A stretch of DNA of 64,000 nt, taken from NCBI GenBank assembly GCA_963705255.1, contig OY970061.1, positions 1,056,001 to 1,120,000 of the forward strand. Reading direction: 5' to 3'. The notes under the pieces are model-generated. The model was given only the letters and a program-made list of their open reading frames with translations. It did not search any database and was not told the origin of the DNA. Source of the DNA: an uncultured Methanoregulaceae archaeon. GTDB lineage: Archaea; Halobacteriota; Methanomicrobia; Methanomicrobiales; Methanospirillaceae. Of this stretch, positions 1 to 64,000 are shown one piece after another (within the stretch, counting starts at the first letter, position 1; each line of letters starts with the position of its first letter). Position numbers and translations under genes: made by a program.

Positions 1-155
1 CTAACCATGATATATGGGTATGGATTTTAAAGAAATTTCCTGTGAACACGGTGATCTTTTAGCTGGATTGTGAACAAGAATCATTGATGATACTCCCGTC
101 CACCGATACCGTACGACATGTCGAGAAATTGATGGCTGGGTAAAAAAATTAATAA

Positions 156-1481
156 TTAGTAGGTTGCCAGGTACCGGTCGAGTTCCCACGGGTGGACTGC
201 AAGACGGAACGCATCAGTCTCCGCCTCTGAGATACGTGCGAGGTTCTCTACGATATGGCCGCCGAGTGCATCGCAGAGCACGTTATCCTTCATAAGGTAT
301 GCCTGTGACTCCGCGAGGCTTCCGGGCAGCATCTCAATCTTCATCTTCTTGCGCTCCTTGTCGCTCAAGTGGTAGATGTTGACGTCCGTGCTATCCGGTG
401 GCATGATCTTGTTCTTGATACCATCAAGACCTGCTGCCAGCATGCAGGCAAACGTCAGGTACGGGTTGCACATCGGATCGGGGCTCCGGAATTCTGTGCG
501 GGTACCGTTGCCCCGGGCGGCGGGGACCCGGATTAAGGCTGATCGGTTAGTGGTGCTCCACGAGATGTAACACGGAGCTTCGTAACCGGGAACGAGGCGC
601 TTGTACGAGTTGATGGTCGGGTTTGCGACCCGGGTTATTGCTTTGGCATGCTTCAGGAGACCCCCGATGTAGTAAAGGGCGGTCTGGCTGAGCCCCTTCT
701 CCGAATCCGCGTCGAAGAAGGCGTTCTTGCCACCTTTTGACAGGGAGCAGTGCGTGTGCATGCCACTGCCGTTGATTCCGGCAACGGGTTTTGCCATGAA
801 CGATGCATGGAGGCCGTACTTCAGGGCGATCGCCTTTGTCGCAAACTTCTGGGTGATGACCCGGTCGGCGGTGGTGACGGCATCTGTATACTTGAAGTTG
901 ATCTCGTGCTGACTCGCCGCGACTTCGTGGTGGGACATCTCGATCTCAAACCCCATCTGGGTCAGCGAGAGCACGATCTCTCTTCTGACATTCTCAGAAG
1001 CATCATTCGGCGCGAGATCGAAATACGCCCCGGTATCCGAGAACTGTGTCGTCGGCTTACCATCGACACGGTTAAACAGGAAAAATTCGAGTTCAGGGCC
1101 GGTATTGAAGGTGTACCCCATCTTCGCGGCTTCCGCCATGGTCTTTTTGAGGGCATACCGGGGATCGCCTTCAAACGGCTTGTTGCCATAGGTGTAAACA
1201 TCACAAACAAACCGCGCAACTTTTCCCTCGGACGGTCTCCATGGCAAAACCGCGTACGAGGCCGGGTCTGCCTTGAGAAGCATATCTGATTCTTCAATCC
1301 GGGTAAACCCATCAATGGAAGACCCGTCGAACCATGTCCCCTCGGTCAGTGATTTTTCAGCCTGCGCTACGGGTACCGCCGCATTTTTCGGCATGCCCAG
1401 AACATCTATAAACTGAAGACGGACGAATTTTACATCATCAGCCTCAATTTTTTTGAGCAACTTGGATACGTCTGTTGACAT
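156..1481 (-). CDS. glnA: Glutamine synthetase type I
   Basis: FDGSSIDGF, GPELEFFLF, HHEVA, NGSGMHTH and YKRLVPGYEAP motifs; start taken at MSTDVSK. Confidence 0.97.
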   Translation of the reverse strand: MSTDVSKLLKKIEADDVKFVRLQFIDVLGMPKNAAVPVAQAEKSLTEGTWFDGSSIDGFTRIEESDMLLKADPASYAVLPWRPSEGKVARFVCDVYTYGNKPFEGDPRYALKKTMAEAAKMGYTFNTGPELEFFLFNRVDGKPTTQFSDTGAYFDLAPNDASENVRREIVLSLTQMGFEIEMSHHEVAASQHEINFKYTDAVTTADRVITQKFATKAIALKYGLHASFMAKPVAGINGSGMHTHCSLSKGGKNAFFDADSEKGLSQTALYYIGGLLKHAKAITRVANPTINSYKRLVPGYEAPCYISWSTTNRSALIRVPAARGNGTRTEFRSPDPMCNPYLTFACMLAAGLDGIKNKIMPPDSTDVNIYHLSDKERKKMKIEMLPGSLAESQAYLMKDNVLCDALGGHIVENLARISEAETDAFRLAVHPWELDRYLATY

Positions 1482-1482
1482 A

Positions 1483-1496
1483 AGAAAAAAAGTTCC
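1483..1496 (-). promoter_or_regulatory. Putative NrpR operator (GGAA-CTTTTT-TTCT on the glnA strand)
   Basis: 7/8 match to GGAA-N6-TTCC immediately upstream of the glnA ATG. Confidence 0.55.
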
Positions 1497-1599
1497 ACCC
1501 AATCACATTTATATTTTCTGAACTAACTTCAATAAAGAATGCTCACATTCAATTTCCATGACGTTTTAGTACTATAGATCATTCCGATTTGTGATTACA

Positions 1600-2649
1600 A
1601 TGTGCGGTATAATTGGTGTCATCGATAAACGCCGTCAGTGCATGGACGGCAGCAGCATACGGAACTCGCTCGCTATGATGGACGAGCGTGGCAATGGCGA
1701 AGGGGCCGGTTATGTAGCCTACGGGATTTATCCGGACTTTGCAGATTCCTATGCCCTCCACGTATTTTTTGACGATGTCCACGAAAATAAACCGGTACTC
1801 GATAAAGAGCTCGAGAGATGGGGCAGCGTCATCCACGATGAAGAGATCCCAACCTATGCTTCACGAATAAAAAAGGTGCACACACCATGGAGATATTTTT
1901 TTAAACCCGATCCCGGGCTTGCGCCCGAGAGGAATACATCAGCCGATGACATCATCATGCACATCGTAATGAGTGTCAACTCGGCACCCAACGGCATCCT
2001 CATTTTTTCATCCGGTAAGAATCTTGGGGTATTCAAGGCATCCGGGTGGCCGGAAGAAGTGGCTGACCTGTACCGCATCCAGGACTACGAAGGATATCTC
2101 TGGCTCGGTCACAACCGTTACCCCACCAACACCGCCGGCTGGTGGGGAGGGGCGCACCCTTTCAACCTTCTCGGGTGGAGTGTCGTCCATAACGGTGAGA
2201 TCACATCTTATGGCACCAACCAGCGCTATATCGAGAGTTACGGGTACAAGTGCACCATGTTTACCGATACCGAAGTGGTTGCGTACCTCATTGACCTGCT
2301 CGTGCGCAAACACGGGCTCTCAGAAAAGATGGCGGTGCGTGCGCTCGCGCCCCCATTCTGGAATGAGATCGACCGGATGCCGGCAAAAGAACAGGAACTG
2401 AATCGTGCCATCAGGCTGACCTATGGATCTGCGCTCATGAACGGCCCGTTCGCGATCTGCGTTGCCAACGAGCATGCGCTTGTCGGTTTTACTGATCGCA
2501 TCAAGCTGCGACCGCTCGTCTCCGGGGAACACGGCGACCGGCTCTACATCTCCAGCGAAGAAGCGGCAATCCGCCGGATCGAACCGCACATCCGGGACGT
2601 CCACATGCCAAAGGCAGGCGAGCCGGTGATTGGGAGGGTCATTGCATGA
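1600..2649 (+). CDS. Glutamate synthase, class II glutamine amidotransferase subunit (GltB domain 1)
   Basis: N-terminal MCGIIG; HNRYPTNT, AHPF, HNGEI and DTEV motifs. Confidence 0.93.
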   Translation: MCGIIGVIDKRRQCMDGSSIRNSLAMMDERGNGEGAGYVAYGIYPDFADSYALHVFFDDVHENKPVLDKELERWGSVIHDEEIPTYASRIKKVHTPWRYFFKPDPGLAPERNTSADDIIMHIVMSVNSAPNGILIFSSGKNLGVFKASGWPEEVADLYRIQDYEGYLWLGHNRYPTNTAGWWGGAHPFNLLGWSVVHNGEITSYGTNQRYIESYGYKCTMFTDTEVVAYLIDLLVRKHGLSEKMAVRALAPPFWNEIDRMPAKEQELNRAIRLTYGSALMNGPFAICVANEHALVGFTDRIKLRPLVSGEHGDRLYISSEEAAIRRIEPHIRDVHMPKAGEPVIGRVIA

Positions 2650-4157
2650 CCATCGGTAGTATCCCCCTCAGGTTCAAGGTGGAGATCGATCCCGAGCTCT
2701 GTATGCTCTGCGGGCGTTGCGTGGAGAACTGTTCGTACGGAGTGTACCGGATGGATGGAGATAAAATACGGGTTAATTCACGCAATTGTGTTGCCTGCCA
2801 CCGATGCACGGCTTTCTGCCCCCGGGACGCCATCAGCATCTACGAAAAACCCACGGACTACCGGAGCCACCCGGTCTGGACGAGGGAGATCCGGGAAGCG
2901 GTCTTCAACCAGGCCAAGACCGGTAAGATCATCCTCGCCGGTATGGGAAATGTCCTGCCCTATCCCATGATCTTCGACCGGCTCCTCCTTGATGCCTGCC
3001 AGGTCACCAATCCGAGCATCGATCCACTCCGGGAGCCGATGGAGCTCCGCACCTATATCGGAAAAAAACCGATCGCACTCTCCCTTAAGGAATATCCCAA
3101 CGGGGATGCAGACCTTCTCACAAAGCTCTCCCCCAATCTCCAGATCGAGACCCCGATAATGATCGGGCACATGAGCTATGGCGCGATCAGTCTGCCTGCC
3201 CAGCAGGCACTGGCAAAAGCGGTCAGCCGCATCGGTACCTTCATGGGAACCGGGGAAGGAGGGCTTCACGAATCCCTCTACCCATACCAGAAAAATATCA
3301 TCGTCCAGGTTGCCTCGGGACGATTCGGGGTCGACATCAATTATCTTGAACGCGGTGCGGCCATCGAGATCAAGATTGGGCAGGGAGCAAAACCGGGTAT
3401 TGGGGGGCACCTCCCAGGAGAAAAAGTCTGTGCTGACGTTTCCTGTACGCGGATGATTCCTGAAGGCAGCGATGCTATCAGCCCGGCACCCCACCACGAT
3501 ATTTACAGCATAGAGGATCTCAAGCAGCTCGTCCGCAGCCTGAAGGAAGCGACCGAATGGAAAAAGCCGGTCTTCGTAAAGATCGCAGCGGTGCACAACG
3601 CGGCCGCAATAGCTGCCGGAATTGCACGCTCGTCTGCAGATGCAGTTGTCATTGACGGGTTCCGCGGGGGTACAGGAGCTGCACCTGTTGTTTTCCGGGA
3701 CCATGTGGGAATCCCGATCGAGGCAGCAGTTGCCAGTGTGGATGCCAAGCTCCGTCAGCAGGGAATACGGAACGAGGTCTCGATCATCGCGAGCGGCGGT
3801 ATCCGGCAGAGCGCAGATGTGGCAAAGGTCATCTGCCTCGGTGCCGACGCGGTTTATATCGGGACATCCGCTCTCGTAGCCATGGGATGCCGGGTATGCG
3901 GGACCTGCAACCGCGGACAATGCGCATGGGGCATTGCCACCCAGAAACCTGAACTGACAAAACGGCTCGACCCGGAGACCAACGCAGTCCAGGTCGAGAA
4001 CCTTATCCACGGGTGGACGCTGGAACTCGCGGAACTTATGGGTGCAGCAGGCATCAACAGCATCGAGAGCCTGCGCGGAAACCGCGATCGTCTCCGTGGG
4101 TATATGCTGGACGAGGGCCTCCTGAATGTCCTTGACGTCAAGACCATGGGGGCGTGA
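2646..4157 (+). CDS. gltB: Glutamate synthase FMN-binding subunit with N-terminal 2x[4Fe-4S] ferredoxin
   Basis: MSYGAIS, GTGEGG, QVASGRFG, EIKIGQGAKPGIGGHLPG, SPAPHHDIYSIEDL and CxxCxxC motifs. Confidence 0.95.
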   Translation: MTIGSIPLRFKVEIDPELCMLCGRCVENCSYGVYRMDGDKIRVNSRNCVACHRCTAFCPRDAISIYEKPTDYRSHPVWTREIREAVFNQAKTGKIILAGMGNVLPYPMIFDRLLLDACQVTNPSIDPLREPMELRTYIGKKPIALSLKEYPNGDADLLTKLSPNLQIETPIMIGHMSYGAISLPAQQALAKAVSRIGTFMGTGEGGLHESLYPYQKNIIVQVASGRFGVDINYLERGAAIEIKIGQGAKPGIGGHLPGEKVCADVSCTRMIPEGSDAISPAPHHDIYSIEDLKQLVRSLKEATEWKKPVFVKIAAVHNAAAIAAGIARSSADAVVIDGFRGGTGAAPVVFRDHVGIPIEAAVASVDAKLRQQGIRNEVSIIASGGIRQSADVAKVICLGADAVYIGTSALVAMGCRVCGTCNRGQCAWGIATQKPELTKRLDPETNAVQVENLIHGWTLELAELMGAAGINSIESLRGNRDRLRGYMLDEGLLNVLDVKTMGA

Positions 4158-4903
4158 AGGTGACCACGGTAACTATTGATGCGAAAGACCTGCATTACAC
4201 CCCTCTGAACCAGAGGATACGGAAGGCCATTGCTGAAGGGGCAACGAAGATTGTAATCAACAATGTCCTCGGCCAGAGATTTATTGGTGACGGGCTGAGA
4301 GGGGACGGGGTCGAAATTACCGTGAACGGTGTACCGGGAGGGGATCTTGCGATGTTCATGAGCGGCCCAACCATCATCGTTCATGGCAACGCCGACCATG
4401 CACCGGGAAATACGATGGACAAGGGCAGGGTCATCATCCATGGCAGTGCCGGTGATGCGGTAGCCCACAGCATGAGGGGGGGATGCATTTATGTACGCGA
4501 TAATATCGGGTACCGGGGAGGTATCCACATGAAACAGTACATGGAGAAGCGCCCGATCGTGGTGGTTGGCGGATCAGCCCGGGCATTCCTTGGTGAATAC
4601 ATGGCAGGAGGGCTCCTCATTGTCCTGGGATTGGGGGGGGCCACGCCAATCTCGGAACAGGGAGTCGGGAGCGGTATCCATGGAGGGGAGATCTTTGTTC
4701 GGGGGAAGGTTGACGGCCTCTGCCTCGGTGTTGGTGCAAAACAGATGCCAGTCACTGACGAAAAGAGGGCGATGATAAAACCGATCATTGAAGATTTTGC
4801 AAAATGCTATGGAATCGACCCGGCTCCCCTGATCGCATCAGAATTCACGCGCATTGCGGCCGCGAGTGCACGGCCGTTTGCAAGCAAATATACATGGGAG
4901 TGA
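4154..4903 (+). CDS. Glutamate synthase GltB domain 3 (GXGXG/FwdC-like beta-helix) subunit
   Basis: GxxM-GG repeats (GNTMDKG, GEYMAGG); overlaps neighbours in the operon. Confidence 0.9.
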   Translation: MKVTTVTIDAKDLHYTPLNQRIRKAIAEGATKIVINNVLGQRFIGDGLRGDGVEITVNGVPGGDLAMFMSGPTIIVHGNADHAPGNTMDKGRVIIHGSAGDAVAHSMRGGCIYVRDNIGYRGGIHMKQYMEKRPIVVVGGSARAFLGEYMAGGLLIVLGLGGATPISEQGVGSGIHGGEIFVRGKVDGLCLGVGAKQMPVTDEKRAMIKPIIEDFAKCYGIDPAPLIASEFTRIAAASARPFASKYTWE

Positions 4904-4908
4904 GGGCT

Positions 4909-5931
4909 ATGGCAGCAAAGAGTTATCTCGATTTGAAAAACGAGGTCTGGGATACCGGCAGGTGCTCGGGATGCGGTGCATGCGTGGCGGTCTGCCCTGC
5001 GGATGCATTGTATTTTGAAGAAGGGGAGATGGTGACTTCTCCAAAGAGCAACGGCTACTGCAAACAGGCAACTGACAGTGTCAGTTGCGGGGCATGTTAC
5101 TCGGTCTGCCCCCGCATTGGAGACCAGCCTGCCGAAACGCTTGGAAAATACCTCGAACTGGTGAGCGCAAAAGCGTCTATCGACATTCCGCACCGGCAGA
5201 GCGGCGGCGCAGTCACCGCCATCCTTGCCAACGCACTCGATGAGGGACTGATCGATGCCGTTGTCACGGTCACCGAAGATCGCTGGACCCTCAGACCCGC
5301 TTCAGTAATTATCACAAAATCCGATGTTCTCGTGCAACAGGCCGGCAGCAGGTACAGCTGGTGGGTACCGCTCCTCGCCGCACTGAAACACGCGGTGGTG
5401 GAACGAAAGTTCAAAAAGATTGCAGTCATCGGTGTACCATGCGCCGTACAGGCTGCTGCACGGATGCGGGAGAGCAACAACGATCTCCTGAAGCCTTACG
5501 CCCGGTCGATCCGGCTCATCATCGGGCTGTTCTGTACCGAGGCCTTCGATTATACAGCGCTTGTGCAGGGAAAATTAAGAACCCATTACAAGCTTGAACC
5601 CCACGAGATCCGGAAACTTGATGTGAAGGGCAAACTCGAGGTCCTCAAACAGGACAACAGCACGCTTGTCGTACCGCTCGCTGAACTGGAGACCTGCATC
5701 AGGAAAGGCTGCCATTTCTGTACAGATCTTACCGCGGTCCTCTCGGACATTTCTGCAGGTGCTGTCGGAAGCCCGGGCGGTTCAACCACGCTTGTCGTTC
5801 GTACCCATACCGGTAAGGGATTTGTCGACAGCGCGATCCGGAACAAGAAACTCTCTCCCACCGGTTCTCCTGATATGGCTGCCATCGTAAAACTGGCTGA
5901 GGCCAAGATCAGGAAAAACACCCAAAAATAG
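4909..5931 (+). CDS. Coenzyme F420 hydrogenase/dehydrogenase beta-like subunit (FrhB family) with ferredoxin domain
   Basis: CSGCGACVAVCP, QSGGAVTAIL, GSRY, GVPC, IGLFC and GCHFCTD...DISAGAVG motifs. Confidence 0.9.
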   Translation: MAAKSYLDLKNEVWDTGRCSGCGACVAVCPADALYFEEGEMVTSPKSNGYCKQATDSVSCGACYSVCPRIGDQPAETLGKYLELVSAKASIDIPHRQSGGAVTAILANALDEGLIDAVVTVTEDRWTLRPASVIITKSDVLVQQAGSRYSWWVPLLAALKHAVVERKFKKIAVIGVPCAVQAAARMRESNNDLLKPYARSIRLIIGLFCTEAFDYTALVQGKLRTHYKLEPHEIRKLDVKGKLEVLKQDNSTLVVPLAELETCIRKGCHFCTDLTAVLSDISAGAVGSPGGSTTLVVRTHTGKGFVDSAIRNKKLSPTGSPDMAAIVKLAEAKIRKNTQK

Positions 5932-6057
5932 TTTCTTTGAACCGGTTTACATCAACCTCGTTCCCTCATTTTCTCGCAGGCAAGGGGATTCATATACTTT
6001 TATAATTGTATATTGTAGATATACACCCTTGTCCCTGACAATAAGGAAGATATCTCC

Positions 6058-8328
6058 ATGATAAAGATACTGTATGTCGATGACGAACCGGTGTTGCTCG
6101 ATGCATGCAGACGGTTTCTCGAACGTACCGGGCTGTTCCTTGTTGAGACTGCACTGAGCGGGGAGGAAGCCCTGCAAAAAGTGCGTACAGGGGCCTATGA
6201 TGCCATCATTTCGGATTACCAGATGGCTGATATCGACGGGCTCGCTCTGTTAAAAATTATCCGTGATAAGATTCCGGATCTGCCATTTTTAATCTTCACT
6301 GGCAAAGGGCGCGAGGAGGTGGCAGTAGAGGCATTCGAGCACGGTGTAGATTTTTATGTCCAGAAGGGCGGGGACCCGAAGACCCAGTTTGCCGAATTGG
6401 CCCATAAAGTGCAAAAAGCGGTTGAGAGCCATACGATCAAACGGGAACTCTCCGCGACTGAAGAAAAGTTCCAGAATTTTGCCCGGAATTTTGAGGGAAT
6501 CGCTTTTCAGATGAAAACGGATGGGACTTGCCTGTTTCTCGAGGGTAAAATACCGGATATTACCGGGTATACCCGTGAAGATATTCTTTCTGGAGCAACT
6601 CCCGTCATTTCCATCATTCATCCTGATGATGAAACTGAGTTCCAGAAAGGGGTAAAACAACTCGGTATTGTTCCGGGATTCATTATTGATTCCCTTATCC
6701 GGATTGTCAGGAAAGACCGTGGCATCCGCTGGCTCCATGCTATCATCCACAATATCTGCGACAATACCGGGACCATCCTCTATATCCAGGGTGCATTGTA
6801 TGATATCACCGAACTTAAGACCGCGCAGGACGAGATTGCAAAAACCGAAGCGAAATGGCGCTCCATTCTCACAAAAGCACCCGCCACCATATCCGTTCTC
6901 GACAGGAAAGGGAACGTGTTGTTCCTCAATAAATTGCATCCTCCCAAAAAAGCGTCTGATATGGTCGGCACCAGCGCTCACGAATTTCTTGCGCCCGATC
7001 AGGAACAGGTCCTGCAATCGGTACTTGACAGGGCTTTCAGTCTTGGTGAGGTTGTGCGGTTTGAGTCTTCCGTGAAACTCGGGGACACGGTCACAGAGTT
7101 GCTGTCCCACCAGGTCAGCCGGATTTTGTGGGACGGGGAACCCGCCGCTCTCGTTGTTTCAATGGTCACTACCGAACGAAAGTGGCTGGAGCAGAACCTC
7201 CGGGAGAGTGAAGAGATCTATCGTGCTATTGTAAGCGCCTCCGGTGATGGTATTGCCATTCTCGATAAATCAGGACTCATCACCTTCGGCTCTCCGAGGA
7301 TATACGATATTTTTGATATTCCACGGGAGAAGAAGATGACCGGCGTTTCTGCCCTGAACTTTGTGGACCCGGCCTTCCGCCGGATGGCAACGCAGAGAAT
7401 TACCAAGAATTTTTCCGGGGATTCCGGACCAGAAACATATGAATACCTGCTGAGGAAGGATGACGGGACCCCGTTCTGGGGTGAACTGATAGCTAGTCCA
7501 CTGCTTGATGACGCTGGAAACGTTACCGGCCTGCTCGTACTCATCCGGGATATCACAAAACGGAAGAACTACGAGAAAGCAATAGCCGACAGCGAAAAAA
7601 AATACCGGACAATCATCGAGAACATGCAGGATATGTTCTACCGGACAGACCTCGACGGGAACGTCCTGATGATAAGCCCACACGGCGCAAAACTTGCCGG
7701 TTATGATTCGCCAGAGGAGATGATTGGCCTGAATACAGCCCGGGATATTTATATGGACCCTGATGAGAGAGAACGCTTCGTCGCATTACTTGAAGAGAAA
7801 GGATCCGTAACGAATTATATTACCACTCTTAAAACGAAGACTGGGAGACCTGTTGTAGTCTCGGCGAGCAGCCAGTTTTGCTTTGACGATTCGGGAAAAA
7901 TCGTGGGTGTGGAGGGAATTCTTCATGACATCACCGACCTCAAGAGAACGGAGGACAGGCTCAGGGAGAGCGAGAGCAGGTTCAGGGCGATCTTTGAATC
8001 TGCAGAAGATGCAATTTTCATCAAGGATGCACAGAGCAGGTACACCCTCGTCAACCCTACCATGGAGCATCTCTTTTCAAAAACTGCAAACCAGCTGCTG
8101 AACATGACAGATACGGATCTCTTCGGTCCCGGTATTGCGCCCGAACTCCGCGCTGAAGACCAGCGCGTCCTGCGGGGCGAGGTCATCCGGCAGGTGAACA
8201 CCCTCCCAATCAACGGGGAGAAGCGGAAATTCCATATTGTAAAGGTCCCGATACGCGATGATAGTGGCATTATCACCGGTATCTGCGGGATCTCCCGTGA
8301 AATCAACGGGACCGGAGTATCCAAGTGA
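6058..8328 (+). CDS. Receiver domain plus multiple PAS/PAC domain signalling protein (no kinase domain)
   Basis: ILYVDDEP...IISDYQM...FYVQKGGD receiver followed by about 5 PAS/PAC repeats. Confidence 0.9.
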   Translation: MIKILYVDDEPVLLDACRRFLERTGLFLVETALSGEEALQKVRTGAYDAIISDYQMADIDGLALLKIIRDKIPDLPFLIFTGKGREEVAVEAFEHGVDFYVQKGGDPKTQFAELAHKVQKAVESHTIKRELSATEEKFQNFARNFEGIAFQMKTDGTCLFLEGKIPDITGYTREDILSGATPVISIIHPDDETEFQKGVKQLGIVPGFIIDSLIRIVRKDRGIRWLHAIIHNICDNTGTILYIQGALYDITELKTAQDEIAKTEAKWRSILTKAPATISVLDRKGNVLFLNKLHPPKKASDMVGTSAHEFLAPDQEQVLQSVLDRAFSLGEVVRFESSVKLGDTVTELLSHQVSRILWDGEPAALVVSMVTTERKWLEQNLRESEEIYRAIVSASGDGIAILDKSGLITFGSPRIYDIFDIPREKKMTGVSALNFVDPAFRRMATQRITKNFSGDSGPETYEYLLRKDDGTPFWGELIASPLLDDAGNVTGLLVLIRDITKRKNYEKAIADSEKKYRTIIENMQDMFYRTDLDGNVLMISPHGAKLAGYDSPEEMIGLNTARDIYMDPDERERFVALLEEKGSVTNYITTLKTKTGRPVVVSASSQFCFDDSGKIVGVEGILHDITDLKRTEDRLRESESRFRAIFESAEDAIFIKDAQSRYTLVNPTMEHLFSKTANQLLNMTDTDLFGPGIAPELRAEDQRVLRGEVIRQVNTLPINGEKRKFHIVKVPIRDDSGIITGICGISREINGTGVSK

Positions 8329-8387
8329 GAAAAACTCCGGAGAATCGTTCCCACAATCCTGCAGCTCTGCATGGAGGAAAAACCCGG

Positions 8388-9755
8388 TTATTTTTTCTGC
8401 TGGATCCGGACGAGCGGGGAACACCGCCCGAAAAACCCGGCAATAAACGAAGTGAATTCCGGGCTCCAGCAGTTCCTTCCCTCCGATACTTCCCAGTTGT
8501 TCTCCAGGGACTGGCGCACGTGGCGCCCGAGGCTCAACTGGAGAAGGGAGGGGGATGAGAGCAGGTCCTTCGCTTTCGTGTATTCCCGGGGGATTTCGGT
8601 CTCGTACCTTCCCTGCACAATATAGGGGCCTGGCAGAGCCGAGGTGATATGCTTTGACCGGAATTTTTCCGCATTGACGCGGTTCCAGACCGGTGGACCG
8701 ATATGGGCACGGATGAGAGGCAACCGTGAGACCATCAGTTCGAAGAGCAGCATGCACTTCTCCTGCTGCATGGCAAAATGGGCATGGTGCACGCAGAACC
8801 CGTTACGTTCGAGATGTTCGTGGATCGTAACCATACTGCGTTTCAGCTGCGGAACAACAACTTCCTCGATGTAGGGTGGTGTTTCAAACGTGATCGCGTA
8901 AAGATGCGTCCCACGCTGTTCTAGCAGGGCCTCAAGCTCTCCGGCCGAGATCGTCTGTTCATCCGGGATCGTAAAAAACAGGTCGGAGGGGGACTCAAGA
9001 TACCCCCGGGCGAGCTCCACGAATTCGACCATCCGGTCAAGTGATACGGCAGCTGCCACGTTCCGTCTCGGGTCGACCGGATCAATCACGACAAGAGGTT
9101 CGCCAAACACCTTGGTACCATGCTTTTCGAGATCTATAATTATATGTGGCCGCCATTCCGCGGCAGCTTCGAGGAGTTGCGTGAAGCCGCCGTATTGGAG
9201 TACCAGCAGCTCGCAGAGATAGCCGGAGAACCCCTCGGTCATCTGGTCAGAGCCGTAGATCCCGCCGGCTTTGGTGAACTGTTTAAGCAGCAGTACGTCA
9301 TCGATCAGGCCGTTGATCTTCTCCGTGATATACCGGGTATGAAAAGGCGTGCGGTCGACAGCACTCTGGATCTTCGTTGCGCTGTCCACAGCATAACAGG
9401 GCACCAGGTCAACATCCTCGTTGTCGATTGTGGCGCTGATGTACGGGTGCTCGGCATACTTCTCATGGAACCGGTCGGTGAAAGATGCCGCGATGCTCCT
9501 CGCGAGGGTGAGACCTTCCGTCTCGAGCTGCTCACGCGAAAGACCGGGGTCAAAGAGCAGGAAGACATCGAGGTCTCGGTCACCCCGTACCCACGTATCG
9601 CGTGCTACCGAACCCACAACCATTCCCTTCGCTTTCCCGCTCCTTTCGATGGCGGCCAGGAGTTGTTGTGCAAGATCGCACACATGCTCGCGTTCCTTGC
9701 AGGTCGGACGCAGAGATGCCAGGACTGCTTCTTCGTGGGGAAGCCGTTTCACCAT
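8388..9755 (-). CDS. cca: Archaeal CCA-adding enzyme
   Basis: GSVARDTW..DRDLDVF, YAEHPY, SAVDRTPFH, GFSGYLCELL and DPVDPRRNVAAA motifs. Confidence 0.95.
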   Translation of the reverse strand: MVKRLPHEEAVLASLRPTCKEREHVCDLAQQLLAAIERSGKAKGMVVGSVARDTWVRGDRDLDVFLLFDPGLSREQLETEGLTLARSIAASFTDRFHEKYAEHPYISATIDNEDVDLVPCYAVDSATKIQSAVDRTPFHTRYITEKINGLIDDVLLLKQFTKAGGIYGSDQMTEGFSGYLCELLVLQYGGFTQLLEAAAEWRPHIIIDLEKHGTKVFGEPLVVIDPVDPRRNVAAAVSLDRMVEFVELARGYLESPSDLFFTIPDEQTISAGELEALLEQRGTHLYAITFETPPYIEEVVVPQLKRSMVTIHEHLERNGFCVHHAHFAMQQEKCMLLFELMVSRLPLIRAHIGPPVWNRVNAEKFRSKHITSALPGPYIVQGRYETEIPREYTKAKDLLSSPSLLQLSLGRHVRQSLENNWEVSEGRNCWSPEFTSFIAGFFGRCSPLVRIQQKK

Positions 9756-10289
9756 GTGACCTCCAGCAGGTCTTCGTAGACAGGCCCGTGGGGGGTGAGC
9801 GTGCTCTTCTTGAGTTTCATGCCACTGATGGTGCAGCTGCCATAGGTAGTATCGTATATGCACCGGATCGCTGATACCAAGGATGGGTCTGGCGACTTCA
9901 CCCGTGCCACGGTCGCATGGGAGGTATACCTACGCGTTTCGCGTTCAAAGCCGAACGGGGCGAGGGCGTCCTCGATCCGCCTGAGGAGCTCCCCGCCATA
10001 TCCGGCATCATCGATAACGCACCAGACCGTCCGGGGCTGCCTTGGGTTGTTCAGTGCCACCCGCCCTGCATTGACCGGGAAAGTATGGAAGCTGAATCTT
10101 CTTCAGGGCGTCCATGACTGCCGGAAGGATCTTTTCATCGACTTCTCCTAGGAATTTTACCGTGATATGGATGTTCTTCGGCTCTACAAAGGTGAGGCGG
10201 GCGGAACACCCGCGGAGTCGCTCCTGTGCACGTTCAAGCCGTTCTCTCATCCCGCCGGAAAGTTCCAGCGCGACAAACACCCTGACCAT
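9749..10289 (-). CDS. thpR: RNA 2',3'-cyclic phosphodiesterase (2'-5' RNA ligase family), apparent frameshift near 10095
   Basis: RVFVALEL and HITVKFLGE in one frame; HATVAR and STLTPHGPVY in another. Confidence 0.88.
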
Positions 10290-10420
10290 TATGGTACTAT
10301 TATTTCATTCTTCTACTAATGGTAATCGCTCCACTGGCCGCCAGCCATGGATGTACAAACCATGATTTTTTTATTCACATACTTCCAAATGGATAGATAA
10401 CAGAGTAAAGGGTGTTTTTT

Positions 10421-10690
10421 GTGCCGAAAAATCCGCAACTTATTGTTTATACGCTGGAACATTGTCCGAACTGCGAACTTCTGAAAAGTTTTCTGAAAAA
10501 AAGCGGGTGCCCGTTCACAGAGCGCGATCTCTCGACCGCCGAATCACTGACCGAACTCCGGATAAACGGCGTCTTTGTCAACGAGGCCCCTGTACTCCAG
10601 AAGAGTTCGGACTTCTACACTTCCGCTGACATTTTTCCGGCGGGCAAGCTGGACGGAGACCATATATCCAGGCTGATATCAGGTGAATGA
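10421..10690 (+). CDS. nrdH: Glutaredoxin-like NrdH redoxin
   Basis: CPNC and APVL motifs; overlaps nrdD start. Confidence 0.8.
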   Translation: MPKNPQLIVYTLEHCPNCELLKSFLKKSGCPFTERDLSTAESLTELRINGVFVNEAPVLQKSSDFYTSADIFPAGKLDGDHISRLISGE

Positions 10691-12872
10691 TGGCACGCCG
10701 GGAGACCAAGCAGCTGACCTTCGACGGACTTGCCGTCCCGGCCCTCCCGTTCGTCAGGACGACCGACGGACACATTATCGAATGGAACCGCGATCGCATC
10801 GTCCGCCAGATCGTTGAAGAGACCAGGCTCGTCGAGACTTTCTACGGCTACGAGGGGGCGACGGAAGAAGTTGCGCAGGAAATTGCGCTGGATGTGGAGA
10901 CCCGTATAAAGAACATGGGCCTGAAGTCGCTTTCCGGCCCGCTTATCCGGGAGATTGTGAACATCACCCTTCTCGAGAAAGGGATGATCCAGTACCGGAA
11001 CGTCTCGACCCGGGTCGGTACTCCGGTCTATGACGCGCACCAGATCGATGTGGGCAGGGGGTTCGAAGCCCACGATAACGCCAACCTGCAGGAGAATGCC
11101 GAGACGTCCCACAAGAAAAAGGCGGACAAGATCTCAAAAGAACAGTACCTTCTCCAGCTCCCTCCGGACCTTGCCGACCACCACCTCTCCGGCGAGATGC
11201 ACATCCACGATCTGGAATATTTCGGCACCCGCCCATTCTGCCAGGACTGGGATCTGCGGTATTTCTTCTATTACGGGCTGATGCCAGACGGGAACGGGAC
11301 CAAGGCATCGGTTGCAGGCCCGGCCAAACGTGCGGAAGTCGCCATCCTCCACGCGGTCAAGGCCCTCGGCTCCGCCCAGACCAATTTTGCCGGCGGGCAG
11401 GGGTATTACAACTTCCTGACGTTCCTTGCACCCTACGTCGAAGGAATGGCCTACGACGAGATCAAGCAGATGGTGCAGATGTTCGTCTACGAGATGACAC
11501 AGATGATGGTGGCCCGGGGCGGCCAGCTCGTCTTCTCCTCGATCCAGCTCTCTCCCGGTGTCCCATCGCTCTGGCAGGACAAACCCTGCGTGTACAAGGG
11601 AAAGGTCTGGGACGGGAAATCTGCACCGAAACGGACCTATGGGGAGTTCGAGCGGGAGGTGAGACTCCTTTTCAAGGCGATCATGGAAGTGATGCTGGAA
11701 GGGGACTACTGGGGCAAGCCGTTCAACTTCCCCAAGCCCGAGATCTCCATCGAGCCGGATTTCATGACAGAACGAGAAGAGTTCAACAGGAATAACCCTG
11801 ACCTCCCGACCTACCAGGAACTCTACCTGATGACCTTTGAACTTGCGTCCAAGTTTGGCACTCCCTATTATGACAACCAGCTCCCTGCGTACCGGGGGGC
11901 GGGTAAAGGCATCTCCTGCTACCAGTGCTGTGCCTACCAGTTTTCGGCCGTTGCGGACGAGGATTCCGATTTCGACAGGAAACTGGTCTTTGAGGACGGG
12001 CGGCACTTTTCCATGGGGTCGTGGCAGGTGGTCTCGGTAAACTGCCCGCGGGCAGCGTATAATGCCGATGGCGATGATGCACGTCTCTTTGCCGAACTGA
12101 AAAAACTGATGGATGTGGCTGTCGAGATCTTCAAGATCAAGCGCCGCTGGATGGAGCTGATCCGGGCCAACAGCCGGATGCCATTTGCCATGCAGCGCCC
12201 CAAGGATCCGAACACTGCCGAACGCGGGGCGATTGCAGTCGACCTTGAGGGGCTAGTCTACACTATCGGTGTCGTCGGCGTTAACGAGATGGTACAGCAC
12301 CATACCGGCAAACAGCTCCACGAATCCAAAGAGGCGTTCAGACTTGCAATCCGGGCGATGACCGAGATGGAGCTCTATGGCCGTGAACTGTCGAGGAAGA
12401 ACAACATGACCATTGCCCTTGCGCGGACTCCGGCCGAGACTACCGGGCAGCGGTTTGCCGTCGCAGACCTTCTCGACCGCCGCTACCATGAGTTTGCAAA
12501 AAAGGTGATCAAAGGTGACCTCCAGGAGGGACTTGAGAGGCTCGGCACGAGCCGGGACCTCCCGATCTATTATACGAACGGTACCCATGTCGCACCCGGT
12601 GCGGATGTCCCGCTCACCAAGCGGATGGAGATTGAGCACGTCTTCTTCCCGATCGTGGACGGCGGCAATATCTTCCATATCTGGCTCGGCGAGGCCCGTC
12701 CCGATCCCCGAGGCCTTATGGACATGGCAATGAAGTCTGCCGGACTACCCAGATCGGGTACTTTGCCTTCACCCGGGACATCACCATCTCGCTCCGGCAG
12801 TTCCACGAGATGAAACCCGGGAAAAAGTCCATCAGCCAGTGGACCCCGTCGGATCTTCCGGCAAGAGCATAA
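10687..12872 (+). CDS. nrdD: Anaerobic (class III) ribonucleoside-triphosphate reductase with ATP-cone; frameshift near 12736; C-terminal glycyl-radical domain absent
   Basis: ATP-cone, MHIHDLEY, GGQG, CYQCCAY, TPAETT, YYTNGTH and DGGNIFHIWLGE; shifted frame continues CRTTQIGYFAFTRDITIS to TAA at 12870-12872. Confidence 0.9.
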
Positions 12873-13070
12873 TTTTTCCCGTCCCGGGTCTCCTGCCGGG
12901 TCTGGGCATTGATCTCTGTAACCTCTGCCCGGAACCCTACATAATTAACCCGGAAAAAGTGGTGGTGAAATGGACCGGGTATCAGGAGACTCGCGTATCC
13001 CCTTGTATGATACCGGAAGGGAGCGCCGACAGTAACGTTCTGGATTTTTATCCGTTTTTATAAAAAAAGA

Positions 13071-13490
13071 TCAGGTCTTTTTCGCTTTTTTTAAGGTAAT
13101 ATCCATTACACCGCGATGAAGACGGTAATAGCTGTGGATCCGGTCAATGGGATGGTCAAGCATTATTGTTGTGGTGCGATCATCGACACAGATACGCACG
13201 CAGGTGATATCGATATCGGCAACCGGGATGTTCCGGGGATCCGCAGGCATCGTGGCGGTAATGAAAACCTGATCTCCAGACTCCATCACTTCGTACGGGA
13301 TTTCCCCGTCATCTTCCGGCGCGCTGGCCCGGTAAATTTCAGGATCTCCTCCAGACGGGTGCCGGGTAATGATCGTGTATCCTACGATACGCGCATGCTG
13401 ACTTTCCGGCATGTTTCTGACAATGTCCTCGACAATTTTTGCAAGGTTGTTGAACACATCATCATAGGGACCGTTCGGGTTATTCTGCAT
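13071..13490 (-). CDS. Hsp20/alpha-crystallin-like small heat shock protein
   Basis: C-terminal YRLHRGVMDITLKK and 'VFITATMP' strand; GAGGTG RBS; downstream of HSR-like regulator. Confidence 0.7.
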   Translation of the reverse strand: MQNNPNGPYDDVFNNLAKIVEDIVRNMPESQHARIVGYTIITRHPSGGDPEIYRASAPEDDGEIPYEVMESGDQVFITATMPADPRNIPVADIDITCVRICVDDRTTTIMLDHPIDRIHSYYRLHRGVMDITLKKAKKT

Positions 13491-14106
13491 GAACACCTCG
13501 GAGTATATATTGTTCCTTCTCCCTTTTCACAATCCCCCGATGCTCGAATCGTTTGAGTATATCCGTAAGGGGGTCACCGGGAATGCCGGTGACCTCCTTC
13601 AGCTCCGCAAGGGTCAGGGAGTCGTGCGAGAGCGCTATGATTACAGTAATCTCTCGTTCGCTCCTGAATAAATCCTTATGGTTGAAGGCAATGTCACTGA
13701 TCTTTGTCTCGATATCATGGTTGATCTGTTCGAGGTTTGCAATGATCTGGTCGTGTGCCTTGATCATGCGCCCGAGCATGGCGACAGAGTTTTTCAGTCT
13801 CTCGTTCTTTTCGTCGTCCTCGCTTGAGACTGCGGAAACAATACGCACTTCTTTGAGGCTGACATTGATGAGGATGTCGTTTGCCAGGTAGTAGTATTTC
13901 CGGCGGCGTTCATCCATCTGGAAGGAGAGTATGGCTTCGCGCTCCATCATCTGGAGATGGTCGATCACCGCTTTTGGCGAGAGCATGAGGGTATCGGATA
14001 TCTCCGTAACAAAACAGGGCTTCTGCCGAAGCAGTTCAATGATCCGCCTCCGGTTGCGGTTCCCGAGTATGTCGAGAAGGCGGGCAACCTCGCCAGTATC
14101 GTTCAT
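13480..14106 (-). CDS. ArsR-family heat-shock transcriptional regulator (HSR1/Phr-like)
   Basis: LDILGNRNRRRIIELLRQKPCFVTEIS...KAVIDHL...RRKYYYL; coiled coil and second wHTH. Confidence 0.85.
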   Translation of the reverse strand: MNDTGEVARLLDILGNRNRRRIIELLRQKPCFVTEISDTLMLSPKAVIDHLQMMEREAILSFQMDERRRKYYYLANDILINVSLKEVRIVSAVSSEDDEKNERLKNSVAMLGRMIKAHDQIIANLEQINHDIETKISDIAFNHKDLFRSEREITVIIALSHDSLTLAELKEVTGIPGDPLTDILKRFEHRGIVKREKEQYILRGVHAE

Positions 14107-14107
14107 C

Positions 14108-14122
14108 TTTACGTAATGTTAG
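14108..14122 (-). promoter_or_regulatory. Putative HSR1-type operator CTAAC-ATTAC-GTAAA
   Basis: 8/10 match to CTAAC-N5-GTTAG between a TAAATA box (14131-14136) and the ATG. Confidence 0.55.
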
Positions 14123-14233
14123 TATGAAAATATTTAGGGTTTGTTCTCATGGGTTCTGATAAGTTGACGGGACTTTTGAGAAATGCATCAGTGATGGTGC
14201 ATGACGAGACTTCTTAAAAAAATCTAATTTGAA

Positions 14234-15088
14234 CTATAATTCAGCATCGAGAAGAATTTTAATTGGAATCGGATATGAAACTGGTTGATTTGTTTCACAG
14301 GAGAACACTCGAAATTGTGTAGATATCTCGTTACAATGATTACCTACCTTTTCCCAATTGTATCTTTCAGGTAATCCAATTAAGGTTATTCTAGGCGGGA
14401 TTCTCATCCGACCCGGATGTATTAATTCGTAAACTCCGGGTTTTATTTGAAGCAATCCCCCTTGTAAGTTCGGGATTGTTTCAAACAGATTAATCGTTAG
14501 CAATTTTCCGAGTGAATCGCGCAGTTCACTATCACGACCAAGAGTACCAAGATTTTGAATTAGCTGCCTCACATGGCACAAATAATATATTATATAGTTA
14601 CGAGATTGCTCCGCCATTGTGCACGATTCGTTTGTGAATATGGGGATGTTATTTAGCGAGGCTGACGAGGCAAGTCCCATGATCGTAGGGTGTCCCGTAA
14701 TATCACTAATTAATTGAATAATTGAATTTGGAACGTCGTTTTCATCCCAAGTTCTCCAAACAAAATCACGCCAATATTCTGGAACTTCTGTATTATCTAA
14801 TCTCACCACAAGTAATTTGAAACTATTATCATGTTCCTTAATCCCTTTTGCAATTTCCATTTCAAATTGAACACATCTACTTCTGCGTGCATTGAGTGAA
14901 TAAAGTAAAATATATCCTTTACTTTGTCTTAATCCCGATTCCAATTCACCCTTTAAATGATCGCCACCCGATAATAGACTTTCATCATACCATACAAAAA
15001 GACCGTTAAAAATTGCATTGTGGTAAATAAACCTTGCAAGTTCCTTGTTTGCTCCATTGTGACTTAGAAAAAAATCAAACTCGGCCAT
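14234..15088 (-). CDS. TIR domain-containing protein (AT-rich, probably horizontally acquired)
   Basis: FDFFLSH, VWYDE..L.GGD and S..V.FE TIR_2 motifs with the catalytic Glu position occupied. Confidence 0.85.
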   Translation of the reverse strand: MAEFDFFLSHNGANKELARFIYHNAIFNGLFVWYDESLLSGGDHLKGELESGLRQSKGYILLYSLNARRSRCVQFEMEIAKGIKEHDNSFKLLVVRLDNTEVPEYWRDFVWRTWDENDVPNSIIQLISDITGHPTIMGLASSASLNNIPIFTNESCTMAEQSRNYIIYYLCHVRQLIQNLGTLGRDSELRDSLGKLLTINLFETIPNLQGGLLQIKPGVYELIHPGRMRIPPRITLIGLPERYNWEKVGNHCNEISTQFRVFSCETNQPVSYPIPIKILLDAEL

Positions 15089-15467
15089 TAGTTACGAATA
15101 CCATGTCTTCAAAAATATTTATTTCCCCTCTACTGCCAACCCGATCATCATCATCCACCGGTTACCGGAAAGATCAATTTAGTTACCCGCCATCTGTGCC
15201 GGTGTCATTCGGTGTCAAATTGAATCCCCAACATCCACTTTTTCATAGGTGACTCGGACTTACGATCCCCCGGAAAAATAACTGCCCTTAAAAAGCCCCG
15301 TTTGGCAATCTGAACCCATTTTGAAAAATCGGTTTTTTGAGGGTCGCATTTTTTCGCGAATTACAGCACAGTGATTTTGAATGAAGTCCATATTGTCCGT
15401 ATTTTGCTCATTTGAGGATCATTTCAGCCTCCGAAAAATGTCTCTTTATTGCCTTTTGGATGAGCGA

Positions 15468-15488
15468 TTGCTACCCGAAGGGTAGCAA
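15468..15488. repeat. Perfect hairpin TTGCTACCC-GAA-GGGTAGCAA inside a possible MITE-like intergenic element
   Basis: 9-bp stem with C-GAA-G loop seen directly. Confidence 0.6.
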
Positions 15489-15811
15489 GAGCTTGAGAAG
15501 AATGCCAGAGGCGTTCTTCGAACGATGATTGGGGTGGTTTTTCGGGTTTCTGGTTATCCTGAGAAATGGCGGGGTGAGGTATCCAGGGTCCCGGGTCAGA
15601 AAATGTACGCCGACCGCCACATACGATAACCGGGTAAAAGAGGATTCTCAATAAAAAGGTTCTGACGCAATGATGCGTGAATAATTGTTTTCCATTCACG
15701 CGATTGATCGACCGTGAAGTATCATAACCTTCTCATCCGGATTCGACAGGATTCCCCAAAGCATATTCCTCTATGGAGGCACATTTCCATCATCGATGAA
15801 AACCGGGAGGA

Positions 15812-17963
15812 TTATCTGATAAACCGGAACCTTCCCGGAGGCACGAGAATCTCAAACCGTTCACCTTTCCCCGGTTCTCCGGTTTCGGTTATTGTGATCC
15901 CGGTGAAACTGAGAAGCTCCCGGATCAGGAAGAGGTCATGCGAAATACCCGTAGTATATCCCGGATCGAAAATCTTCTCTTTTTCTTCCGCGGGGGACCC
16001 GCTGCTCTCATCCTGGTACACCAAGCGGAGGGAATCGTCGTCCATTTCTGCAGAGAGGCGGATCTTCGCAAGGCGTGCGCCTCCCCGCTTCAGGGACTGT
16101 TCCAGGAGGTTGTAAAAGACACGGGGGAGGAGAGGGTCTGCAAAAATCTCGATATTTTCCATATCTGCAGAGATATCCAGGGTATTTTCAGGAAGCAGTT
16201 CTGCCATCTCGTAAAACGTCCGGGAGACTGATTGCCATTTCGGAGAGATGAGGCCGACTTCCTGGAGTGCCCGCATGAACGCGATCTGGTTCCGGATGGT
16301 CTCAATCGAACCTATGGTCTTGTCGAAGAGTTGCTGCACCTCATCATGCGTGTTCTTCAGTTGTGCACGCTCCAGCTGGTTCACGATAACGGAGAGGTTC
16401 TCCAGGATATCGTGGCGGGTGATGCTGAACAGGAGGTCCATCTTGAGGTTGATATTTCCCGGGCTGATGTCTTCCGATATCCCCAGTATGTACCTGGGGT
16501 GCCCCTCCTGAATCAAAGACCGGAACAATGATGGTCCGGATAATCCGCCCGCGCATGTATTTACGGGATACAATCTGTTTCTGTCCATCTTTCCCGCTTA
16601 CCAAGACCCGTCGGTCTTCGTCCTCAATAGCGGAAACAACCTCTGCCGGAAACAGGTCGCGGTCGGTTTTTCCAATTGCCTGCGTTGCTGCAACATGGAA
16701 CAGCTCCTCACTGGTCTTGTTCCAGTAAATATATCTCCCGGTGTCAGCCCGTTTGATGAACACCGCAATCGGAAGATTGTCAATCATCTCATTCTGGAAC
16801 TTCTCGCCATCCTTGAAGTTCCTGATCGCACCCTTGAGCGAGTCCACCATCATATTGATGCTCTGCTCGAGGACAATGAACTCACGGATCTGCGGGGTCC
16901 CGATCCGGTGTTCAAGGTCCCCGCAGGCAATTTTGTTTGCATCCTCGGCAATTCCGGCAATCGGTCGTGTCAGGCGCCGGGACACGAGGAACGCAAGGGC
17001 ACAACCGACGGCGATTGCAGCAACCGCAAAAAGAACGTGGAAGACCAGCAGGCGTTCAAGGGCGTCCTGTATCAGTCCTGTATTATAGGAGATCTCGACG
17101 ATCCTGCTTGGATCGGATCCGTACTTCGCGTTCTCAAGGTCAATGAACAGATAGTGGGTTGTCCGTGAATGTTCCGGGTCCGGAACGACCAGGTCCTGGC
17201 GGGACTGGATAACCTGCTGGAGGTATCCTTCAACCTGGCCATCTGGCAGGCTGTTGTCGTCAACGCTACGTCCCATGGTATTGAAAACCTGGTATTGTTC
17301 GGCATAAGGATCTGATAATATGATGCCGGCGATATTTTTGCGGTCGTCCAGTTCCGCATTCATCTGGTCGAACGACGGGCTGGCGAGTCCAAGTTCGAGC
17401 ACGTAGCGATGGTCCGCCGTCGGCATATAAGCATATTTCCTGAACTGGCCGGACCCGAGGAATTCGTGTACTACGCGGTCCGGGAAGAAACCCTCGGACA
17501 ACCGGATTGTTGTCAGATATTTATAAAAATACGGGACCTGCCTAAAATCCTGGCCAAGTTCCGGTGCATAGGTCGTCTCGACAATGACCCCGGATTCATT
17601 GATCACGTAAATATCGAAACCCTCGCCAAGCTTGGTCTTGATCGAATCGAGGTCCATCCGGGCAGGATCACGGCCGACGCGCTCGTATTCATTATTCACT
17701 TCGTTGAGCCCGGCAAGCATCCGGTCATTCATGCTGTTGTCGAGAATATTCGCCGCGGTATCTGTAAGGCGCATCGCCTCTTCAACATTTCTCTCCGTCT
17801 GGACCTGCATATACGCGGATTCCTGATCGAACGTGTTTTTCGCATAAAAGTAGTAATTCGCCGTAAGAAAGCCGACAATAAAGACTACCAGAACGACCAT
17901 GAAGACCAGCAGGTACATTGAGAAAGACTGGCCTTTTTTTTCAGGAACTTCCTTCGGGCTCAT
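15812..17963 (-). CDS. Membrane sensor histidine kinase (TM-sensor-HAMP-PAS-HisKA-HATPase), frameshift near 16497
   Basis: Two TM helices, HAMP (TRPI..IA), PAS, ITRHDIL H-box, ADPLLPRVFYNL N-box; split over ORFs 16344-18065 and 15812-16588. Confidence 0.85.
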
Positions 17964-18096
17964 GATATTCTTCCGCGGAGGTCCGCCCCCCATGGCAGAG
18001 CCACTCGTCCACAACCGGCACAGCCATGTCCGGTCCTGGGAAAATACCGAATACGAGTCATGCATTCAGGCAGGCCATGACGGGAAATTACGACGA

Positions 18097-19383
18097 TCAT
18101 TCAGCTCCTGCATCAGCGAGAAGCTGGAATATGATGTCGTAATTTTCATTCTTCTCGGTCCGGTAGCGGTGGACCGCCCAGACGAGACTTGAATCTCCGG
18201 AGGACTTGTACGGGGTGACTTTTTTTGCATGGACATTTGCCCCTTTGCGCAGGAGGAGATCGACCATCTCGACCTGCCCGTTCCATACCGCGGCCATAAG
18301 AGGAGTCTCACCGTCGTCGAGTTTCACATCGATATCGGCACCCTGCTCAAGCAGGAACTCGACACTCGTCGTATGGCCATTGATGGCTGCTGCGTATAGC
18401 GGGGTTATCCCCCGGGGGGATTTTTCCTGGACACCGGCACCGTGCTCGGCAAGGTTCCTGACAATATTGAGGTTGCCGATCCGTGCCGCGTGGGTGAGGA
18501 CCGATATCCCTTTGTTGTCCCTGATCCCGAGGTCAGCCCGGTTCTCGATCAGGAGATTCACGCACAGCTCTTTCTGGGGTTCGAACTGCGGTTTCAGCCT
18601 CGCTATCATAGGAGACGTCATGAAATCGGCCAGGGTCACCGAGGAACCGACGAGCCGCAGGTGGATGAGGTTCTCTACCAGTTCCCCGACAGTAGAGATA
18701 ACCGCATACATCAGCGCCGTTTTTCCTTCGGTATCCCGGAGGTCAATCGCAGTATTCTGTTCGAGGAGGACTTGGATGATCTGGTAATTCGCCATGCTCG
18801 CGGCAGCCATCAGCGGCGTCGTACCGAACATGTTGAACTCGTTGGGGTTGGCACCGGAAGAGAGGAGCATGTTGATGATCCGGACTGGATTGTAATCCGG
18901 GTGGTAGCGGGAATATCTGTACATGATCTCGATGAGCTTTTTGTAAAACTCGTGGTCAAGGTTGTCAAAAAAGATCGACGGGTTGGTGGAAGCCACGAGG
19001 AGGGGTGTCCAGCCTTCCTCGGTCTTCTGGGAAACACTTGCCTTATAGGACAGGAGCGCACGGACAGCTTCAAAATTGTTCTGCAGGCAGGCAAAGATGA
19101 GCGGGCTGTACCCGTTCGCAGTAGTGAGATTGGCATCAGCCCCTGATTCCAGAAGGACCCGGGCGATCCGGGGATCGGCACACATCATGGATTTGATCAG
19201 GGGGGTCTCACCATGGGGTCCGCGGTAATTGAGGTTTGCCCCCTGTGCAAAGACGGATCTCACCGAATTCAGATCGTTCTTTTCCACAGCTTCCATCAGC
19301 TGCATGTCCGGTGTGCGGGAAAACATCGGTCGCATCCCCGATATCTCATATTTTTCGAGGACCTTTGATAGAATTTCAGGCAT
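18097..19383 (-). CDS. Ankyrin repeat protein
   Basis: Repeated G.TPL..A...G....V..LL..GA motifs. Confidence 0.93.
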   Translation of the reverse strand: MPEILSKVLEKYEISGMRPMFSRTPDMQLMEAVEKNDLNSVRSVFAQGANLNYRGPHGETPLIKSMMCADPRIARVLLESGADANLTTANGYSPLIFACLQNNFEAVRALLSYKASVSQKTEEGWTPLLVASTNPSIFFDNLDHEFYKKLIEIMYRYSRYHPDYNPVRIINMLLSSGANPNEFNMFGTTPLMAAASMANYQIIQVLLEQNTAIDLRDTEGKTALMYAVISTVGELVENLIHLRLVGSSVTLADFMTSPMIARLKPQFEPQKELCVNLLIENRADLGIRDNKGISVLTHAARIGNLNIVRNLAEHGAGVQEKSPRGITPLYAAAINGHTTSVEFLLEQGADIDVKLDDGETPLMAAVWNGQVEMVDLLLRKGANVHAKKVTPYKSSGDSSLVWAVHRYRTEKNENYDIIFQLLADAGAE

Positions 19384-19463
19384 TAAATACTAGATCTTTC
19401 GGTCTTTTATAACGTGAAAAATAATTTATATCTGATAAAAGGAGAGAAATATTCCTGATCGTA

Positions 19464-20065
19464 CTATTTCAGTGCTTCGGAAATTACCTCTTTTACCTTT
19501 TCGTCCTGTTCAATCTCCATGGCATCACTGAGGGCACCGGTCGCCCGGTCCCCCCGATTGCATCGAGCGCCCGCACCGCCATCATGCGGACGTACCGGTT
19601 TTCATCCTTCAGCAGGATGATCATCGGTTCAATTGCATCGGAATCCCCCAGTTCGCGGAGTCCTTTTGCGGCCATGTACCTGACATGTTCCCGGTTGTCC
19701 TTCAGCCCCTGGATCAGCGGTTTGACAGCTTTTTCATCCGCGATCCTTCCCAGCGCTTCCGCAGCCCGGTAGCGTGTCTCCCACCTGGGCTCTTTCATGG
19801 CGGCAGCGAGGGGTTCGATCGCTGCCTTCCCGATTGCAGACAGCGCAAGCGTCGCCTGTTCGCGCACGGATTTGTCAAAGTCGGCAAGCGCCTCGATAAG
19901 GGGCTGAATGGCCCGCGGGTTGCGCGCCTTCCCCAGAAGGTACGCTGCATACAGTCTTACCTCCGGGTCGGTGTTGTCCCGTAAGGTCCTGACCAGGCCA
20001 TCGATCTCCATCTTCTCGAGCTCATCCCCGCCTTCCGGTTTTTCAGGTGCATTTTTCTCTGTCAT
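19464..20065 (-). CDS. HEAT-repeat (PBS lyase-like) protein; probable homopolymer frameshift near 19550
   Basis: VR..AA..LG.....A..PLI..L.D repeats; alternate frame ends DEKVKEVISEALK*. Confidence 0.85.
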
Positions 20066-20319
20066 AGTATCATCATCAAGTATCACCCGTTTTCTTATAT
20101 AAGGGCGATCCAGCGGACGAAGTGCTTGGGCATGAACATTGGTAATCAAAAGGGTACTTCCTGAACAGCTGATTCATTCAGGCGGAGGAAGATAATCCGC
20201 TGATCCCGTCAGTGCACCGGCCTGCAGCCATGCTGATGGAAAACGGGAAATACCCGATTACTTCAAATTTATTCGCAGTCTACGCTTTGTTTTTATATTT
20301 CTCCGGCCATGGTCAGTAT

Positions 20320-21258
20320 ATGAATTACAAAGTGATCGCATTCCTCATAGTCTGCATCGCGGTGATTGCAGCTGCGGGGTGCCTGGGACTCCCGTCCGGA
20401 AATTTTGTCAAGTCGTCCTCTTCACAGGAAGTTGTGACCGTCTCCCCGGATTCTGCCGGGAGTGGTCTTTCAGAAGAGAGGATTGTCTGGTCCGGCAGCA
20501 CCGGTACCCCTGCTGTTCCGATGCCTTCATCGGTTCCGACCCCCTCCCGGTCCAATACCGGTTCTGGCAGTACTGACACGAAAATTATCAGGACCGCCTA
20601 CCTGTCAGTCGAAGTGAAGGACGTCCCGGCTGCCGTGGATTCACTCACGGCCATAGCGACAGCCGAGGGCGGCTATCTCTCTTCTTCGAATGTCCAGAAG
20701 GATTCCAGCAACCGCGTCTCCGGTACCGTTGTTCTCCGTGTTCCTGCGGCAGTATTCGATGCTGCTGTCTCCGGAGTGAAGGCGGTCGGCGTCGTCAATT
20801 CAATCTCGACTCAGGGAGAGGATGTGACTGAAGAGTATGTCGACCTGCAGGCACAGAAGACATCGTACCAGAACCAGCTCGCCCAGTACAATGAGATCAT
20901 GAAAAAGAGCGAAAAGGTCGAGGATATTATCAAAGTCCAGGAACAGATCGATCTGGTACAGACCGAACTGGACCGGCTGAACGGGAGGCTGAACTACCTC
21001 AACAACCGCATCGACATCTCTACTATCACGGTGAATCTTCAGGAACCCGAGCCAGTTGGCAGCCAGTCGGAACATGATTTTGTCTCCACCATCAATGAAG
21101 GGATCTCCGGCTTCCTCGGCATGGTCGACGCGATTATCGTTCTTTTCTTAACGCTGCTCCCACTTATCATTATCGGGGGCATCGGCTACGAATTCTACCA
21201 CTGGTACAAGGGACGACAGGGCAGCGCTCCCATACGACGTGATGATAAAAAGGAATAA
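20320..21258 (+). CDS. DUF4349-domain lipoprotein with C-terminal TM
   Basis: AAAGC lipobox; KIIRTAYLSVEV, LRVP and DVTEEYVDL motifs. Confidence 0.85.
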   Translation: MNYKVIAFLIVCIAVIAAAGCLGLPSGNFVKSSSSQEVVTVSPDSAGSGLSEERIVWSGSTGTPAVPMPSSVPTPSRSNTGSGSTDTKIIRTAYLSVEVKDVPAAVDSLTAIATAEGGYLSSSNVQKDSSNRVSGTVVLRVPAAVFDAAVSGVKAVGVVNSISTQGEDVTEEYVDLQAQKTSYQNQLAQYNEIMKKSEKVEDIIKVQEQIDLVQTELDRLNGRLNYLNNRIDISTITVNLQEPEPVGSQSEHDFVSTINEGISGFLGMVDAIIVLFLTLLPLIIIGGIGYEFYHWYKGRQGSAPIRRDDKKE

Positions 21259-21265
21259 AACAGTT

Positions 21266-21894
21266 TTATTTTTTCTGCTGTTCTTCAAGCAGGACGCGGA
21301 TCTTTTTCAACTCGTTGATGATCAAGAGGTTGGTCGCCGTCGAACCTACCGCTGCCTCATCGGCCTGCCGGGCTGGAGATTTTTGGCCAGTGCCATCGCC
21401 AAGGGCACTGCACTGCCGGACCGCCGTACGGATGAGCTCGCGGAGTTCATCGGCATGCTCTATGGCCTCGATCCTGATCTCGGGCAATCCCTGTCCCGAA
21501 TACCCGGCGGTCTGGATCGAGATGCTCGAAATCTTCAGCCATCGCATGACCGGCCCCTGCCTGAGATCGATATTTGTAATCCGGTTGTACGGCACAATAC
21601 CGGTCGTGCGGAACCATACACCCCGTTTCCAGCGCATTTCGTCATCGTGGAGTTCATACCACATGCTGTCATAGTACAGGCGGGTCCAGAAAGCAAAAAC
21701 AACGGTGATACCGAGAATTCCGGCAAGAGCTGCGGCAAGGAGCAGATGATCAGGACCAGTTGCAACCAGGGCGGGACGATCGCAACAGCGAGAATAAAGA
21801 CCATAAAGAGGACAAAGTCGAGGATGAACCAGGATACAAGGGCCGGGGACGGCCTGAACGGTACATTGCGAGGGAACGGGTCGGATGGGGACAT
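21266..21894 (-). CDS. Bacterial PH-domain (bPH_2/DUF304) membrane protein, frameshifted
   Basis: RGVWFR...VPYNRITNIDLRQGP..R...I.IQTAG; TM part in another frame. Confidence 0.75.
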
Positions 21895-21947
21895 AGTAGA
21901 TCAGATCTATATCAGAACAGGTTCAAAAAAGGGTATCGGGTAACCGG

Positions 21948-23624
21948 TCAGGATGTTTTCGTAGTCGTTTGTGCCGCCGCAGGCGTGGTCATGGCCGCAG
22001 TGATGCCGGCAGTTCCATTACCACTCTGGACCGCTCCCGTTGTGGTGGTCACCAGTGTCCCTCCACCGGTCTGCGCAGGTTGGGCAACGCCCGTTGTGGC
22101 GTCCGCTGAAAGAGTCACCGTACCATACCTTGTGCTGACGCTTCCCTGCGTAAGCAGCTTGCCGTCTTTGTAGATCTCGACGGTCAGGGCATGCGTTGTT
22201 GAACTGTCCAGCTTCTGGAAACTGGCCCGGATACTTCCGGTTGCATTCACTATCTCAAAGTACCTGTCGCCGGAGCTCTGCACGGTCTGCAGATCCGCCG
22301 GCATGCCGTAGGTCCCTTTGTACCCGCCAATATAGTTGACATGCACCTGGACTCCGGTCGGGGGGACGGGCTGCGTTGTTGTTGCGGCAATAATAAGAGT
22401 CGGAGCGGCTCCGACAGGGCTTGTTGTGGCGACAGCAGTAACCGTGGCGCTGGAAGATCCCTCCACTGCTCCCGCTCCTCCGGAGGTCAGCATCGGGAGG
22501 AGGAATATGGCTCCGGCCCCGACTGCGACAATGACGATGAGTATGGCGATGACGACGATGACCGTTCTTTTACCAAGCTTAAAGCCGGATCCCCGTCCGC
22601 GTTTTTTCGGCGCCGGGGGCAGACCCGTAGAGGTTTCGGGTGCCAGCTTCGGGGGTACCGGTACGCGTCTCTTTCGCGAGAAAAGCCGTGAGAGAAAGCC
22701 CTGTTTCGGCGGCTTCCTGGAGGACTGGCGCCCCTTGATAGGCTGGTCCCGGGCCATCGCATTCTGGAGGGGTGAAGGTTCCTTTCCCGGCCCTGCATCC
22801 CATGCGGGGATCTGCTGCGGAATTTCCTGAGGACGGGTCTCATCTGCCGGCCGTGCTCTCTGGGTTCCTGCCGGGGGAGAGGTGGCAGGGTACGGGGACG
22901 GCGAGGGCTTCATTCCGGCTGGCACGACAATAGGAGTCCCGCAACGGTTGCAGAATGCAGAGTCTGAGGAGACCTTGTTGCCGCACCGGGTGCAGAATAC
23001 ATGGGTGACTTGAGGTGGCACTACCGGTTCCCGTACCGGGGGTAGCGGGGGAGACGACTGGACCGGTGCGGGAGCCGGGGGCGGTAATGCAACAGACCCG
23101 GTCTCGACAATCCTTTTGAGAGGACGAACGCCTTCAATCTCCTTTTTCGGAGTTCCCTTTGCTGCAGGTATGGTCGGTGATGCCATGGTGTTGACCACCT
23201 CAATCCGCGGGGGGGAGACAGATTGTGATTGTTTCTGGGCCTGGTCCGCACCGGGGATGACCTTGCGGATGACTTGTTCAAAGGATGACGTCATATTTTC
23301 CGCGATGACCTGCTTCCATTCATCCCGTTCCCTGACCCGGTTCCCTCCTGCCTGGCGGGAGAAGGTCAGGATCATCTGCCGGGTTTCTCCGGGATTTGCC
23401 TCGATGGAGAGCGTGAGGGTCTGGTCCCGGATTGCGTTTTCGCCGCTTTCAACCTTTTTCAGGGTCTCCAGCAGGATCTCTTTTGGCGGAAGGAGATTTT
23501 TTACCCTATCAACAAGGAATATACGCTTGTTGGTGAGGATTCCCTCAAACGGAATAGACTTGACAAAGATCCCCTGCGTCCTCAGGAGGATTTTTTCGCC
23601 ACTGCGGAATTCTGGGTCGCCCAT
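21948..23624 (-). CDS. Membrane-anchored protein with PH-like N-terminus, Pro-rich linker and zinc ribbon
   Basis: FCTRCG...FCNRCG zinc ribbon, single TM, Thr-rich extracellular tail. Confidence 0.75.
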   Translation of the reverse strand: MGDPEFRSGEKILLRTQGIFVKSIPFEGILTNKRIFLVDRVKNLLPPKEILLETLKKVESGENAIRDQTLTLSIEANPGETRQMILTFSRQAGGNRVRERDEWKQVIAENMTSSFEQVIRKVIPGADQAQKQSQSVSPPRIEVVNTMASPTIPAAKGTPKKEIEGVRPLKRIVETGSVALPPPAPAPVQSSPPLPPVREPVVPPQVTHVFCTRCGNKVSSDSAFCNRCGTPIVVPAGMKPSPSPYPATSPPAGTQRARPADETRPQEIPQQIPAWDAGPGKEPSPLQNAMARDQPIKGRQSSRKPPKQGFLSRLFSRKRRVPVPPKLAPETSTGLPPAPKKRGRGSGFKLGKRTVIVVIAILIVIVAVGAGAIFLLPMLTSGGAGAVEGSSSATVTAVATTSPVGAAPTLIIAATTTQPVPPTGVQVHVNYIGGYKGTYGMPADLQTVQSSGDRYFEIVNATGSIRASFQKLDSSTTHALTVEIYKDGKLLTQGSVSTRYGTVTLSADATTGVAQPAQTGGGTLVTTTTGAVQSGNGTAGITAAMTTPAAAQTTTKTS

Positions 23625-23761
23625 GATACCACGTTCTTCCTTCTATCGCTAGAGGTTGTATCCGTGCCATGAAAAAGATATTTATCGAAAGAGAAGGGGA
23701 TGCCCCCCTCGATCACCCGATTCTTTTGGTTATTCACCAAAAAGAGAGAATTCGTGACCTT

Positions 23762-24211
23762 TCATTTTGGGAATTCTATAGAGTCCGGCAGTGCGCCGTT
23801 CTGGGCAAGCACTTCCCTGAGCTGGACTGAAGCCTGCATCTGCGACTTGATCTCTGACGAGATGGTGATCCCGCATTCTTTTGAAGCGGGGTCATCGGGA
23901 ATGCAGTTGCACAGGTCACCGGCAAGGCCCAGGTCGAACACGTACTTGATGATGTGGTTCTGGACAAACGTAAGTTCCGCCATCATCTTCAGGTTAGGGG
24001 TCCTTGTCCCGGCAAAGGTAAACCGGATCACATCTTCGAGAGGATGGGGGAACCCTTCCACCGACAATTTGATGAAGCATTCCACTTCAAAACGCTCGTT
24101 CTCGGTCCTTTTTACTGCCGAGTGCTCGATACTCATCATGAGGACACGGTCGGCAGGGATCAGGTGGATGTGATGATCCTTGTCGAGCATCGCTATGCTG
24201 GTTACTGGCAA
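23762..24211 (-). CDS. Hypothetical protein
   Basis: TTG start after GGGGTGA RBS; fills the gap between genes. Confidence 0.6.
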   Translation of the reverse strand: MPVTSIAMLDKDHHIHLIPADRVLMMSIEHSAVKRTENERFEVECFIKLSVEGFPHPLEDVIRFTFAGTRTPNLKMMAELTFVQNHIIKYVFDLGLAGDLCNCIPDDPASKECGITISSEIKSQMQASVQLREVLAQNGALPDSIEFPK

Positions 24212-24326
24212 AATCTTTCACCCCTGCTTGATCTTCTGCTGCAGGGAATAAAGCGCTTGTGCTTGGATTTTTGGGAACGGTGCTCAGCCACCAACAATTT
24301 AAATTTCCCGTGCCCCGGTGTACACT

Positions 24327-24956
24327 ATGAGGCAAAGATTCCTCCCGTGTGCTGCGCTGATGATGCTGGTCCTCTTTTCTGTCGTTTCAACGGGGTGCAC
24401 CACCACCCTGTTTGGGCCGGCGCCGCAGTATCACCAGCAGCCGGCAGCGACACCAGCGTTCGCGGTCCAGACCACTTCACCTGCCATCACAGACATTGCA
24501 CTCACTCTCTCCGACCTTCCCGGGGATTATCTTCTCAGGGACCGTTCCGTTGTTGCGTATGAGCAGGTAGGACAAGTCTTCCGCGAACTTTCCTGGCAGC
24601 AGGGGTACGAAGTATCGTTCTACCGCATGAACCGGGCAAAAGGTGACAATACGCTCGTCCGCCAGATGATCAGCATCTTTCCCGCGGATCGGGTCGATAC
24701 AGTATACGAAGTAGAGAAGGAATCCATGCTTGCACAGCCGGATGGGACCACGCGCTATGAGGTGCCGTTTCCGACCACCGGTGACGAAAGTATCGCTTTC
24801 AGGGAGAACGACCTAAATGCGCCTGAAAGAAATGTCACGTATTCGCTCCTGTTTGCCAAAAATAACGTGTACGAAACGATCACCATGGGCGGGACTACAA
24901 CCGACTACGAAACCCTCAAGGATCTCGCACTGAAAGCGGCCGGTAGGATACCGTGA
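24327..24956 (+). CDS. Hypothetical lipoprotein
   Basis: Signal peptide with STGC lipobox. Confidence 0.7.
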   Translation: MRQRFLPCAALMMLVLFSVVSTGCTTTLFGPAPQYHQQPAATPAFAVQTTSPAITDIALTLSDLPGDYLLRDRSVVAYEQVGQVFRELSWQQGYEVSFYRMNRAKGDNTLVRQMISIFPADRVDTVYEVEKESMLAQPDGTTRYEVPFPTTGDESIAFRENDLNAPERNVTYSLLFAKNNVYETITMGGTTTDYETLKDLALKAAGRIP

Positions 24957-25022
24957 TGCCGGCACACCGGAACGACGTTTTTAGTATTTTGGAAGGAATA
25001 GTAACTGAGAGGAACCATTCCG

Positions 25023-25493
25023 ATGGTCTTCACCTGCCGGCAGTGCGGTTCGTGCTGCATGTACCTTGGCGATTATATTGTGATCGAGCGCCAGACCGGC
25101 CCCTTCACGTTCGAATGCTGCTCGGTCTCGACAGATACCATGTTTACGGCAGAGGTCGACCCGGACAAGCGCCACCTCTTCCCGGATACCACGTTCCCGG
25201 AACGCCACCCGTCCGCCTGCCGGTTCCTCCGCCCGGACGGGGACCTGGTCCGCTGCACGATCCACCGGGACAGCCCGGCGCAGTGCAAATTCTACCGGTG
25301 TACGGTCATGCGGGTGACCGACCCCTCGGGCAAACCTGTCGGTACCGTGACCGGGACCCTCGCCCTTCATTCCGATAACCCAGCACTCAGGAAGATATGG
25401 GAGGTGGTGGAACGGCTCCGTCCCGGCCCGGATGCTGATGCCGAGCGCTGGATCGCAGTGTTCCTGCAGGAGAGAGGCTACCGGGTGGACTGA
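25023..25493 (+). CDS. YkgJ family cysteine-cluster protein
   Basis: CRQCGSCC, CRFL and CTIH..P..C..Y motifs. Confidence 0.85.
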   Translation: MVFTCRQCGSCCMYLGDYIVIERQTGPFTFECCSVSTDTMFTAEVDPDKRHLFPDTTFPERHPSACRFLRPDGDLVRCTIHRDSPAQCKFYRCTVMRVTDPSGKPVGTVTGTLALHSDNPALRKIWEVVERLRPGPDADAERWIAVFLQERGYRVD

Positions 25494-25544
25494 CCGGCGG
25501 GATTTTGAAAAACGAGCCTTGGAAAGGCGGGTCCTGTTCCCGCA

Positions 25545-26246
25545 CTATATCCCAAGGTAGGCCTTCTGGATATGGTTCTCGTGTAAGAGTTTCTTTGCCC
25601 CACCGGAGAGGACAATCCTCCCGTTCTCGAGAACATATCCCCGCTGGCACATGTCCAGCGCGTTTCGCACGTTCTGCTCCAGAAGAAGGATGGTCATCCC
25701 TTCCCGCCCGAGCTGCTCCAGCGCCCTGAAGACCTGCCCGGTGATGAGCGGCGAGAGGCCGGTGGAGGGTTCGTCAAGGATCAGCAGCCGGGGCCCGGAC
25801 ATGAGTGCACGGCCCATGACCAGCATCTGCTGCTCTCCCCCGCTCAGGGTACCGGCCTTCTGCCGTTCCCGCTCCCTGAGGATGGGAAAGAGCCCGTATA
25901 CCTTGCGCAGGAAAAACTCCCTCCCGCTTTTTCCTGAAGCACCGAGGAGAAGGTTCTCGAGAACGGGCATTTTCGCGAAGATCTCCCGCTTCTCAGGTAC
26001 GAGCGCTATTCCCTTATGGAAGATCTCGTATGGCGGAAGCCCGAGGATCTCTTCACCGAGGAACCGGACCGAGCCAGAGGCATTCCGGTTCAGCCCGGCA
26101 ATTGTCTCCACGGTCGTTGTCTTGCCGGCACCGTTCGGGCCGATGAGCGTCACCATCTCCTTTTCTCCGACACGAAAGTCCATGTCCCAGACTACATGGA
26201 GGTTGCCATGAAAGACGTTGAGGCCCGATATTTCCAGCAACGCCAC
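25545..26246 (-). CDS. livF: Branched-chain amino acid ABC transporter ATP-binding protein
   Basis: GPNGAGKTT, LSGGEQQML and LDEPS motifs. Confidence 0.92.
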   Translation of the reverse strand: MALLEISGLNVFHGNLHVVWDMDFRVGEKEMVTLIGPNGAGKTTTVETIAGLNRNASGSVRFLGEEILGLPPYEIFHKGIALVPEKREIFAKMPVLENLLLGASGKSGREFFLRKVYGLFPILRERERQKAGTLSGGEQQMLVMGRALMSGPRLLILDEPSTGLSPLITGQVFRALEQLGREGMTILLLEQNVRNALDMCQRGYVLENGRIVLSGGAKKLLHENHIQKAYLGI

Positions 26247-26254
26247 ACCACCTC

Positions 26255-26965
26255 TCAGAAGATTTCCATATCGCCGAGGTAAGTATCAATGACCTGCCGG
26301 TTGTTCACCACTTCATAGGGTTTCCCCTCGGCAATCTTCTCCCCGTGATCCAGCACGACAATCCGGTCGGATACCCCCATGATGACGCTCATGATGTGCT
26401 CTATGATCATGACGGAAGTCCCCTGGTCACGGATCTTTTTTATCAGGCCCACCGCTTCGCTGCTCTCCCGGGGGTTCAGCCCCGTGATGAGCTCATCCAG
26501 GAGGAGGAGGCGGGGTTTTGAGGCAAGCGCCCGGGCAAGCTGCACCCGTTTGAGCTCGATGACGTTCAGGTTCCGGTTTAGCGTATCAAATTTCTCCTCC
26601 GGCAGGCCCACGTACCCGAGAATCTTGGCCGCCTCGCCCGCTGCCTCTTTCATTCCCGGCGGATGGCTGTTGCCAAAGAGTACCCCAATCATGACGCACT
26701 CCCGGGCCGAGAGGTTCGGAAAAGATTCCGCGATCTGGAATGTCTTTGCGATTCCTTTCCTGCAGATCCGGTCTGCTTTGAGGCCGGTGATATCCTCGCT
26801 GCAGAATGTCACCCTGCCCGAGGTTGGCGGGGTGATACCGGAGATGATATTCAGGAGTGTCGTCTTACCGGCACCATTGGGGCCAACCAGCCCGACGATC
26901 TCGCCCTCCCCGACAGTCAGGTCCACACCGCTGACGGCGCAGAGCCCGCCTATCTGTTTTGTCAC
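26255..26965 (-). CDS. livG: Branched-chain amino acid ABC transporter ATP-binding protein (5' end possibly frameshifted)
   Basis: GPNGAGKTT, GIAKTFQ, LLLDE, IEH.M and YLG motifs. Confidence 0.9.
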   Translation of the reverse strand: MTKQIGGLCAVSGVDLTVGEGEIVGLVGPNGAGKTTLLNIISGITPPTSGRVTFCSEDITGLKADRICRKGIAKTFQIAESFPNLSARECVMIGVLFGNSHPPGMKEAAGEAAKILGYVGLPEEKFDTLNRNLNVIELKRVQLARALASKPRLLLLDELITGLNPRESSEAVGLIKKIRDQGTSVMIIEHIMSVIMGVSDRIVVLDHGEKIAEGKPYEVVNNRQVIDTYLGDMEIF

Positions 26966-27213
26966 TCCCGTCAGGTTGAGCGTGGTACCACCCTGTGCTA
27001 ATTATCGACATGCATTAGGTTGCCGGACATGATATTAATAGATGCAGGATTTACCCACGGGAGGTTCAACTCCGTTCAGGGAGACGCTGGGAACGGGAGG
27101 CCGCAGGATACAGATTCCGGATCAGGTAAAAAAGGCAATGATTATATTATTTGACCCCGGACGTTCACAATGCCGTGCTATGGCATAGCAGGGGAATATC
27201 CGTGAACCAGCAC

Positions 27214-28530
27214 ATGAAATATACAGTTCTTCTCATCGCATTCGTCGTGTTTGGTGCCCTCATTGCAGGCTGCACCCAGCAGGCTGCGCCACAGGCGCAG
27301 TCCCAGCAGAATGCGGTCAAAGTCGGAGTCATCGCGTCACTGACCGGCCCGGCCAGCAACGTGGGGACGAGCATGTGGCAGTCTGCGCAGGTCGCAGCTG
27401 CCGAGATCAACGCAAACGGCGGTATCAATATCAAGGGAACCAAAGTCCCGATCCAACTGGTGGTCGGCGACGACGAGTCAACCCAGCAGGGCGGCCAGAC
27501 GGCAGCAAACCAGCTGATCACCGGTGATAAGGTTGACATCCTCGTCGGAGGGTACTCGAGCGCGGTCACCTCGTCGTACGAGCAGACCGTTGCCGAGTAC
27601 AAGATCCCGTATATCGTGACCGGTGCATCGAGCCCGATCATCACCCACCGGACCGACATCGACACCAGCTACATCTTCCACCACTGTCCCACCACCGACA
27701 CCTACGGGCAGTACACTACGACATTTATCGACCAGGTGGTCCGGCCCGCCGTCAACCAGAAGCTGAATGCCCCGGCCACGCGCCCGTTCCGCCTCGCCCT
27801 GATCTACCAGGATACCGCATTCGGCAAGGGTGTTCAGACAGCGGTGAACGCAACGATCACCAAGAACAAGCTGAACATCGTGCTCGTCTCCCAGCAGAGC
27901 TTCAAGATGGGAGAGAGCGACTTCCGGACGCCCCTGACCGCGATCAAGGCGGCAAATCCCGATGCAGTGTACATCGCTGCATTCCCGAACGAGGGCGCCC
28001 CGCTCATCACGCAGGCGCGGAGGGATATCGGGCTGAACACGATATTCCTGAATGTAGAGAACAATGACAACGCCCAGTTCTACAAGGACCTTGGCCAGTA
28101 CGGCGAAGGGTCCATCATCGAGAGCCGTTTCTCACCCTACACCGCACCGGCCGGTGCGGTCGCCGATGCCCAGAACACCTTCAAGAACAGCTATACTGCG
28201 AAGTTCGGAACGTCCCCGGATATGATGGGCGCATCCACGTATGAGGGAATTTACATAGCATCGAAGGCGATCGAGAACGCGGGCACGACCGACAAGGCCA
28301 CCGTAAGGCAGGCCCTTGTCAACCTGAACATGCCCCAGATCATCGAGGCCATGAAAGACGGGAAGATCTCGTTCTCGAGCGACTTCCGCGAGTCGCAGTT
28401 CGACCTGTGGATGGAGCAGTTGGCCTTCAATTCCACGATCGGCGAGTGCAGGCCGAACATCGTCTGGCCTGACAACCTGAAAGTGACCGGATTTACGCTC
28501 CCTGCCTGGTATTCTCCAGGCAGCGCGTGA
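27214..28530 (+). CDS. livK: Branched-chain amino acid ABC transporter substrate-binding lipoprotein
   Basis: LIAGC lipobox, VKVGVIASLTGP, EINANGGI and GGYSS. Confidence 0.9.
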   Translation: MKYTVLLIAFVVFGALIAGCTQQAAPQAQSQQNAVKVGVIASLTGPASNVGTSMWQSAQVAAAEINANGGINIKGTKVPIQLVVGDDESTQQGGQTAANQLITGDKVDILVGGYSSAVTSSYEQTVAEYKIPYIVTGASSPIITHRTDIDTSYIFHHCPTTDTYGQYTTTFIDQVVRPAVNQKLNAPATRPFRLALIYQDTAFGKGVQTAVNATITKNKLNIVLVSQQSFKMGESDFRTPLTAIKAANPDAVYIAAFPNEGAPLITQARRDIGLNTIFLNVENNDNAQFYKDLGQYGEGSIIESRFSPYTAPAGAVADAQNTFKNSYTAKFGTSPDMMGASTYEGIYIASKAIENAGTTDKATVRQALVNLNMPQIIEAMKDGKISFSSDFRESQFDLWMEQLAFNSTIGECRPNIVWPDNLKVTGFTLPAWYSPGSA

Positions 28531-28578
28531 TCCATACCACACCTCTTTTTATTGCTGACTGACGGATTAGTGATCGGT

Positions 28579-29457
28579 ATGGTTGACCTCGGGATTCTGC
28601 TCCAGATCCTTTTCTGGGGGATATATGCAGGGTGCATCTACATCCTGCTCGCGACGGGACTGAACCTGATCTTCGGTGTCATGAAGATCGTCAATTTCGC
28701 GCACGGAGAGTTCCTCATGATCGGCGCATATATCACGGCAACCATCTTTTTCGCGACCGGGTTCAACCCCTACGCCATCATCGTTCTGTCCATGCTTGCG
28801 CTCATGGCCATTGGTGCACTCGTGGAGCGGCTCTGCTTCCGTCCAATCCTTGGCACGAGCAAGCTCAACGAGATCTTCCTCTCCATCGGCCTGATCTACA
28901 TCTTCCAGAACAGTGCCGCCATGATCTGGGGCGACCAGTGGCAGAGTATCCGGAGTCCGTACCAGGGGATAACGGTCCCGGTGGGGTCGCTCAACGTCCC
29001 CGTCGACTACCTCATCATCATGACGGTTACTGCCGTGATCCTTTGTCTGCTGTACCTGTTTTTAAGAAAGACGAAGACCGGCCGCCAGATGCGGGCCACC
29101 AGCCAGAACCGAAAAGGGGCGATGCTGGTCGGGATCAATGTCGAGCGGATGGACATCCTGAGCTTTTCCATCGGTTGCGCCCTTGCCGCAGCGGCAGGAA
29201 CGCTCTGGGTGGTGAGCGGTCAGGTCTTTAACCCGTACATGGGCTCCATTCCCGCGGTCAAGGCGTTTGCCATCATCATCCTTGGCGGCCTGGGGAGCAT
29301 CCCCGGCGCAATTGTTGGTGGCCTGCTCTATGGCATTGCAGAGAATGGCGCCGCGTATTTCCTTGGAGGGGTGTGGAAGGATGCGATCTCCTTTATCATC
29401 CTGATTATCGTGCTGATCGTAAAACCGACAGGGCTTTTCGGTGAGTCCGGGGAATGA
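28579..29457 (+). CDS. livH: Branched-chain amino acid ABC transporter permease
   Basis: GLNLIFGVMKIVNFAHGE, GRQMRA and LGGLGSIPG. Confidence 0.92.
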   Translation: MVDLGILLQILFWGIYAGCIYILLATGLNLIFGVMKIVNFAHGEFLMIGAYITATIFFATGFNPYAIIVLSMLALMAIGALVERLCFRPILGTSKLNEIFLSIGLIYIFQNSAAMIWGDQWQSIRSPYQGITVPVGSLNVPVDYLIIMTVTAVILCLLYLFLRKTKTGRQMRATSQNRKGAMLVGINVERMDILSFSIGCALAAAAGTLWVVSGQVFNPYMGSIPAVKAFAIIILGGLGSIPGAIVGGLLYGIAENGAAYFLGGVWKDAISFIILIIVLIVKPTGLFGESGE

Positions 29458-29461
29458 CGGG

Positions 29462-30463
29462 ATGAAAATCAGCTGTGATCGTCTGGCCCGTTACACCCCT
29501 CTTGTCATTATCGCGATAGCGGCAGCCGTTCCTTTCCTGTCCGGTGACCTCTACCTCCTCAACATCCTCACCCTCATGCTCATCTTCATCATCTTCTCCT
29601 CCGCATGGAACCTCCTCGCCTACTCCGGGCAGGGCTCGCTTGGTCATGCAGCGTTCTTCGGGATCGGGGCGTATGCCTCGACCCTGATTGCCATAAAAAG
29701 CGGCATCCCGCCGGTCATCTCGATCTTTTTTGGCGCGGCCGTAGCCGCATTCATCGGGGTCCTTATCGGGCTCACCTGTTTCCGGCTGAGGGAATGGTTC
29801 CTTGCCATGGTCACCTTCGGCTTTGCCATCATCGTCCAGACGATCACGGTCAGCCTCCTCGCCCCGCTCAGCGGCGGCTGGGACGGGATGGCCTCCCCGC
29901 GGCTGGTGAGCCCCGCAATACCGGGATACCAGGTGATCGAATATTACGCTATCCTCCTCATCACGATCGGCAGTATCCTTGCTATCCATCTCATCCTGCG
30001 GTCCCGGATCGGCCTCGCCTTCTCCGCCATCCGGGAGAACGAGACCGAGGCACGGGCGGCAGGAGTAGACCCCGTACGGGTCCGGCTCCTTGCCTTTGCC
30101 ATCAGCGCCTATATCGCAGGTGTCGCCGGGGCACTCGAGATCCACTCCATCGGGTACATCACTCCGGAGATATTCGGGGTCGACATCTCGTTCTGGCCGG
30201 TCACCTACGTAATCTTCGGCGGCCTCGGGACGCTTGCCGGGCCCGTGATCGGGACCGTGGTCCTCATGTCAACGTGGGAAGGACTCAAGCTTGGCGGGTT
30301 CACCTTCGGGCGCTACATCATCGTCGGCGTCCTGCTGATCCTCGTGATCATCTTCCTGCCACGGGGGCTGGTCTCCCTCCCGGAAGAGATCAGAAAACGG
30401 GTTGCCGCGTGGAAGGAAAGGCGTGATCTCCCCGCAAAAACGGACAGGGTATCCGGGCGGTGA
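29462..30463 (+). CDS. livM: Branched-chain amino acid ABC transporter permease
   Basis: GQGSLGHAAFFGIGAY, AIRENE and FLPRGL. Confidence 0.92.
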   Translation: MKISCDRLARYTPLVIIAIAAAVPFLSGDLYLLNILTLMLIFIIFSSAWNLLAYSGQGSLGHAAFFGIGAYASTLIAIKSGIPPVISIFFGAAVAAFIGVLIGLTCFRLREWFLAMVTFGFAIIVQTITVSLLAPLSGGWDGMASPRLVSPAIPGYQVIEYYAILLITIGSILAIHLILRSRIGLAFSAIRENETEARAAGVDPVRVRLLAFAISAYIAGVAGALEIHSIGYITPEIFGVDISFWPVTYVIFGGLGTLAGPVIGTVVLMSTWEGLKLGGFTFGRYIIVGVLLILVIIFLPRGLVSLPEEIRKRVAAWKERRDLPAKTDRVSGR

Positions 30464-30713
30464 CCCCGGGGAGATACCGAAAGTTACAGAGACCGCGGGA
30501 TGCCCGGATTCTCTTCCCTCTCCTCAGGTTCAGCGAGAACCGATCATCCGCAAAGGATACCCTCCCGGGCTTTGTATCGCAACCGTATTCTCCATGACGG
30601 TAGCAGAAACCGGTTTTTTCCCCGCTGCCAGTTCATGTCCCGGTGTTTTGCACCCCGGTCATCTCGGTTTTCCCGGCTGCCCGTGTATCCCGGGCAGAAT
30701 TTTTGTGATACTC

Positions 30714-33700
30714 TTATTTCATGAAGAGCACGTCGTACCTTCTCCCACGTTTCCGGATGGCCACCATGATCAGGGCAAGGAGAAAAATACTGAATGCGAT
30801 GATAAGAATAGTTCCGGTAGTGCCGCCCGGGAATGCCGGCAACCGGATCCCCGTGGCGTTCCGGGCTAATCCGGTAGCCTGCGTTCCATTAATGGCTGCG
30901 GACGGAGACTGGCTTTTCACTGTGACCAGGCCGAATAGGGAAAGCCCGTGAGGCGAGGGGGCTTCGAATATGAGGTTTCCACCCGCATCAGTTCCGGCAT
31001 AGGTGGTCGCAAGAAGTTCCGTAAGTTTATCGTCACCGATCCGAACGACACGGACGGCAGGGATGCCGCCGTTCTGGTCCACCCAGCCTGGGGGGGTCGT
31101 CATGCGGACGACAGCGGGAGCGGTCGCGGGTATCCCGGATTTCAGGAATGTGGCCGTGTAGCCGACTGACGTGATACTCTGGTCTTTCTGCACTGCCGCC
31201 TGCTGGAATGCGGTACGGGTCTGGTCCGTGACCTGGTCGGATATCGTGACACCGATGTCGGCACGTGCCGGGATGGTCGGCAGGGATGCTTCTGCTGTTA
31301 CAGCGACCTGACCAATATTGACCTGTGCAGGAGCCGGTTGGACCACGAAATTGACATCCTGTACCGAGCCGGTGATCAGACCGAGGGATGTCTGCTGGAT
31401 ATTCTGGCCGTCAATGACCAGCACGTTTTGGGACCGGGAGGCGGTCACACGGTTCCCCCTGACATCGATTACGTAACCGGCATTTTGTGCCGTTATCCGG
31501 TTGAGCAGGAACGATTGCTCACCACCTGGGAGTGACAGGGCCTGGAACCCATCCGGTATGATACCTATTCTGATCGTGATGACATGGTTGGTCGGGGGGC
31601 TCACCGCCGGGATTTTCGGTGAAGGTCCCGGCGAAACCGGTGGTGCCCCGGTGACCGGGGGCCCTGTTATCACCTGCTGGATCAGGCCACCCCTGGACCC
31701 TGTGCTGCCGCCACTGCTGCTGAACACCGGTGTCGGGGGAGGAGTGGCAGTAATAAACCCGAACTTGGAGGTCGTATTCGTCCCTGACGAATTGGTGACA
31801 GACAGGTTAACCGTGTACATTCCGGCTGTGGTATACGTGTGATTTGCATCACGCTGGGTGGCGTCAGTCGTATTGAACCAGTTGCTGTCACCAAACGACC
31901 AGTTCCATACCGTGATGCCGGGAGAGGTTGACGAGTCGGTGAACTGGACAAAGAGCGGGATTGTCCCCGAAGTCGGGGACCCGGTGAAGTCAACGCCATT
32001 CGGCGGGACGAATGCCGTGATGTACCCGGGCTGGGAAGTCGTGTTTGTCCCGGACGTATTGGTCACGGTCAGGTTCACGGTGAAACTTCCGCCGAAAAGG
32101 AACGTGTGATTTGCGTCACGCCGGGTGGCGTCAGTTGTATTGAACCAGTTACCGTCGCCAAACGACCAGTTCCATATCGTGATGCTGGGAGAGGTTGACG
32201 AGTCGGTGAACTGGACAAAGAGCGGGATGGTGCCCGAGGTCGGGGTGCCGGTAAAGGACGGGATTGGCGGGGGCTGCGTGGTACTGATATAGCCAGCCCG
32301 GCTGGTCGTGTTGATACCGGTCGCGTTGGTGACCGTCAGGCTGACCGTGAACGTGCCGATGGCTGAATACGTGTGCGTCGCATTCCGTGCCGTGTTATCC
32401 GTTGTATTAAACCATGGCGTATTATCCCCGAATGACCAGTTCCACATCGTAATCCCGGGGGAAGGTGAAGTATCATTGAACTGCACAGCCAGAGGAGGGT
32501 TCCCGCTCGTTGGCAATCCCGTGAAGGCCGGGATTGGGAGCGGGGGGCCCACGACGATATAGCCTGACTCTGTCGTGGTATTCGTTCCCGATGAGTTGGT
32601 CACTGACAGGTTCACGGTATAGGTTCCTTCGGTGAGGTATGGGTGGGTTGCGTTCCGGGCTGCACTGCCGGTCGTGTTGAACCAGAAACTGTCACCAAAC
32701 GACCAGTTCCATGCCGTAATCCCCGGGGAAGGGGATGTGTCATTGAACTGGACAGTCAGCGTCGCATTTCCGCTCCGGGGCGACCCGGTGAATTCGGGGA
32801 CCGGAAGCGGGCCCTCAACACTGATATAATTCAGGAGTGAGGTGGTGTTGGTAATGGTTGCGGGGAAACTCAGTCCCGATGAATTGGTGATCGAGAGGTT
32901 CACCGTATAACTACCGGGAGATGAATACGTGTGCGTCACATTCCGTGCCGTGATATCCGTTGTATTAAACCATGGCGTATTATCCCCAAACGACCAGTTC
33001 CAGTACTGGATGCCAGTCGACAGGGTAGTGTCATTGAACTGGACATCCAGCGGCTCGTTGCCGAACGTCGGGTACCGGTAAAGGAGGGAATCGGCAGCGC
33101 TGCTGACACGTTGATATAATTCGCCATCGAGGTCGTGTTGGTAACTGTTGCAGGAGTACCTCAGCCCCGAAGAATTGGTGATCGAGAGGTTCACCGTATA
33201 ACTACCAATGGCTGAATACGGGTGCGTTACATTCTTTGCCGTTATGTCCGTCGTATTGAACCAGGTCGTATCCCCGAACGACCAGTTCCAGTACCGGATG
33301 CCGGTCGACAGGGTGGTGTCATTGAACTGGATGTCCTGCGGCTCGTTGCCGAACGTTATATTACTGGTAAATGACGGGATCGGAAGCGCCGCCGACACGT
33401 TGATGTAATTTGCGACCGAGGTCGTGTTCGTAATGGTTGCAGGGAAACTCAGTCCCGATGAATTGGTGATCGAGAGGTTCACCGTATAACTGCCGATTGA
33501 CGAATACGGGTGCGTTACGTTCTTTGCCGTTATGTCCGTCGTATTGAACCAGGTCGTATCCCCAAATGACCAGTTCCAGTACTGGATGCCAGTCGACAGG
33601 GTAGTGTCATTGAACTGGACATCCAGCGGCTCGTTGCCAAACGTCGGGGTGCCGGTAAAGGAGGGAATCGGCAGCGCTGCTGACACGTTGATATAATTCG

Positions 33701-35720
33701 CTTTCGAGGTCGTGTTGGATCCGCCAACATCGGCAGTGGTTAGGTTCACCGTGTAACTGCCCGCTGACGCGTACGAATGCGACGAGTTCTGCACGACTGA
33801 GAAACTGCCGTCCCCGAACGACCAGTTCCACGAGTTCGGGGTGCTGTAGGTCGAAGTGTCGTTGAACTGCACGGTCAGCGGAGCGTACCCGCTTGTCGGC
33901 GTGCCGGTGAAGTTGGCGACCGGGGCCGTCTCAAAGAAATCAAACTTGCTGAACTGGAGGACCGGGAGGGTAATGCTGGTGTCCCCTACAACAGTGACAT
34001 CCTGTGAGGGGGATACAAAACCGGCATAGTTAAGCCAGGTGCCTTTATCGAACAGCGTGGTCATGGTGCCCGAATCGTCGGTTGCTGTGATCGTGATATT
34101 TCCATACCCGGCGAAGGGGAACCCGTTGGGATACATGGTCAGGGTTGCCGGGAAATTAAATACCGAATTCAGGGCTGTGTTGGTCATCGTGAAGTTGGTA
34201 CTGTTGCCGGCCGGGGATATGGCGAGGTTACTCCCGAGCACCGCGAGACCGGAGTCAGTACCCGGAGTTAACAGATCGAGATCCTGGTCGTAACTGATAT
34301 TCCCGAGGAGCGCGTGGGTTGCCGGGTTCTCGACGACGAAAGTGAGATTATGGGCTGCCGTGAAATTCGGTATCGTACCCCAGTTGGTCGTCTGCGTCTT
34401 GTTGAAGTTCTCCCCCGGTAAGGAATTGTAGGGATCGAAGTTCAGAACGGTCACGTAGCCAAGAGATCCCGGGGTAGATGCGGTAGTACCCCATACATCA
34501 AGATACGTGTTATTCCCAATCGACATGCCTACCGGGACAACTGCAGAGATCGTGGAGAATTTCAGGGAGCTCGTGTCATTCATGAGGATCCCGCTCGATT
34601 CTCCGGTAGTGGTATCTAGGGACAGGGAACTGTTCTGGACAATATCGGTCGCCCGCCCGGTAATGTTGGAATAACCGGCGACCAAACTGACGTTCCCTCC
34701 AAACGGGAAGGTCCATCGTGAAGTATCGATAGTCAGGTTCCTGTTCCCGCCGGAGGGCGACCAGGAGCTGTTGAAGAAGTACCACGAAGTCGTATCTTCG
34801 AAGCTCGTACCGTTAAAGAGATAAATTGGTTGTGGCGAAGTGGTGAAGGGGGTACCGTTCAGAGAAAAACCATCATCCCGGATTACATTTCCGTTCGCTG
34901 ATGGGGCAATATAGATGCTCCCCCCGGGAGCACCCATCTGACTTGTGTCGATATAGATTGGAGGGGAAGATTCTGGTTGGTTCGTTGCCGGGTTCCCTTG
35001 ATTTCCAGTCGCAACTGGTGCCCCGGGTGCGCCATTAAAATTTCCAGTCACGTCAAGTCCTACACCCCCGCTTGAATTGGTGATCAGCGGAGAGCTTTCA
35101 GAATCGCTGATGCTGTTGTAGGATCCTGCCAGCTTGAACACTATCGACAGCTGGGAATTACCGGAGTAAATCTCACCTATCCAAGAACTTAGAGAATTGC
35201 TGTTTCCCGTAAGGTTTACCCCGGTACCAGTGAATGCCCCGGGGTCCAGGTCAGGATGGGGTTCATTAAGAATAAATACATTTGAACTGCCGGTAATTTC
35301 GAAGAGAGAATTATTCCGGAATACCGCAGGTCCGGTGGAATTGTAGCTAAAAAATAACGAATTGACTTGTCCGTGGTTGTTGTCGCTTTGACTTAACGTA
35401 TACGTTTTGAGGGTCCCGTTAAATGCGATCGTTCCATTCAGGAGAATACTATATTGATCAGTCTTATTTTGCTTGATTGTCAGGGATTTGGAGATCTGGG
35501 TAACATTGCCGGGTGTCAGGGTGACAGAGGTATTACTGATCAGGAGGAGTGTCTGTGGTGAGGTGGAACTCGCCGCAGCCACGGCGTCTTCAAGGGTTGG
35601 ATATACAACGCCTGTTTGGGTAATTTGAATCGCCCCGGAACTGATCCAGGGAAGAATCGCAACCGAAAAAAAACAGCTTAAAAGGATTATCACTAAAGCT
35701 CGGTGTCCTTTTCCCCTCAT
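30714..35720 (-). CDS. Large PKD-repeat cell-surface glycoprotein with PGF-pre-PGF-like domain and C-terminal TM anchor
   Basis: Signal peptide, 8 PKD repeats (WNWSFGD), many N-x-S/T sequons, FEAPSPHGLSLFG, TM and basic tail. Confidence 0.88.
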   Translation of the reverse strand: MRGKGHRALVIILLSCFFSVAILPWISSGAIQITQTGVVYPTLEDAVAAASSTSPQTLLLISNTSVTLTPGNVTQISKSLTIKQNKTDQYSILLNGTIAFNGTLKTYTLSQSDNNHGQVNSLFFSYNSTGPAVFRNNSLFEITGSSNVFILNEPHPDLDPGAFTGTGVNLTGNSNSLSSWIGEIYSGNSQLSIVFKLAGSYNSISDSESSPLITNSSGGVGLDVTGNFNGAPGAPVATGNQGNPATNQPESSPPIYIDTSQMGAPGGSIYIAPSANGNVIRDDGFSLNGTPFTTSPQPIYLFNGTSFEDTTSWYFFNSSWSPSGGNRNLTIDTSRWTFPFGGNVSLVAGYSNITGRATDIVQNSSLSLDTTTGESSGILMNDTSSLKFSTISAVVPVGMSIGNNTYLDVWGTTASTPGSLGYVTVLNFDPYNSLPGENFNKTQTTNWGTIPNFTAAHNLTFVVENPATHALLGNISYDQDLDLLTPGTDSGLAVLGSNLAISPAGNSTNFTMTNTALNSVFNFPATLTMYPNGFPFAGYGNITITATDDSGTMTTLFDKGTWLNYAGFVSPSQDVTVVGDTSITLPVLQFSKFDFFETAPVANFTGTPTSGYAPLTVQFNDTSTYSTPNSWNWSFGDGSFSVVQNSSHSYASAGSYTVNLTTADVGGSNTTSKANYINVSAALPIPSFTGTPTFGNEPLDVQFNDTTLSTGIQYWNWSFGDTTWFNTTDITAKNVTHPYSSIGSYTVNLSITNSSGLSFPATITNTTSVANYINVSAALPIPSFTSNITFGNEPQDIQFNDTTLSTGIRYWNWSFGDTTWFNTTDITAKNVTHPYSAIGSYTVNLSITNSSGLRYSCNSYQHDLDGELYQRVSSAADSLLYRYPTFGNEPLDVQFNDTTLSTGIQYWNWSFGDNTPWFNTTDITARNVTHTYSSPGSYTVNLSITNSSGLSFPATITNTTSLLNYISVEGPLPVPEFTGSPRSGNATLTVQFNDTSPSPGITAWNWSFGDSFWFNTTGSAARNATHPYLTEGTYTVNLSVTNSSGTNTTTESGYIVVGPPLPIPAFTGLPTSGNPPLAVQFNDTSPSPGITMWNWSFGDNTPWFNTTDNTARNATHTYSAIGTFTVSLTVTNATGINTTSRAGYISTTQPPPIPSFTGTPTSGTIPLFVQFTDSSTSPSITIWNWSFGDGNWFNTTDATRRDANHTFLFGGSFTVNLTVTNTSGTNTTSQPGYITAFVPPNGVDFTGSPTSGTIPLFVQFTDSSTSPGITVWNWSFGDSNWFNTTDATQRDANHTYTTAGMYTVNLSVTNSSGTNTTSKFGFITATPPPTPVFSSSGGSTGSRGGLIQQVITGPPVTGAPPVSPGPSPKIPAVSPPTNHVITIRIGIIPDGFQALSLPGGEQSFLLNRITAQNAGYVIDVRGNRVTASRSQNVLVIDGQNIQQTSLGLITGSVQDVNFVVQPAPAQVNIGQVAVTAEASLPTIPARADIGVTISDQVTDQTRTAFQQAAVQKDQSITSVGYTATFLKSGIPATAPAVVRMTTPPGWVDQNGGIPAVRVVRIGDDKLTELLATTYAGTDAGGNLIFEAPSPHGLSLFGLVTVKSQSPSAAINGTQATGLARNATGIRLPAFPGGTTGTILIIAFSIFLLALIMVAIRKRGRRYDVLFMK
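31750..33930 (-). repeat. Intragenic tandem array of 8 PKD units (about 270-300 bp), some near-identical at DNA level
   Basis: Repeated gaccagttcca...tcattgaactg blocks; units 2-4 and 7-8 are highly similar. Confidence 0.85.
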
Positions 35721-35961
35721 CAAATATTCAGTGCTCCGGAAAAAACAATGAGGACTTGTTCTTGTACTATAAATCATTTTTTTTGTGTTCTACAAAATAG
35801 AATACGGCGGTATAACCGATCGGGTATTATCCACATCGGAATAAGAGCCAATGGTACCGCAAAAAGGTTTTAAAAAAGGTGGGGCTCGGTGGCATGGAGA
35901 GAAGATCCAGACCGTCTTTTTTATCACCTCTCACCCCCATCTCACTGCTGGTGTGAGACTT

Positions 35962-36459
35962 ATGAGCGGGAGCGTTGTCTTTTCGACCGTAACGATCAGC
36001 AAACCCGGGGACGTGAACGTCGTCATCGGCCAGTCGCATTTCATTAAAACGGTCGAGGACATCTACGAAGTGGTAGCTGGATCGGTGCCAGGGGCCAAGT
36101 TCGGGCTTGCCTTCTGCGAGTCCTCGGGCGACTGCCTGATCCGGATTGAGGGCAACGATGAGGAACTTAAAAACCTGGCCCGGGACAACGCCCGGGCGAT
36201 CGGCGCAGGGCACTCGTTCATCCTCTTCCTGAAGGACTGCTACCCGATCAATGTCCTGAACGCAATCAAGAACATCCAGGAGGTCTGCACCATCTACTGT
36301 GCGACCGCAAACCCTGCCGAAGTCGTAATCGCCGAGTCGGCACAGGGGAGGGGCATCATGGGCGTCATCGACGGGGAGAAGCCGAAAGGCGTCGAGGGGC
36401 CGGATGGGATCGCGTGGCGCACGGACCTCCTCCGGAAGTTCGGGTACAAGCGGGGATAG
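35962..36459 (+). CDS. Adenosine-specific kinase family protein
   Basis: GQSHFIKTVEDIYE, FGLAFCESSG, GHSF, PINVLN and CATANP. Confidence 0.9.
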   Translation: MSGSVVFSTVTISKPGDVNVVIGQSHFIKTVEDIYEVVAGSVPGAKFGLAFCESSGDCLIRIEGNDEELKNLARDNARAIGAGHSFILFLKDCYPINVLNAIKNIQEVCTIYCATANPAEVVIAESAQGRGIMGVIDGEKPKGVEGPDGIAWRTDLLRKFGYKRG

Positions 36460-36487
36460 GTCCGGGACAGGGCCTGGCCTTACCGCC

Positions 36488-37159
36488 CTAGTACCCGAGG
36501 GATTCCCTGATGAGGACGACGGTCACCCGTCCGGGCACCTTCTCCTGGGCAAGGATGACGCATTTCCCGATCATGCTCGGCGTACCGTAGGCATGGAGGG
36601 CCCGGCGGTTCTCGAGAGGATAGACATATTCCCTGACCCTTCGTATGGCATCGTCAACGGTCGGGACGATCTTGTTGATCCCGGATACGATGATGACGTG
36701 CCCGGCGGCAAACGGCCATGCCCCGACCCGGCTCCCGCTCGCGTCGCAGCCGAAGATCTCGCCGGTCTCCGTGATCGCGCTGGCACTCGATACAAAGTAG
36801 TCAGCAGTAACGGATTTCCTCCGGAGCTCCGCCCGTTTCGCATCATCATTTTCCGCCGTGATACCCGTGTGCAGGTCTTTCCAGCCGCACTTTTTTCCCG
36901 CGATCAGGTCCTCAAACCCGATCTCGATGAGCGTGGTCGATGACCCGGTCATCACTTCAGCTCCCTGTGGAATCATCGTTTGCAATTCAGCCAGCGCCCG
37001 GTCACCGTCTTCCACCGGGGTTACGGTGAACCCGTGTCCCTGCAGGGCCTTGATCGCCCGCCCTATAACGTCAGGCAACGGGATCCGGTTCCATTTTCCG
37101 GGGTCAACGCCGGCTTCCGGTATGAGGTTCTCAGCGCTGAATTGTGTTATCCTACCCAT
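36488..37159 (-). CDS. LUD/lactate utilization (YkgG-like) domain protein
   Basis: GSSTTL.EIG, SASAITETGE, D.SGSRV, GINKIV and ESLGY. Confidence 0.85.
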   Translation of the reverse strand: MGRITQFSAENLIPEAGVDPGKWNRIPLPDVIGRAIKALQGHGFTVTPVEDGDRALAELQTMIPQGAEVMTGSSTTLIEIGFEDLIAGKKCGWKDLHTGITAENDDAKRAELRRKSVTADYFVSSASAITETGEIFGCDASGSRVGAWPFAAGHVIIVSGINKIVPTVDDAIRRVREYVYPLENRRALHAYGTPSMIGKCVILAQEKVPGRVTVVLIRESLGY

Positions 37160-37283
37160 ATATCTCGCCGGTTGCCGGGTAGCACACGCAATCATATAAA
37201 TCTGCGCCAACCGGCAGGTTTCTTTGGAAAACGAGGGAACTGCGGCCGGACATCGTGCAGCACCGGGGTCCCCTGAAATTCGT

Positions 37284-40200
37284 TTACTGTCCTGCCGTTT
37301 CCAGCCGGTAGGTCCCTCTGGGCACAATCAACTCAAACCGGGCCCCTTTGCCCGGCTCACCGCTCTCCCGGATGGTTATGCCGGTGATACTGAGGATCTC
37401 CCGGACAAGGTAGAGGCCCAGACCGGTATGTTTCCCTACGCCCCGCTCGAACAGGTGCTTTTTTATCTCTGGCGGGATCCCGGTACCGTTATCCTCAACT
37501 ACGATGATCAGTCCCTCGTCGGTTTCCTGGAATGAGATACGGATCATGGCCAGTCCTTCCTGACCGTGCTTGACCGCGTTGTCGATCAGGTTGTAAAAGA
37601 CCTTCTCAAGAAGGGGATCAGCGAACACTTCAAGGCCATCGCAGTCCACCTGGACCTTCACATTCCGGAGCGGGAGCGCCCCCGAGGCCATGTTGACGCT
37701 TGTGGCCACATCCTGCCAGGCCGGCGCGTTGAGCCCCATGTTCTGGTAATCCCTCGTGAACGCGATCTGGTTCCTGATAGCCCTCGCCGCTTTCAGTTCT
37801 TTCTGCACGAACTCGGCGAGCCGGGCCTTATCTTCGATAAAGCTCCCCGACAGTTCAAGGAAACCGATGAGCACGGTGAGCTGGTTGAGGATATCGTGGC
37901 GGGTGATGCTGTACAAAAGGTTGAGTTTCCGGTTGGCCTGTGACAAGGCCTCCTCAGCCCGCTTCCTCTCGGTGACATCAGAAAGGAAGACGAGGACTGC
38001 CGGCCGGCCTTCCCAGGTTATCAGGCTGACATTGATCTCCATCCAGCGGACTGCCCCGTTCTTGGCAAGTATCCGGAAGATGTAGTTGTGTTCCAGCTTC
38101 TCTCCGGCAAGACGCCTGCGGTGCTGGTCCTGGAGCGTTGCACGGTCATCCGGATGGATGAACTCCAGGAAGGGTTTCGCGGCAAGTTCTTCCGGAGTAT
38201 ACTGGCTGATCTCTTCGGCCTTCCCGTTTGTGAAGCATATCCTCTCGTCCTGAATAACGAAGATGGCCTCGTTCGCGTGGTCTACCAGCGTCCGGTACCG
38301 CTCTTCGCTTTCTTCCGCTTTCCGACGGCTTTCACCGAGGGCCTCGTTATTGGCCCGGAGTTCCTCCTCCATGCCGGTCAGGTGCTCGTTCGCCGCGTTC
38401 AGCTCCTCGTTCTTCCGGACGAGGTCCAGTTCTGCCTTCTTCCGCCGGGTGATGTCATCACAGACGACAAGGACACTGGTTTTCCCGTCCGGGCCGTTCA
38501 CCGCCCGGACATATTCCTCCACCCAGATGACGCTCCCGTCTTTTTTGACCTTCCGGAACTGCCAGTTGAAGATCTGACCGGTCGACTGCAGGCATTTTTT
38601 CAGCTGCTCAGCTACGGCAGGACGATCTTCCGGGTAAAAGACGTTGAGGACCGGCATGCCTTTCAGTTCCTCGACGGTATAGCCCAGCTGGCGTGCACCG
38701 AACCCGTTGACCGAGATCACGGTTCCATCCGGGTCCAGCGTGAAGAACATGGCAGGGGTGTCACGGTAGAGGGTCCGGTACCGCTCCTCGCTCTCCCGCA
38801 ATGCCCCCTCGTCCTGCAGGCGCCCGGTGATGTCCCGCAGGAAAAGGAGCATGGCACTTGCGCCTTTATAGGTAAGTTTTTTGCCAATGCACTCGATCCA
38901 CCGCTCGTTCTTGTTCGTGGTGATGATGCGGTAGTTCACGAAATAACTGTCAGTCCCTGCAGCAACCTGCATGAAATCCCGGATGGCGTTCAGCCGCATT
39001 TCCGGGGCTACGAAATCAAGGATATTGATCCTCATGGCAGGATCAAAGTCGGGGAGCTCGACGATCTCAACGGCCCTCCGGTTTGCAAAGAGGACCATTC
39101 CCAGGAAATCTACGATGATGATCCCATCGTTGGACAGTTCCACCATGGCGCGGAAGGTCTCCCCGCTCTCCCTCAGCGTCTGCTCTTTCGAACTGAGTTC
39201 GTCATAGTTTTGCCGGAGTTCTTCCTCGGTAGAAGTGAGCTCCTCGTACGCGGCATGGAGGTCCTCGCTGCGCCGGACCAGCGCCTCTTCGGTCTCCTTG
39301 AGATCGGTGATATCCCGCCCTACCGACAGGTATTCAGTGACCCGCCCGTCTTCGCCGTACAGTGCCCGGTCGGACCACTGCTGCCAGCGAATCTGCCCGT
39401 CGGGCATGATGATGCGGTACGTCACCGTGGCCACCGGGTGTTCCCGGGTCAGCGATGCAGGATGGTTCCTGACAAGCGTCCTGTCATCGTCATGAATTTC
39501 CGGGACAAATTTCCCGCCTATGATCTCCTCGCGCTGCCTGCCGAAATACCGGCAGTAGGCATCGTTGACAAAGACATGCGTGCCGTCCGGGAGGACCCGC
39601 GAGATGAGCTCGGTCTGGTCCTCGACCACACTCCGGTACCGGGCTTCGCTCTCTTTTAAGGCCGCTTCTGCCCGTTTGCGGTCGGTGATGTCCTTGAAGA
39701 TCCCACGGGTATACTGGGGCTTCCCGTCTGTCATCTTGCAGTTCGCAATCCCTTCGACATAGACTTTTCTCCCGTCGCGGGCCTGGAATACTGCGTCCAA
39801 AATCCCGACATTCTCGCCGGAGATCACCCGGGTGAACATCTCCTGGCAGTGATCCAGGCTGTCCTTGTGGATGATATCAAATATCCGGAGCCCGGGGAGG
39901 TCCTGTACCGAGTACCCGAGGATGTCCAGCCATTTTTTATTCACATAGAGGAAGCGCCCGTCCGGTGCAACGCTCTGGATCAGGTCATTGGCATTCTGGA
40001 GGTCATGGAACCGCTGCTCCTGCTCGGCCAGGGCGGTCTGTGCCTCCCGCATCAGGACAGATTTCCGGATCACGTGCATGAGTTCGGCGAACATGACTTT
40101 CGTGTCGCCGCCCTTCTGGAGGTAAAAGTCGGCCCCGCAGTTCAGGGCCTCGATCACGACCTCCTCGCGGCTCCGCCCGGTCAGCATGATGAACGGGATG

Positions 40201-40418
40201 AGGTTGCCGCCGGTCCTGACTATTTTTAAGAATTCGGTGCCGTTCATCTCCGGCATCTGGTAATCGGAGACGACGGCATCGTAGGTTTTCCTGCCCAAGG
40301 AGACGAGCGCCTCGCGGGCCGAGGTGACCGTGTCGACGCTGAACTCACCGCCCTGCTCAAGGAAGAGCTTGCCGATCTCGAGAAGGTCGGGTTCATCGTC
40401 TACATACAGGACCAGCAA
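37284..40418 (-). CDS. Hybrid receiver-PAS-histidine kinase
   Basis: Receiver, 5 PAS/PAC domains, ITRHDILNQL, YNLIDNA, DNGTGI and GLGL. Confidence 0.93.
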   Translation of the reverse strand: MLVLYVDDEPDLLEIGKLFLEQGGEFSVDTVTSAREALVSLGRKTYDAVVSDYQMPEMNGTEFLKIVRTGGNLIPFIMLTGRSREEVVIEALNCGADFYLQKGGDTKVMFAELMHVIRKSVLMREAQTALAEQEQRFHDLQNANDLIQSVAPDGRFLYVNKKWLDILGYSVQDLPGLRIFDIIHKDSLDHCQEMFTRVISGENVGILDAVFQARDGRKVYVEGIANCKMTDGKPQYTRGIFKDITDRKRAEAALKESEARYRSVVEDQTELISRVLPDGTHVFVNDAYCRYFGRQREEIIGGKFVPEIHDDDRTLVRNHPASLTREHPVATVTYRIIMPDGQIRWQQWSDRALYGEDGRVTEYLSVGRDITDLKETEEALVRRSEDLHAAYEELTSTEEELRQNYDELSSKEQTLRESGETFRAMVELSNDGIIIVDFLGMVLFANRRAVEIVELPDFDPAMRINILDFVAPEMRLNAIRDFMQVAAGTDSYFVNYRIITTNKNERWIECIGKKLTYKGASAMLLFLRDITGRLQDEGALRESEERYRTLYRDTPAMFFTLDPDGTVISVNGFGARQLGYTVEELKGMPVLNVFYPEDRPAVAEQLKKCLQSTGQIFNWQFRKVKKDGSVIWVEEYVRAVNGPDGKTSVLVVCDDITRRKKAELDLVRKNEELNAANEHLTGMEEELRANNEALGESRRKAEESEERYRTLVDHANEAIFVIQDERICFTNGKAEEISQYTPEELAAKPFLEFIHPDDRATLQDQHRRRLAGEKLEHNYIFRILAKNGAVRWMEINVSLITWEGRPAVLVFLSDVTERKRAEEALSQANRKLNLLYSITRHDILNQLTVLIGFLELSGSFIEDKARLAEFVQKELKAARAIRNQIAFTRDYQNMGLNAPAWQDVATSVNMASGALPLRNVKVQVDCDGLEVFADPLLEKVFYNLIDNAVKHGQEGLAMIRISFQETDEGLIIVVEDNGTGIPPEIKKHLFERGVGKHTGLGLYLVREILSITGITIRESGEPGKGARFELIVPRGTYRLETAGQ

Positions 40419-40635
40419 TGAGCATCACACACAGAACTTTCAACCCGTTCTTTAAATAATTATATATTTGATATACTCACGTCCATGGAGACCCTGGAAG
40501 ATTTCCCCGGTTTTTGGGAACGCAAGGGGGCTCTTTAATCCATGGTTACTTCATCTCATACAACAAATACTATTCTGGTGATCTGTTCTCGACTATCAGA
40601 GACTATTCGTATTTTCGCTATCACCAGGACACCGT

Positions 40636-40920
40636 ATGAAAGAAGTCACTATGAAAGCAATTTCCTTTGAAACTCCTGAAGTTTTTGTGCCAACTCCCAC
40701 ACATCTTGACATCCTCCGGGCCGTCGCAGACAAACAGAGCTGCCACATCAACCAGGTTGTCCAGAAGCTGTATCCCGGCCACAGCGAGAGCAGTGTCCGG
40801 TCCGGCGTCAGGGTCCTCCTCTCCAAGCGATATCTTGACGGGGGAAAGTCCAGCAGCGAGATCGTGCTCCGGCTCACGTCCCGGGGGCGCCTCCTTATCC
40901 TGCCGTCACCAGCCAACTGA
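40636..40920 (+). CDS. Small winged-helix protein
   Basis: ILRAV...ESSVRSGVRVLLSKRYL...LRLTSRG wHTH pattern. Confidence 0.65.
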   Translation: MKEVTMKAISFETPEVFVPTPTHLDILRAVADKQSCHINQVVQKLYPGHSESSVRSGVRVLLSKRYLDGGKSSSEIVLRLTSRGRLLILPSPAN

Positions 40921-41114
40921 TCCCTTTTTTCTTCTTCCGTTGCCTGATGAGAAGCGGAGGCTTTGCGGAATCTTGGATTCCTGTGCCTTATCCGGGATAT
41001 GCAACCTATGCGGAGCGAAGGCAGTGATTGGAGATCCCTGTGGAGGGCGTCACCAGTTTGAAGGGCATAAAACGAAAACGTTCTTTTCAAAAATATTCAC
41101 AAAATCGTGGTTTA

Positions 41115-41187
41115 CGCCCAGGTCGGAATTCGAATCCGAGTCGATTGCGTGACAGGCAATCATGATAGGCCGCTACACTACCTGGGC
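41115..41187 (-). tRNA. tRNA-Asp(GTC)
   Basis: GCCCAGG/CCTGGGC acceptor stem, ATTGC-CTGTCAC-GCAAT anticodon arm, TTCGAAT T-loop; no encoded CCA. Confidence 0.96.
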
Positions 41188-41200
41188 ATTGTTACAGTAA

Positions 41201-41306
41201 TCCCGCCTCCCAGATTCGAACCGGGGACATCGCGGTAGCCGCGCAGTTGCCTGAATCGGCAAACCATACTACAGCCGCGCACTCTACCAGGCTGAGTTAA
41301 GGCGGG
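41201..41306 (-). tRNA. tRNA-Tyr(GTA) with a 32-nt intron at 37/38 (41237-41268)
   Basis: CCCGCCT/AGGCGGG acceptor stem; BHB formed by CUGU:GCGG helix with AG|U and CU|A bulges. Confidence 0.95.
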
Positions 41307-41476
41307 GCACTGCGCTACTAATGTTAGGCAAGTTTGCTATTAAACGTATCGTAATGCCCGTGGATTCCATACCGTAAAAACCGCCGATCAGTGAGTGGTG
41401 CAGGATCCGGCGTGAAAATGCGCCACGCATTTTCAGTAACCGTGCAGAACGCGATTTTACGCGTTCAACACGCTTA

Positions 41477-41484
41477 TTTATATA
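41477..41484 (+). promoter_or_regulatory. TATA box (TTTATATA) of leuA
   Basis: Consensus archaeal TATA ending 23 nt before the ATG at 41508. Confidence 0.7.
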
Positions 41485-41507
41485 ATCTGCACACCTATTC
41501 TGTTTGT

Positions 41508-41555
41508 ATGACTGCTCGCAAGGATGTTGCGGGGGATCGTCTTCTTCACCGATAG
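41508..41555 (+). CDS. Putative leaderless leader peptide MTARKDVAGDRLLHR overlapping the leuA start
   Basis: ATG at the predicted TSS; tandem CTT CTT Leu codons at 41541-41546; TAG at 41553-41555. Confidence 0.5.
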   Translation: MTARKDVAGDRLLHR

Positions 41556-43044
41556 CTCGGCGCATGAAGATGTGACTGTTTTTGATACTACGCTCCGGGA
41601 CGGAGAACAAACCCCGGGGATTGCATTCACCTTTGAACAGAAACTTGAGATCGCACGCCAGCTCTCCGATATCGGCGTCCATGCAATCGAGGCAGGGTTC
41701 CCTGCGTCCTCGAAGGCCGAGAAGGAGACGGTGACCGCCATCAAGAAACTCGGTCTTGAGTCAGTGATCTGCGGGCTTGCCCGCTCCACAAAAGCCGACG
41801 TGGACGCCTGTCTCGACTGCGATGTCGATCTGGTGCACGTCTTCATCCCGACCTCGGATATCCAGCGGGAGAACACGATCAACAAGAGCCGGAAGGAAGT
41901 ACTCGGGATCACGGCCGAGATCATCGGCTATATCCGGAAGCACTCCGATCTCTGCATGTTCTCCGCCATGGACGCGACGCGGACGGACTGGGACTACCTG
42001 ATCGAGGTCTTCCAGACCGCTGCCGATGCCGGGGCCACGATCATCAACGTGCCGGACACGGTGGGAGTCATCTCCCCTTCCGCGATGAAGACGCTCATCA
42101 CCCGGATCAACAGGGAGGTCAGGTGCCCTATCGACGTCCACTGCCACAACGACTTCGGCCTCGCGGTCGCCAACACGATCGCGGCCGTCGAAGCCGGCGC
42201 CTCGCAGGTGCAGGTGACCGTGAACGGGCTCGGGGAGCGGGCCGGCAACGCAGACCTCGCCCAGACCGTGATGATCATGGAGTCGATGTACCGTATCAGG
42301 ACCGGGATCAGGAAGGAACGCCTCGTCGAGACCTCGCGGCTCGTCTCCCGCTTCTCCGGCATCGGCATCCCGCCGATCCAGCCGGTCGTGGGCGAGAACG
42401 TCTTCTCGCACGAGAGCGGCATCCACTCGCACGGGGTCCTCAGGAACTCGGCCACGTTCGAGCCGGGCATCATGACCCCGGAGATGGTGGGCCACCGCCG
42501 CAGGCTCACGCTCGGGAAGCATGTGGGCCGGCACGCGGTCCACCAGATGCTCGCCGACGTCCACATTGACCCTACCGGCCCCCAGCTTGACGCAATTGTC
42601 GAGAAGGTCAAGGCCGTCGCGAACAAGGGCAAGAGGGTGACCGATGCCGATCTCTATGAGATTGCCGAGAGCGTCATGGGCATCGAGCTGAACAACAAGA
42701 CGCTCGATTTACAGGACATCGCCATCATGACCGGCAACCACGCCATCCCCACCGCAAGCGTCCGGGCGATGGTGAATGGCAGGGAACATGTCTTCTCCGC
42801 GGTAGGGAACGGCCCGGTCGATGCGGCACTCAACGCGATCCTCGGGATCACGCCCTCGAAACTCCAGCTCAAGGAGTTCAACATCGAGGCGATCTCCGGC
42901 GGTTCCGACGCGATCTGTCACGTCACTATCGCGGTCGAGGACGAGCACGGCAAGATCTTCGATGCCAGCGGAAGCGGGGACGATATTGTCCTCTCCTCGG
43001 TCGAGGCGCTGGTCAACGCGATCAACCTGATCAACCGGGTGTAG
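41524..43044 (+). CDS. leuA: 2-isopropylmalate synthase
   Basis: DTTLRDGEQ, HCHNDFG, GLGERAGN, HESGIH, TFEPGIMTPEMVG and regulatory domain GNGPVDA; CimA not fully excluded. Confidence 0.85.
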   Translation: MLRGIVFFTDSSAHEDVTVFDTTLRDGEQTPGIAFTFEQKLEIARQLSDIGVHAIEAGFPASSKAEKETVTAIKKLGLESVICGLARSTKADVDACLDCDVDLVHVFIPTSDIQRENTINKSRKEVLGITAEIIGYIRKHSDLCMFSAMDATRTDWDYLIEVFQTAADAGATIINVPDTVGVISPSAMKTLITRINREVRCPIDVHCHNDFGLAVANTIAAVEAGASQVQVTVNGLGERAGNADLAQTVMIMESMYRIRTGIRKERLVETSRLVSRFSGIGIPPIQPVVGENVFSHESGIHSHGVLRNSATFEPGIMTPEMVGHRRRLTLGKHVGRHAVHQMLADVHIDPTGPQLDAIVEKVKAVANKGKRVTDADLYEIAESVMGIELNNKTLDLQDIAIMTGNHAIPTASVRAMVNGREHVFSAVGNGPVDAALNAILGITPSKLQLKEFNIEAISGGSDAICHVTIAVEDEHGKIFDASGSGDDIVLSSVEALVNAINLINRV

Positions 43045-43058
43045 AGACTCGGAAAATC

Positions 43059-43634
43059 TCACTCTGTTTTTAATTTCGTGTTCCGGATGGTTACGAGAGT
43101 ATGGAACGCCGCATCGAAACCATAGAGCGAAGCCCGCACCTCAAGTTTCCCGATGATCTCATCGGTAGAGGCAAGGTAGCGCTTCGTGAAGCCCCCGTTA
43201 CGGTCCGCTGAGTCAAGGAGGTTGTCGATCCGGTCGCAGAGCTTGACGAGCGTCGCCTCCGGGGGTGCGTCGAGGATCCGGTCGAGGCTGTCGGAGAGCC
43301 GGACCGCCTTGCCCTTGATCGTGTTCTTCTTTGTCAGGGCCTCGACGATCGTGGAAATATCGGCCCGCTCATCTCCAGAAAGCGGGAAGCCGGCGATAAG
43401 CTCGTCAGTCTGAGTAATCCACTCCGGGGTGCAGTCCTCGTACACATCATGGAGCCACGCGGAGATCACCGCCACGTGGGAACCGTGGAACATCCCGACG
43501 AGCCCTGCAACACGGGCAGGGTGCGTAATATACGGGGTCTTCCGGTCCTTGCGGAACTGTCCCCGGTGCGCCCGCGAGGCATGGTCGGCAGCCATCTTGA
43601 TGACCAGGAGGCGCATCGCCGGGTCTTCGTCCAT
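43059..43634 (-). CDS. Stand-alone RelA/SpoT-type HD hydrolase (small alarmone hydrolase/Mesh1-like)
   Basis: AH.GQ.RK...PYITHP, LHDVYED, VEALTK and VKLCDRIDNL. Confidence 0.85.
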   Translation of the reverse strand: MDEDPAMRLLVIKMAADHASRAHRGQFRKDRKTPYITHPARVAGLVGMFHGSHVAVISAWLHDVYEDCTPEWITQTDELIAGFPLSGDERADISTIVEALTKKNTIKGKAVRLSDSLDRILDAPPEATLVKLCDRIDNLLDSADRNGGFTKRYLASTDEIIGKLEVRASLYGFDAAFHTLVTIRNTKLKTE

Positions 43635-43778
43635 GAACCCCGGGCAGGCAGGCATGATCAATGATCTGATGCCGGAAACGTAATGGTTTTTGGTTTTTGT
43701 GTTTAGAAGAGAGGTTTCCTGTGAAGAAAGTATTATCATGATATAATGATGGACTGATACTTTCATATCTCCCGTAAG

Positions 43779-43881
43779 GATGAACGCCGCCGCCCCCGGC
43801 GGGGCGCCCCCGCGGCGGATCAAAGAATTTTTTTAACAAGTCCTTGCCCCGCCGTGCCTCGGAGAGGCCCTGAGGCGGGGG
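43779..43881 (+). repeat. Dispersed GC-rich palindromic repeat, copy A
   Basis: GATGAACGCCGCCGC...CGCCCCCGCGGCGG...TTGCCCCGCCGTGCCTCGGAGAGGCCCTGAGGCGGGG shared with 54376-54610 and 48626-48705. Confidence 0.8.
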
Positions 43882-43964
43882 CCATCATGATGAAGAGTGT
43901 GTGCTTTAACAATTCGTAAAAATAATTCCAATAAAAATTGGAATACCGATGGTCAAAAAAAGAT

Positions 43965-44327
43965 TTACGCCGCACTCGGGGCGCCCTTGCTCTCGATTGC
44001 AGCCTTGATCTGTGCCTGCAGCTGCTCGAACTTGCCCTGGAGCATCTTCTCCTGCTTCTCGAGGGACTTGATCCGCAGCTCGAGGGTCTCGACCTTCTCG
44101 GTGAGCTTGGCGTTGATGACCTCCTTCTTCTTCTGCATCATCACGGTGCCGACACTCATGTACATGACTGCGTCCTCGGCAGCGTCGCTGATCTCCTCCT
44201 GCGCACGCTTTGCCTCGTGGACGGCCATCTGGTACTGGGCCTTCTGCTGGAGGACATTCTGGAGCTGCTGCTGGAGCTGCTGGAGCATGCCGAGCTGGTT
44301 CTGGACTTTGGGGGATAGGTTGTTCAT
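43965..44327 (-). CDS. pfdB: Prefoldin beta subunit
   Basis: Q-rich coiled coil, MYMSVG and LELRIKSLEKQE. Confidence 0.95.
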   Translation of the reverse strand: MNNLSPKVQNQLGMLQQLQQQLQNVLQQKAQYQMAVHEAKRAQEEISDAAEDAVMYMSVGTVMMQKKKEVINAKLTEKVETLELRIKSLEKQEKMLQGKFEQLQAQIKAAIESKGAPSAA

Positions 44328-44437
44328 GATCGAAACTCCTGTACATCTATCACTCCGGGGGATAAAAAGGATTATTCCCTGCACAGGCCGGAACGGGAAT
44401 TGCGGCAGGCCGGGTTTCCACGGAAACGACGGCGATT

Positions 44438-44680
44438 CTACCTGCCGACTTCCTGCATCTCCCCGGCAACGCTGACGAGCCGGAGGTACATGTTGAGCGC
44501 GGCCCGGAGCGAGGCGATGTCCTGGGCCTCCACCCGGATCACGAGTTCGTCCCCGCCCTCGAGGCAGCAGGTGACGAGCGAGCGCGGATTCACCTCGTCG
44601 GAAAGCTCCGGCCCGAGCGATCGGAAGATCCGCTCCGCATGCTCGGTCCTGAACCGGAAGATCGCTTCGTGGTCGGCCAT
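44438..44680 (-). CDS. pcc1: KEOPS complex subunit Pcc1
   Basis: A.DIASLRAALNMYLRL; conserved synteny. Confidence 0.9.
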   Translation of the reverse strand: MADHEAIFRFRTEHAERIFRSLGPELSDEVNPRSLVTCCLEGGDELVIRVEAQDIASLRAALNMYLRLVSVAGEMQEVGR

Positions 44681-44756
44681 GGGGTACCTTCTTTCGGAGT
44701 ATTGGTAAAAAGAGCTATAGGTATCTTACCGGGGAACGGACCCGGAAGCAGCACCG

Positions 44757-44891
44757 TTACCGGGCTTTCAGTTCTTTGATCGCCGCACCGCGTTCCTTGA
44801 ACAGGATCCGGTGGCCGCAGTAGGGGCACCGTACGTTGACGTCGATCTCGACTTTCTGCTTGCACCGTGCACACTTGTAGGTACTGGCCAT
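44757..44891 (-). CDS. rpoP: DNA-directed RNA polymerase subunit P (44 aa; not in the ORF track)
   Basis: Manual translation [44 protein letters not shown]. Confidence 0.95.
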
Positions 44892-44903
44892 GGTCGTATC
44901 CGG

Positions 44904-45197
44904 TTATTTTTTGATCTCTTCAACGGTGCGGTCGATCGCCCGCTGGGCAATCTTCATGGTCGGGGTCTGGGGCTGGTACGCGCCGCCGGCGAACTTGTAC
45001 CCGCACTTGCGGCATTCCCAGATACCGGTGCCTTTGCGCGCCACCGATTCCATGTCGCACTTCGGGCAGCGGTGGAGTGATCGCGAGATCTTTTCGATAT
45101 CACATACCCGCTTGCGCACGAACCGTCCGTACCTGCAGCCAAACCGCCCTGCACTTCCGGTCACTTTTCCTTTTGCCTTATGAGTCGAACTTGCCAT
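44904..45197 (-). CDS. rpl37ae: 50S ribosomal protein L37ae (eL43)
   Basis: GRFG.RYG, CPKC and GIWECRKCG..FAGGAY. Confidence 0.97.
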   Translation of the reverse strand: MASSTHKAKGKVTGSAGRFGCRYGRFVRKRVCDIEKISRSLHRCPKCDMESVARKGTGIWECRKCGYKFAGGAYQPQTPTMKIAQRAIDRTVEEIKK

Positions 45198-45240
45198 GCT
45201 GGATGCCCACCGATCTGTCTTCTTTTATTTGTCCTCTGAA

Positions 45241-45945
45241 TTAATATACTTGATTGAGGATCTTGACCTGTCCTTCGCCTTTGGAGAGCTTGTTGATCAG
45301 ATCGTAGAATTCGCCCTGGATGCCGGCCGGGATCCGGACCACGCAGACCCACGAGCCGTCCTTCTGCCACTCGTCTTTCTCCATGGTGGAAGCCGCGGCA
45401 ATGTCCCCGTAGGCCCTGGCGGCAAAATCGGGGGGGATCTTGATCGCGAGCCGGAGTTCCTCGAACCGGATCGGGAGGAGCGGGCGGAGGGCCTTGACCG
45501 TCTCCTTGACCTGTTCGTCGAGATGCTTGAAGGGATCGATATTGACCCGCGCCTCTTCCATGGCCATCTCTATCCGGGCCGGGGGGTGGGGGTGGCCGGT
45601 CTGGGGGTTGACTGCGTTCCGGGCTATGAACGTGATGACCTGCCTCCGCTTCTCCTCGATCATCTGCTTGCGCTGCTCGGCGGTCAGGTGGATCTCGCCC
45701 TTCTCGATGATCTTCCGGGCGACCGTCTCGAAGTCCGTGGTGTGGAAGACCTTGGTGAGCGCTTCATCCGATGCCCGGGTCGCTTTCGAGGCGTTCCCGA
45801 AGACGTTCAGCGCCGCCACCACATCCTCGATCTCGACCTTCTGGCCCTGCCTGACCAGCGCCGCCATGTGCGGGTCGACGAGGATCTCGAACCGTTCCCC
45901 GAAACTCTCGAGCCGGGCTACGACAGAATGGTCGAGCGGGATCAT
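45241..45945 (-). CDS. sdo1: Ribosome maturation protein SBDS/Sdo1
   Basis: FEILVDP, KGEIHLT.EQR and NPQT..PHPP.RIE. Confidence 0.95.
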   Translation of the reverse strand: MIPLDHSVVARLESFGERFEILVDPHMAALVRQGQKVEIEDVVAALNVFGNASKATRASDEALTKVFHTTDFETVARKIIEKGEIHLTAEQRKQMIEEKRRQVITFIARNAVNPQTGHPHPPARIEMAMEEARVNIDPFKHLDEQVKETVKALRPLLPIRFEELRLAIKIPPDFAARAYGDIAAASTMEKDEWQKDGSWVCVVRIPAGIQGEFYDLINKLSKGEGQVKILNQVY

Positions 45946-45951
45946 GCGGGA

Positions 45952-46675
45952 TCACTGCTTGAACTGCCCTACGTAGGTGGCGACTTCTTCCCTGCTCATC
46001 TTCCGGAAGACCGGTTTCTCGCGCCCGATGACACCGATCTCGACCGTGTCGACATCGAACTTACCTTCGGTTGCGGAGTGAAGGGCTTTCAGGCCGAGAA
46101 GGATGACGTCCTTGGTCTCGGACTCGGGATTGTATTCTTCCTCGAAGACCTTCATGGCTGCCGGGCGGCCGATGCCGATACCGGTCGCCTTGTACTCAAG
46201 AAGGGTGCCCGAGGGGTCCGTCTCAAAGAGCCGGCACTCGCCGTCGCTGACGCCCGCGATGAGGAGGGCGGTGCCGTACGGGCGGATGCCGCCGTACTGG
46301 GTGAGGGTCTGCATGTGGTCGCAGAGTTTCTTGGAAAGCGCCTCGACCTCGATCGGCTCGTCGTACCGAGACCCGGTTGATCTGGCACTCCACCCGCGCC
46401 CGGTCCACGAGCGCCCTGGCGTCACCGACGAGTCCGGACGAGGCAACTCCGATGTGTTCGTCAATCTTGAAGATCTTCTCAATGGACGAGGGCTCGAGGA
46501 GCTTGGAGCTCACGCGCTTGTCCACGATCAGGACGACGCCGTCCTTTGCCTTGATGCCTACAGCGGTGGTCCCGCGTTTCACGGCCTCACGGGCATACTC
46601 TACCTGATAGAGCCTGCCATCCGGCGAAAAAACCGTGATGGCCCTGTCATATCCCATCTGATATTGTGGTTGCAT
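45952..46675 (-). CDS. psmA: Proteasome alpha subunit, apparent frameshift near 46367
   Basis: [20 protein letters not shown] in one frame; [14 protein letters not shown] and ETDPSG in the next. Confidence 0.95.
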
Positions 46676-47169
46676 TATGATTCCTCCAGATCTTCTCTTG
46701 TCAAGAACAATCGGTTTGTATTTTTAAATCCCTTTTCAATCACATCAACCTTCTGTACGGAGCAGGCCGCGATATCGAACTCGTTCCCGCCGAACCTGCA
46801 CGCTCCGGGCACGGTATCTCCTGCAGGAGGGACGGGGATGCTCCGTATCCGCTCGCGGAGGCTCTCAAGGGTACCGGAAGCCGCGATGATCCGGAGGGCG
46901 AGCTTCACGTCCCGACATGACGTAACCGTGGAGAGGGCTACTGCCAGTTCCCGCTCGGTCCCGCGCAGGCAGCGGACCATGACGTACTGGCCTTCGGCTG
47001 CCACTACTGCCTGCTGGATGAGCGAGGCCGCTGCGTCCCCCCAGAGCGAAGTGATCGCATCGGAGATGGCAAAATAGAGCTCCTTCTGTTCGACCGGTGT
47101 CCCCTCGGGGTCGACACGGACAAGGAGGTACCGCCGCTTGTCGCGGAGAGTCGGGGGCCGTACTGCCAT
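46675..47169 (-). CDS. rnp2: RNase P protein component 2 (Pop5)
   Basis: [10 protein letters not shown] and SGTL motifs; synteny. Confidence 0.9.
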
Positions 47170-47810
47170 CAGACCACCTTCACGGCAGGATCCGGGGCGG
47201 TAGTGACGGCAGCGGCACCTGCAAGTGCCTGCTCAACCTCAGAGGGTTCCATACCGAGGAGCGAGCAGAGCCCGGAGACCTCCCGCACGGCACGCATCCC
47301 GAGCACGGAGCGGGCATGGGTGGAAACCGTCAGCGGAAACCCGAACCGGTGCTGCAGCACAAGGAGGTCACGGTAGCGGACCAGGGCCCGCTGCCGTGCG
47401 ATTCCGCGCCCTGCGATGAGCGGGGAGAGGTCGAGGTCGACTGCCACCCGGTTGTCGGCGGCCATCTTCGCGGCAACGTGGTCGAACGCGGTCTTGTCTG
47501 CCGCATGGATGCCGCGAAGGATGTGGACCCCCCGGAGACCGATCACGGCGCGGTTAAACCCATTGTCCCCGCACTGCACCGAGACGACACTGCCGGAATC
47601 TTTTGCCCGCTTCACCCGGGAGATGACGTCCCGCACCGGGGCATCCCGTATCACCATGCCGGAACGCACAGACACGCCGTAGAGTTCGGCGGCAGGTGTA
47701 TCGATAGCAACGAGGCTGTCGAAGCCGAGACCAGCCGCTTCGAGCGCCATCCGCCGCACCGAGGAGTCCCCAACGGGAAACGGCCAGACCGCTGCATCGG
47801 TGATCTTCAT
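47169..47810 (-). CDS. rnp3: RNase P protein component 3 (Rpp30)
   Basis: NRAV, FDHVAAKMAADNRVAV and A.S...MR..RE motifs; synteny. Confidence 0.9.
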   Translation of the reverse strand: MKITDAAVWPFPVGDSSVRRMALEAAGLGFDSLVAIDTPAAELYGVSVRSGMVIRDAPVRDVISRVKRAKDSGSVVSVQCGDNGFNRAVIGLRGVHILRGIHAADKTAFDHVAAKMAADNRVAVDLDLSPLIAGRGIARQRALVRYRDLLVLQHRFGFPLTVSTHARSVLGMRAVREVSGLCSLLGMEPSEVEQALAGAAAVTTAPDPAVKVV

Positions 47811-47839
47811 ACAGGAGACTTCGCAAAAAAAGGATAAGA

Positions 47840-48430
47840 TTATTTGCCCTGGTTCGCGTGGGAGCGGATGCTCGGGCGGGTCTTCTCGGTACCTTTCCCA
47901 CGGGTGAGCATGCCACGGCCCTTGAGACCGGCCGAGGTCTTGCCGCGCTCGGCACGCCCGCGGTGGGTCGGGTTTGCGAGCCAGGCGAGGTTCTTGTCGC
48001 TCCGGATCGACGGGTGGTGGCCATCGACGAGGATGACTTCATAGTATTTCAGTTTCCCGTCCTGCCCGACCCAGTAGGAGTTGAGCACTTCCATGTTCGG
48101 GAACTTCCTGGACGCGCGCTCTTCTGCGATCCGCTGGATGCTCTTGCCGGCCGTGAGCCGGTTCTTGCCCATCCGGGCCGAGCGGCGTGCACGGACGTAC
48201 CGCGACGCCCGGCGGCCTCCGCGGCGGACCTGGACCCGTGCGACGGCGATGCCCTGCTTGGCCTTGTAGCCGAGCGAGCGTGCGCGGTCGATGCGGGTGG
48301 GGCGCTCGACCCTGACGACGCTCCCCTCGCGGCGCCATACCTGCATCCGGTTCCAGAGGAGTTCTGCGACCTCCGACTTATCAGGTCTCTTCCATGCCTC
48401 CCTGACAAAGGCGTACATCGATTTTACCAT
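47840..48430 (-). CDS. rpl15e: 50S ribosomal protein L15e
   Basis: [28 protein letters not shown] and RGKTSAG. Confidence 0.98.
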
Positions 48431-48500
48431 GGTGATCACCTAAGGTTCGGCCCGGTTGAGGGCTACATTCCTTTCAACGGGACGCATCCCGTGTGCCTGT
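48431..48500 (-). ncRNA. Probable eL15 ribosomal-protein leader (cis-regulatory 5' UTR)
   Basis: ACGGGA-TGCG-TCCCGT hairpin, then GGAATGTAGCCC...GGGCCGAACC stem next to the GGTGA RBS; euryarchaeal eL15 leaders are a known class. Confidence 0.6.
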
Positions 48501-48625
48501 ATACATAGGATGGAGGGAGTATTAAAGGATTCAGGCGCAGGAACGATAATCGAAGGTCATTTTTTGATGAATGAATTGTCATATAATCAGAACGGCGCCT
48601 TGCAACAAAACAAGGAATTTGCGAG

Positions 48626-48705
48626 ACTTCCCCGCCTCAGGGCCCCTACGGGGCACGGCGGAGCAAATTACCGGTTCGATCCGGTGATTAATCCACCTCG
48701 GGGGG
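48626..48705 (-). repeat. Dispersed palindromic repeat, copy B (diverged, inverted)
   Basis: Reverse complement reads CCCCCGAGGTGGATT...TTGCTCCGCCGTGCCCGTAGGGGCCCTGAGGCGGG. Confidence 0.7.
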
Positions 48706-48815
48706 TTCTATCGCCAACCTAAATCCGCGAACAGGTAAGTGAGTAGCGCAAAACCCGATAGGCGTTTTGCGCGTCGGGAATCGTTAATAGAGAGTAGACG
48801 GATGGACAACCTGTA

Positions 48816-49394
48816 TCATGGTTTTTGTAAACCGTCTTCCTTTTCCATGTTTTGTATCGCACTTTTAATTGTTCTGTCCATCAGATTTGATACTTTTTCA
48901 TCAATTGAAACTAAATTTAACATTCGACAGGCAAATAATTCGCAATAATCTTCAGTGAAATCATCTGTACCTGAAAATTTTGGAAATTTGTTTGTTGGAT
49001 AGAATTCAAGTAATTGTAAAATTGATGGAACAGAAGCGTAATCATGGAAGAAATGACCACATTCATGAAAAATTGTTAGCAATATTTGAAACTCTGATGC
49101 CATTAAATAAGGAGAATATATGTAAATATTGAATTTTCCATCATATTTTGGCATATTAGAAAATGAACATCCAATAGAATGGAATGATTTGCCCTTTTGA
49201 TATCGAATTTCACATCGAAACGGAAAAGGAATTTGATTCTCTTTAGCAATTTTTTCTGCCATTCCTTCAATTTTTTTGAGCCTTTTAATTTGTGTGGACC
49301 GAGGTGTGATAAAAGAGATTAGGCGAGTCTTATATTTTTCAAGTATTTCCCTGAAACTCCGTTTCTGGGAATTGCCAATCAGAAGATTATCCAT
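48816..49394 (-). CDS. AT-rich hypothetical protein with HExxH zinc-metallopeptidase motif
   Basis: TIFHECGH followed by E..CE.FA (ImmA/IrrE-like arrangement). Confidence 0.65.
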   Translation of the reverse strand: MDNLLIGNSQKRSFREILEKYKTRLISFITPRSTQIKRLKKIEGMAEKIAKENQIPFPFRCEIRYQKGKSFHSIGCSFSNMPKYDGKFNIYIYSPYLMASEFQILLTIFHECGHFFHDYASVPSILQLLEFYPTNKFPKFSGTDDFTEDYCELFACRMLNLVSIDEKVSNLMDRTIKSAIQNMEKEDGLQKP

Positions 49395-49466
49395 TAATGG
49401 TCCTTACGGTATCCATTTTTTGAAAATGAGAACGAGTATATGTTCAATTCCCTCGACCATTCTAAT

Positions 49467-49934
49467 TCACTTCCCCTTCCTCTTCTCCACCACCCGGATC
49501 CCCTCAATCCTCGTCACCGGGTACTGCCCGTCCTTATCCTTCTCGGCCGACTTCACCATGTCCCACACCGTCAGCAGAGCAACAGACACTCCGGTCAACG
49601 CCTCCATCTCGACCCCGGTCCTCCCGGTCATCTTCACGACCACTGTCACCTCGATGAACCCGTCCCCCTCGGAAAAATCGACCGTGATCGAGCTTATCGG
49701 GACGGGGTGGCACATCGGGATGATGTTCGCGGTGTTCTTGACAGCGAGCGTGGCGGCGACCCGTGCCGTGGCGAGTACATTGCCCTTCACCACCGTCCCC
49801 TCGCGGATTGCGGCGAGCGTCTCAGGCCGGAGATAGATCCTGCCCGAGGCGGTCGCCTCGCGGGCGACCTCGCCCTTGCCGCTGATGTCCACCATCCGTG
49901 CCCTGTCATCCTCGATATGGGTAAACTCCGCCAT
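49467..49934 (-). CDS. moaC: Cyclic pyranopterin monophosphate synthase
   Basis: MVDISGK, IPMCHP, TGVEMEALT and DMVKS. Confidence 0.97.
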   Translation of the reverse strand: MAEFTHIEDDRARMVDISGKGEVAREATASGRIYLRPETLAAIREGTVVKGNVLATARVAATLAVKNTANIIPMCHPVPISSITVDFSEGDGFIEVTVVVKMTGRTGVEMEALTGVSVALLTVWDMVKSAEKDKDGQYPVTRIEGIRVVEKRKGK

Positions 49935-51344
49935 TCACGCACGACTCCGCTCTTTGCCGTATAATATTGCCGGGATCTTTTCTACGATGTCCGAGGCGAT
50001 GAGCCCGCCGCCGCGTTCAGCAGCGACCGCCTCGCCGGCCCGCCCGTTGACATAAGCTGCGATGCACGCGACCTCGAACGCCGGGAGCGTGCAGAGGAGC
50101 GCCCCGCAGATACCGGCCAGCACGTCGCCCGTCCCCCCGACCGTCATCCCGGGGTCGCCGGTGCGGTTGAACCGCACCCGGTCCCCGTCCGTGATGATGT
50201 CGATGTGCCCCTTGAGGAGGATGGTTCCGCGGATGCCCGAGTTTTTCGCGGCACGGGCCCGGCCGGGGGTATCGTCCGGAAGCCGGGTCCCGGTGATCCG
50301 CTGGAACTCGCCGGCATGCGGGGTGTAGATGGTCTCGCCCTGCGCAACCGGCAGCGGGAGCCTGAGGGCGTCGGCATCGAAGATCGCCTTCTTGCAGCTG
50401 GGCGCAAGCACCTGAACCACCGCGTGGCTTTCCGTGCCGAGGCCATTTCCGAGTACGACGACATCGGCCCGGCGTGCAAGGGCGGCCAGCTGCTCTATAT
50501 GCTCGTTGCCTACCTTTTTTCCCTCGAGCCGTTCGTAGATGAGGTCCGGCACCGGTTCGAAGACCGGGGACGCGATCCGGACGATGTCGGCACCGGCCCG
50601 GAGTGCGCCGAGCCCCGCAAGGTAGGGCGCTCCCTGGTATGGGCCGCCACCGATGATCAGCACTTCCCCGCCTGCCCCCTTGTGCGCTTTCTGCTGCCGT
50701 TTCGGCACGAGCGTGAGGTCCCCGGGCCCGGTGCAGCACTCTGCCTCGACCGGGATGCCGATATCGACAACCTTCGACCCCTCAACCTTCGCGCGGTGGA
50801 AGGCACAGATCAGGTCGGCACGCATACCCGGCGTCGGGACATCCGCGGCAATAATCCGGGCTGCCGAGGCGTTTGCCATGGCGATGCAGGTCGCAAGCGG
50901 CTCCTGCATCGTACCAGAACTGCCGGTCCCGAGTAGGGCGTCGACAATGACATCGGCTCTGTCAAACAGGGGCTGCAGGGCAAGGAGATCATCCCGGCAT
51001 CCGAATGGATGGAGCGGGACCCGGCAATGTGAAAGTGCTGCCAGCTGGTGGGCGCAGGCGCTGCTCTTCTGCCCAAGATCGAGGTAACAGACGTCTGTAT
51101 CCGCCGCGAGCTGGAGGTGGCGTGCCGCCACCATCCCGTCGCCGCCGTTGTTCCCTCTCCCGCAGAGGACGAGCACCCGTTCGGGGCCGGAGGCAGGTAC
51201 CGATTCCGCGAGAGCCCGGCCGGCGCTCTCCATCATCTGGAGGGAGATCACACCGAGCGCTATGGCATTCGCATCGACAGCACGCATCCGGGCCGGGGTG
51301 ATGACACCGGTCTCCAGAAACCCATCCACTTGTTCAGGCCGCAT
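49935..51344 (-). CDS. nnr: Bifunctional NAD(P)H-hydrate epimerase/dehydratase
   Basis: MMESAG, GNNGGDG, DALLGTG, HKG..G, DADAL, TPHAGEF and GGTGDVLAG. Confidence 0.93.
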   Translation of the reverse strand: MRPEQVDGFLETGVITPARMRAVDANAIALGVISLQMMESAGRALAESVPASGPERVLVLCGRGNNGGDGMVAARHLQLAADTDVCYLDLGQKSSACAHQLAALSHCRVPLHPFGCRDDLLALQPLFDRADVIVDALLGTGSSGTMQEPLATCIAMANASAARIIAADVPTPGMRADLICAFHRAKVEGSKVVDIGIPVEAECCTGPGDLTLVPKRQQKAHKGAGGEVLIIGGGPYQGAPYLAGLGALRAGADIVRIASPVFEPVPDLIYERLEGKKVGNEHIEQLAALARRADVVVLGNGLGTESHAVVQVLAPSCKKAIFDADALRLPLPVAQGETIYTPHAGEFQRITGTRLPDDTPGRARAAKNSGIRGTILLKGHIDIITDGDRVRFNRTGDPGMTVGGTGDVLAGICGALLCTLPAFEVACIAAYVNGRAGEAVAAERGGGLIASDIVEKIPAILYGKERSRA

Positions 51345-51386
51345 ACCCAGTACAATTCATGTGTATGAACTCCTCAATAATATACA

Positions 51387-52787
51387 ATGGGTTTTTGCGA
51401 TGATGTCAAGGCAGCCGCAGAACAGATCGCGGCCGCACCGGAAATAACCATCATCTCCCACATCGATGCGGACGGCATTGCCTGCGAGGCGATCCTGTCG
51501 CAGGCCGTCTCGCGGCAGGAGATCCGTGTCAGGTCCGTTTTTGTCCGGCAGCTGGAGCCCCTCACCATGCCGCAGGTCCCGTCCGACTTCTCGCTCAAGG
51601 TCTTCTCTGACCTCGGGGCAGGGCAGCAGAACCTGCTGGAGGAACGGGGGCTCTCCGAGCGGGAGGTAGTGATCGTAGACCACCACGTCAGCCAGCCCTG
51701 CGAACGGCGGTACACGCAGGTCAACTGCCTGCCGTACGGCCACTCCCGCATGAGTGCCGCCGGGGTGAGTTACCTCATCGCAAAGGAGCTGGACCCGGCC
51801 AATATCGACCTTGCGAAGCTTGCGGTCGTCGGGAACGTCGGTGACATGATGGCACGGGAGAAGTGCGGCCTTGTAGGGCCTGCCCGCGACATCATTGTCG
51901 AGGACGGCGTGCGGCACCGCTCGGTCGAGGTGCGGAAGAAGGACCTCAACTGCTATGGCACGGCAACCCGTCCAATCCATCTCTCCCTCGCGTACAACGA
52001 CGACCCGTTCATCAAAGGGATCAGCAACAACCCTGATGGCGCCCGCCAGTTCCTGAGAAGGCTCGGCATCCGGCAGCAGACCACTGACGGGCGCTGGCTG
52101 GTCTGGGAGGAGATCCCGGTGGACGACAAGCGGACGATCATCTCGGCGCTTGCCGAGCAGCTCATGGCAAACGGCGAGAAAGTCGACCGCCTCCTTGCCG
52201 AGACCTACGGGTTCCCGGACGAGCTCCCCCGCACCCCGCTGCGGAACGCCCAGGAGTACGCTACCATGCTCAATGCCTGCGGGCGGTGGTCGAGACCGCA
52301 GGTCGGGGGCGCCATCCTCCGGGGGGACCGGGGGGCGGCCTACCGGGACGCGGAGCACATGCTCACCAACCACCGGGCGATCATCCGGGACCTGCTCCAG
52401 TTCATCATCGATACCGGGGTGAAGGAACTCGAGAACCTGCAATGGCTCCATGTCGGCGGGAAGTACCCGGACACCATCGTCGGGATCGGGGCCGGGATGG
52501 CCCTCTCGAAACTGAACAGCAGGAAGCCCATCCTGATCATGTGCGAGGTCCCGGAGGACAGGAACCTCACCAAGGTCTCGATGCGCACCACGGAACGGGT
52601 CGTGGAGAGGGGCATCGACCTCCAGCTGGCCCTCAGCGCTGCCTCTGCCGAGTACGGCGGGGGCGGGGGAGGCCATAAGATCGCGGCCGGGGCATACATC
52701 CCGAAGCCCGCGGAGAAGGAGTTTGTTGAACGTGTCAACCGGATACTCGGAGAACAGTTCGCTGCGGCGTGTCCAGGCGATCGCTGA
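51387..52787 (+). CDS. DHH/DHHA1 phosphoesterase (archaeal RecJ-like nuclease)
   Basis: HIDADG, DLG, DHH, GD, LNACGR and GGGHKIAAG. Confidence 0.9.
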   Translation: MGFCDDVKAAAEQIAAAPEITIISHIDADGIACEAILSQAVSRQEIRVRSVFVRQLEPLTMPQVPSDFSLKVFSDLGAGQQNLLEERGLSEREVVIVDHHVSQPCERRYTQVNCLPYGHSRMSAAGVSYLIAKELDPANIDLAKLAVVGNVGDMMAREKCGLVGPARDIIVEDGVRHRSVEVRKKDLNCYGTATRPIHLSLAYNDDPFIKGISNNPDGARQFLRRLGIRQQTTDGRWLVWEEIPVDDKRTIISALAEQLMANGEKVDRLLAETYGFPDELPRTPLRNAQEYATMLNACGRWSRPQVGGAILRGDRGAAYRDAEHMLTNHRAIIRDLLQFIIDTGVKELENLQWLHVGGKYPDTIVGIGAGMALSKLNSRKPILIMCEVPEDRNLTKVSMRTTERVVERGIDLQLALSAASAEYGGGGGGHKIAAGAYIPKPAEKEFVERVNRILGEQFAAACPGDR

Positions 52788-53286
52788 CTTCCAGTTCGGC
52801 GGGCTCGTGGGGACGGGGCTCTTCCCGGAAGGGTGCACCTTCCTCTTCTCCACGACCGGTCGGGTCCGTCAGGTGTTGTATGAAGGGACGCGTCTCGCGA
52901 CCGTCCGGGCATCCGACGGGAGGCTGACGCTTGGTATCGAAGGGGCAAAACGCCTCCAGGCCCTCCTTCCCGCACCCGGCTACCGGGTCGTCATCCGCGA
53001 TGACGTGGCTGAGTTCGTGGCAAAGGGGAAGAACGCGTTTGCCAAGCACGTTGTGGCAGCGGATCCCGCCATCCGCGCGGGAGACGACGTGCTCGTTGTC
53101 GCGGGCGGGGACCGGCTTTTGGCCTGCGGTGCGGCCGTCGTTTCGGGTTCGGAGATGCTTGCATTTAATTACGGAGTAGCGGTAAGAGTACGGCAGGGGA
53201 GTGAGAAAGATGCTTCCGGGAAATATCAACCCGCGCCAGATGAAGGCGATGATGAAGAAGCTCGGCATGAATGTCGAGCAGATTGA
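52732..53286 (+). CDS. PUA-domain protein (archaeosine synthase/TGT C-terminal-like)
   Basis: IADFQFG, TGRVRQV, GKNAFAKHV, IRAGDDVLVV and GVAVRVR; boundaries uncertain. Confidence 0.8.
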   Translation: MSTGYSENSSLRRVQAIADFQFGGLVGTGLFPEGCTFLFSTTGRVRQVLYEGTRLATVRASDGRLTLGIEGAKRLQALLPAPGYRVVIRDDVAEFVAKGKNAFAKHVVAADPAIRAGDDVLVVAGGDRLLACGAAVVSGSEMLAFNYGVAVRVRQGSEKDASGKYQPAPDEGDDEEARHECRAD

Positions 53287-53551
53287 AGACGTGCAGAGTA
53301 TCGTAATCAAAACCCCGAAAGGGAATTACATTTTTGACTCCGCGGAAGTCTCCGCGATGACCATGCAGGGCCAGACCACCTACCAGATCACCGGCCAGCC
53401 CCGGTTCGAAGAGGCCGCACCCGAGATACCAGCCGAGGATGTCCGCATGGTCGCGGCGCAGGCGAACGTATCCGAAGAGAAAGCAAAAGAAGCGCTTGTC
53501 GCAACGAAAGGCGATATTGCCGAAGCCATCATGCGCCTGTCACAGTCATGA
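53210..53551 (+). CDS. nac: Nascent polypeptide-associated complex protein
   Basis: NPRQMKAMMKKLG, QGQTTYQI and GDIAEAIMRL. Confidence 0.95.
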   Translation: MLPGNINPRQMKAMMKKLGMNVEQIEDVQSIVIKTPKGNYIFDSAEVSAMTMQGQTTYQITGQPRFEEAAPEIPAEDVRMVAAQANVSEEKAKEALVATKGDIAEAIMRLSQS

Positions 53552-54273
53552 TCGTGAGCGGCGACCGTGTGCTTCTCGTGGGAGAGGGCAGGGAATTTTT
53601 TGTGAAGGCCGGGCCTGGCACCCTCTCGACCGACAAGGGCCAGCTCGACCTCGCCCCGCTCGTCGGGGCTTCGGCAGGGGACGTCCTGACCACCCATAAC
53701 GGGTCGAAGTTCACCGTGCGTATCCCCCGTCCAACCGACTTTTTCTCCTACGGCAAACGCTCGGGCGCACCGATGCTGCCCAAGGACATCGGGCTTGTCA
53801 TCGCCTATACCGGGATGAACAACCGGGACGAGGTGCTCGATGCTGGCACCGGCAGCGGGATTGCAGCCATCTACTTCGGCGGCGTAGCCAAGAGCGTGAA
53901 GACTTACGAGGTCCGCCCGGAGTTCTCGGCGCTGGCACAGAAAAATATCGCCGACGCAAAACTCGGGAATGTCGAGGCGATAGCCGCCGACTTCCTCGCG
54001 GCGGAAGGGTTCTATGACGTGGTCCATCTCGATATGCAGATCCTGCCGGAGCACGTGACCCATGCCCATGCCCTGCTCCGGTCCGGTGGATACCTTGCCT
54101 GCTATACGCCGTTCCTTGAGCAGATGGCAATTGTGGTCGATGCGGCGACCGGGCTCTTTTGCGAAGTCCACACCCACGAGCTGATCGAGCGGGAGATGAC
54201 ACGGTCGAAGCGGGGTACGCGTCCGTCAACGAGCGTCTGCCACTCAGGGTATGTGACGATAGCGAGGAAATGA
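53548..54273 (+). CDS. trmI: tRNA (adenine-N1)-methyltransferase (m1A57/58)
   Basis: PKDIG, VLDAGTGSG, YE.RPEF, LD, YTP..EQ and HSGY. Confidence 0.9.
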   Translation: MIVSGDRVLLVGEGREFFVKAGPGTLSTDKGQLDLAPLVGASAGDVLTTHNGSKFTVRIPRPTDFFSYGKRSGAPMLPKDIGLVIAYTGMNNRDEVLDAGTGSGIAAIYFGGVAKSVKTYEVRPEFSALAQKNIADAKLGNVEAIAADFLAAEGFYDVVHLDMQILPEHVTHAHALLRSGGYLACYTPFLEQMAIVVDAATGLFCEVHTHELIEREMTRSKRGTRPSTSVCHSGYVTIARK

Positions 54274-54375
54274 CCGACAGGAATATTGCTGAAGGGAAGA
54301 TAGAATCAGTTCGGGTTTCTTACAAAAATCGTATTATTCAGATATCACGGGAATTAGTCTCTCGTTTACCATTGC

Positions 54376-54610
54376 GATGAACGCCGCCGCAGTCCAAGAT
54401 TTTCTGGCGAAAATCTTCTCCACAGCCTTTGGCTGTCCCCAACGGGGAGCCAGCCGTGACCAGATGGTCAGGGCTGGCTGAAGAAAATTCTATTAAGAAT
54501 TTTCGACTCGCCCCCGCGGCGGTTCAACTTTCTTGCCCCGCCGTGCCTCGAAGGTCTTTGAGACCTTCTCGACCTCCTTCATCGGTCCCCGGAGAGGCCC
54601 TGAGGCGGGG
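54376..54610 (+). repeat. Dispersed palindromic repeat, copy C, expanded with 6 extra hairpins
   Basis: Same terminal blocks as 43779-43881, with inserted stems. Confidence 0.8.
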
Positions 54611-54913
54611 AGCTCTCGTAACTGAATGATTTTCATGGTTCTTGCGTGAATTCGTATTTATGTTTGTTTTTACCGTGAACCTTTGAAGCAGCGCAGACAA
54701 TATCATATTCCCCTGTGCACACCGGTCGTAAATATGGTACCGGCAGATCACCGCCAGCGTGGATCGACGGAAGCCCTTTTATAGACAATATCCTGAGAAT
54801 CTACCGGATTGCGGCATCTCTCCGGAAACCAATGCATGCCCTCCCAGAGCACGAGCCATGGGCGGAACCAGTGAAATTAAGATACTGGCCCGGTGAAAGT
54901 ATTATGAAGGACT

Positions 54914-56563
54914 ATGAGAAGCGACGAGATAAAGAAGGGGAACCAGCGGGCCCCCAACCGTGCGCTGTTGCGGTCGCTGGGGGTCACCGACCGCGAGATG
55001 GACCTGCCGTTCATCGGGATCGCGAACGCCTGGAGCGACATCGTCCCCGGCCACGTTCACCTGCGCACGCTGGCGCAGAAAGTGCGGGAAGGCGTCGCCG
55101 CTGCCGGCGGGGTCCCGTTCGAATTCGGCGTCATCGGGATCTGCGACGGGATCGCGATGGGCCACGATGGGATGCGGAACGCGCTCCCGTCCCGGGAAAA
55201 TATTGCTGATTCCATCGAACTGATGGCGCAGGCGCACTGCTTCGACGGTTTGGCCTGTGTCGGCACCTGCGACAAGATCATTCCCGGGATGCTCATGGCG
55301 GCTGCACGCCTCAACATCCCAACGATCGTCGTGACCGGCGGGCCGATGCTCTCCGGCCACCTCGGCGGCAAAGATCTCTCGCTCATCGATATCTTTGAAG
55401 GTGTGGGAAAACAGGCGGCGGGAAAGATGACCGAACCGGAGCTCTGCGAGCTGGAATGTGCGGCAATGCCCGGCTGCGGGTCCTGCCAGGGGCTCTATAC
55501 GGCAAACACGATGGCGTGCATGACCGAAGCACTGGGGATGTCCCTTCCTGGTTGCGCAGCGATCCCGGCAGTCGATGCAGCAAAGCTCCGTCTTGCACGC
55601 GAGAGCGGGGAGCGGATTGTGCCGCTGGTCAAAACCCAGACCCTGCCGCGCCGGATTCTTACGGCCCAGAGTTTTTCCAATGCCATCAAAGTCGATATGG
55701 CGCTCGGCGGGTCGACGAACACGGTCCTTCACCTCATGGCGGTCGCGCAGGAAGCGGGAGTCCCGATCACGCTCGATACGTTCCGCGACATCGCCCGCAC
55801 CACCCCGCATATCTGCAACATGCAGCCCGGTGGCCCGTACTCCATGGAAGCCCTGTACCACGCCGGGGGCGTCCCGGCGGTCATGAACCGGCTGGCAGCA
55901 TCCCTTGACGACGTGATGACCGTTTCAGGAAAAACAGTCAAAACCATAGCCCTTGAACACCCGGTAAGAGATGAGCGGGTAATTGCCCCCTTAAACACAC
56001 CGGTCCATGCAGCCGGCGGCCTGAAGATCCTGAGGGGCTCGCTTGCCCCGGACGGGGCGGTGATCAAGTGCGGGGCGGTCGACGAGAAGATGTGGAAGCA
56101 CGAGGGGCCCGCCCGCGTCTTCAACGGCGAGAAGGACGCGATGGACGCGATCCTGAAGCGGCGCATAAAGGAAGGCGATGTCGTTGTCATCCGTTACGAA
56201 GGCCCGAAGGGAGCGCCCGGCATGCCGGAGATGCTCTCTCCCACCTCGGCGCTGATGGGGCAGGGCTATGCCCGCGTGGCCCTCGTGACCGACGGGAGGT
56301 TCTCAGGGGGCACGCGGGGTCCGTGTGTCGGGCACGTGGCACCGGAGGCGGCGGCAGGAGGCCCTCTCGGCCTCGTGAAGGAAGGGGACCGGATCCTGAT
56401 CGACCTCTACGAAGACCGTATCGACCTGCTCGTCACGCCGGAAGAGATGGAAAAGCGGAAGAAAACGCATTCCACACCGAAGAAGAACCTGACAGGTGTC
56501 CTTGCCCGCTACGCGTCGCTCGTCGGGCAGGCTGACACGGGAGCGGTGCTGAGGAACGGGTAA
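54914..56563 (+). CDS. ilvD: Dihydroxy-acid dehydratase
   Basis: [49 protein letters not shown] and TDGRFSGG. Confidence 0.97.
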
Positions 56564-56640
56564 CCGCTCCCTCATTTATGCTATGTTGGCTGCTGGACCG
56601 GATGCTGCTCCCATTGTTCTATCAGCCGATGAGTCGTCAC

Positions 56641-56776
56641 CGATGCGGCGACCAGGCTCTTCGCCGAAGTCCACATCCGCGAGCTGATCGAGCGGGAGAT
56701 GACCCGGTAGAAGCGGGGGACACGGCCTTCCACCTCTGTTTGTCACTCGGGGTACGTGACGATCGCAAGGAAATAG
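56641..56776 (+). pseudogene. Diverged duplicate of the trmI 3' end (54138-54273) with an in-frame TAG
   Basis: 136-bp ungapped alignment, 111/136 identical by manual count. Confidence 0.9.
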
Positions 56777-56871
56777 ATTTTTAATTAGTCTAGAGTTATG
56801 ATAAATTAAAAAATCGTTGAGAAAACATCACTGAGGCAAATATTTATCTAATTCGAGGACAGTTCTTTTTT

Positions 56872-56994
56872 ATGGCAAAGGAACGGGTTCACAATCCGAA
56901 GACCCATCAGGACATGCATATCGCAGAAAGAGATTCAAAGAATTATAACAAGGGTCAGTTCACCGGACAGTATAAAAATAAAAAGAAAGACTGA
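56872..56994 (+). CDS. Small basic 40-aa protein MAKERVHNPKTHQDMHIAERDSKNYNKGQFTGQYKNKKKD
   Basis: Manual translation; TTTATCTA box upstream at leaderless spacing. Confidence 0.5.
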   Translation: MAKERVHNPKTHQDMHIAERDSKNYNKGQFTGQYKNKKKD

Positions 56995-57078
56995 TCCCTT
57001 GATCCTTTAATTGTGATCTTTCTGGAAATCGGATTACTACTGTATTTTGCCGTTTTCCCACTGATAATTTCTATTTTT

Positions 57079-57831
57079 TTAGGTAAGAGAATAACGCTTT
57101 TTTAAATAACGACTTAGTCCATCTAAATCCGGAAACAATGTAAAATCGTTAATATTAGCCATTGTTAGAAATCGATAGGCATCTGGGATTGCAGACTTCG
57201 GAATATCAAACCGTTTGAGACATCCACGATAAAACTTATTTAGGGGTTTAATCTCGGTTCCGTGAACCGTAAACACCCCATTTTGTGCCAGTAAACGGGG
57301 ATGGCTCCTTAATGGATAGATGGCTATTGGATTTTTAAATGGCTGATATTTTTTCCTAGCCGGATCTTCTTCTATGAAGAGTGAATAATAATCAATGTCA
57401 GGTTTCGTGACGTCTAAAATTCCATCTAATTTAATTGATTTCCTATTCAACTCCCTTGGATTTAAAATCCAAATACATGGATTATCGGATTTTTTTTGTA
57501 AGGCAAAAAATAAGGCTACTGCAAAATTTTCAGTCCAATCTAACAATCTCGTCGGTAAACCATGGTGTCTCATTTCATACAAAATATCCCATGAATCCTT
57601 TGAGGAAAATTCTTTTGAATGGATCATCGCTGAATGAGAGATAAACTCTGTATACAGGTCTTTTTCAATAGTTAGACAGTTTAAAGCGTTTTCATTATGA
57701 AATAAAGTGGGAAGTAGTTGATCGTTTCGATTAGGTAATCCTCTAAAAAAGGGCCGATTACATTCCATATTGTCACATAACCGGGTAATTTCGTCAGAAA
57801 TTTTATTGAAAAAAATATCCCACTCGGTCAT
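57079..57831 (-). CDS. FRG domain protein (AT-rich)
   Basis: FFRG, L.PTLF, HHGLPTRLLDWTEN..VALFFA, R..AQ.G.F and LFPDLDG. Confidence 0.92.
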   Translation of the reverse strand: MTEWDIFFNKISDEITRLCDNMECNRPFFRGLPNRNDQLLPTLFHNENALNCLTIEKDLYTEFISHSAMIHSKEFSSKDSWDILYEMRHHGLPTRLLDWTENFAVALFFALQKKSDNPCIWILNPRELNRKSIKLDGILDVTKPDIDYYSLFIEEDPARKKYQPFKNPIAIYPLRSHPRLLAQNGVFTVHGTEIKPLNKFYRGCLKRFDIPKSAIPDAYRFLTMANINDFTLFPDLDGLSRYLKKRYSLT

Positions 57832-58022
57832 ATCATACCATTAAAAAATAATATAATTTCTTGAGGATATACATTTTTGTACTTTTATCCAAATGCCATT
57901 AATTATCTTAAATTTTACAAAGAGTAAAGGATCTATAAACATCCCACAATATTCAATACCATTAGTGAGAAACCTCACCGCGGACAAACAACCATTTAAC
58001 CCACAAATCCCGACATTGATCC

Positions 58023-58877
58023 ATGCCACCGGGCGAACACATCCACATCATCAGTGCCGGTGAGAAGATCCATATCGCGTACCCGGCCGCCATCCGCACG
58101 CTCCCCACCATCACCCGGACGTACGTCTTTGCGGACAATCTTATCTATGAAATATCACGGGATCCCGAGGTGGAAAAGGGAAGGCTGGCAGTCAGGAAAG
58201 CAGTATCAGCCGTAAAAGAGATCTCTGTATCGCTCTCCATCCCTTTTACCCTTGAACTCGTCTTCCCGCCAGCCTATCCCACAGTCCGTGACACGCTCAT
58301 GAAGATCCGACGCGGGTACCCGGACGCACGGTTTACCTTCGATCTCTCCGGCGGGTCAAAACCGCTCTGTATGGCGCTCCTGGCCTTCGCCCCATGGCTT
58401 GACGGCGGGGTCTGCGCCACATTCGATGAAAAGGCACCCCGGAGCGTCCCGCTCCCGGACCGCTCCGTCTGCACGCTGCTCACTAATCCCAATTACCAGA
58501 CCATCCTCGCCATTCTCATCCGGACCGGCGGGAAAGATGCAGGAGTTCCTCCGCAATGGGTGTCCCGGCAGTACATCTACAAGCAGCTCTGGTCGGTATA
58601 TGTCCCATCGCGTACCAAAAAGCCAAAACCATCGGATCCACCGGTGCAGCCCGTGAAATATAAGCAGGGGAGGAAGCCGGCGGCCGAGCTGACGCACGGG
58701 ACGTTCTCTGTTTTTATGCGTACCCTCCGGCAGAACGGACTTGTTCAGGAAGAAACAGCGATTGAGAGCAGGAGGTCGAAGGTGTACCGGATAACTGAAA
58801 AAGGGGAAGTTGCGTTCAGGTTCTTTTCCGATCCAGATTCCAATAGTCTTGTCCGGTCACTGCTTGAGAAAAGTTGA
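58023..58877 (+). CDS. CARF-like (DUF6293/Csa3-like) ligand-binding domain plus wHTH transcriptional regulator
   Basis: FTFDLSGGSK CARF motif; C-terminal L..NGLV....R.K.YRITEKG wHTH. Confidence 0.75.
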   Translation: MPPGEHIHIISAGEKIHIAYPAAIRTLPTITRTYVFADNLIYEISRDPEVEKGRLAVRKAVSAVKEISVSLSIPFTLELVFPPAYPTVRDTLMKIRRGYPDARFTFDLSGGSKPLCMALLAFAPWLDGGVCATFDEKAPRSVPLPDRSVCTLLTNPNYQTILAILIRTGGKDAGVPPQWVSRQYIYKQLWSVYVPSRTKKPKPSDPPVQPVKYKQGRKPAAELTHGTFSVFMRTLRQNGLVQEETAIESRRSKVYRITEKGEVAFRFFSDPDSNSLVRSLLEKS

Positions 58878-58959
58878 GATGACGGAGGGTTTCGACTCGT
58901 CCAAATGGAGGGGGAGAGGAGCAGTGTGATCCGGCAAAAATTTTTTCGGCGCGAAAAGG

Positions 58960-59021
58960 AGTGTTAGTTATGTTGACAATAGTTGTATAATTATACAACT
59001 GTTGGATGTACAACTAACACT
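58960..59021. repeat. 62-bp imperfect palindrome with a perfect 20-bp core AGTTGTATAATTATACAACT
   Basis: Core at 58981-59000; outer arms AGTGTTAGTT/AACTAACACT. Confidence 0.8.
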
Positions 59022-59150
59022 AGATTTTTTCAACCGGCGTGTAATTTGATGGAATCGAAAATTTTTCCGGAAAAATCGTGAGCCGAAATTTTCTGAAAAA
59101 TTTTTGGTCGCAACCGGGACCCGGGCCAAAATTTTTCCGGGCGACCCGGT

Positions 59151-59816
59151 TCAACCTGATTTTCCGATCTTCGGCTCATCTCTCAACACAGTATTCCGGG
59201 CATAGATGTACCGGAGCTGGTGCGTGTGCCTGCCCTCTTCCCCATGTTCTTCCGGATCCTCAACCATACCGGTAGCGAGAATCTCCATACCCTGAAACTC
59301 CGATACCAGATCAGCTTCGGAGTAATAGTGGACCTCACGGCCGGGCTTGCTTTCGAATGTGTTCTCTTCGACAAGCCTGCCGGTGCCAAAACTCGGCTCC
59401 CTGTCGGAGAAGACCACAAAGAACAGGACACCGCCGATCTTCAGCTGATCCCGGCATCGCTGCAGGAATACCGCCCGGTCTCCACTCCGGAAGAGGTGAA
59501 GAACATTGAAACAGTACATGCCATCATACGTCGAATCGTCGAATGGCATATCAAGAACCGACCCGTGGTGGTACCGTATTTCAGGATGACCTTGTAGCGC
59601 AAGGTTCACAGCTGTAGCGGATAGTTCGATGCCGGTGACCCTGAACCCTGCCCGGGCAAACGCTTCGGCATTTCGGCCGTACCCGGAACCCGGTACAAGG
59701 ACCCTGCACACCCCGCCCTTTTTGAAAAGCCCGATCGCGAGCTCAGCGGTCCGGCTGGGCGAATCGCCCCATATCCTGCCCTCTTTAAGGAAACGCTCCT
59801 CCCAGAATGTGTTCAT
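59151..59816 (-). CDS. Class I SAM-dependent methyltransferase
   Basis: VLVPGSGYGRN, GIELS and YDGMYCFNVLH. Confidence 0.88.
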   Translation of the reverse strand: MNTFWEERFLKEGRIWGDSPSRTAELAIGLFKKGGVCRVLVPGSGYGRNAEAFARAGFRVTGIELSATAVNLALQGHPEIRYHHGSVLDMPFDDSTYDGMYCFNVLHLFRSGDRAVFLQRCRDQLKIGGVLFFVVFSDREPSFGTGRLVEENTFESKPGREVHYYSEADLVSEFQGMEILATGMVEDPEEHGEEGRHTHQLRYIYARNTVLRDEPKIGKSG

Positions 59817-59904
59817 ACGAAATGCCCCGGTTCTATTGAGAATCTCCTGTCAGGATAAGGATACGATTCCCTGAGGCCTCGTAATCAAAAAAAGAGGCGG
59901 ACAT

Positions 59905-61339
59905 TCACTGTTCCACGATCGCATGCCCGTTCTTGTCGCCGCGCCCGATCCCCTTGTACACGAACCCCTCCCTGATGAAGGCATCGGGGTCGACCATGTT
60001 GCGCCCGTCCACGATGATCGGGTGCTTCCTGCCGGAGAGTTTTTTGATGATGGCAGGATCGAGGTTGCGGTACTGGGTGTGCCCGGCGAAGATGACAACC
60101 GCATCGGTGTCCTTCACGGACTTTTCGATATCCGCGACGAGAGGCACTCCCGGGTATTCGCAGACATACGCATCGTGGACTACCACATGGCATCCTTCAC
60201 CCAGCAGCAGTTCGCGGTACGGTTCCGAAGGAGTGTTGCGGGTGTCGTCCGAGTTCGAGAGGAACGCCCAGCCGAGGATCGACACTTTTGACCCGAGCGG
60301 GTCCAGGCCGATCCGTTTCATCGCGTCCATCGTCAGCCGGAACATGTGCCGGGGCATGAAGTCGTTGATGCGGCGGGCGAGGACATAGAGCGAGGGTTCG
60401 TGTTCCGGGTAGTCGAGCGTCCCTTTCCCGAGGACCTGGACGCCGCGTTCGAGATGGTAGGTGTCCTTGGTCAGGCAGTGGCCGCCGACACCGGCACCGG
60501 GCCAGAGCATGGCGCGGGTTATCCCCTCGCCTTTCAGGCTGTCGATACCGGCCCGCACGTCGTAGACATTGATCCCCATGGCCTCGCAGTAGAGGGCAAG
60601 CTCGTTGATCGCCGCGATCTGGAGGTCCCGGAACGTGTTCTCCGCGGTCTTGGTGACCTCTGCCGCGGTGGCCGTCATGGGGATAACCTTACCGGTTGTC
60701 AGGACCGGTGCATAGAGTTCCGCAGCCCTCCGGGTGCTCACTTCGTCAATCCCGCCGACGATGCGGTCGTGTTCCCGGATATTGCGCAGCAACCTCCCCG
60801 GCCATCACCCGCTCCGGCGCATGGGCGAGCGCAAAACCGGCGCCTGCCACGAGGCCGGACTCCTTCTCGAGGATCTCACGAGCGACTCCGTTCGTTGTCC
60901 CCGGTGTGATGGTCGATTCGAGCACGACCAGCATGCCGGGCTGCAGGTAACGGCCCACATTTCGTATCCCTTCAAACAGGGCAGAAAAGTCAGGAAGCAG
61001 GTCGTCCTTGTCCAGGAACGGCGTCTGTATCGAGACCGTGACCGCGTCGAGCCCGGCAATCAGGGAGAAGTCTGACGTGCACCGGAATTTTTTTGCCCTG
61101 ACCACGTCTTCCAGCAGTTCCCCGAGCCCCGGCTCCTCGCCTTTGAGCGGGCTCTCCCCGCGGTTGAGCATCGCGATCTTGTACCCCGAGGACGGCGAGT
61201 CCCGCTGGAAACCGTAGACCAGCTCGAACTTTGGAGAGGCCGCAAACAGCGCCGCTGCAGGGATGCCGACATATCCCATGCCGAGCACACCGATCTTTTT
61301 GATCGGCCCGCGTTTTGCCAGGAGATCCTGTAAGCTCAC
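59905..61339 (-). CDS. Nucleotide-sugar (UDP-GlcNAc/ManNAc) 6-dehydrogenase, WbpA/WecC family; frameshift near 60797
   Basis: GMGYVG, ESTITPGTT and PER in one frame; K..EN.FRD..IA, PGAGVGGHCL.KD and DGRN in the next. Confidence 0.9.
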
Positions 61340-61360
61340 AGCGTTCCTGCCTCCCTTCCT

Positions 61361-62266
61361 CTAGAGACCTGCCTGGATCTGCTCGCAGAGGCGCAGGTTC
61401 CTTATGGCCTGTTCCGGGGTGATCGGGAACGGGCGGCGGTTTTCCACGCACTCGATGAACATACTGAGCTCGCGTTTCAGCGGTTCGAGCTTGTTCACCA
61501 TCACCTTCTCGATGATGTTCTCCTGCACGTAGCGCTCCGCCTCGAACTGGTACCGCCCCGGCTTTCGGTAAATGGTCACTTCCTGCGTCATGAAGTCCCC
61601 CTCGATGGTGAACTCTTCCTCCTCCACATAGATCATCCGGATCTTCTTGGACGATTTCCGGCTCGCGGAGAGCACGGCAGGCAGGGTCCCGCACTTCATC
61701 AGGACACTGCATACGTCAGCATTGCCGGCACTGTGGATGTCAGAAGGCGTGTTGCAGAAGAGCGTGAGCAGGATATCGATGTCATGGATCATCAGGTCCT
61801 CGACCACGGTGCTGCCGGTGACCCGGGCGGAGGCAGGGTTGTGCCGCTTCATCTCGAAATAGAGGGGTTTCTTGACGATCTTCCGGATCTCTTCCACGAC
61901 CGGGTTGAACCGCTCGATATGCCCCACCCCGACGGTTATGCCTTCCGGGGCAGCCAGCATCATCCTGACCGCTTCGTCTGCAGTCGCGCAGATCGGCTTC
62001 TCGATCAGCACGGATCTTTTTGCGGAGAAGACCTGTCCCACGATTGCCGCATGGAACGGTGTCGGGACACAGACACTCACGGCATCGGCATGGTCGAGCA
62101 GTGCGGCAACCGTGTCGTACACGACGGCCCCATGCTTCCCGCCGATCTCCTTTGCTGCCGGGCCGTTCACGTCATAGACGCCCACGGTGTCCACGCTCTT
62201 CATCTCGGAGTAGACGCGGACATGATTCCTTCCCATCGACCCCACACCGATAACACCGACGTCCAT
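61361..62266 (-). CDS. Gfo/Idh/MocA oxidoreductase (WbpB-like 3-dehydrogenase)
   Basis: GVGSMG..H, EKP, VGHIERFNP and DLMIHDID. Confidence 0.9.
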   Translation of the reverse strand: MDVGVIGVGSMGRNHVRVYSEMKSVDTVGVYDVNGPAAKEIGGKHGAVVYDTVAALLDHADAVSVCVPTPFHAAIVGQVFSAKRSVLIEKPICATADEAVRMMLAAPEGITVGVGHIERFNPVVEEIRKIVKKPLYFEMKRHNPASARVTGSTVVEDLMIHDIDILLTLFCNTPSDIHSAGNADVCSVLMKCGTLPAVLSASRKSSKKIRMIYVEEEEFTIEGDFMTQEVTIYRKPGRYQFEAERYVQENIIEKVMVNKLEPLKRELSMFIECVENRRPFPITPEQAIRNLRLCEQIQAGL

Positions 62267-62267
62267 C

Positions 62268-63362
62268 TCAGGTCACCTTGTTGATGGTATCGCAGATATA
62301 GGCGAGTTCTTTCTGGTCGAGCAGGGGGTGGACCGGCAGGCTGAGCACCGAAGAGGCGAGGCTGGTCGAGACCGGGCAGGGGTCCGGGTCGTTCTCCAGC
62401 CCGAAGAGGGGCTGGCGATGGATCGGGATCGGATAATGGACGGCAGAACCGATCCCCTTTACCTTCAGGTAGTCGGCGAACTCCGCCCGTTTCATGGGGA
62501 ACTCGTCGGTGAGCCGGACCACGTACTGGTGGTAGACGTGGTGCGCATACGAGGCTGCCAGGGGCCTGACGAGTCCTTTTGCGTTCAGGTTCGCGTTGAG
62601 ATAGTCCGCGTTCTTCCTGCGGCGGAGGTTGAACTTGTCCAGTTTCTTCAGTTGCGTTATCCCGAGGGCCGCGGCCATCTCGGTCATGCGGTAGTTGTAC
62701 CCGAGCCTCGTGTGGAGGTACTTCTCGCTCTGGCCGTGGTTGATGATCAGGCGCAGCCGTTCGGCATAGGCTTTCTCGCCCGTGGTGACCATCCCGCCTT
62801 CCCCGGTGCTCATGTTCTTGGTGGCGTAGAACGAGAAGCAGCCGAAGTGGCCGAACCCCCCCGTCTTCTGGCCGTTGTACAGGGCGCCGTGGGCCTGCGC
62901 CGCATCCTCGACCAGTTTCAGGTTGTGGGCCTCGCAGACCTTCTGGACGGCTCCAACATCGAAGGGCTGGCCGAAGAGGTGGACGCCGATGACGGCCCGG
63001 GTCTTCGGCGTCACGCGTTCCCCGATCTGGGCGGGGTTGATGGTGAACGTCTCCTCGTCCACGTCGACAAAGACGGGTTTTGCGCCGCACATGGAGACGG
63101 CAGTCGCCGTGGCGATGAACGAGAACGCGGGGACCAGCACCTCGTCCCCGCTGCCGATGTCTGCGGCCAGGAGCGCGGCATGGAGGGCCGCCGTGCCGTT
63201 ATTGACCGCGACCGCGTGGGTGGTACCGCAGTAATCACCAAATTTTTTCTCGAACTCTGCCACCTTCTCGCCGGAAGCGAGCATGCCGGACTCTAAGACC
63301 GCAGTCACCGCTGAAATTTCATCCTGGCCGATCACCGGCCGGGCAATAGGAATATGGTCCAA
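62268..63362 (-). CDS. DegT/DnrJ/EryC1/StrS aminotransferase (WbpE-like)
   Basis: NGTAAL, VHLFG, EDAAQAHG, SFYATKN...EGG and GYNYRM. Confidence 0.93.
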   Translation of the reverse strand: MDHIPIARPVIGQDEISAVTAVLESGMLASGEKVAEFEKKFGDYCGTTHAVAVNNGTAALHAALLAADIGSGDEVLVPAFSFIATATAVSMCGAKPVFVDVDEETFTINPAQIGERVTPKTRAVIGVHLFGQPFDVGAVQKVCEAHNLKLVEDAAQAHGALYNGQKTGGFGHFGCFSFYATKNMSTGEGGMVTTGEKAYAERLRLIINHGQSEKYLHTRLGYNYRMTEMAAALGITQLKKLDKFNLRRRKNADYLNANLNAKGLVRPLAASYAHHVYHQYVVRLTDEFPMKRAEFADYLKVKGIGSAVHYPIPIHRQPLFGLENDPDPCPVSTSLASSVLSLPVHPLLDQKELAYICDTINKVT

Positions 63363-63544
63363 ACCCTTCCCCCTAACCTGTATATGTTCATAAACGTTCG
63401 TAATGATCCAATAATATCATTCCTGCCGGGATCACCGGTGCCGGGCCGGAGGTCCGGGTATGACAGGTAATTACCGTGCGACTCCGGGAAAGATAGGTAA
63501 TTAGGGCAGGAAAGAGATATGATCGTACACACGAGTCGGGAGGG

Positions 63545-64000
63545 GTGGCAACGCGGCATATCATATCCATCGGGGACTTCGACCGGGACGGGATCGACCA
63601 GTTACTGGATCACGCGGAACAGATCGACAATAAAAACTACGAGGAGGATGCTCTCGGCGGCAGGATCCTTGCCGTGCTCTTCTTCGAGCCCAGCACCCGG
63701 ACGCGGATGTCGTTCGAGTCCGCCATGGCACGGCTCGGCGGGACCTCGCTCTCCGTGGGGAGCGTGGACGCCTGCTCGATGGCGAAGGGCGAGACCCTCG
63801 CGGACACGATCCGGGTGGTGAGCGGGTACGCGGACGCAATCGTCATCCGCCACCCGAAAGAGGGGGCGGCCCGGCTCGCGGCCGAGTTCTCGACCGTGCC
63901 GGTCATCAATGCCGGCGACGGGGCAGGCCAGCATCCCTCCCAGACCCTGCTCGACCTCTACACGATCCGCCAGTCGATGCCGATCGACGGGATCGATGTG
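63545..64000 (+). CDS. pyrB: Aspartate carbamoyltransferase catalytic subunit (partial, runs off the window)
   Basis: Manual translation: RHIISI, FFEPSTRTRMSFES, KGETLADT, IRHP and INAGDG...HPSQTLLDL. Confidence 0.95.
   Translation, partial: MATRHIISIGDFDRDGIDQLLDHAEQIDNKNYEEDALGGRILAVLFFEPSTRTRMSFESAMARLGGTSLSVGSVDACSMAKGETLADTIRVVSGYADAIVIRHPKEGAARLAAEFSTVPVINAGDGAGQHPSQTLLDLYTIRQSMPIDGIDV

Follow-up and report, generated by a model that had tools for sequence, protein, structure and literature searches.

The bacterial gene for release factor 2, prfB, is autoregulated by a +1 frameshift at CUU-UGA-C with a Shine-Dalgarno (SD)-like AGGGGG upstream. Sense-codon +1 frameshift sites are known from yeast Ty1 and ABP140 (CUU-AGG-C) and from influenza PA-X (UUU-CGU). 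Amino-acid operons of bacteria (leu, ilv, phe) are governed by leader-peptide attenuation, and starvation-induced frameshifting is known as a laboratory phenomenon. To our knowledge, archaea have no bacterial-type attenuators.

General accounts exist of prfB-type frameshifting (PMC8211752, PMC5009743) and of pheL leader-peptide attenuation (PMC3082878). According to the accessible part of a 2021 review, the -1 frameshift of Saccharolobus solfataricus fucA1 is the only one demonstrated in a cellular archaeal gene, and ornithine decarboxylase antizyme is the case of a +1 frameshift in metabolite feedback (PMC8211752). A likely frameshift in magnesium chelatase is all that a 2016 review adds to the archaeal cases. 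The available sections of the 2021 and 2016 reviews mention neither leuA nor cimA, and a full-text search of the literature on frameshifting and isopropylmalate or citramalate synthase in archaea returned nothing relevant. Likewise, leuA, leucine and frameshifting do not occur in the available portion of the main text of an M. mazei Ribo-seq paper (PMC11456600).

The present analysis concerns the 5' end of leuA in the window, that is, the whole stretch of 64,000 nucleotides of archaeal DNA. The LeuA protein scored 674 bits against NF002085 (cut-off 517), which places it in the family with an HMGL-like catalytic domain and a LeuA dimerisation/regulatory domain. Its relatives matched PF00682, PF22617 and PF08502 and bear the JGI name 2-isopropylmalate synthase. 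A separation of LeuA from CimA by NCBIfam was tried and abandoned, as the same subfamily model matches both paralogues; their assignment here rests on source names, which are automatic annotations. The features of the locus are as follows.

41477-41484, + strand: TATA box TTTATATA of the leuA promoter, read from the sequence
41508-41510, + strand: ATG, start codon of the 0 frame, at the predicted transcription start of a putatively leaderless mRNA
41508-41555, + strand: 0-frame ORF MTARKDVAGDRLLHR* of 15 codons, read from the sequence, overlapping the leuA 5' end
41509-41511, + strand: leuA-frame TGA, closing the leuA frame just past the predicted transcription start
41524-41529, + strand: in-frame ATG (41524) and TTG (41527), starts chosen by gene callers
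41531-41538, + strand: SD-like GGGGGATC, candidate upstream stimulator, predicted to pair over 8 bp with the 16S 3' tail
41541-41543, + strand: putative slippery P-site codon CTT (0 frame), which would re-pair on TTC after a +1 slip
41544-41546, + strand: CTT (Leu), putative sensor codon, which the 0 frame would place in the A site
41553-41555, + strand: TAG, stop of the 0-frame ORF, where non-shifting ribosomes would terminate
41512-43044, + strand: leuA reading frame (2-isopropylmalate synthase, by profile match and JGI name)

The 0-frame ORF reads ATG ACT GCT CGC AAG GAT GTT GCG GGG GAT CGT CTT CTT CAC CGA TAG, with CTT-CTT (41541-41546) as its sole Leu codons. The same bases are read as TTC-TTC in the leuA frame, which is +1 relative to ATG 41508 and holds a leuA ORF of 506 codons (ATG 41524 to 43044) with the catalytic core beginning at FDTTLRDGEQ, about 41581. 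The TATA box, ATG 41508, the 15-codon ORF, the tandem CTT and the +1 leuA frame with TTC-TTC had all been pointed out in an earlier, sequence-only reading of the locus and were found as described. That reading took ATG 41524 for the annotated leuA start; the codon is present in the window but is not conserved, many Methanoregula having ATT or ATA at this place, and it is TTG 41527 that is conserved in the genus, a conservation reaching no further than the family. Sequencing-run data were used as assembled contigs only. RNA cover sets in at 41522 and 41527, the first bases of the two RNA-library contigs, and is absent upstream; such 5' ends are only a weak hint to the transcription start, and the uncovered parts constitute no evidence.

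The sequence-only reading had proposed to check for conservation of an out-of-frame ATG some 24 nt past the TATA box and of a motif around the tandem CTT. An alignment of leuA 5' regions bore this out throughout the Methanomicrobiales: the upstream ATG was one base out of the leuA frame and a GAT-YGY-YTT-CTT block was conserved in all 141 analysed loci, though relatives are not independent samples. Of 20 leuA loci from the phylum's other families, 13 had the same layout, and no motif-bearing relative had the ATG in frame or lacked it. A TATA-like box (an 8-mer with at least 6/8 matches) started 26-35 nt, mostly 29-33 nt, upstream of the 0-frame ATG in 127/141 loci. Picking the ATG solely by its distance from the TATA-like 8-mer put it at 1 mod 3 relative to leuA in 99 of 101 orthologous loci, and later analysis resolved both misses as wrong ATG picks. 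The distances from the ATG to leuA (70, 73, 79, 85, 88, 97 and 103 nt) differ by multiples of 3 only. The frame offset is more than chance. The orthologous 0-frame ORFs are 14-35 codons long, and in relatives their stop is located from 1 to 7 or more codons past the sensor. The final locus analyses omit L003 and L106 (upstream DNA too short), L076, L080, L091, L092 and L093 (protein pattern unmatched) and L030 (a paralogue); L060 is missing from the 99/101 count only (stricter first-residue pattern).

The 0-frame sensor codon was Leu in 141/141 leuA loci (CTT in 138, CTA in 3) and in all 13 motif-bearing outgroup loci (TTA, CTA or CTT), giving 154/154. The leuA-frame codon before the sensor ended in C in each of the 141 loci, its third position never varying, and the remaining Phe codons of the same loci were TTT in 174 and TTC in 185 cases. 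The 0-frame Leu is thus kept at the expense of a synonymous leuA-frame position, which strengthens the idea of leucine sensing. Where the next residue is Tyr, both TTT and TTC are used, and either yields a 0-frame Leu. The putative P-site codon was CTT in 80 loci, TTT in 44 and another codon in 17, and a YUU-Leu dicodon, with a slippery CUU/UUU-type P-site codon, was present in 138/141. In 13 loci CAT, with poor re-pairing, precedes CTT, and CTT-CTC is present in the next register. The A-site codon was a Leu sense codon and not a stop in 141/141 loci, with TGA next to CTT only in L119 (CTT CTT TGA C), where this 0-frame stop is at +3. Together with the leuA-frame stops of L150 and L111 at -20 to -18, this leaves 20 nt around the CTT codons in which any shift must take place. 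It counts against a shift at these codons that CTT, at 19% of Leu codons, is not rare and that the leader has no more than one to three codons for Leu.

The paralogue named citramalate synthase (cimA, isoleucine pathway) has the layout start-AG(T/G)-GAT-YGY-TTT-ATT. Its codon at the sensor position was Ile in 19/20 and 15/15 loci (34/35 together), the exception being L154 with Leu. The leaders therefore contain codons of the putative regulating amino acid, Leu in leuA (154/154) and Ile in cimA (34/35). The occurrence of an Ile codon at the homologous place strengthens the leucine-sensing idea; it also forces a rare Leu codon, TTA (2.6% of Leu codons in the genome of the window), in the cimA main frame. 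In the cimA of family f10, the 0-frame ORF is just M-R-D-R-F-I-stop and the main frame has no start.

The leuA layout is best read, with moderate confidence, as a prfB-like programmed +1 frameshift at YUU-Leu that would be set off when the cognate codon is decoded slowly. The leuA mRNA would begin at or within a base or two of ATG 41508, and ribosomes would initiate there, in a frame one base behind leuA. Twelve codons on, the peptidyl-tRNA would be at CUU (41541-43) with the Leu codon CUU (41544-46) in the A site. With ample charged tRNA-Leu(GAG), this codon would be read and, two codons on, a 15-residue peptide released at TAG. With the charged tRNA scarce, the A site would stay empty and the P-site tRNA would slip +1 from CUU to UUC, in Methanoregula probably aided by the pairing of GGGGGAUC with the 16S 3' tail 2 nt upstream. 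The leuA frame would then be translated to a product M..GDRL-FTDSS...FDTTLRDGEQ. Ribosomes probably must slip +1 at the Leu codon, so that a shortage of leucine would switch on LeuA. The same reading had been put forward from the sequence alone, and it gains support from the conservation, the constraint on the 0-frame Leu and the Ile codon of cimA. Whether methanogens of several orders control branched-chain synthesis (LeuA, CimA) by such amino-acid-specific, hungry-codon +1 frameshifting is evenly balanced in our judgement; in that case LeuA and CimA would be made only after an over-long wait for Leu- or Ile-tRNA at a single sensor codon.

The predicted duplex of GGGGGATC with the 16S 3' tail has -10.9 kcal/mol, among the strongest 1.6% of the gene's windows, and in Methanoregula it ends 2 nt before the P-site codon. 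In Methanoregula loci with GATCG the SD-like element was in the strongest 0.3-2.6% of gene windows, and in two GATTGC variants of the genus in the strongest 3.6-5.5%. It was also strong in families f3, f7 and f10, middling in four families and absent in Methanoculleus (-1.2 kcal/mol).

The locus resembles prfB in its short 5' 0-frame ORF, CUU-type P-site codon, slow A-site codon, early 0-frame stop and main product in the +1 frame, and in Methanoregula also in an SD-like element close upstream; relative L119, with its CTT CTT TGA C, is prfB-like in sequence. It departs from prfB in having at the slow position a sense codon, which is decoded by an aminoacyl-tRNA, so that an amino acid would be sensed in place of the gene's own protein; it also differs in its archaeal, probably leaderless mRNA and in an SD-like element that is not universal. 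As in Ty1, ABP140 and PA-X, a P-site CUU or UUU would slip onto UUN with a slow sense codon in the A site. Those systems, however, rely on mere rarity of the slow codon and have a fixed shift rate, whereas in leuA and cimA this codon matches the pathway end product in two paralogous genes, which implies regulation. Attenuation shares the short 5' ORF with codons for the amino acid of the downstream enzyme and the speed of the ribosome as the signal. In contrast to it, the leuA leader overlaps the enzyme CDS out of frame, terminator/antiterminator hairpins are lacking, there are one to three cognate codons instead of a run, and recoding, not transcription termination, would determine the output. 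Both leuA and fucA1 are archaeal cellular genes split over two overlapping frames, but the fucA1 shift is -1 on A-AAA-AAT, mid-gene, in one species and without known regulatory logic. As in antizyme, a +1 shift would be both sensor and effector in a metabolite feedback loop; antizyme differs in being eukaryotic, in having as ligand polyamine, to which the ribosome responds at a stop codon, and in its negative feedback via an inhibitor protein. Should this hold, cellular archaeal genes would have their first programmed +1 frameshift, and starvation-induced frameshifting its first natural use as a feedback sensor of an amino-acid pathway. It would answer how gene expression in archaea responds to branched-chain amino acids and represent an ancient archaeal counterpart to bacterial attenuation, the specificity of which a one-codon swap could reprogram.

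A required but constitutive +1 shift a few codons earlier, with the downstream Leu codon irrelevant or a back-up, is an unlikely alternative. The P site would then be at GGG (41532-34), or at GCA or GCG in families other than this one; with 41535 skipped, ATC GTC TTC TTC would follow, giving M..AG-IVFFTDS. Upstream of the proposed slip, the leuA frame encodes G-I-(V/A)-F with mostly synonymous variation and the 0 frame (D/N/Y)-(R/C)-(L/F/H), and this conservation fits a shift at G(G/C)N-N. At -12 the 0 frame has Gly or Ala (G 88, A 35, K 1) and the leuA frame G/R/Q/E, while from -8 it is the leuA frame that is conservative (I 100, T 14, V 9; V/A; F/I) and the 0 frame is not, with variable positions being mostly leuA-frame third positions. 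GGG-G permits perfect re-pairing, but GCA-G and GCG-T give none; the cimA main frame reads a similar V-I-A-L-F. An early shift leaves unexplained why the 0-frame Leu (154/154) or Ile (34/35) is kept against synonymous drift, and the same nucleotides could be constrained as the SD-like stimulator and E-site/P-site context and not as codons.

It is also rather improbable that no frameshift occurs, the short ORF being a regulatory leader peptide with a cognate codon and LeuA being initiated independently in its own frame, at ATG 41524 or TTG 41527 here and at near-cognate codons (CTG, ACG, AAG or ATC, for example) elsewhere. The window, like most Methanoregulaceae, has an in-frame ATG or TTG, so LeuA could be made here without a shift. 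Against this, 7 of 29 leuA loci have no in-frame ATG, GTG or TTG between the last stop and FDTTLRDGEQ, and Methanoculleus loci, L015 and L016 for instance, lack an in-frame start. Public annotations start at the leuA-frame -17 codon, which is mostly ATG, TTG/CTG, AAG or ACG (L 80, K 14, M 12 and T 7 of 124 unique), but the annotated N-termini are heterogeneous. In cimA, GTG directly follows ATGA in 17/20 loci; yet a TGA in the protein frame stands immediately before the conserved GGG in outgroup leuA loci L173, L177, L179 and L180 and in the cimA loci of f10 and f7, leaving ATY as the sole possible start. Stalling at the sensor would moreover place the ribosome over the supposed start, so that starvation would lower and not raise the output. 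A hairpin switch is unsupported as well. Compensatory changes in a hairpin around the slip site (ATCG..CGAT and variants), seen by eye, did not hold when counted: the named hairpin was paired in 61.4% versus 59.3% in shuffles, and a +3 slide scored equally. RNAalifold gave -0.16 kcal/mol, and no alternative terminator/antiterminator hairpins were found past the leader ORF.

That the offset is an artefact (an indel in the G5 homopolymer), or that slippage in transcription or editing restores the frame in the RNA, is extremely improbable. Deleting one G would fuse ATG 41508 to leuA and the assembly has indels elsewhere, but the offset occurs in 141/141 loci from independent assemblies, including families without any G run. 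The slip site is covered from 41522 to 41600 with 0 gaps by a pair of DNA contigs and a pair of RNA-library contigs, each pair drawn from two studies, and a long homopolymer on which RNA polymerase could slip is absent. An identical G5 run and an identical frame offset occur in more than 60 other Methanoregula assemblies. The leuA frame offset is not an assembly artefact. The warning of the sequence-only reading about indel errors was justified elsewhere in the assembly, but not at leuA, where the contigs contain no indel and the relatives agree. The assembly has a completeness of 89.5%, its cimA copy is in two pieces, and its tRNA-Ile(GAU) has an 8-nt anticodon loop, the loop being a normal 7 nt in 9/9 relatives. 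A quadruplet-decoding tRNA, suggested by the ARAGORN anticodon 'cgat' at this tRNA, was accordingly dismissed as an assembly insertion.

A genome-wide scan for the motif with a long +1 ORF revealed no third gene under this strict pattern; its five matches were leuA, cimA, one within leuA and two unrelated ones (a histidine kinase and a non-coding frame). The third paralogue (aksA-like, coenzyme B) has an ordinary SD and an in-frame ATG in two genomes. As regards annotation, public LeuA entries carry at least five different N-termini (MLRGIVFF, MRGIVFF, MKRTVFF, MRTVFF and MHLGTLKRTVFF), all of which are probably partly wrong.

leuA in the window encodes 2-isopropylmalate synthase (NF002085, 674 bits), in agreement with the JGI names of close relatives. 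Its 5' end and neighborhood comprise the following features:

37284-40418, minus strand: ORF of 1044 codons whose translation, judged by eye, combines a receiver domain with repeated PAS-like segments and ends as a histidine kinase
41114-41188, minus strand, opposite to leuA: tRNA-Asp, upstream of leuA
41201-41306, minus strand: second tRNA, with an intron, adjoining tRNA-Asp (ARAGORN, introns allowed; absent from the default scan; identity call, Asp (gtc), doubtful)
41477-41484, plus strand: TATA box TTTATATA
41508-41555, plus strand: 15-codon ORF MTARKDVAGDRLLHR from ATG 41508 to TAG 41553-55, defining the 0 frame
41509-41511: TGA in the leuA frame, shutting it just past ATG 41508
41524-43044, plus strand: leuA ORF as gene callers would take it, 506 codons, one base beyond the frame of ATG 41508
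41531-41535: run of five G between the 0-frame start and the leuA-frame start

The sole Leu codons within the 15-codon ORF are the tandem CTT-CTT at 41541-46, the second being the proposed A-site, or sensor, codon and the first the P-site codon. The sequence-only reading of this region (TATA box, ORF from ATG 41508, CTT-CTT, offset leuA) agreed with the window base for base. The TATA spacing would place the transcription start at or near ATG 41508; the RNA-library contigs begin at 41522 and 41527, none further upstream, which is a weak hint only.

The G run between the two starts made it necessary to rule out a one-base assembly error before anything else. The source genome is a single 2.6-Mb contig (C1; completeness 89.5%), and the suspicion of indel errors raised by the sequence-only reading was justified elsewhere in it. 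The tRNA-Ile(GAU) gene outside the window (C1:2310942-2311019, minus strand) has an 8-nt anticodon loop, CTCGATAA, where 9/9 relatives have CTGATAA, the extra base being most likely a one-base insertion error. The cimA gene, also outside the window (C1:640447-641919, minus strand), is in two pieces, a 455-codon open frame and a separate C-terminal match, probably owing to another indel. The suspicion did not hold at leuA, where the 5' sequence and the offset recurred in every relative compared and contigs of public runs spanned the site gap-free: DNA contigs from two studies over 41505-42300 (3 differences) and 41300-42168 (31 differences), and RNA-library contigs from two studies over 41527-41787 and 41522-41600. 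The leuA frame offset is not an assembly artefact. The differences listed for these contigs included no insertion or deletion at the site, which counts against correction at the RNA level too, with the proviso that contigs can lose rare variants.

The leuA orthologues sampled came from 30 relatives, 80 named contigs (Methanoregula, Methanolinea, Methanoculleus and further Methanoregulaceae) and 40 of 130 order-level matches. When the ATG was selected solely by how far it lay from a TATA-like 8-mer, its offset relative to leuA was 1 mod 3 in 99/101 loci, the two exceptions being wrongly selected ATGs, with ATG-to-leuA distances of 70, 73, 79, 85, 88, 97 and 103 nt. Walking the 0 frame upstream from the conserved GAT-YGY-YTT-CTT block revealed an ATG in 141/141 loci, so the out-of-frame upstream ATG, whose conservation the earlier reading had proposed to check by alignment, is indeed kept; length differences between loci in its position were always multiples of three. 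In 127 of the 141, a TATA-like box matching at no fewer than 6 of 8 positions started 26-35 nt, mostly 29-33, upstream of this ATG. The leuA frame contained no ATG, GTG or TTG from the last stop to the catalytic FDTTLRDGEQ in 7/29 loci. Publicly annotated N-termini vary (MLRGIVFF, MRGIVFF, MKRTVFF, MRTVFF, MHLGTLKRTVFF) and change from genus to genus in LeuA records P0131, P0222, P0229, P0230 and P0231 (505-518 residues), a variation suggesting that the start is guessed by gene callers.

Counted from the first base of the invariant CTT (41544 in the window), leuA-frame stops at -20 to -18 in two loci (L150 and L111) and a 0-frame stop at +3 in a third (L119, CTT CTT TGA C) confine any shift to about 20 nt. 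The sensor codon was Leu in 141/141 loci (CTT 138, CTA 3). The leuA-frame codon ending at its C was TTC, ATC or GTC in all of them, whereas their other Phe codons were split between TTT (174) and TTC (185); keeping the 0-frame Leu thus deprives the leuA frame of a synonymous option. Where Tyr replaced Phe as the next residue, both TTT and TTC were found, either giving 0-frame Leu; TTT-TTY, which gives 0-frame Phe, never occurred among the analysed leuA loci. The preceding codon was CTT or TTT in 124/141, and a YUU-Leu dicodon was present in 138/141, the CTT-CTC register included.

Among 20 leuA loci from other families of the same phylum, 13, from eight families, had the same layout: an out-of-frame start followed by (A/G)GG-(G/A)AT-CG(C/T)-TTT-TTA or a close variant, with Leu (TTA, CTA or CTT) as sensor in 13/13. 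Their main frame read mostly G-I-(A/V)-F-Y (V-S-V-F-Y, V-V-I-F-Y and G-I-A-F-F in three), and in four a main-frame TGA directly preceded GGG. The conserved block was absent from the remaining seven (five families), which have an ordinary in-frame ATG.

The isoleucine branch of methanogens begins with citramalate synthase. A LeuA paralogue of about 500 residues (41-43% identity) carries that name in annotations ((R)- or D-citramalate synthase in JGI, CimA in UniRef); its gene, cimA, begins with an SD-like GGTG and ATG-AG(T/G)-GAT-YGY-TTT-ATT, the ATG being one base out of frame as in leuA. The sensor position was Ile in 19/20 Methanomicrobiales loci and in 15/15 outgroup loci carrying the motif; the other five outgroup loci had ordinary starts. 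The source-genome cimA has both the out-of-frame ATG and the Ile codon. The latter forces the main frame onto TTA, 2.6% of the Leu codons in this genome. In family f10, the whole 0-frame ORF is M-R-D-R-F-I-stop, and the main frame opens after TGA without a start codon.

The signal common to both genes, GAU-YGY-YUU-[cognate codon], together with the geometry described below, is read as a prfB-like +1 frameshift site, in which the slow A-site codon would be that of the pathway's end product. In prfB, an SD-like element stimulates +1 shifting. Methanoregula GGGGGAUC is predicted to form an 8-bp duplex with the source genome's own 16S tail GGAUCACCUCCU (-10.9 kcal/mol), ending 2 nt upstream of the P-site codon, a geometry like that of the prfB stimulator. 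The duplex ranked among the strongest 0.3-2.6% of the gene's windows in GATCG-carrying loci and 3.6-5.5% in two GATTGC variants. Families f3, f7 and f10 likewise have a strong element; it is of intermediate strength elsewhere and missing from Methanoculleus, and so is not a universal requirement. Structure tests did not support a hairpin around the shift site.

Some LeuA may also arise without frameshifting, since an in-frame TTG, often also an ATG, is kept in the window and most Methanoregulaceae. Immediately before the proposed slip, the leuA frame (G-I-V/A-F) is more coding-like than the 0 frame, which would put the shift at GGG-G, upstream of the sensor codon.

A full-text literature search found nothing on a leuA or cimA frameshift. 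For cellular archaea, the sections covered of a 2021 review on archaeal recoding (PMC8211752) describe one demonstrated case only, a -1 shift, to which those of a 2016 frameshifting review (PMC5009743, first 300,000 characters) add only a likely magnesium-chelatase frameshift; neither text mentions leuA or cimA in these sections, nor is a leuA frameshift mentioned in the main-text sections covered of an M. mazei Ribo-seq paper (PMC11456600).

A strict motif scan of the source genome found no further genes with the motif, and a third paralogue, the aksA-like homocitrate synthase, starts at an in-frame ATG behind a plain SD (two genomes). One cimA-like locus (L154, genome G026, family f4) carries Leu (CTT) instead of Ile at the sensor position, which may reflect a specificity change or cross-regulation. 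Two other f4 loci (L027 and L028) pair leuA with a cimA-like paralogue in a head-to-head arrangement on opposite strands; some 230-270 bp separate the two genes, and each has an out-of-frame start of its own.
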